A stretch of 20,495 bases of DNA from a bacterium (GCA_043779265.1 JAYWEM010000112.1:1-20495); one strand, 5' to 3'; shown: positions 1-20,495, counted from the stretch's first letter. Translations and numbers: made by a program. Notes: generated by a model from the sequence alone, not told the origin.

Positions 1-1
1 T

Positions 2-184
2 CCGTTCGACCGCACGGTGGGCACGGGCAACGCGTGGGAGGACATCGCCACGTATGTGCCTGCGCCGGCTCCGGCGGCCAAGGCGGGCATCGTCGCCTAC
101 GCCGACTCGGCAGCGCTCAAGTACGCGATCGCGGGCCGCGGCAAGACGGCTGCTCTGTCGATCGTCCTCAGCAGCGGTCAGTAA
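2..184 (+). CDS. Type IV pilin, C-terminal part (5' end outside window)
   Basis: Not in the ORF track. Reading from base 2 gives PFDRTVGTGNAWEDIATYVPAPAPAAKAGIVAYADSAALKYAIAGRGKTAALSIVLSSGQ* (TAA 182-184). It shares the PFDRT, GIVAY(A/G)DS and YxIxGxGK blocks with the two downstream pilins. Confidence 0.9.
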   Translation, partial: PFDRTVGTGNAWEDIATYVPAPAPAAKAGIVAYADSAALKYAIAGRGKTAALSIVLSSGQ

Positions 185-189
185 TCCAG

Positions 190-224
190 AGGGAGGGTGG
201 CGAGAGCCACCCTCCCTGCTTCTT
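190..224 (+). terminator. Strong stem-loop after the first pilin (terminator, attenuator or mRNA stabiliser)
   Basis: AGGGAGGGTGGC-GAGA-GCCACCCTCCCT (190-217): a perfect 12-bp stem with a GNRA loop, 5 nt after the stop, followed by an interrupted U-tract GCTTCTT. Confidence 0.65.
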
Positions 225-284
225 CCCCGGCCCGAGAGGGGGCGCCGGCCAGGATCCCATGCACGCCTGCGAGGAGGTTCAGAG

Positions 285-725
285 ATGGTTCGCCAAGAGC
301 GCGGCTTCACGCTGATCGAGCTGATGATCGTCGTCGTGATCATCGGTGTACTCGCGGCGATCGCCATCCCCAACTTCATCTCGATGCAGGATCGCGCGAA
401 GGAAGGCTCCACCAAGTCCAACATGCACAGCTTCCAGTTGGCGGCGGAGGATTGGGGCGTCGACCACGACTCGTTCTACCCGACGCACGCGGACAGCGTC
501 GCCAGCCGACTCCCCAGTGTCACCTATCGGTTCGTGAACCCGTTCGATCGAACAGCGGGATCCGGAAGCTCCTACGAGAACCAGGGCACGTGGGCCTCGC
601 CGATCGCGACTTCGGGCCGCTCCGGCATCGTCGCCTATGCCGATTCCTCACAGCGGATCTACCAGATCGTCGGGCACGGCAAGAACAATGACTTCAACAT
701 CGTCCTGACCAGCGGGACGAACTGA
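285..725 (+). CDS. pilA: Type IVa pilin (PilA-like), 146 aa
   Basis: SD GAGGAGG at 271-277 and ATG at 285. Class III prepilin leader MVRQERG|FTLIELMIVVVIIGVLAAIAIPNF with E5 and P22. Confidence 0.93.
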   Translation: MVRQERGFTLIELMIVVVIIGVLAAIAIPNFISMQDRAKEGSTKSNMHSFQLAAEDWGVDHDSFYPTHADSVASRLPSVTYRFVNPFDRTAGSGSSYENQGTWASPIATSGRSGIVAYADSSQRIYQIVGHGKNNDFNIVLTSGTN

Positions 726-915
726 TCCCGAGAGGATCCGACATGCACCGCTCGCTGGACCATCGCGGCTTCACGCTCATCGAGCTGATGATCGTCGTCG
801 TGATCATCGGGATCCTGGCGGCGATCGCGATCCCCAATTTCATCTCGATGCAGGACCGCGCGCGAGAAGGTGCCGTCAAGTCGAACATGCACACGTTCCA
901 GCTGGCGGCGGAGGA
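300..915 (+). repeat. Diverged direct repeat between pilin 5' ends (300-451 vs 764-915)
   Basis: Hand alignment: 152 nt, ungapped, 19 mismatches (about 87% identical), with a 32-nt perfect block ATCGAGCTGATGATCGTCGTCGTGATCATCGG. Confidence 0.85.
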
Positions 916-1189
916 CTACGCGGTCCAGTACGACAGCCGCTATGCGACCAGCGCCACCGTGGTGGTCAGCCGATCGAGCGCGCTGGGCGGGAACTTCCGC
1001 AACCCGTTCGACCGCACGACGGGCGTGAACAACGCCTACCGGAATCAGGCCGCGTGGACCCTGCCGCTCGCAGTCGGCTCCACCCGGGCCGGCATCGTCG
1101 CCTACGGGGACTCGGCCGGCATGCAGTATCAGATCGCCGGTCGGGGCAAGACGGGCGACCTGCCGCTCCTGCTGCTCGGCACCAACTGA
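743..1189 (+). CDS. pilA: Type IVa pilin (PilA-like paralogue), 148 aa
   Basis: SD AGAGGA at 731-736. Leader MHRSLDHRG|FTLIELMIVVVIIGILAAIAIPNF; paralogous to 285..725 over its full length. Confidence 0.93.
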   Translation: MHRSLDHRGFTLIELMIVVVIIGILAAIAIPNFISMQDRAREGAVKSNMHTFQLAAEDYAVQYDSRYATSATVVVSRSSALGGNFRNPFDRTTGVNNAYRNQAAWTLPLAVGSTRAGIVAYGDSAGMQYQIAGRGKTGDLPLLLLGTN

Positions 1190-1192
1190 CGT

Positions 1193-1211
1193 CTGCGCCC
1201 TTGGGGCGCAG
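1193..1211 (+). terminator. Hairpin immediately after the third pilin
   Basis: CTGCGCCC-TTG-GGGCGCAG, an 8-bp stem 3 nt after TGA. There is no U-tract, so intrinsic termination is uncertain. Confidence 0.4.
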
Positions 1212-1237
1212 GGCGTGGCGAGCAGGGCGCCCGTGAG

Positions 1238-1253
1238 CGGCACGCAGATTGCA
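1238..1253 (+). promoter_or_regulatory. Candidate sigma-54 (RpoN) -24/-12 promoter
   Basis: CGGCACGCAGATTGCA versus the consensus TGGCACG-N4-TTGCW, with exact GG-N10-GC spacing (GG 1239-1240, GC 1251-1252). It is intergenic and points toward the ABC gene. Confidence 0.75.
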
Positions 1254-1357
1254 ATCCGGACTCCGGTGCTTTCGCCCCACGACGGGATGTGCCGCGACAG
1301 GGTTGTCGCACAAGGAGTTGTACCGGTGCCATTGGCGCCGGTGGTCCCGGAGAGCCG

Positions 1358-2398
1358 ATGCCCTCGATCAATCCCAGTTCAGAGCGGCAGGTCCTTGGCC
1401 ATGCGCCGTCCGCGGCCGTGGGCGCGGCGCAGGCTCCGGCCGTCCGGATCCGTGGACTGACCAAGGTCTATCGCCACCCGTGGACGATGCGCAGCGTCGT
1501 GGGGCTGGAGCCGCTCGACCTCGAGGTGCAACGAGGCGAGGTGTTCGGCTATCTCGGGCCCAACGGCGCCGGGAAGACGACCACGCTCAAGATCCTGACC
1601 GGACTGCTGAAGCCCTCGGCGGGGGAGGCCCACCTCCTCGGCGAGTCCATCGAACGCGTCAGCAGTCGCGCCCGGCTCGGTTTCCTGCCCGAGCAGCCCT
1701 ACTTCTTCGACCACCTCAACGGCATCGAGTACCTGGAGTTCGCGGCACGACTCTCGGGCATGCACGCGCATGAGGCGACGCACGCGGCCCGAGGCTGGTT
1801 CGCGCGCGTCGGCTTGAGCGGCCGAGAGCGGCTCGCGCTGCGCAAGTTCTCGAAGGGGATGCTGCAGCGACTCGGACTCGCCGCGGCCCTGGTCCACGCA
1901 CCCGATGTGGTGATCCTCGATGAACCGATGAGCGGGCTCGATCCCTTCGGCCGCCGCGATGTCCGCGACCTGATCCTCGAGCAGCGTCAGCGGGGCGTCA
2001 CGGTGCTGTTCTCCTCGCACATCCTGCCCGATGTCGAGCTCCTGTGTGACCGCGTCGCGATCCTGCTCAAGGGGCGTCTCGAGCGGGTCGCCACGGTGAG
2101 CGAGCTGACCGAGCAGAGTGGAGGGCGCGTCGAGATCCGTTGCGCGAGTGGCGTGATCGCCGAATGGCCCGAGCAATGGCAGCTGCAGCTCGAGCGTCGC
2201 GATGGTCCGGGCGAGACGATCTTCGTGCTCGAGGAGCCGGGGCGTCTCCAGGAGGTCCTGGAGCATCTGCTGAGGCAGCGCGTCGAGGTGCGGGCCGTGA
2301 CTCCGCATCGCCGATCGCTCGAGGAGCTGTTCATGGCCGCAGCCGAGGGCGCGGCGATCCAGGCGCAGCCGGCAGCTGGCGAGCGGAGGTCGGCATGA
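1358..2398 (+). CDS. ABC transporter ATP-binding protein (Myxococcus PilH / Geobacter XapD-like)
   Basis: Walker A GPNGAGKTT, signature FSKGMLQR, Walker B VILDEP, H-loop SSHIL, C-terminal SLEELF. Start placed at ATG 1358 after GGAGAG; the exact start is uncertain. Confidence 0.92.
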   Translation: MPSINPSSERQVLGHAPSAAVGAAQAPAVRIRGLTKVYRHPWTMRSVVGLEPLDLEVQRGEVFGYLGPNGAGKTTTLKILTGLLKPSAGEAHLLGESIERVSSRARLGFLPEQPYFFDHLNGIEYLEFAARLSGMHAHEATHAARGWFARVGLSGRERLALRKFSKGMLQRLGLAAALVHAPDVVILDEPMSGLDPFGRRDVRDLILEQRQRGVTVLFSSHILPDVELLCDRVAILLKGRLERVATVSELTEQSGGRVEIRCASGVIAEWPEQWQLQLERRDGPGETIFVLEEPGRLQEVLEHLLRQRVEVRAVTPHRRSLEELFMAAAEGAAIQAQPAAGERRSA

Positions 2399-3159
2399 TG
2401 GCACTGCTGATCGCGCAGAACACTTTCCGCGAGGCCATTCGCGACCGCGTCCTCGCCGGAGTCATCGTCATGGGGCTGGTGCTGCTGGCTCTGACGCAGT
2501 TGGCGCGGCCGCTTGCCATGGGCGAGGGACTGCGCTTGACCGTCGACCTCGGGCTCTCGAGCATCTCGCTGCTGGGTCTGATCGTCGTCCTGATGGTCGG
2601 CACGAGCCTGGTGGGCAAGGAGATCGAGCGGCGCACGATCTACAATCTGCTGTCGCGTCCTCTGCCGAGACCGGTGTACCTCGTCGGCAAGTGGGCTGGC
2701 CTGACGCTCTCGTTGTGGACCGTCTCGACGAGCCTCGGCGTCGCGCTCTGGCTGCTGCTCGCGGTGCAGGGCCAGGGGGACTACGGAGCCTCGCTGGCGC
2801 AGGCGCTCTATCTCGCCAGCCTCGAGCTGAGTGTGATCACCGCCATCGCCACGATGTTCTCCGCGCTGTCGACGCCGGTGCTCTCCGCGCTCTACACGCT
2901 GGGCGCCTATCTGGCCGGGCAGTGGTCGGGGGATCTGCGCGCGTTCGCTGCACAGGCTCCGGACGTGGTTCGCTGGACGCTCGAGGCGATGGCGAACCTC
3001 GTCCCGAACTTGACGCTGTTCAACATGCGGACGCTCGCGGCCGAAGGCGCGCTCACGAGTCCCGAGCACCTGGGGCTCGCGACGCTCTATGCGCTTCTTT
3101 ACTCCGGTTGTGTGCTCGCACTCGGTGCTGCGGCGTTCGAGTCGAGGGACTTCAAGTGA
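2395..3159 (+). CDS. ABC-2-type permease (PilI-like)
   Basis: ATGA overlap with the ATPase stop. IAQNTFREAIRDR, KEIERRTIYNLLSRPLPRPVYLVGK, several hydrophobic helices, C-terminal FESRDFK. Confidence 0.88.
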   Translation: MMALLIAQNTFREAIRDRVLAGVIVMGLVLLALTQLARPLAMGEGLRLTVDLGLSSISLLGLIVVLMVGTSLVGKEIERRTIYNLLSRPLPRPVYLVGKWAGLTLSLWTVSTSLGVALWLLLAVQGQGDYGASLAQALYLASLELSVITAIATMFSALSTPVLSALYTLGAYLAGQWSGDLRAFAAQAPDVVRWTLEAMANLVPNLTLFNMRTLAAEGALTSPEHLGLATLYALLYSGCVLALGAAAFESRDFK

Positions 3160-3896
3160 CCGTCGTCCGCCGCCGCATGCTGACCGCGTGGGCCGTTGCT
3201 CTCGTCCTCGGCAGCGGTGCGTTCCTCATCGCCGCCCACTCGGCGCGGGCACTGCCGCGGCCTTCGCCGCTTGATGAACTGGCGTACTACCCCTCGGGGC
3301 AGGCGCTGCGTCCGGCGACGCTGGGGCACGCGGAGTCCGCTGCCGATCTCGCATGGATCCGCGCCGTCCAGTACTACGGCGAGCATCGGCTGACTGACAA
3401 CCGCTACGAACATCTGGCGCACGTCTTCGACATCCTCACGTCGCTGTCGCCCGGTTTCGAGAGCGCCTACGTGTTCGGGGCGTTCGCTCTGGCACAGGAG
3501 GGTCGCGACTTCGATCGCGCCTATGCGCTGCTCGAGAAGGGCATCGCCGAGAACCCGCGCTCGGGCCGTCTCTCCTTCGAGATGGGGTTCCTCCACTACG
3601 TGCGCCCCGGAGGGCGAGACCTGCCCCAGGCGGCCGAGTACTTCGAGCAGGCCGCGCGGCTGCCGGGTGGACCCCCGAACGCAGCACGTTTCGCGGCCTT
3701 CGCCCGGCAGCACAGCGGGGACCTGGCCGCGGCCTATCAGCTCTGGAAGGGCATCCACGACGGTTCGGTCAATCCGATGCTCCAGGACATCGCCCGGCGC
3801 GAGATGGACCGCATCGAGGAGGCCATCGTGACCGGCCGCCGCGAGCGGGCGGTCTCCCGGTTGACCACCCCGGTCGTGCTCATCAAGTCGAGGTGA
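3156..3896 (+). CDS. Membrane-anchored TPR-like protein (PilG/XapA-like, pilin-associated)
   Basis: GTGA overlap (alternative ATG at 3177). N-terminal hydrophobic helix, ADLAWIRAVQYYG, and TPR-like helices AYALLEKGIAENP and AAEYFEQAARLP. Confidence 0.75.
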   Translation: MTVVRRRMLTAWAVALVLGSGAFLIAAHSARALPRPSPLDELAYYPSGQALRPATLGHAESAADLAWIRAVQYYGEHRLTDNRYEHLAHVFDILTSLSPGFESAYVFGAFALAQEGRDFDRAYALLEKGIAENPRSGRLSFEMGFLHYVRPGGRDLPQAAEYFEQAARLPGGPPNAARFAAFARQHSGDLAAAYQLWKGIHDGSVNPMLQDIARREMDRIEEAIVTGRRERAVSRLTTPVVLIKSR

Positions 3897-4094
3897 AACG
3901 CGGCGGTACGGGCAGGTTGCAAGGCCCCGTGAAGAAAGCGCTTCAGAACGGAAGTGGAAGGGACGAAAGCAGGGAAGGCAGGCAGGGTGGGGACCGCTCC
4001 GGTCCGATGCCCTCGAGGTCGCGGACGCAAGCTTCCGGATGCTCGCCGGTGAGCATGTCGCCCAGGACCCGCACCGCATCCTAGGGAGTGAACC

Positions 4095-5150
4095 ATGCTC
4101 TTCGGCAAGAAGCAGTCGCTCGTCGGTCTGGACATCGGGAGCCACACCGTCAAGGTGGTGGAACTCGAGCAGCTGTCCAACAAGACCTACAAGCTGACGA
4201 ACTGGGGCATCTCGCAGCCGCTCGCTGAAGCGATCGTGGACGGCGAGATCATGGATCGCCAGCTGGTGACCGATGCGATCTCCAATCTGATGGAGTCGCG
4301 CGGCATCAAGGCCAAGAACGTCGTGGCCGCCGTCAGTGGACGCGCTGTCATCGTGAAGAAGATCACGATGAACAAGCTCTCTGCGGATGACGCCAAGCAG
4401 GCCATTTACTGGGAGGCTGAGCAGCACGTCCCGTACGACATCAACGACGTGTCACTCGACTTCAACATCCTCGGCGACGCGCCGAACGACGACAAGCAGA
4501 TGCAGGTCCTGCTCGTCGCAGCCAAGAAGGACATGGTGATGTCCTTCAGCGACCTCATCCGCGAGTCCGGCCTGCAGCCGAGCGTCGTGGACGTGGACTC
4601 GTTCGCGGCGCAGAACGCCATCGAGGCGAACTACGACTTCGCCCCGGAGGAGGTCGTCGCGATCCTGAACATCGGATCCGAGATGACCAACATCAACATC
4701 GTGCAGGCGGGCGTGCCGTACTTCACCAAGGATCTCCAGGTGGGCGGCAACACGTTCACCGAGGCCGCCCAGCGCAAGTTCAACCTCAGTCAGGCCGAGG
4801 CCGCCGCAGCGGTGCGGGGTGAGTCCGGTTCTGGCCTCGAGGTGTCTCCGGTGATCGAGCAGGCGTGCGAGGGCATCGCGACCGCACTCGAGCGTGCACA
4901 GGCCTATCTCCGCACGGCCGGCGAGGCGGGCAACATCAGCCGCATCCTCCTGTGTGGCGGAAGCTCGATGACCCCGGGCGTGCTCGAGTTCCTGCAGCGC
5001 CGCTTCCAGGCGCCGACGGACCTCGTCAATCCGCTGCAGCGAATCCAGTACGACCCCTCGCTCTTCGCGGGGCAGGACGTGATGAAGGTTGCGCCCCTTC
5101 TCACGGTCGGAATCGGCCTGGCGCTCCGCCGACAGGGGGACAAGCGATGA
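4095..5150 (+). CDS. pilM: Type IV pilus assembly protein PilM
   Basis: SD GGGAG. Actin-like VGLDIGSHTVKVVEL, EAEQHVPYDI, VLLVAAKK, ILNIGS, ILLCGG, VGIGLALR. Confidence 0.96.
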   Translation: MLFGKKQSLVGLDIGSHTVKVVELEQLSNKTYKLTNWGISQPLAEAIVDGEIMDRQLVTDAISNLMESRGIKAKNVVAAVSGRAVIVKKITMNKLSADDAKQAIYWEAEQHVPYDINDVSLDFNILGDAPNDDKQMQVLLVAAKKDMVMSFSDLIRESGLQPSVVDVDSFAAQNAIEANYDFAPEEVVAILNIGSEMTNINIVQAGVPYFTKDLQVGGNTFTEAAQRKFNLSQAEAAAAVRGESGSGLEVSPVIEQACEGIATALERAQAYLRTAGEAGNISRILLCGGSSMTPGVLEFLQRRFQAPTDLVNPLQRIQYDPSLFAGQDVMKVAPLLTVGIGLALRRQGDKR

Positions 5151-5719
5151 TCCGCGTCAATCTCCTGCCGCGTGAGGAGAAGGCCCAGCAGCATTCGATG
5201 TCGTTCGATTTCAAGATCGGCGACATGGTCGTCCCGGGTGTGGTGCTGGGCGCCGCAGCGCTGGTCATCGCCGGCACGGCGATGTCGCAGCAGTCGCGCT
5301 CCTCGCAACTGGGGACGTCGATCGCGCAGGTGGAGCAGGAGTCCCGTGCGCTCGCGCCGCAGATCGCGCGAGTCAATCAGCTCGCCCAGAAGCGAGCGGA
5401 GCTGGATCTCCGCATGGGCGTGATCAACAAGCTCGAAAGAGGAAGGACGCAGAGCGTGCGCCTCATGGATGAACTCGCCCGCTGCGTGCCGGACCACCTC
5501 TGGATGACGAGTACCAGCCAGGATGGCGGGGGATCTCTCACGCTGGAGGGGGTCACTTATTCCAACCTGGTCGTGTCGGACTTCATGTCGCGTCTCGAGC
5601 GTTCGCCGATGTTCGCGAACGTCGAACTCGATGTGGCCGAGCGCGGCCTGGTCACCGACAAACAAGTCGTTCGGTTCCGCGTGAATTGCGCGGTGACGCC
5701 GGACGAGCAGGCCAACTGA
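5147..5719 (+). CDS. pilN: Type IV pilus assembly protein PilN
   Basis: ATGA overlap. PilM-binding motif MIRVNLLP, TM helix, coiled coil, LMDELARCVPDHLWMT, MSRLERSPMF. Confidence 0.93.
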   Translation: MIRVNLLPREEKAQQHSMSFDFKIGDMVVPGVVLGAAALVIAGTAMSQQSRSSQLGTSIAQVEQESRALAPQIARVNQLAQKRAELDLRMGVINKLERGRTQSVRLMDELARCVPDHLWMTSTSQDGGGSLTLEGVTYSNLVVSDFMSRLERSPMFANVELDVAERGLVTDKQVVRFRVNCAVTPDEQAN

Positions 5720-5735
5720 AAGGAGGGTGGAGACA

Positions 5736-6356
5736 ATGAGCAAGATGGATCTTCGCAGCCCCGCCACCCAGAAGACCCTTCTGGCGATCCTGTTCGCTGG
5801 CGGTGCGCTCGGGGTGTTCTTCGGGACCCACCTGGTTCCGTTCGGATACCAGAACGCGAACGAGCGGATCTCGGTTCTCAAGGGCGACTACGAGAAGAAG
5901 TCCACGGAACTGGCGCGCGCTCGCGCATCGGTCGCGGATCTCCCTCGCTTCGAGGCCGAGTACGAGCAGCTGACGCAGCGCTGGGAGCTCGCTTCCGAGT
6001 TGCTGCCCACCGACAAGCAGACTGCAGCGTTGCTTCGCAAGATCACGCTCGCAGGTCAGCAGTCGGGCGTGAACTTCGTGATGTTCAAGCCGAACGGCTC
6101 CAAGCCGCTCGAGTACCACACCGAACTGCCCGTGACGATCTCGGTGACGGGTGGGTACCACCAGGTGGGTTCGTTCCTCGCCGAGCTGTCGAACATGCGC
6201 CGCATCGTGACGGTCTCGAATCTGCGCCTGCTGACGAACACCAAGCAGGACGGATCGAGCACCACGGCTGAGTTCGTCGCATCGGCCTACAGTCTCAACA
6301 CCGCGCCGGTCGCTCCGGCCGCCAAGAAGGAGGACGCCAGTGGCCGGAAGTCCTGA
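5736..6356 (+). CDS. pilO: Type IV pilus assembly protein PilO
   Basis: SD AAGGAGG at 5720-5726 fits ATG 5736. TM helix, coiled coil, ELLP, ELPVTISVTGGYHQVGSFLAELSNMRRIVTV. Confidence 0.94.
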   Translation: MSKMDLRSPATQKTLLAILFAGGALGVFFGTHLVPFGYQNANERISVLKGDYEKKSTELARARASVADLPRFEAEYEQLTQRWELASELLPTDKQTAALLRKITLAGQQSGVNFVMFKPNGSKPLEYHTELPVTISVTGGYHQVGSFLAELSNMRRIVTVSNLRLLTNTKQDGSSTTAEFVASAYSLNTAPVAPAAKKEDASGRKS

Positions 6357-7062
6357 TGGCGGTCTGGGCGAGAAGCTCAAGAGCGCCGTCGTCCAGCGCG
6401 TGATCGGCGCCGTCGTTCTCGTGATCACCGCCGTCATCGTGGGCGGTGTGAAGTGGGGACTCGGTGGCCAGAGCCCGAGCTCGACGGGGGCCAACGCCTC
6501 GTCGGCCGTGGCGGCCCAGGAGACGGACTCGGAGGAGGCCGCATCGCCAGCCGGTGCTGTGGCGCATGCGAACCCCAACGTGGCCCCGATCGCGGGTATG
6601 CAGATCAATCCCCCGGCGACGACCCAGCCGATGGCCGATCTCGCCTCGACGGCGAGCAACTCGGCCCCCGTGGTGTCGTCCGTCAAGCCGGATCCCAAGC
6701 GTGCCTCAGTGCCCGCACATCTCGATGCCCATCTCACCTACCAGTACAACGCGCTCGGCCGCCGGGATCCATTCAATGCGCTCGTGGGCGGGGACTTCAT
6801 CGGTGCCGATGTCGGCGGCGATGCGCCTCCGGATCCGGGCGGCATGAAGGTCGTCGGCATCGTGTGGGGTGCGACTGACCAGTTCGCCATGGTCGAGGAC
6901 GTGCGTGGCAACAGCTACGTGCTGCGCAAGGGTGACAAGGTGCAGAACGGTTACATCGAGAGCCTGAAGCGCGACGCGGTGCTCGTCACCGTGACGACTG
7001 ATGGGCAGAGCCAGACGGTGTCGATCCCGCTCGAGCGGAAGGGAGATTCGAATGCGCGCTGA
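6340..7062 (+). CDS. pilP: PilP-like protein with an N-terminal TM anchor and low-complexity linker
   Basis: GTG start after AAGGAGGA. YQYNALGRRDPF motif and C-terminal beta domain MKVVGIVWG...AMVED..GNSYVLRKGD. Lies between pilO and pilQ. Confidence 0.82.
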   Translation: MAGSPDGGLGEKLKSAVVQRVIGAVVLVITAVIVGGVKWGLGGQSPSSTGANASSAVAAQETDSEEAASPAGAVAHANPNVAPIAGMQINPPATTQPMADLASTASNSAPVVSSVKPDPKRASVPAHLDAHLTYQYNALGRRDPFNALVGGDFIGADVGGDAPPDPGGMKVVGIVWGATDQFAMVEDVRGNSYVLRKGDKVQNGYIESLKRDAVLVTVTTDGQSQTVSIPLERKGDSNAR

Positions 7063-8407
7063 CAAGTCCCTCTTGGGACTCATTCTGATGGCCAGCCTCA
7101 CGCTGGCGATGTCTGCCGCGCCGGCCACGGCGCAGCAGTCGACGGCGATGTCGCAGGTGGGCATCCAGCGCACCGGTTCGGGGAGCTTCAGCCTCGATGT
7201 CGAGGGGGCGGAGATCCGTACCGTCCTCAAGGCGATCAGCGAGTTCGCTGGCCGTTCGATCGTGCCTTCGGCCAACACCAAGGGCATCGTGCGGGTGTCG
7301 CTCAAGAACGTGACCTGGCAGGACGCGCTCAAGGCGATCCTGCGCAGCAACGGGCTCGATTACGTCGAGGAGGGCTCGATCATCCGCGTGGATGAGACCT
7401 CCAAGCTCAACAGCGAGAAGGTGGAGCGCGAGACCGCCAACGCCCGCACGCTGGAACTGCTGCCGCTTGAGACGCGCATCCTCAAGCTGAACTTCGCGAA
7501 CGCTCCGGAGATGGTCGGTCCGCTGAGCGGCTCGCTCTCCAAGCGCGGCGTGATCCAGGTTGAGAAGCGCACCAACTCGCTGATCATCTCCGACCTGCCG
7601 GCGAATCTCGACCGGTTGGCGTCGATGGCCGAGACGCTCGACTCCGAGATCCCGCAGATCGAGATCACGGCGAAGCTGGTCGACGTGGACGCCTCGGCGC
7701 TCCGCGGAATCGGCATCGATTGGAACGTCGGGCCGACGGATGGGGCGAATGCGGAGTTCTTCGACGGCACACCGTTGCCGCCGAACTTCCTGAGGCCGGG
7801 CAACGACAATGATCAAAGGCTCGGTGGCCAGGCGAATACGTCGATCGCCGGCCCGTCGCACACGTTCACCTATGGCATCGCCAAGAGCTGGGGTTTCATC
7901 GAAGCTCAGCTCTCGATGCTCGAGGAGAATCGCAAGGCGAACATCATCTCGAATCCGCGCATCACGACGGTGGACAATCGTGAGGCCCGGATCATCGTCG
8001 GCCAGAAGATCCCGCTCATCATCCAGGACGTGGCCGGCAACCCGGTCACGCAGCTGACGACGATCGGCATCCAGCTTCGCGTGACGCCGCATCTGACGTC
8101 GGACAAGAAGATCATCATGGATCTGCACCCGGAGGTCAGCGACCTCTCGACGCAGTCCACGGTGCAGGGCGGCATCATCATCAACACGAGCGAGGCTGAC
8201 ACGCGCGTGATGGTGGACGATGGCCAGACTGCAGTGATCGGCGGCCTCATCCGCACGAACTCGTCGACGGTGCGACGCGGCTTGCCCATCCTCAAGGACC
8301 TCCCGCTCATCGGTGCGCTGTTCGGCTCGACCACCACGGTGGACCAGAACCGCGAGCTGATCATCTTCGTGACACCGCGCCTGATCCGTACGACGGCCGA
8401 CAACTGA
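7052..8407 (+). CDS. pilQ: Type IV pilus secretin PilQ (short form, 451 aa)
   Basis: SD GGGAG and a signal peptide. N0/STN SLDVEGAEIRTVLKAI...LKNVTWQDAL, N-domain EKRTNSLII, secretin core PQIEITAKLV, SNPRITTVDNREARI, GQTAVIGGL, GLPILKDLPLIGALF, ELIIFVTPR. Confidence 0.96.
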   Translation: MRADKSLLGLILMASLTLAMSAAPATAQQSTAMSQVGIQRTGSGSFSLDVEGAEIRTVLKAISEFAGRSIVPSANTKGIVRVSLKNVTWQDALKAILRSNGLDYVEEGSIIRVDETSKLNSEKVERETANARTLELLPLETRILKLNFANAPEMVGPLSGSLSKRGVIQVEKRTNSLIISDLPANLDRLASMAETLDSEIPQIEITAKLVDVDASALRGIGIDWNVGPTDGANAEFFDGTPLPPNFLRPGNDNDQRLGGQANTSIAGPSHTFTYGIAKSWGFIEAQLSMLEENRKANIISNPRITTVDNREARIIVGQKIPLIIQDVAGNPVTQLTTIGIQLRVTPHLTSDKKIIMDLHPEVSDLSTQSTVQGGIIINTSEADTRVMVDDGQTAVIGGLIRTNSSTVRRGLPILKDLPLIGALFGSTTTVDQNRELIIFVTPRLIRTTADN

Positions 8408-8430
8408 CGCACCCGAATCCCAACGCGATC

Positions 8431-8462
8431 GCGGCCGCCGTCCCTCACGGGACGGCGGCCGT
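8431..8462 (+). terminator. Strong stem-loop after pilQ
   Basis: GCGGCCGCCGTCCC-TCAC-GGGACGGCGGCCGT: 13 Watson-Crick pairs plus a G-U pair, with a weak U-tract. Confidence 0.6.
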
Positions 8463-8504
8463 TCCGCTTGCGGCCGCTCGGTCCCACGTGCGAGGGTCGT
8501 TCAC

Positions 8505-9047
8505 ATGAGCAGACTTGCATCGAGGCCGATCGCGCTGGTGGGGTTGATGGGTGCCGGAAAGAGCGAGGTGGCGCGTTGTCTCGGGGAGCGACTGGGAGCC
8601 TCGGTCGCCGATCTCGATGCGATGATCGAGGCGCAGGAAGGACTGCCCGTCGCCGCGCTGTTCGAGCGCTCGGGCGAAGCGTGGTTCCGTCGCCGTGAGA
8701 GCGAGTTGCTCGCCCAGTTGATCCATGCCGGCATCCAGGTGCTGGCAACCGGCGGTGGCATCGTCTTGGACGAGGGACGTCGCCAGCGGCTCCGCTCGGA
8801 CTGTTTCGTCGCTTGGCTCGAGGTCTCGCCCGAGACGGCGCTGGCGAGGGTCGGTGGAGCACAGGGCGATCCCGCCCGGCAGCGCCCGCTTCTCGCCGGC
8901 GCCGATCCTCTCGAGCGGCTCACCCACCTCCTCGCAGAGCGAACGCCCCACTACGCGGAGGTCGCCCATGTCCGCGTCGCGACCGAGGGGCTGAGTATCG
9001 ACGAGGTGGCGGAGCAGGTGCAGCGCGCTCGGGCCAGTGCGTGTTGA
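8505..9047 (+). CDS. aroK: Shikimate kinase
   Basis: ALVGLMGAGKS, DLDAMIE, GEAWFRRRE, LATGGGIV, RPLL, ERTPHY. Follows pilQ, its usual position. Confidence 0.94.
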   Translation: MSRLASRPIALVGLMGAGKSEVARCLGERLGASVADLDAMIEAQEGLPVAALFERSGEAWFRRRESELLAQLIHAGIQVLATGGGIVLDEGRRQRLRSDCFVAWLEVSPETALARVGGAQGDPARQRPLLAGADPLERLTHLLAERTPHYAEVAHVRVATEGLSIDEVAEQVQRARASAC

Positions 9048-9832
9048 TTCGCCACGCGCTTCTCGCTCTCGCCGGCGTGCTCGTGCTCACGGGCTGCGCG
9101 CGCGACGTCCGGCTCGGCGAACGCGAGGCGGTCCGTGTCCAGCACCAGCGCGGCGTCACGGCCCGCGAGGCCCGGCTGGGTGCGATGCGGGCCGATGGCC
9201 GCGTGCAATTCGATGGTCGCGCGACGGGCAGGCTCCCGGCGCTGATCGCGCAGACGACGCTGGCAGGCGACGACGGCTTCCGTCTGCGCGCGCGCTGGTT
9301 GCTCGGCACCGCGGCGGATGTGGTGTTGCGTGGCGACAGCCTCGTCGTCTGGGTGCCGGCCGAGCGGCTCGCCTTCTCGCTCGCGGGTGCAGGGGAGACG
9401 CTGGGCGTGGGCAGCGCCGGGTCATGGGTCGCGCGCGTCCTCTCGGCCACGTGGTCGCCACCCAGCGAGGCGTGGCGCAGCGCCGTGCAGCAAGGCGAAC
9501 TACTCCTCCTGCGTTGGCAGCAAGGGACGGACTCGCTGTCCTTGACGCTCGATGCGGCCGGGGAGGCACGCGAAGCGCGGCTGTGGCGAGACGGGAGCGG
9601 CCTCTCGGCCACCTACGGGGAGTGGCGTTCGAGTGAGGGCATCCGCTGGCCGCATCGCGTGACGCTCGCCGATCTCGAGGGATGGCTGTCGTGCGCGCTG
9701 ACGCTCGAGTCGATCACGTTCCCGCCTCGCATCCGACCGGAGTGGCTGGAACTGCGGCTGCCGGGCGATGCGCGCCGGATCGGCTGGGAGGAGCTCCGGG
9801 AGTGGCTCGATGTGTTCGCAGGGGGGGGCTGA
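9041..9832 (+). CDS. Lipoprotein, DUF4292 / LolB-like beta-rich fold (putative)
   Basis: GTG 9041 or TTG 9044 overlapping the aroK stop. Signal with lipobox LVLTG-C, beta-strand pattern LLGTAADVVLRGDSLVVW, YGEWRSSEGIRWPHRVTL, C-terminal LRLPGDA. Confidence 0.6.
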   Translation: MLIRHALLALAGVLVLTGCARDVRLGEREAVRVQHQRGVTAREARLGAMRADGRVQFDGRATGRLPALIAQTTLAGDDGFRLRARWLLGTAADVVLRGDSLVVWVPAERLAFSLAGAGETLGVGSAGSWVARVLSATWSPPSEAWRSAVQQGELLLLRWQQGTDSLSLTLDAAGEAREARLWRDGSGLSATYGEWRSSEGIRWPHRVTLADLEGWLSCALTLESITFPPRIRPEWLELRLPGDARRIGWEELREWLDVFAGGG

Positions 9833-10455
9833 TGCGCGTGCTTTCGATTCTGGTGGCTTCGATCCTGCTCACGATGTTCGGCATCGGCATCGGCGTCGCT
9901 TCTGCGGCGCCGCTCGAGGCCTCGCGCGCTCTGCTGGCCGGCCTGCGCTCGAAGGGCCGGGCCGAGGCGACTCTGCGCTACACGTTGGAGGGAGTTCCCG
10001 GCGAGCCGGGCCGACCGATCCGCGGGACGCTCGCCCTCGAGCCCCCTGATCGCGCTCGACTCGATGTGGCCACCACCGGCGAGACGATCGCCGTGCGAGC
10101 CGATGGCGGCGACTGGCTGGACCCGGCGGCGGGCCAGCTGGTGAGGCTCTCTCCGGCGCGAGTCGCCCCGGCACTCCGGTGGTGGCGCGTGTTGCTCGGC
10201 GGCGGCGGTGAGGTCAGGGAGCGACGCGACAGCCCGGGCCGCTGGTGGCTCATCCTGCCGGCTCGAGCGGGAGTGCCAGCCGACAGCGCCCTCGTCCAAT
10301 TGGATGCCCAGGGGCTGCCCGCTCGACTGGATTTGCCCTCGGGCGATGGCCCGGCACTCTATCGGCTGTCCTCGTGGCGCTTTCTCGCCGCGAAGGGAGC
10401 CTCGGCCTTCACGCTCAAGGCCCCGCCCGGGGTGGTCGAGGTGCGGCTGCCCTGA
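9832..10455 (+). CDS. lolA: Divergent LolA-like lipoprotein carrier
   Basis: TGATG coupling and a Sec signal ending ASA. GTLALEPPDRARLD...ADGGDWLDPAAGQL and C-terminal FTLKAPPGV match the LolA layout. Confidence 0.7.
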   Translation: MRVLSILVASILLTMFGIGIGVASAAPLEASRALLAGLRSKGRAEATLRYTLEGVPGEPGRPIRGTLALEPPDRARLDVATTGETIAVRADGGDWLDPAAGQLVRLSPARVAPALRWWRVLLGGGGEVRERRDSPGRWWLILPARAGVPADSALVQLDAQGLPARLDLPSGDGPALYRLSSWRFLAAKGASAFTLKAPPGVVEVRLP

Positions 10456-10498
10456 GTTGACGCCCTCGCGGGCGTTCGCGCATCCTGCGTTCCCGCTC

Positions 10499-11077
10499 AT
10501 GCGCGTCATCGCCGGAGAGTTCGGAGGCCGCCCACTCGAGGCGCCGCGAGGTCGAAACACCCGTCCGACTTCGGACCGGGTGCGCGAGGCCTTGTTCATG
10601 GCCCTCGGGCCGCTCGATGGGCTGACCGTCGTGGATCTGTTCTCGGGCAGTGGTTCGCTGGGGATCGAGGCGCTGTCCCGCGGGGCGGCATTCGCCCACT
10701 TCGTGGACGCCGATCGGCAGTCGAGAGCGATCACCGAGAGCAATATCGCCAAGCTTGGAATCGCAAGCCGCACAAAGGCCTGGATGCTTCAGCTTCCACG
10801 CGGCCTCAAGCATCTCGCGGAACCGCTCGCAGCGGCTCGGCTCGTGCTGGCGGACCCGCCCTATGGGGGCGACGATGCTCGCGCGGTGCTGGAGGGACTG
10901 GGAAGGCAGGGCGTGTTGGCGCCGGGCACTCGTGTGGTGCTCGAGCGGCATGCGAAGGATGTGGTGCCGGAGACGGTCGGAGTGCTCGTTCGCTCACGCG
11001 AGCGACGCTACGGCGAGACGGTCGTGGACCTGTACGAGGCGCGCGAGGGCGCGCCGACTCGGGAGGACCTCGCATGA
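10499..11077 (+). CDS. rsmD: 16S rRNA m2G966 methyltransferase RsmD
   Basis: MRVIAGEFGGRPL, TRPTSDRVREALF, DLFSGSGSLGIEALSRGA, DPPY, RRYGET. Confidence 0.96.
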   Translation: MRVIAGEFGGRPLEAPRGRNTRPTSDRVREALFMALGPLDGLTVVDLFSGSGSLGIEALSRGAAFAHFVDADRQSRAITESNIAKLGIASRTKAWMLQLPRGLKHLAEPLAAARLVLADPPYGGDDARAVLEGLGRQGVLAPGTRVVLERHAKDVVPETVGVLVRSRERRYGETVVDLYEAREGAPTREDLA

Positions 11078-11580
11078 GACGGCAGCGCGTCGCGCTGTTT
11101 CCCGGCAGCTTCGATCCGTTCACCAATGGCCATCTTGACCTGGCGCGCCGTGCGGCGGCCATCTTCGATCGCGTCATCGTCGCGGTCGCGCACAACCCGG
11201 CCAAGTCCTGCCTGTTCACGCCGGAGGAGCGAGTCGAGTTGATCGAGGGTTCACTGAAGGGCACGCGCGGGGTCACCGCGATGCACTTCTCCGGGCTCGT
11301 CGTCGAGTGCGCTCGCAGCGTCGGCGCGCACGTGATGGTTCGCGGGCTGCGAGCGGTGAGTGACTTCGAGTTCGAGTTCCAGATGGCGCTGATGAATCGC
11401 AGGCTCAGCCCCGATCTCGAAGTGGCGTTCCTGATGCCGAGTCAGGAGTACACGTATCTCAACTCGACGCTCGTCAAGGAAGTGGCGCGTCACGGTGGCC
11501 GAATCCAGGGGCTCGTTCCACGCAACGTGGAGGTCGCGCTTCAGAAGCGATTCCGTGCCGAGGCGAGGTCGGCTCGGTGA
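11074..11580 (+). CDS. coaD: Pantetheine-phosphate adenylyltransferase
   Basis: FPGSFDPFTNGHLD, RGLRAVSDFEFEFQMALMNR, STLVKEVA. The rsmD-coaD pairing is common. Confidence 0.97.
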   Translation: MRRQRVALFPGSFDPFTNGHLDLARRAAAIFDRVIVAVAHNPAKSCLFTPEERVELIEGSLKGTRGVTAMHFSGLVVECARSVGAHVMVRGLRAVSDFEFEFQMALMNRRLSPDLEVAFLMPSQEYTYLNSTLVKEVARHGGRIQGLVPRNVEVALQKRFRAEARSAR

Positions 11581-12578
11581 GTGCGACGCTCGAACGCATC
11601 CGCAGGCTCGCCACTGCGCGGCCGCAGCGTCTGCTGCTGGCCGAGGCGGACGATCCACGCGTGGTGCGGGCGGCTGCACGTCTGGCGCGTGAAGGTCGCG
11701 CGCGCGTCTCCCTGATCGGGGACGCAACGGTGGCGCGGGCGACCGCACGCTCGGCGGACGCGAATCTGCGCGGGGTCGAACTGGTCGAGTCCACCGACTC
11801 CACGATCCTGTCTGCCACGCGTGCCGCGCTCGTCGCGGCGCGTGGCGAACGACTGACGGGTGAGGCGCTCGATCGCGCCGCGGCCGACCCGGTGTTCCAG
11901 GCCGCCGCACGCGTGAAGGCGGGGGAGGCCGATGCGTTCGTGGCGGGCGCGGTCCGGACGACGGCTGATGTGCTGCGTTCGGCGCTGTGGCTGATCGGTC
12001 TCGCGGCCGGCGTCAAGAGCGTCAGCTCGTTCTTCCTGATGGTGCTCGACGAGGGGGCCGGCAAGGAGCGCCCACTCACGTTCGCCGACTGCGGCGTTCT
12101 CCCCGATCCGACGGCCGAGCAGTTGGCCGAACTCGCATGCCTGGCCGCCGATCACCATCGGCAGCTGACGCAGGAGGTGCCGCATGTGGCGATGCTGTCG
12201 TTCTCGACGCGCGGCAGCGCGGAGCACCCGCGTGTGATCAAGGTGCGCGAGGCCACGGCGATCGCCCGCGCCCGACGCCCCGACCTCCACATCGATGGCG
12301 AGTTGCAGGCGGATGCGGCGCTCGTTCCCGAGATCGGCAGTCGCAAGGCCCCCGACTCGGTCGTGGCCGGATATGCGAATGTGCTCGTGTTCCCGGATCT
12401 CGATGCCGGCAACATCGGCTACAAACTGGTGCAGCGCCTCGCGGGCGCTGCGGCCTATGGCCCCATTCTGCAAGGCCTGTCGCGTCAGGCGAATGACCTC
12501 TCGCGAGGCTGCAGCAGCGACGACGTGGTGGAGGTCTCCACCATCGCCTGTGCGCTCGCCGCCGCGCGCACCCCCTAA
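11577..12578 (+). CDS. pta: Phosphate acetyltransferase (short PTA_PTB form)
   Basis: VSSFFLM, FADCGV, MLSFSTRGSA, DGELQADAA, FPDLDAGNIGYKLVQRL, NDLSRGCS. Confidence 0.93.
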   Translation: MSATLERIRRLATARPQRLLLAEADDPRVVRAAARLAREGRARVSLIGDATVARATARSADANLRGVELVESTDSTILSATRAALVAARGERLTGEALDRAAADPVFQAAARVKAGEADAFVAGAVRTTADVLRSALWLIGLAAGVKSVSSFFLMVLDEGAGKERPLTFADCGVLPDPTAEQLAELACLAADHHRQLTQEVPHVAMLSFSTRGSAEHPRVIKVREATAIARARRPDLHIDGELQADAALVPEIGSRKAPDSVVAGYANVLVFPDLDAGNIGYKLVQRLAGAAAYGPILQGLSRQANDLSRGCSSDDVVEVSTIACALAAARTP

Positions 12579-12599
12579 GCGTCCGATCGAGGAGGATCG

Positions 12600-12896
12600 A
12601 TGCCGACCTACGTCTATCGTTGCCCGGAGGAGCACACCTTCGAGCTCGCGCACAGCATCAAGGATGAGTCGCCGCGGAACTGCCCCGAGTGCGGCGCCGT
12701 GGCCAAGCGCGTTCCGGCGGGAGGCGCGGGCCTGCTCTTCAAGGGAACGGGCTTCTACATCACCGACTACCGCAGCAGCGGCTATCAGAAGAAGGCGAAG
12801 GCCGACGGCGCTGGCGACAAGCCGGCTGCCGCAGCCGGAGGTGAGGCGGCCAAGCCGAGCCCGCCTCCGCCCGCCAAGGGAAGTGGCGAAGCGTGA
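12600..12896 (+). CDS. FmdB-family zinc-ribbon protein
   Basis: SD GAGGAGG. MPTYVYRCPEEHTF...CPECG...FKGTGFYITDY followed by a low-complexity tail. Confidence 0.92.
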   Translation: MPTYVYRCPEEHTFELAHSIKDESPRNCPECGAVAKRVPAGGAGLLFKGTGFYITDYRSSGYQKKAKADGAGDKPAAAAGGEAAKPSPPPPAKGSGEA

Positions 12897-14722
12897 GTCG
12901 GAGCACGAGCCATCTGACTGCCGAACTGCTGCGGGCCGACGAGTCCCCCTGGGGGGCACCCGGCTCCTGGCGCCCGCCGCGCGCCGACCACGTCGTGCTC
13001 GACGAGCACGATGGCACGGTCGCGCTGCTCGCGTATCAGGCGTTGGGGGGCGGTCGGATCGCGTGCGAGCGTGCGCTCCTCGCGAGCGCAGCTGCGCCCT
13101 CGGGTCCCGATGCGAGTGAGGACCTGCGCTATCTGCAGGCCATGGCCGCACACGCCGGCATCGCATTCGCCCGTCCCGGTTCGGCTCCCAGTGGTGCCCT
13201 GCATCGACGCGCCTTCGCGGCGCCCGGCAGCGCCGTCTGCGGCCTCGGCCACTCAGTCGCGGGAGCCGGTGCCTACGGCATGCTGGCGTGGTCGGTGGGA
13301 GCCCTCGAGTGCGCCACCGCACTCGCCGGACACGCGCTGCCGTTCGCACGACCTCCCGTCATCGGCGTGCGCCTCGATGGCGCGCCGCCCGTCGGCGTGA
13401 GCGGACTCGACGTGCTGGTCGCCGTGCTCGATGCGCTGGGGCCACTCGCCCGCGGCGCGGTGCTCGAGTGCCATGGCGACGGCATCGCGTCGATCGAGAT
13501 GGACGACCGCGTCGCGTTCGCCGCGCATGTTCCGCGCGGCGGCGCTCGTGCCGCGGTGTTCCCGGCCGATGACCGGACGCGTGCGACTCTTCGCGCGCAG
13601 GGTCGCGACGAGGACTGGCGCCGCTTCGAGGGAGGTTCGCGCGGTTTCGATCATGAAGTGAGCCTCGATCTCGCCGTCGTTCGCCCGCGGGCGCTGCCCA
13701 TCGTGGAGCGCGTGATCATCGGGTCCGAGGCCGAGGACGATGCGGTGCGCCGCGTCCGCTTCGGACTGGAGCGCGCGGATCGCTCGCTACTCGGTGTCCT
13801 CGAATGGGTCCCGGGCGGCCGGATCCAGCGCGACCTGCTTCGCGCCGACGGAACGCTCGCCGCGCTCGAGGCGCTGGGCGTCCTCGTGCATGACGTCGGG
13901 GCCCACGTGCAGCCGAGAGGTGCGGCCTGGCTCGGTTCGGATGCGGCGTCGATCGCCGACTCGGTCTCGCCCGCGGGTGCGGTCGCGTTCGCGCTCGGAC
14001 ACGCTCGAGTGGATCCCGTTCTCGAGTGGATGGCGGCTCCGAGGCTCGAGCGCGGCACGCCGCTCGCCTCGGACACGTTCGTGCCACCCGCCGAAGCAGG
14101 GAGCGAGCCCCTTCCGGGTGAGCGCCACCGCATCCCCTCCCCGACCCGCGGCCATCGCGAGCGCTCTCGCGGCGTCGCGGTGTCGCGAGTGGCGGACGGC
14201 GCCGGCGTGTCGTGGGTCCCGAAGGGGCCTCGTACCCACGCGGTGCGCGCCGAGGGCGGCGCCCTTGCGGAATGGGTGCTCCGCGAACAGGATCCGGGGG
14301 CCGCTGCGAGGGCCATGGCGCATGGCGGTGGTTTCGTGCTCGCGGGCACGGCGATGTCGGGCGACGAGGTCGATGCCCTGTCCGCACGGGCGCTCGCGGC
14401 GCTGGGCGTGAACATCGTGCTCGCCGACCGGATCGCCGCGGCGCCCGCGAGGCAGCTCGCCCTGCATGGTGTCCTGCCGCTGACCTGGGAGCACCGCCTA
14501 CAGGCGCCGCTCATCCAGGTCGGGGATGAACTCGAAGTGACGAATCGAAGCGGAGACCTCGAGTCCGGCGCGCGCGTCAGCGTGCGCGACCTGACACGAG
14601 GGGTGACGCTCGCTGCGCGCGCCGAACTGGATGCGCCGCTGGTGGCCATCGCCCGACAGGGCGGATGGCTCGCGACCTGTACCGCTGCGCGAGAGCGTGA
14701 GCGAGGAGGGAGAACCGAGTGA
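12893..14722 (+). CDS. Aconitase-family homologue, apparently catalytically inactive (609 aa)
   Basis: Colinear with short-type aconitate hydratases (GIAFARPG, VFPADDRTRATLRAQGR, VSLDL, RVIIGS, VSPAGAVAFAL, swivel-domain GGGFVLAG...LGVNIVLA...HGVLPL, GGWL), but active-site motifs are substituted. GTGA overlaps at both ends. Confidence 0.82.
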   Translation: MSRSTSHLTAELLRADESPWGAPGSWRPPRADHVVLDEHDGTVALLAYQALGGGRIACERALLASAAAPSGPDASEDLRYLQAMAAHAGIAFARPGSAPSGALHRRAFAAPGSAVCGLGHSVAGAGAYGMLAWSVGALECATALAGHALPFARPPVIGVRLDGAPPVGVSGLDVLVAVLDALGPLARGAVLECHGDGIASIEMDDRVAFAAHVPRGGARAAVFPADDRTRATLRAQGRDEDWRRFEGGSRGFDHEVSLDLAVVRPRALPIVERVIIGSEAEDDAVRRVRFGLERADRSLLGVLEWVPGGRIQRDLLRADGTLAALEALGVLVHDVGAHVQPRGAAWLGSDAASIADSVSPAGAVAFALGHARVDPVLEWMAAPRLERGTPLASDTFVPPAEAGSEPLPGERHRIPSPTRGHRERSRGVAVSRVADGAGVSWVPKGPRTHAVRAEGGALAEWVLREQDPGAAARAMAHGGGFVLAGTAMSGDEVDALSARALAALGVNIVLADRIAAAPARQLALHGVLPLTWEHRLQAPLIQVGDELEVTNRSGDLESGARVSVRDLTRGVTLAARAELDAPLVAIARQGGWLATCTAARERERGGRTE

Positions 14723-15810
14723 CGCATCGCATCACATTGATCCCGGGAGATGGGATCGGACCGGAACTCACGGCCGCCACCACGCGTGCCATCGAAGCGA
14801 CCGGCGTCGCGATCGAGTGGGATGTGCAGACGGCGGGCGCCGATGTCACTGTCGACGAGGGCACGCCGCTCCCGGCGCGCGTGCTCGAGTCGCTGCGCCG
14901 CAACGGCGTCGGACTGAAGGGTCCGCTGACCACACCGGTCGGTGCGGGCTTCCGCTCGGTCAACGTCGCCATCCGCACCGAGCTGGATGTCTACGCCAGT
15001 GTTCGGCCGTCGCGGACCTACCTGGGGATCCCCGAGTCGGCGAAGGATGTCGATCTGGTCATCATCCGCGAGAACACCGAGAGCGAGTACGTCGGGATCG
15101 AGTTCGAGAACGGCTCCCCCGAGGCCGCGGAACTGCGCGACTTCGCGCAGAAGCACGTCGGCAGGAGCTTTCGCGAGGATTCCGCCGTCGCCCTGCGGCC
15201 GATCTCGGTGACGGGGTCGCGCCGGATCGTGGAGTACGCGTTCCGATTCGCCCGCCAGCACGATCGCAAGAAGGTGACGGCGATCCACAAAGCCAACATC
15301 CTCAAGCACACGGATGGCCTGTTCCTCGAAGTCGCGCGGTCGGTCGCCGGAGCGCATCGCGACATCGAGTTCTCCGACATGATCGTGGACGCGGCATGCA
15401 TGAATCTGGTGCAGCGTCCGCAGCAGTTCGATGTGATGGTGATGCCGAATCTCTATGGCGACATCCTGAGCGACTTGTGTGCCGGGCTGGTCGGTGGCCT
15501 CGGCGTCGCGCCGGGCGCGAATCTCGGAGAACATGCCGCGGTGTTCGAACCGGTGCACGGCAGCGCCCCCGGTTTCAAGGGTTCGGGGCTCATGAATCCC
15601 ACTGCGATGATGCTGTCGGCCGCGATGATGCTGCATCACATCGAGGAAGGCGCCGCTGCACGGCGACTCGAAGCCGCCGTCGAGCGTGTGCTGGGTGAGG
15701 GCACATCGGTCACGCGCGATCTACTGGAACCGGCGAGGCAATCGGACGGTGCGACGACCGAGCAGATGACCGACGCCGTCATCGCGGCCATGCGCCAGGC
15801 AGGGGGCTGA
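14719..15810 (+). CDS. icd: Isocitrate dehydrogenase (isocitrate/isopropylmalate dehydrogenase family)
   Basis: IPGDGIGPE, LKGPLTTPVGAGFRSVNVAIR (isocitrate-type S-x-N-xxx-R), RENTE, HKANILK, NLYGDILSD, EPVHGSAP. Confidence 0.9.
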   Translation: MTHRITLIPGDGIGPELTAATTRAIEATGVAIEWDVQTAGADVTVDEGTPLPARVLESLRRNGVGLKGPLTTPVGAGFRSVNVAIRTELDVYASVRPSRTYLGIPESAKDVDLVIIRENTESEYVGIEFENGSPEAAELRDFAQKHVGRSFREDSAVALRPISVTGSRRIVEYAFRFARQHDRKKVTAIHKANILKHTDGLFLEVARSVAGAHRDIEFSDMIVDAACMNLVQRPQQFDVMVMPNLYGDILSDLCAGLVGGLGVAPGANLGEHAAVFEPVHGSAPGFKGSGLMNPTAMMLSAAMMLHHIEEGAAARRLEAAVERVLGEGTSVTRDLLEPARQSDGATTEQMTDAVIAAMRQAGG

Positions 15811-15811
15811 C

Positions 15812-16825
15812 GTGCTCGTCGATCTCGCACGCATCCACTGCATCGCCGGCAAGGGGGGCGCTGGGTGCATCAGCTTCCGCCGGGAGAAGTTCGTCCCCAA
15901 GGGTGGCCCCGACGGCGGCAACGGCGGCCGGGGCGGTAGCGTGTTCTTCGAGGTCGATCCCCACAAGCGGACGCTGCTCGACTGCCGTGAGCAGCCGCGC
16001 TGGAAGGCACAGGGCGGCAAGAACGGCTCGGGCAGCAACAAGACAGGTCGCGATGGCCTCGACCTGCACATCAAGGTGCCGCCGGGGACGATCGTGCGGA
16101 ACATGGAGACCGGCGAGGTGATCGTGGATCTGGTCGAGCCGGGCCGGCAGGTCTGTGTCGCCAAGGGCGGGCGCGGAGGACGTGGCAATGCCCGATTCGC
16201 GACCTCGACGCATCAGGCCCCGCGCCGCGCGGACCCGGGTGAGGCCGGTCAGGAGCTCCAAGTGGAACTGGAGCTCAAGTTGATCGCCGACGTCGGGCTG
16301 GTCGGCCTGCCGAACGCCGGGAAGTCCACGCTCCTCTCGCGGATCACTCGTGCGACACCGAAGATCGCCGACTATCCGTTCACGACGCTCGAGCCGAACC
16401 TCGGGATCGTCGCGCTCGATGCCGAACGCAGTTTCCTCGTTGCCGACCTGCCTGGTCTGATCGAGGGTGCGAGCGAGGGCAAGGGGCTCGGTCACCAGTT
16501 CCTCCGCCACGTCGAGCGCACGCGTGTGCTGGCATTCCTGATCGATGCCTCGAGCGAGGATGCGGCGGCGACGCTCGCTCTGCTCGAGCGCGAGACGGAG
16601 TCCTTCAGCCTCACCATGGCCGAGAAGCCCCGACTCGTGATACTCAGCAAGGCGGACCTGCTCCCTCCGGAGGATCGCGCCGATGCCCCGGCGCGGGCCG
16701 GGATGCCGCAGGCCCTGGTCATGAGCGCCCAAACGGGCGACGGAGTCCGCCCGATGCTCGAGGCGCTCTGGTCCCACATCATCGCCGCCGAGAAGCTGGA
16801 AGAGGAGAACGAGTCCGATGGATGA
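15812..16825 (+). CDS. obgE: GTPase ObgE/CgtA
   Basis: SFRREKFVPKGGPDGGNGGRGG, ELELKLIADVGLVGLPNAGKSTLL, ADYPFTTL, DLPGLIEGA, SKAD. Confidence 0.98.
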   Translation: MLVDLARIHCIAGKGGAGCISFRREKFVPKGGPDGGNGGRGGSVFFEVDPHKRTLLDCREQPRWKAQGGKNGSGSNKTGRDGLDLHIKVPPGTIVRNMETGEVIVDLVEPGRQVCVAKGGRGGRGNARFATSTHQAPRRADPGEAGQELQVELELKLIADVGLVGLPNAGKSTLLSRITRATPKIADYPFTTLEPNLGIVALDAERSFLVADLPGLIEGASEGKGLGHQFLRHVERTRVLAFLIDASSEDAAATLALLERETESFSLTMAEKPRLVILSKADLLPPEDRADAPARAGMPQALVMSAQTGDGVRPMLEALWSHIIAAEKLEEENESDG

Positions 16826-17465
16826 TCGCAATGCGAGCCGCACACAGGACGCCATGAACGCGCGCGGGCTCGCGGGCAAGCGCGACTATGTGCGCTCGCT
16901 CGAGCAGCGGACCGATGCCGAGTCCCTGTCGCTGCTCGTCGAGTGCCTGTGCGATGAATCGTGGTACCTGCGCGAACTGGCGGAGGTGGCCCTGCAGCGG
17001 ATGGGCGAACGAGCGGCTGATGCGCTGGTGCCGATCCTCGAGACCGGCCTGTGGTACTCCCGCGCGAGCGCGGCACGCGTGCTCGGTCGGCTGGGCTATG
17101 GACCGGCGGTCTCGGGCATGCTGCGGCTCTGCGGCGATGACAACGGCACCGTGGCGCTCGCGGCCCGCGAATCACTCGCGGATCTCGCACAGCGGGGCGG
17201 CTCCGTGCGGATCGCGTGGGAACTCGTGCGACTGACGCCCGAGGAACGTCGCGGGCGGCTCTCGGGCTTCTCCGCTCTGCACCGCCCGCTCGGCGAGCGG
17301 TTGGAGCGATTGATCCGCAACGAGGAACTGATGTCATCCGAAGCCCCCGATGCCCTGCGCGATGACAGTCCCATCGTCCGCGCCAGTGAGGAGGGGGTGG
17401 AGTGGGAGATCATCACCGGACCGCCGGTCTCGCGGTCCTCCGGTCCCGGTACGAGCGACGCGTGA
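16818..17465 (+). CDS. HEAT-repeat (PBS lyase-like) protein
   Basis: Three repeats: LVECLCDESWYLRELAEVAL, LVPILETGLWYSRASAARVLGRLG, MLRLCGDDNGTVALAARESL. Overlaps obgE by 8 nt. Confidence 0.8.
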   Translation: MDDRNASRTQDAMNARGLAGKRDYVRSLEQRTDAESLSLLVECLCDESWYLRELAEVALQRMGERAADALVPILETGLWYSRASAARVLGRLGYGPAVSGMLRLCGDDNGTVALAARESLADLAQRGGSVRIAWELVRLTPEERRGRLSGFSALHRPLGERLERLIRNEELMSSEAPDALRDDSPIVRASEEGVEWEIITGPPVSRSSGPGTSDA

Positions 17466-18340
17466 CGCCGGCGCCGCTCGTGCGCGAGACGCCGCGTCCG
17501 GCCGAGCGGCGGTGTCTCGTGCGCGGCGGAGCATCGTGGCCCGCCGCGTTCGAGCGATTGTCGGATGTGCCCGCACGGCTGTTCGCCGAGGGTTCCGAAC
17601 TTCCGCTGCCCGCCCATGCCGTCGCGATCGTCGGGGCACGAGCTGCCACCGGATACGGGCTCGAGGCCGCGCACCGACTGGCACACGACCTCGCTGCGAG
17701 CGGCTACACGATCGTCAGCGGCCTCGCTCGCGGAATCGACGCCTCGGCGCATGAGGGCGCGCTCGCCGCGGGTGGCCGCACCATCGCTGTCCTGCCGAGT
17801 GCGCTGGATACGATCACGCCTCACGAGCACGCGGGACTGGCCGCTCGGATCGCACGCCAGGGCACGCTGGTCAGTGAAGTGCAATCGGGTGGCCCCTTCG
17901 GCCGGGGCGCGTTCGTGAAGCGCAACCGCATCATCGCCGCTCTCGCGGGAGCGACGGTCGTGGTCGAGGCGGGCGAGCGCAGCGGGGCGCTGACGACGGC
18001 CTCCTTCGCGAAGCAACTGGGGCGCGCCGTCCTGGCCGTCCCCGGCGATCTCGATCGGCCGACGTCGAGAGGCCCGCTCGGCCTGTTGCGTCAGGGCGCT
18101 CTCGTCTGCGCGGACGCCGGAGACGTGCGCGCGGCGCTGGTGGGTTTCGGGTTCGGAGCACCCATCGGGGATGCACGCGCCCGTCTCGCGGGACTCCTCT
18201 CGGGCGAAGCGCGCACGCTCGAGTGGCTGGCCGCTGCGGCGGGTATCCCGAGCGAGGAGGCGATCGCACTGCTGCTCGCGCTCGAGTGGTCGGGTGTCGC
18301 GAGCCCGCGGCCGGGTGGCCGCTGGGCGAGCCGCGCATGA
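17462..18340 (+). CDS. dprA: DNA-processing protein DprA (no N-terminal SAM domain)
   Basis: GTGA overlap. VAIVGARAATGYG, IVSGLARGIDASAHEGAL, FVKRNRIIAALA, VVEAGERSGALTTA, AVPG, and a C-terminal winged-helix-like LLALEWSG. Confidence 0.93.
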   Translation: MTPAPLVRETPRPAERRCLVRGGASWPAAFERLSDVPARLFAEGSELPLPAHAVAIVGARAATGYGLEAAHRLAHDLAASGYTIVSGLARGIDASAHEGALAAGGRTIAVLPSALDTITPHEHAGLAARIARQGTLVSEVQSGGPFGRGAFVKRNRIIAALAGATVVVEAGERSGALTTASFAKQLGRAVLAVPGDLDRPTSRGPLGLLRQGALVCADAGDVRAALVGFGFGAPIGDARARLAGLLSGEARTLEWLAAAAGIPSEEAIALLLALEWSGVASPRPGGRWASRA

Positions 18341-19227
18341 AGCCTTCGCACCTGATCGAGACTGCCCTGCTGCACGCCGTGGCCGGCGGCTTCGGTGCGC
18401 TGCCATGGCAGGCGGCAGTCTCGGTCGGTGCTTCGATCGGGCGACTGCTGCATGTGTCGGGCCTTCGTGCGCGCGTCGCGCGGGAGAATCTGGCGTTCGT
18501 CTTCCCGGATCGCTCGGAGGGTGAGCGTGAGGCGCTCCTCGCGCTGCACTACCGAGAGCTTGGACGTGTCGCCGGCGAGTACGCGCACCTGCCGCGCCTC
18601 GCCTACGCGCCTCGCGAGCAGGTCTTCTCAAGCTACGAGGGGGAGGAGCATCTGCGCGAGGCGGCTTCGCACGGCCGAGGCGTGCTCCTGATGACCGGAC
18701 ACTTCGGCAACTTCGAGCTGCTGGGCGCGAGCATCGGACGGATGCAGCCCGTCGATGCCGTGTTCCGGCCACCGAGCAATCCCGGAACCGGCCGCTGGTT
18801 GCTGGCGACGAGGGCGGCAGCGGGCCTGGGTCAAGTCTCGACGAGTGGCGGGATCAAGCGCGTGTTCCAGACACTGCGCGCCGGGCGCTGGGTCGGGTTG
18901 CTCGGGGATCAGAATGCCCGGAGCGACGGCGTGTTCGTGCCGTTCTTGGGGCGAGCCGCCAGCACGGCGGCAGGTCCGGCACGCATCTCGCTCGCCACCG
19001 GTGCGCCGATCGTGTTCGGTTCGATCCGCCGGCAGCCGAACGGTCTCCACCGAGTCGTCATCGCGCCACCGCTGTTCCCGCAGGGAGATGCTCGAGATGA
19101 GGCTGCTGTCCGCGCCCTGACCGAGCAGCACACGCGACTGCTCGAGCGCGTCGTGCTCGAGGCGCCCGAGCACTGGTTCTGGCTGCATCGTCGATGGAAG
19201 ACGCGGCCCCCGGAAGGAGTCGAGTGA
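18337..19227 (+). CDS. lpxL: Lipid A lauroyl/myristoyl acyltransferase family (LpxL/HtrB-like)
   Basis: ATGA overlap. ARENL, TGHFGNFE, LGDQN, FVPFLG, PEHWFWLHRRWK. Confidence 0.88.
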   Translation: MKPSHLIETALLHAVAGGFGALPWQAAVSVGASIGRLLHVSGLRARVARENLAFVFPDRSEGEREALLALHYRELGRVAGEYAHLPRLAYAPREQVFSSYEGEEHLREAASHGRGVLLMTGHFGNFELLGASIGRMQPVDAVFRPPSNPGTGRWLLATRAAAGLGQVSTSGGIKRVFQTLRAGRWVGLLGDQNARSDGVFVPFLGRAASTAAGPARISLATGAPIVFGSIRRQPNGLHRVVIAPPLFPQGDARDEAAVRALTEQHTRLLERVVLEAPEHWFWLHRRWKTRPPEGVE

Positions 19228-19682
19228 TGCACCGATTCACACAGCGTGTCCGCTACGCCGACGTCGATCAGATGGGATGGGTCTACTACGGCCGCTACCT
19301 CACGTTCTTCGAGGTCGGCCGAGCCGAGATGATGCGCTCACTCGGCAGGAGCTATGCACAGATCGAGCGTGAGGAGGGCGTGCTGCTGCCGGTGCTGGAG
19401 GCGCGTTGTCGCTACTTGCGCGGCGCTCGCTACGACGAGGCCGTCACGATCGAGACCGGGATACTCACGCGCGGGCGAGCCACCATGAAGTTCGGCTATC
19501 GCCTGATCGGCGAGGATGGCGCGACGCTCGCGCTCGGATTCACCGAGCACTGTGTCGTCGATTCGAAGGGGCAGCCGACGCGGCCCCCCGCATCGCTGCG
19601 GGCCTTTCTCGACCGGGCGCCGGTGATCGAGGACGCGCTTGGCCGCGAGATGCTCGGCGCGATCACTCCGCCCGGCCGGTGA
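19227..19682 (+). CDS. Acyl-CoA thioesterase (YbgC/FadM hotdog family)
   Basis: TGATG coupling. RVRYADVDQMGWVYYGRYLTFFEVGR and CRYLRGARYDE. Confidence 0.9.
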   Translation: MHRFTQRVRYADVDQMGWVYYGRYLTFFEVGRAEMMRSLGRSYAQIEREEGVLLPVLEARCRYLRGARYDEAVTIETGILTRGRATMKFGYRLIGEDGATLALGFTEHCVVDSKGQPTRPPASLRAFLDRAPVIEDALGREMLGAITPPGR

Positions 19683-19980
19683 AGCCGAGTTCGTTCTTCT
19701 TCCCCGTCTCGGCCGGCAAGCGGATCTCGCCGAACTGCTTCTCGAAGTTCCCGAGGTTCTCGCCCAACGCCCGGTGCATTCCCTTGGCGGCCTGCGGCGT
19801 CATGACGATGCGCGAGAACACTCGTGCCTTGGGGAGGCCCGGCAGCAGGCGGGCGAAGTCGAGGATCAGCTCGGCGCTCGAGTGGGTGATGAACACCACA
19901 TTCGAGTAGATGCCCTGAGCCTCATTCTCTCCGAGACCGATCTCGATGGACTGCTGGGGCTGTGACGGCTGTTCGGGCAC
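19663..19980 (-). CDS. DUF3467-family protein (105 aa)
   Basis: On the minus strand, SD GAGGAGG precedes GTG at 19980. IEIGL..AQGIYSNVVFITHSSAELILDF...SRIVMTPQAAK...LGENLGNFEKQFGEI. Confidence 0.85.
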   Translation of the reverse strand: MPEQPSQPQQSIEIGLGENEAQGIYSNVVFITHSSAELILDFARLLPGLPKARVFSRIVMTPQAAKGMHRALGENLGNFEKQFGEIRLPAETGKKNELGFTGRAE

Positions 19981-20107
19981 GACGTCCTCCTCGGTGAGTG
20001 GCGGGAGCCCATGCTGGCGGAGCGTGCTCGGCCGGGTCAAGACGCAGGCCGTCCCTGCCGATGACAAGCAGGAGCCGTGGGGTGGTTCGACCCCTGGCCC
20101 CACCACC

Positions 20108-20494
20108 ATGGACCGACCCTCCCGCACACCCGCTCATTCCGCCGATGCCGCAGTCCCACCCGCGCGCATCCTCTCGGCATTGTTCGCGGCCGAGGCTGAC
20201 CGCGATGCGCTCGAGCGCATGCTCCTGCGCTGGGCGGTGCATCCCGCGGGCGGCGATGCCGTCAACGCGTGGCTCCTGACCTGGGAGCCGCGAGACCAGG
20301 TCCTGTCGCTGCAGCGCCACCTCGAGCGCGAGGACCGGCAAGCGTCGCTGCTCGAGGAACTCGGCCGGGCGCGTCGCGCGGCTCCTCAGCGCCTCTCGAG
20401 GGATGAGCGTGCGATCCCCTGGGGCATCGAGCCCTCCGCTCTCGTCCCGGCGCTCGCCGAGGTCTGGCGAGGTGGCGGCGCCGCGATCGACGTG
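20108..20494 (+). CDS. Hypothetical protein, N-terminal part; possible degenerate GAF domain (runs off window)
   Basis: Not in the ORF track. Open from ATG 20108 to the edge: MDRPSRTP...ILSALFAAEADRDALERMLLRWAVHPAGGDAVNAWLLTWEPRDQVLSL... Confidence 0.55.
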   Translation, partial: MDRPSRTPAHSADAAVPPARILSALFAAEADRDALERMLLRWAVHPAGGDAVNAWLLTWEPRDQVLSLQRHLEREDRQASLLEELGRARRAAPQRLSRDERAIPWGIEPSALVPALAEVWRGGGAAIDV

Positions 20495-20495
20495 C

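Follow-up and report, generated by a model that had tools for sequence, protein, structure and literature searches.

A catalytically dead short-type aconitase kept across a family of Candidatus Eisenbacteria and the possible role of its swivel domain

What keeps an aconitase gene open when its active site has been replaced? The question is posed by a stretch of 20,495 nucleotides (GCA_043779265.1 JAYWEM010000112.1:1-20495), here called the window, from a bacterium whose family, all uncultured, is placed in Candidatus Eisenbacteria by the names of relatives. An ORF at 12893..14722 (+) encodes 609 residues with no internal break, at a GC content of 72-73%. Its GTG start overlaps the stop codon of an upstream gene for an FmdB-family zinc-ribbon protein (12600..12896, +), and its TGA overlaps the GTG of a downstream gene of the isocitrate dehydrogenase family (idh; 14719..15810, +). 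Further out, the genes for phosphotransacetylase (pta; 11577..12578, +) and the ObgE GTPase (15812..16825, +) serve as conserved synteny markers on the upstream and downstream side, respectively. Between 10400 and 17600, neither a promoter nor a terminator match was obtained. A sequence-only reading of the window had taken the ORF for a full-length short-type aconitase with coupled start and stop, and the unbroken frame, the family resemblance and both overlaps are borne out. Several family members carry the source label "aconitate hydratase", so that metabolic reconstructions may count a step that this gene cannot supply.

An aconitase fold with an emptied active site

The best family match is the PRK07229 short aconitase, at 146.4 bits against an NCBIfam cut-off of 612, and the Pfam Aconitase profile matches only residues 75-242. 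Aconitase X (PF04412) has no match in the 609-residue protein and weak matches in 4 of 44 relatives. An AlphaFold2 (AF2) model built with 44 relatives as input (pLDDT 90.5, pTM 0.92) shows the three alpha/beta domains and the swivel domain that characterize the aconitase superfamily. It superposes end to end on pig aconitase 5acn (Foldseek E 2.5e-35; Z 34.3, rmsd 4.3, 591 residues aligned) and also matches IRP1 (3snp; Z 23.9, rmsd 6.4, 571 aligned), the two comparisons that the sequence-only reading had proposed as a check. Domains 1-3 (LeuC-like, about residues 1-385; 12893..14047, +), which contain the emptied cluster and substrate cleft, match 4kp2 (Z 34.8, rmsd 3.1, 363 aligned, model range 6-374), and the swivel domain (LeuD-like, about residues 420-604; 14150..14704, +) matches 2pkp (Z 19.7, rmsd 2.6, 167 aligned). 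Structures of the aconitase A type rank far above the AcnX structure 7cnr (Z 15.5, rmsd 5.2, 310 aligned), and aconitase-family clusters are the only ones named in the ESM Atlas. As far as a predicted model can tell, a four-domain short-type aconitase fold is confirmed.

Twenty-two ligand, catalytic and substrate-binding positions were scored, with the numbering checked against 5acn, and a single one is kept. The cluster ligands, C358, C421 and C424 in the pig enzyme, correspond to E279, A337 and Q340. The first lies in IGSEAE, which stands in place of IGSCTN (13718..13735, +), and the other two in DVGAHVQ, which replaces the CxxC loop (13892..13912, +); near this segment (DVGAHV, 13892-13909) the NRNF/GR loop is shortened. 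In the region 13178..13258 (+), GNGICHQ has become GSAPSGA (13178-13198, +; H147 to G101) and GSDSHT has become GLGHSV (13241-13258, +; D165/S166/H167 to G119/H120/S121). In the swivel domain, GDEVDA (14360..14377, +) replaces (Q)GSSRE, with E492 at the position of the catalytic Ser and D494 at that of pig R644, which is R780 in IRP1. S642, which we take to be the catalytic base, and the set presumed to act with it (D100/H101, H147, D165/H167 and E262) are all replaced. Among pig R447, R452, R580 and R644, taken here to be the substrate-binding Arg, only the R580 equivalent survives: this is R452, the sole remaining active-site Arg, in a VPKGPR...R segment (14216..14248, +) together with R447, which is present in 97% of the dead rows described below.

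None of the motifs DHN, CxxC, SCTN, NRN, DSH and SSR occurs in the translation, and none of the five Cys (58, 116, 140, 193 and 596) falls at a ligand column, as had been claimed. The claim that every motif is replaced needs one amendment, the surviving Arg; the motif coordinates given for it were right to within one residue, with the second and third cluster Cys now aligned to A337 and Q340 and S642 to E492, one residue off. On every point tested, the 609-residue protein qualifies neither as an active aconitase nor as a switch of the IRP1 kind.

Distribution, upkeep and loss of catalysis

The dead aconitase is matched in 77 of 89 family genomes (E 1e-15 or better), a count in which related genomes are not independent. 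The other 12 comprise one split syntenic copy (G011), seven genomes with the C-terminal part and four without an obgE match. In those seven, the C-terminal part lies directly upstream of obgE or idh; since most loci were fetched because they matched, these seven obgE-anchored loci provide the fair test of synteny. The order recurring in the fetched loci is rsmD-coaD-pta-fmdB-gene-(idh)-obgE-HEAT-dprA. At the obgE loci of other families, no aconitase match was found within at most 1.5 kb upstream in 16 of 16 cases, a result that holds without G026, one of the 16, and fmdB stands directly before obgE or idh in 15 of the 16.

Frames are well kept. Among 51 extracted frames, with starts picked heuristically, 49 are 601-684 residues long and the other two stop at contig edges. 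Pairwise codon models reject dN/dS = 1 in 19 of 19 pairs with at least 72% identity; many pairwise values are saturated (dS >2), so only the six pairs with dS <=1.3 were relied on, and these give dN/dS of 0.055-0.14. In the G022/G131 pair, the dead aconitase has a dN/dS of 0.10, against 0.06-0.08 for pta, obgE and dprA. Frameshifts break the gene at five loci (G014, G136, G147, G011 and G172); in G014, the only one with neighbours shown to be affected, frameshifts also occur in rsmD, coaD and pta, which suggests an assembly error. With a predicted enzyme fold, missing essential catalytic residues and codon patterns of purifying selection, the predicted protein has the sequence hallmarks of a pseudoenzyme, in the sense reviewed in PMC7435893. 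The earlier proposal of a maintained non-catalytic protein, as opposed to random decay, is upheld by family-wide motif loss, conserved synteny and a dN/dS of about 0.1.

The history of the loss can be followed in a tree. A profile search of 1.84 billion representatives, from which the best 150 were taken, gave 204 rows together with the genome-derived copies, and 161 of these (80% coverage, plus G006) were used. The dead copies group together with a support of 1.0 in 103 rows, of which 97 are distinct and 50 come from genomes, and each row keeps 0-6 sites; 101 rows have no ligand-column Cys and 2 have one, so the motif loss that had been suggested for checking in orthologues is common to the family. 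The clade nests among short-type aconitases (PRK07229/TIGR01342). Its support could be inflated by long branches and Ala-rich composition; synteny backs the orthology independently.

The sister group of the dead clade consists of G006 and P0046. The G006 copy follows pta and fmdB, scores 484 bits over 400 residues against PRK07229 and keeps 15 of 17 covered sites, including all three Cys; it runs off the contig end, so that the catalytic Ser and the patch discussed below lie outside the sequence. P0046 keeps 13 sites and one Cys, and all six patch residues are already present in it. Because G006 has no rpoB or obgE match, SecA and Pta were used for its placement. The SecA tree sets it apart as the sister lineage of all 23 remaining family genomes (97/97), and in the Pta tree it falls outside the other family rows with weaker support, which makes it the earliest-branching family genus sampled. 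As its syntenic copy keeps the three Cys, catalysis was probably lost once, and a single loss after the split of the G006 lineage is the simplest reading. An intact close orthologue had been named beforehand as grounds for refutation, and G006 partly answers to that description; branching outside all dead copies, it dates the loss instead of refuting it. A metagenome scan with P0046 and G006 returned ordinary short aconitases of 38-50% identity and no closer intermediates among the matches listed, the best 80 of 585, which served as the intact comparison set. In G006, a PLP aminotransferase-like gene (L088:788-2023) sits between pta and fmdB; a pta-fmdB gap of like size occurs in L037, L039, L196, L198 and the sister-family loci L327-L337 and is absent in most of the family and in the window.

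With AcnA present in 75 of the 89 genomes of the family, a working short enzyme would be superfluous. In the assembly of the present genome, G000 (92% complete), where the sequence-only reading had suggested looking for a second intact aconitase, AcnA, AcnB and citrate synthase were not found. G001, of the same genus, has both AcnA and citrate synthase, and a missing contig is the likely explanation. G012 (100% complete) has no AcnA match. The only intact aconitase-family gene in the G000 assembly is a swivel-first LeuD-LeuC fusion of 680 residues that adjoins a PLP aminotransferase gene (L001:1441-3483, -; G000:C105). It scores below every NCBIfam large-subunit cut-off, has similar matches across relatives and in G206 (L342), and is possibly a homoaconitase-like enzyme.

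Two further observations concern intact aconitases. In many family genomes (for example at L017, L019, L021, L023 and L024), AcnA frames of 1,400-1,600 residues carry an intein-like in-frame insert of about 500 residues near profile position 487-496. At L106 (G194:C442), a second, intact short-type aconitase lies beside a monomeric-type IDH gene; this genome has the dead copy and no AcnA match, and other genomes of its genus have a 763-residue mitochondrial-type aconitase.

A patch gained on the swivel domain

Where constraint lies in the dead protein is indicated by site rates, for which 98 intact short aconitases served as the reference for the dead clade. Catalytic positions go from a rate of 0.07 in the intact set to 1.36, faster than average, in the dead clade; the low intact value is to some extent built in, as sequences entered that set by retaining the motifs. 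The most slowed sites are L567, E548, R565, R426 and E546, which drop from the fastest rates, about 3.3, to near the slowest, 0.13-0.22. Of the 15 sites that slow most, 11 belong to the swivel domain (p = 7.5e-4 if sites are independent), the only domain that is slower in the dead clade than in the intact enzymes. In ungapped dead rows, E548 and R565 are conserved at 100%, L567 at 99% and R426 at 97%, against 10-28% in intact enzymes, and this shift is seen in spite of the greater diversity among dead rows, which average 35% identity versus 55% for intact ones. All six of R426, R447, E546, E548, R565 and L567 are present in 90 of 103 dead rows and in none of the 98 intact ones.

Within the swivel domain, DSSP on the AF2 model assigns the patch residues to three strands and one hairpin. 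R426 (14168..14170, +) is Arg in 10% of the intact rows; E546 (92%) and E548 belong to a GDELEV strand (14522..14539, +), and R565, L567, T568, R569 and G570 to a VRDLTRG hairpin (14582..14602, +). From the fast rates in intact enzymes and the strand assignments, these residues are taken to be exposed and adjacent. A second, smaller set slower in the dead clade (R230, G237, D241, W242 and R243) lies on the domain-2 helix R230-R243 (13580..13621, +); its constraint is partly structural, as R238 is invariant in the intact enzymes too.

The reading put forward here, and considered rather probable on the sequence comparisons, is that an aconitase pseudoenzyme has become fixed in this lineage and acts by binding, with the swivel patch as its contact surface. 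The family ancestor would have had a short-type aconitase between fmdB and idh/obgE, with AcnA elsewhere in the genome. The patch (R426, E546, E548, R565 and L567, with T568-G570) would have been acquired while most motifs remained, and after the G006 lineage had split off, the redundant active site would have decayed while the patch was held. Its presumably exposed beta-sheet and hairpin would dock a macromolecule that is itself conserved. A protein is the likeliest candidate, be it some other component of the cell or the dead aconitase itself in a dimer-like pairing, and domains 1-3 would persist as a folded body. Of the three roles suggested by the sequence-only reading, which had not seen the patch, scaffolding or binding is the best supported, permanent RNA binding is weakened and IDH partnership is not supported.

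Judging by their distribution, the dead aconitase can do without its neighbours IDH, FmdB and HEAT. The HEAT-repeat protein (16818-17465) is encoded by a gene coupled to obgE, whose position is kept across the order, and has no orthologue in G024 and G180. No FmdB orthologue was found in G024, although this genome (99% complete) keeps the dead aconitase with the full patch, and HEAT and FmdB as required partners are ruled out by it. ObgE, Pta, CoaD, self-association and unlinked partners are the remaining candidates. A complex prediction for the full protein with a second swivel domain (score 0.00) weighs neither for nor against self-association.

Less likely, though the foremost among the alternatives, is a patch that forms a new small-molecule site, making the protein a metabolite sensor or the seat of new cluster-free chemistry. 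Invariance of 97-100% at R426, E548, R565 and L567 in proteins of about 35% identity is tighter than at many protein interfaces, and its combined Arg and Glu residues, joined by H577 and Q572, which have slowed as well, could bind a ligand. The strands and hairpin that carry the patch are, however, hypervariable among intact enzymes, and a pocket is not in evidence; H577 and Q572 are A and T in the 609-residue protein, and no new group of Cys or His is conserved, the only Cys column of any frequency being Ala in this protein.

A permanent apo-aconitase that binds RNA like IRP1 or apo-AcnB and is blind to iron is slightly more doubtful still. Apo-aconitases bind mRNA according to PMC4150767 and PMC7435893, the former of which covers apo-AcnB, and the family is Arg-rich (9.9%), has R447 and W444 in the swivel segment adjoining the cleft and keeps the R580 equivalent in 50 of 103 dead rows. 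Yet the cleft is the least constrained part of the protein, mean net charge in the family is -9 with Lys at 0.3%, and two invariant Glu belong to the patch. Mutation of IRP1 R780 weakens RNA binding about 20-fold, as stated in PMC7003851; an equivalent Arg is found in 37 of 103 dead rows and is Asp (D494) in the 609-residue protein. Searches also yielded no Rfam match and no flanking RNA motif common to the family loci.

The gene might instead be a coupled operon spacer before obgE that merely folds and has no function of its own, the Arg/Glu ladder of the patch being an internal salt-bridge network, as it could be if it acts as a stabiliser. Tight or overlapping spacing with fmdB and obgE/idh throughout the family would suit such a spacer, as would the five split copies and the finding that the majority of the invariant residues of the dead clade are Gly, Pro and core positions common to intact enzymes. 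It is nonetheless improbable: most family genomes lack idh, which occupies the same slot before obgE, and in the genera g2, g9 and g34 some members have it and others do not, so clean deletion there is tolerated; sister groups have fmdB directly before obgE or idh; and spacing leaves the invariance at once-hypervariable sites unexplained.

That the protein supports or regulates the IDH encoded next to it, as in a metabolon scaffold, is very hard to sustain. The stop/start overlap with idh and the existence of an integrative AcnA-IDH model (9a4j) speak for it, and are outweighed by the distribution: no more than 11 of the 89 family genomes have an orthologue of the adjacent IDH (at least 63% identity), genomes lacking it still keep the dead aconitase with its patch, and two sister-family genomes have an idh of the adjacent type and no aconitase. 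Last, decay of a pseudogene held open by its high GC, to which the drift in composition to Ala/Gly/Arg/Pro and the split loci might point, is refuted by the dN/dS values; the intact frames and the invariant sites persisting at 35% mean identity also tell against it.

Relation to other aconitases

The dead protein resembles the PRK07229/TIGR01342 short aconitate hydratase (NF005558) in domain order and, nearly, in length. It differs from this parent family in lacking the cluster Cys and the catalytic Ser, His and Asp, in its shortened cleft loops, in the score quoted above and in the swivel patch, which is complete in none of the intact rows. Aconitase folds in non-catalytic jobs are represented by IRP1, E. 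coli AcnB, B. subtilis CitB and the S. aureus aconitase (PMC4150767). These switch reversibly by cluster gain and loss and keep the active site, whereas the dead protein has no ligands for a cluster, belongs to another subfamily and lacks the R780 equivalent.

The fold match to IRP2 (6vcd) has Z 21.1 and rmsd 4.5 over 478 aligned residues. IRP2 is a vertebrate non-catalytic aconitase paralogue kept for binding; it has no aconitase activity, is of the AcnA type, keeps most motifs and binds RNA in its cleft. The dead protein, unlike IRP2, has an eroded cleft, and its constraint now lies in the swivel domain, the patch-bearing face of which is, to our knowledge, not known to bind anything. Moonlighting by aconitases is familiar as a switch that responds to iron and depends on the active site being intact. 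The present bacterial protein, by contrast, is dead throughout a whole family, in which intermediate forms survive and a few residues mark the new job. Natural sequences can therefore be used to test how a pseudoenzyme originates, with the new function first and the catalytic loss after.

Other dead short-type aconitases from the same parent family (P0090; P0093; P0128; P0096/P0105/P0115; P0122; P0136) have lost most or all motifs; they branch separately and lack the patch. P0128 belongs to the Myxococcales by its cluster. A genome of the Polyangiaceae, G206, has two dead short-type aconitases (L320:5001-7034 and L341, both from Myxococcota) alongside AcnA and AcnB; scored for motifs only, L320 retains 5 of the 22 sites, whereas hardly any are left in L341. 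A literature search, with most subscription journals outside its coverage, returned no description of the present protein and no paper on these other dead copies. It may be suggested, tentatively and from sequences, that short-type aconitases repeatedly yield non-catalytic proteins, that the stages are visible in this family as G006 (three Cys), P0046 (one Cys and the full patch) and the rest (none), and that the end point is a near-indispensable adaptor that docks a core conserved machine via its swivel face. Besides catalysis and iron-sensing RNA binding, the aconitase fold would then have a third kind of role.

Elsewhere in the window, positions 1-8407 hold a Type IV pilus cluster with tandem pilin-like genes, an ABC transporter and pilM/N/O/P/Q-like genes, as read from ORF translations only.
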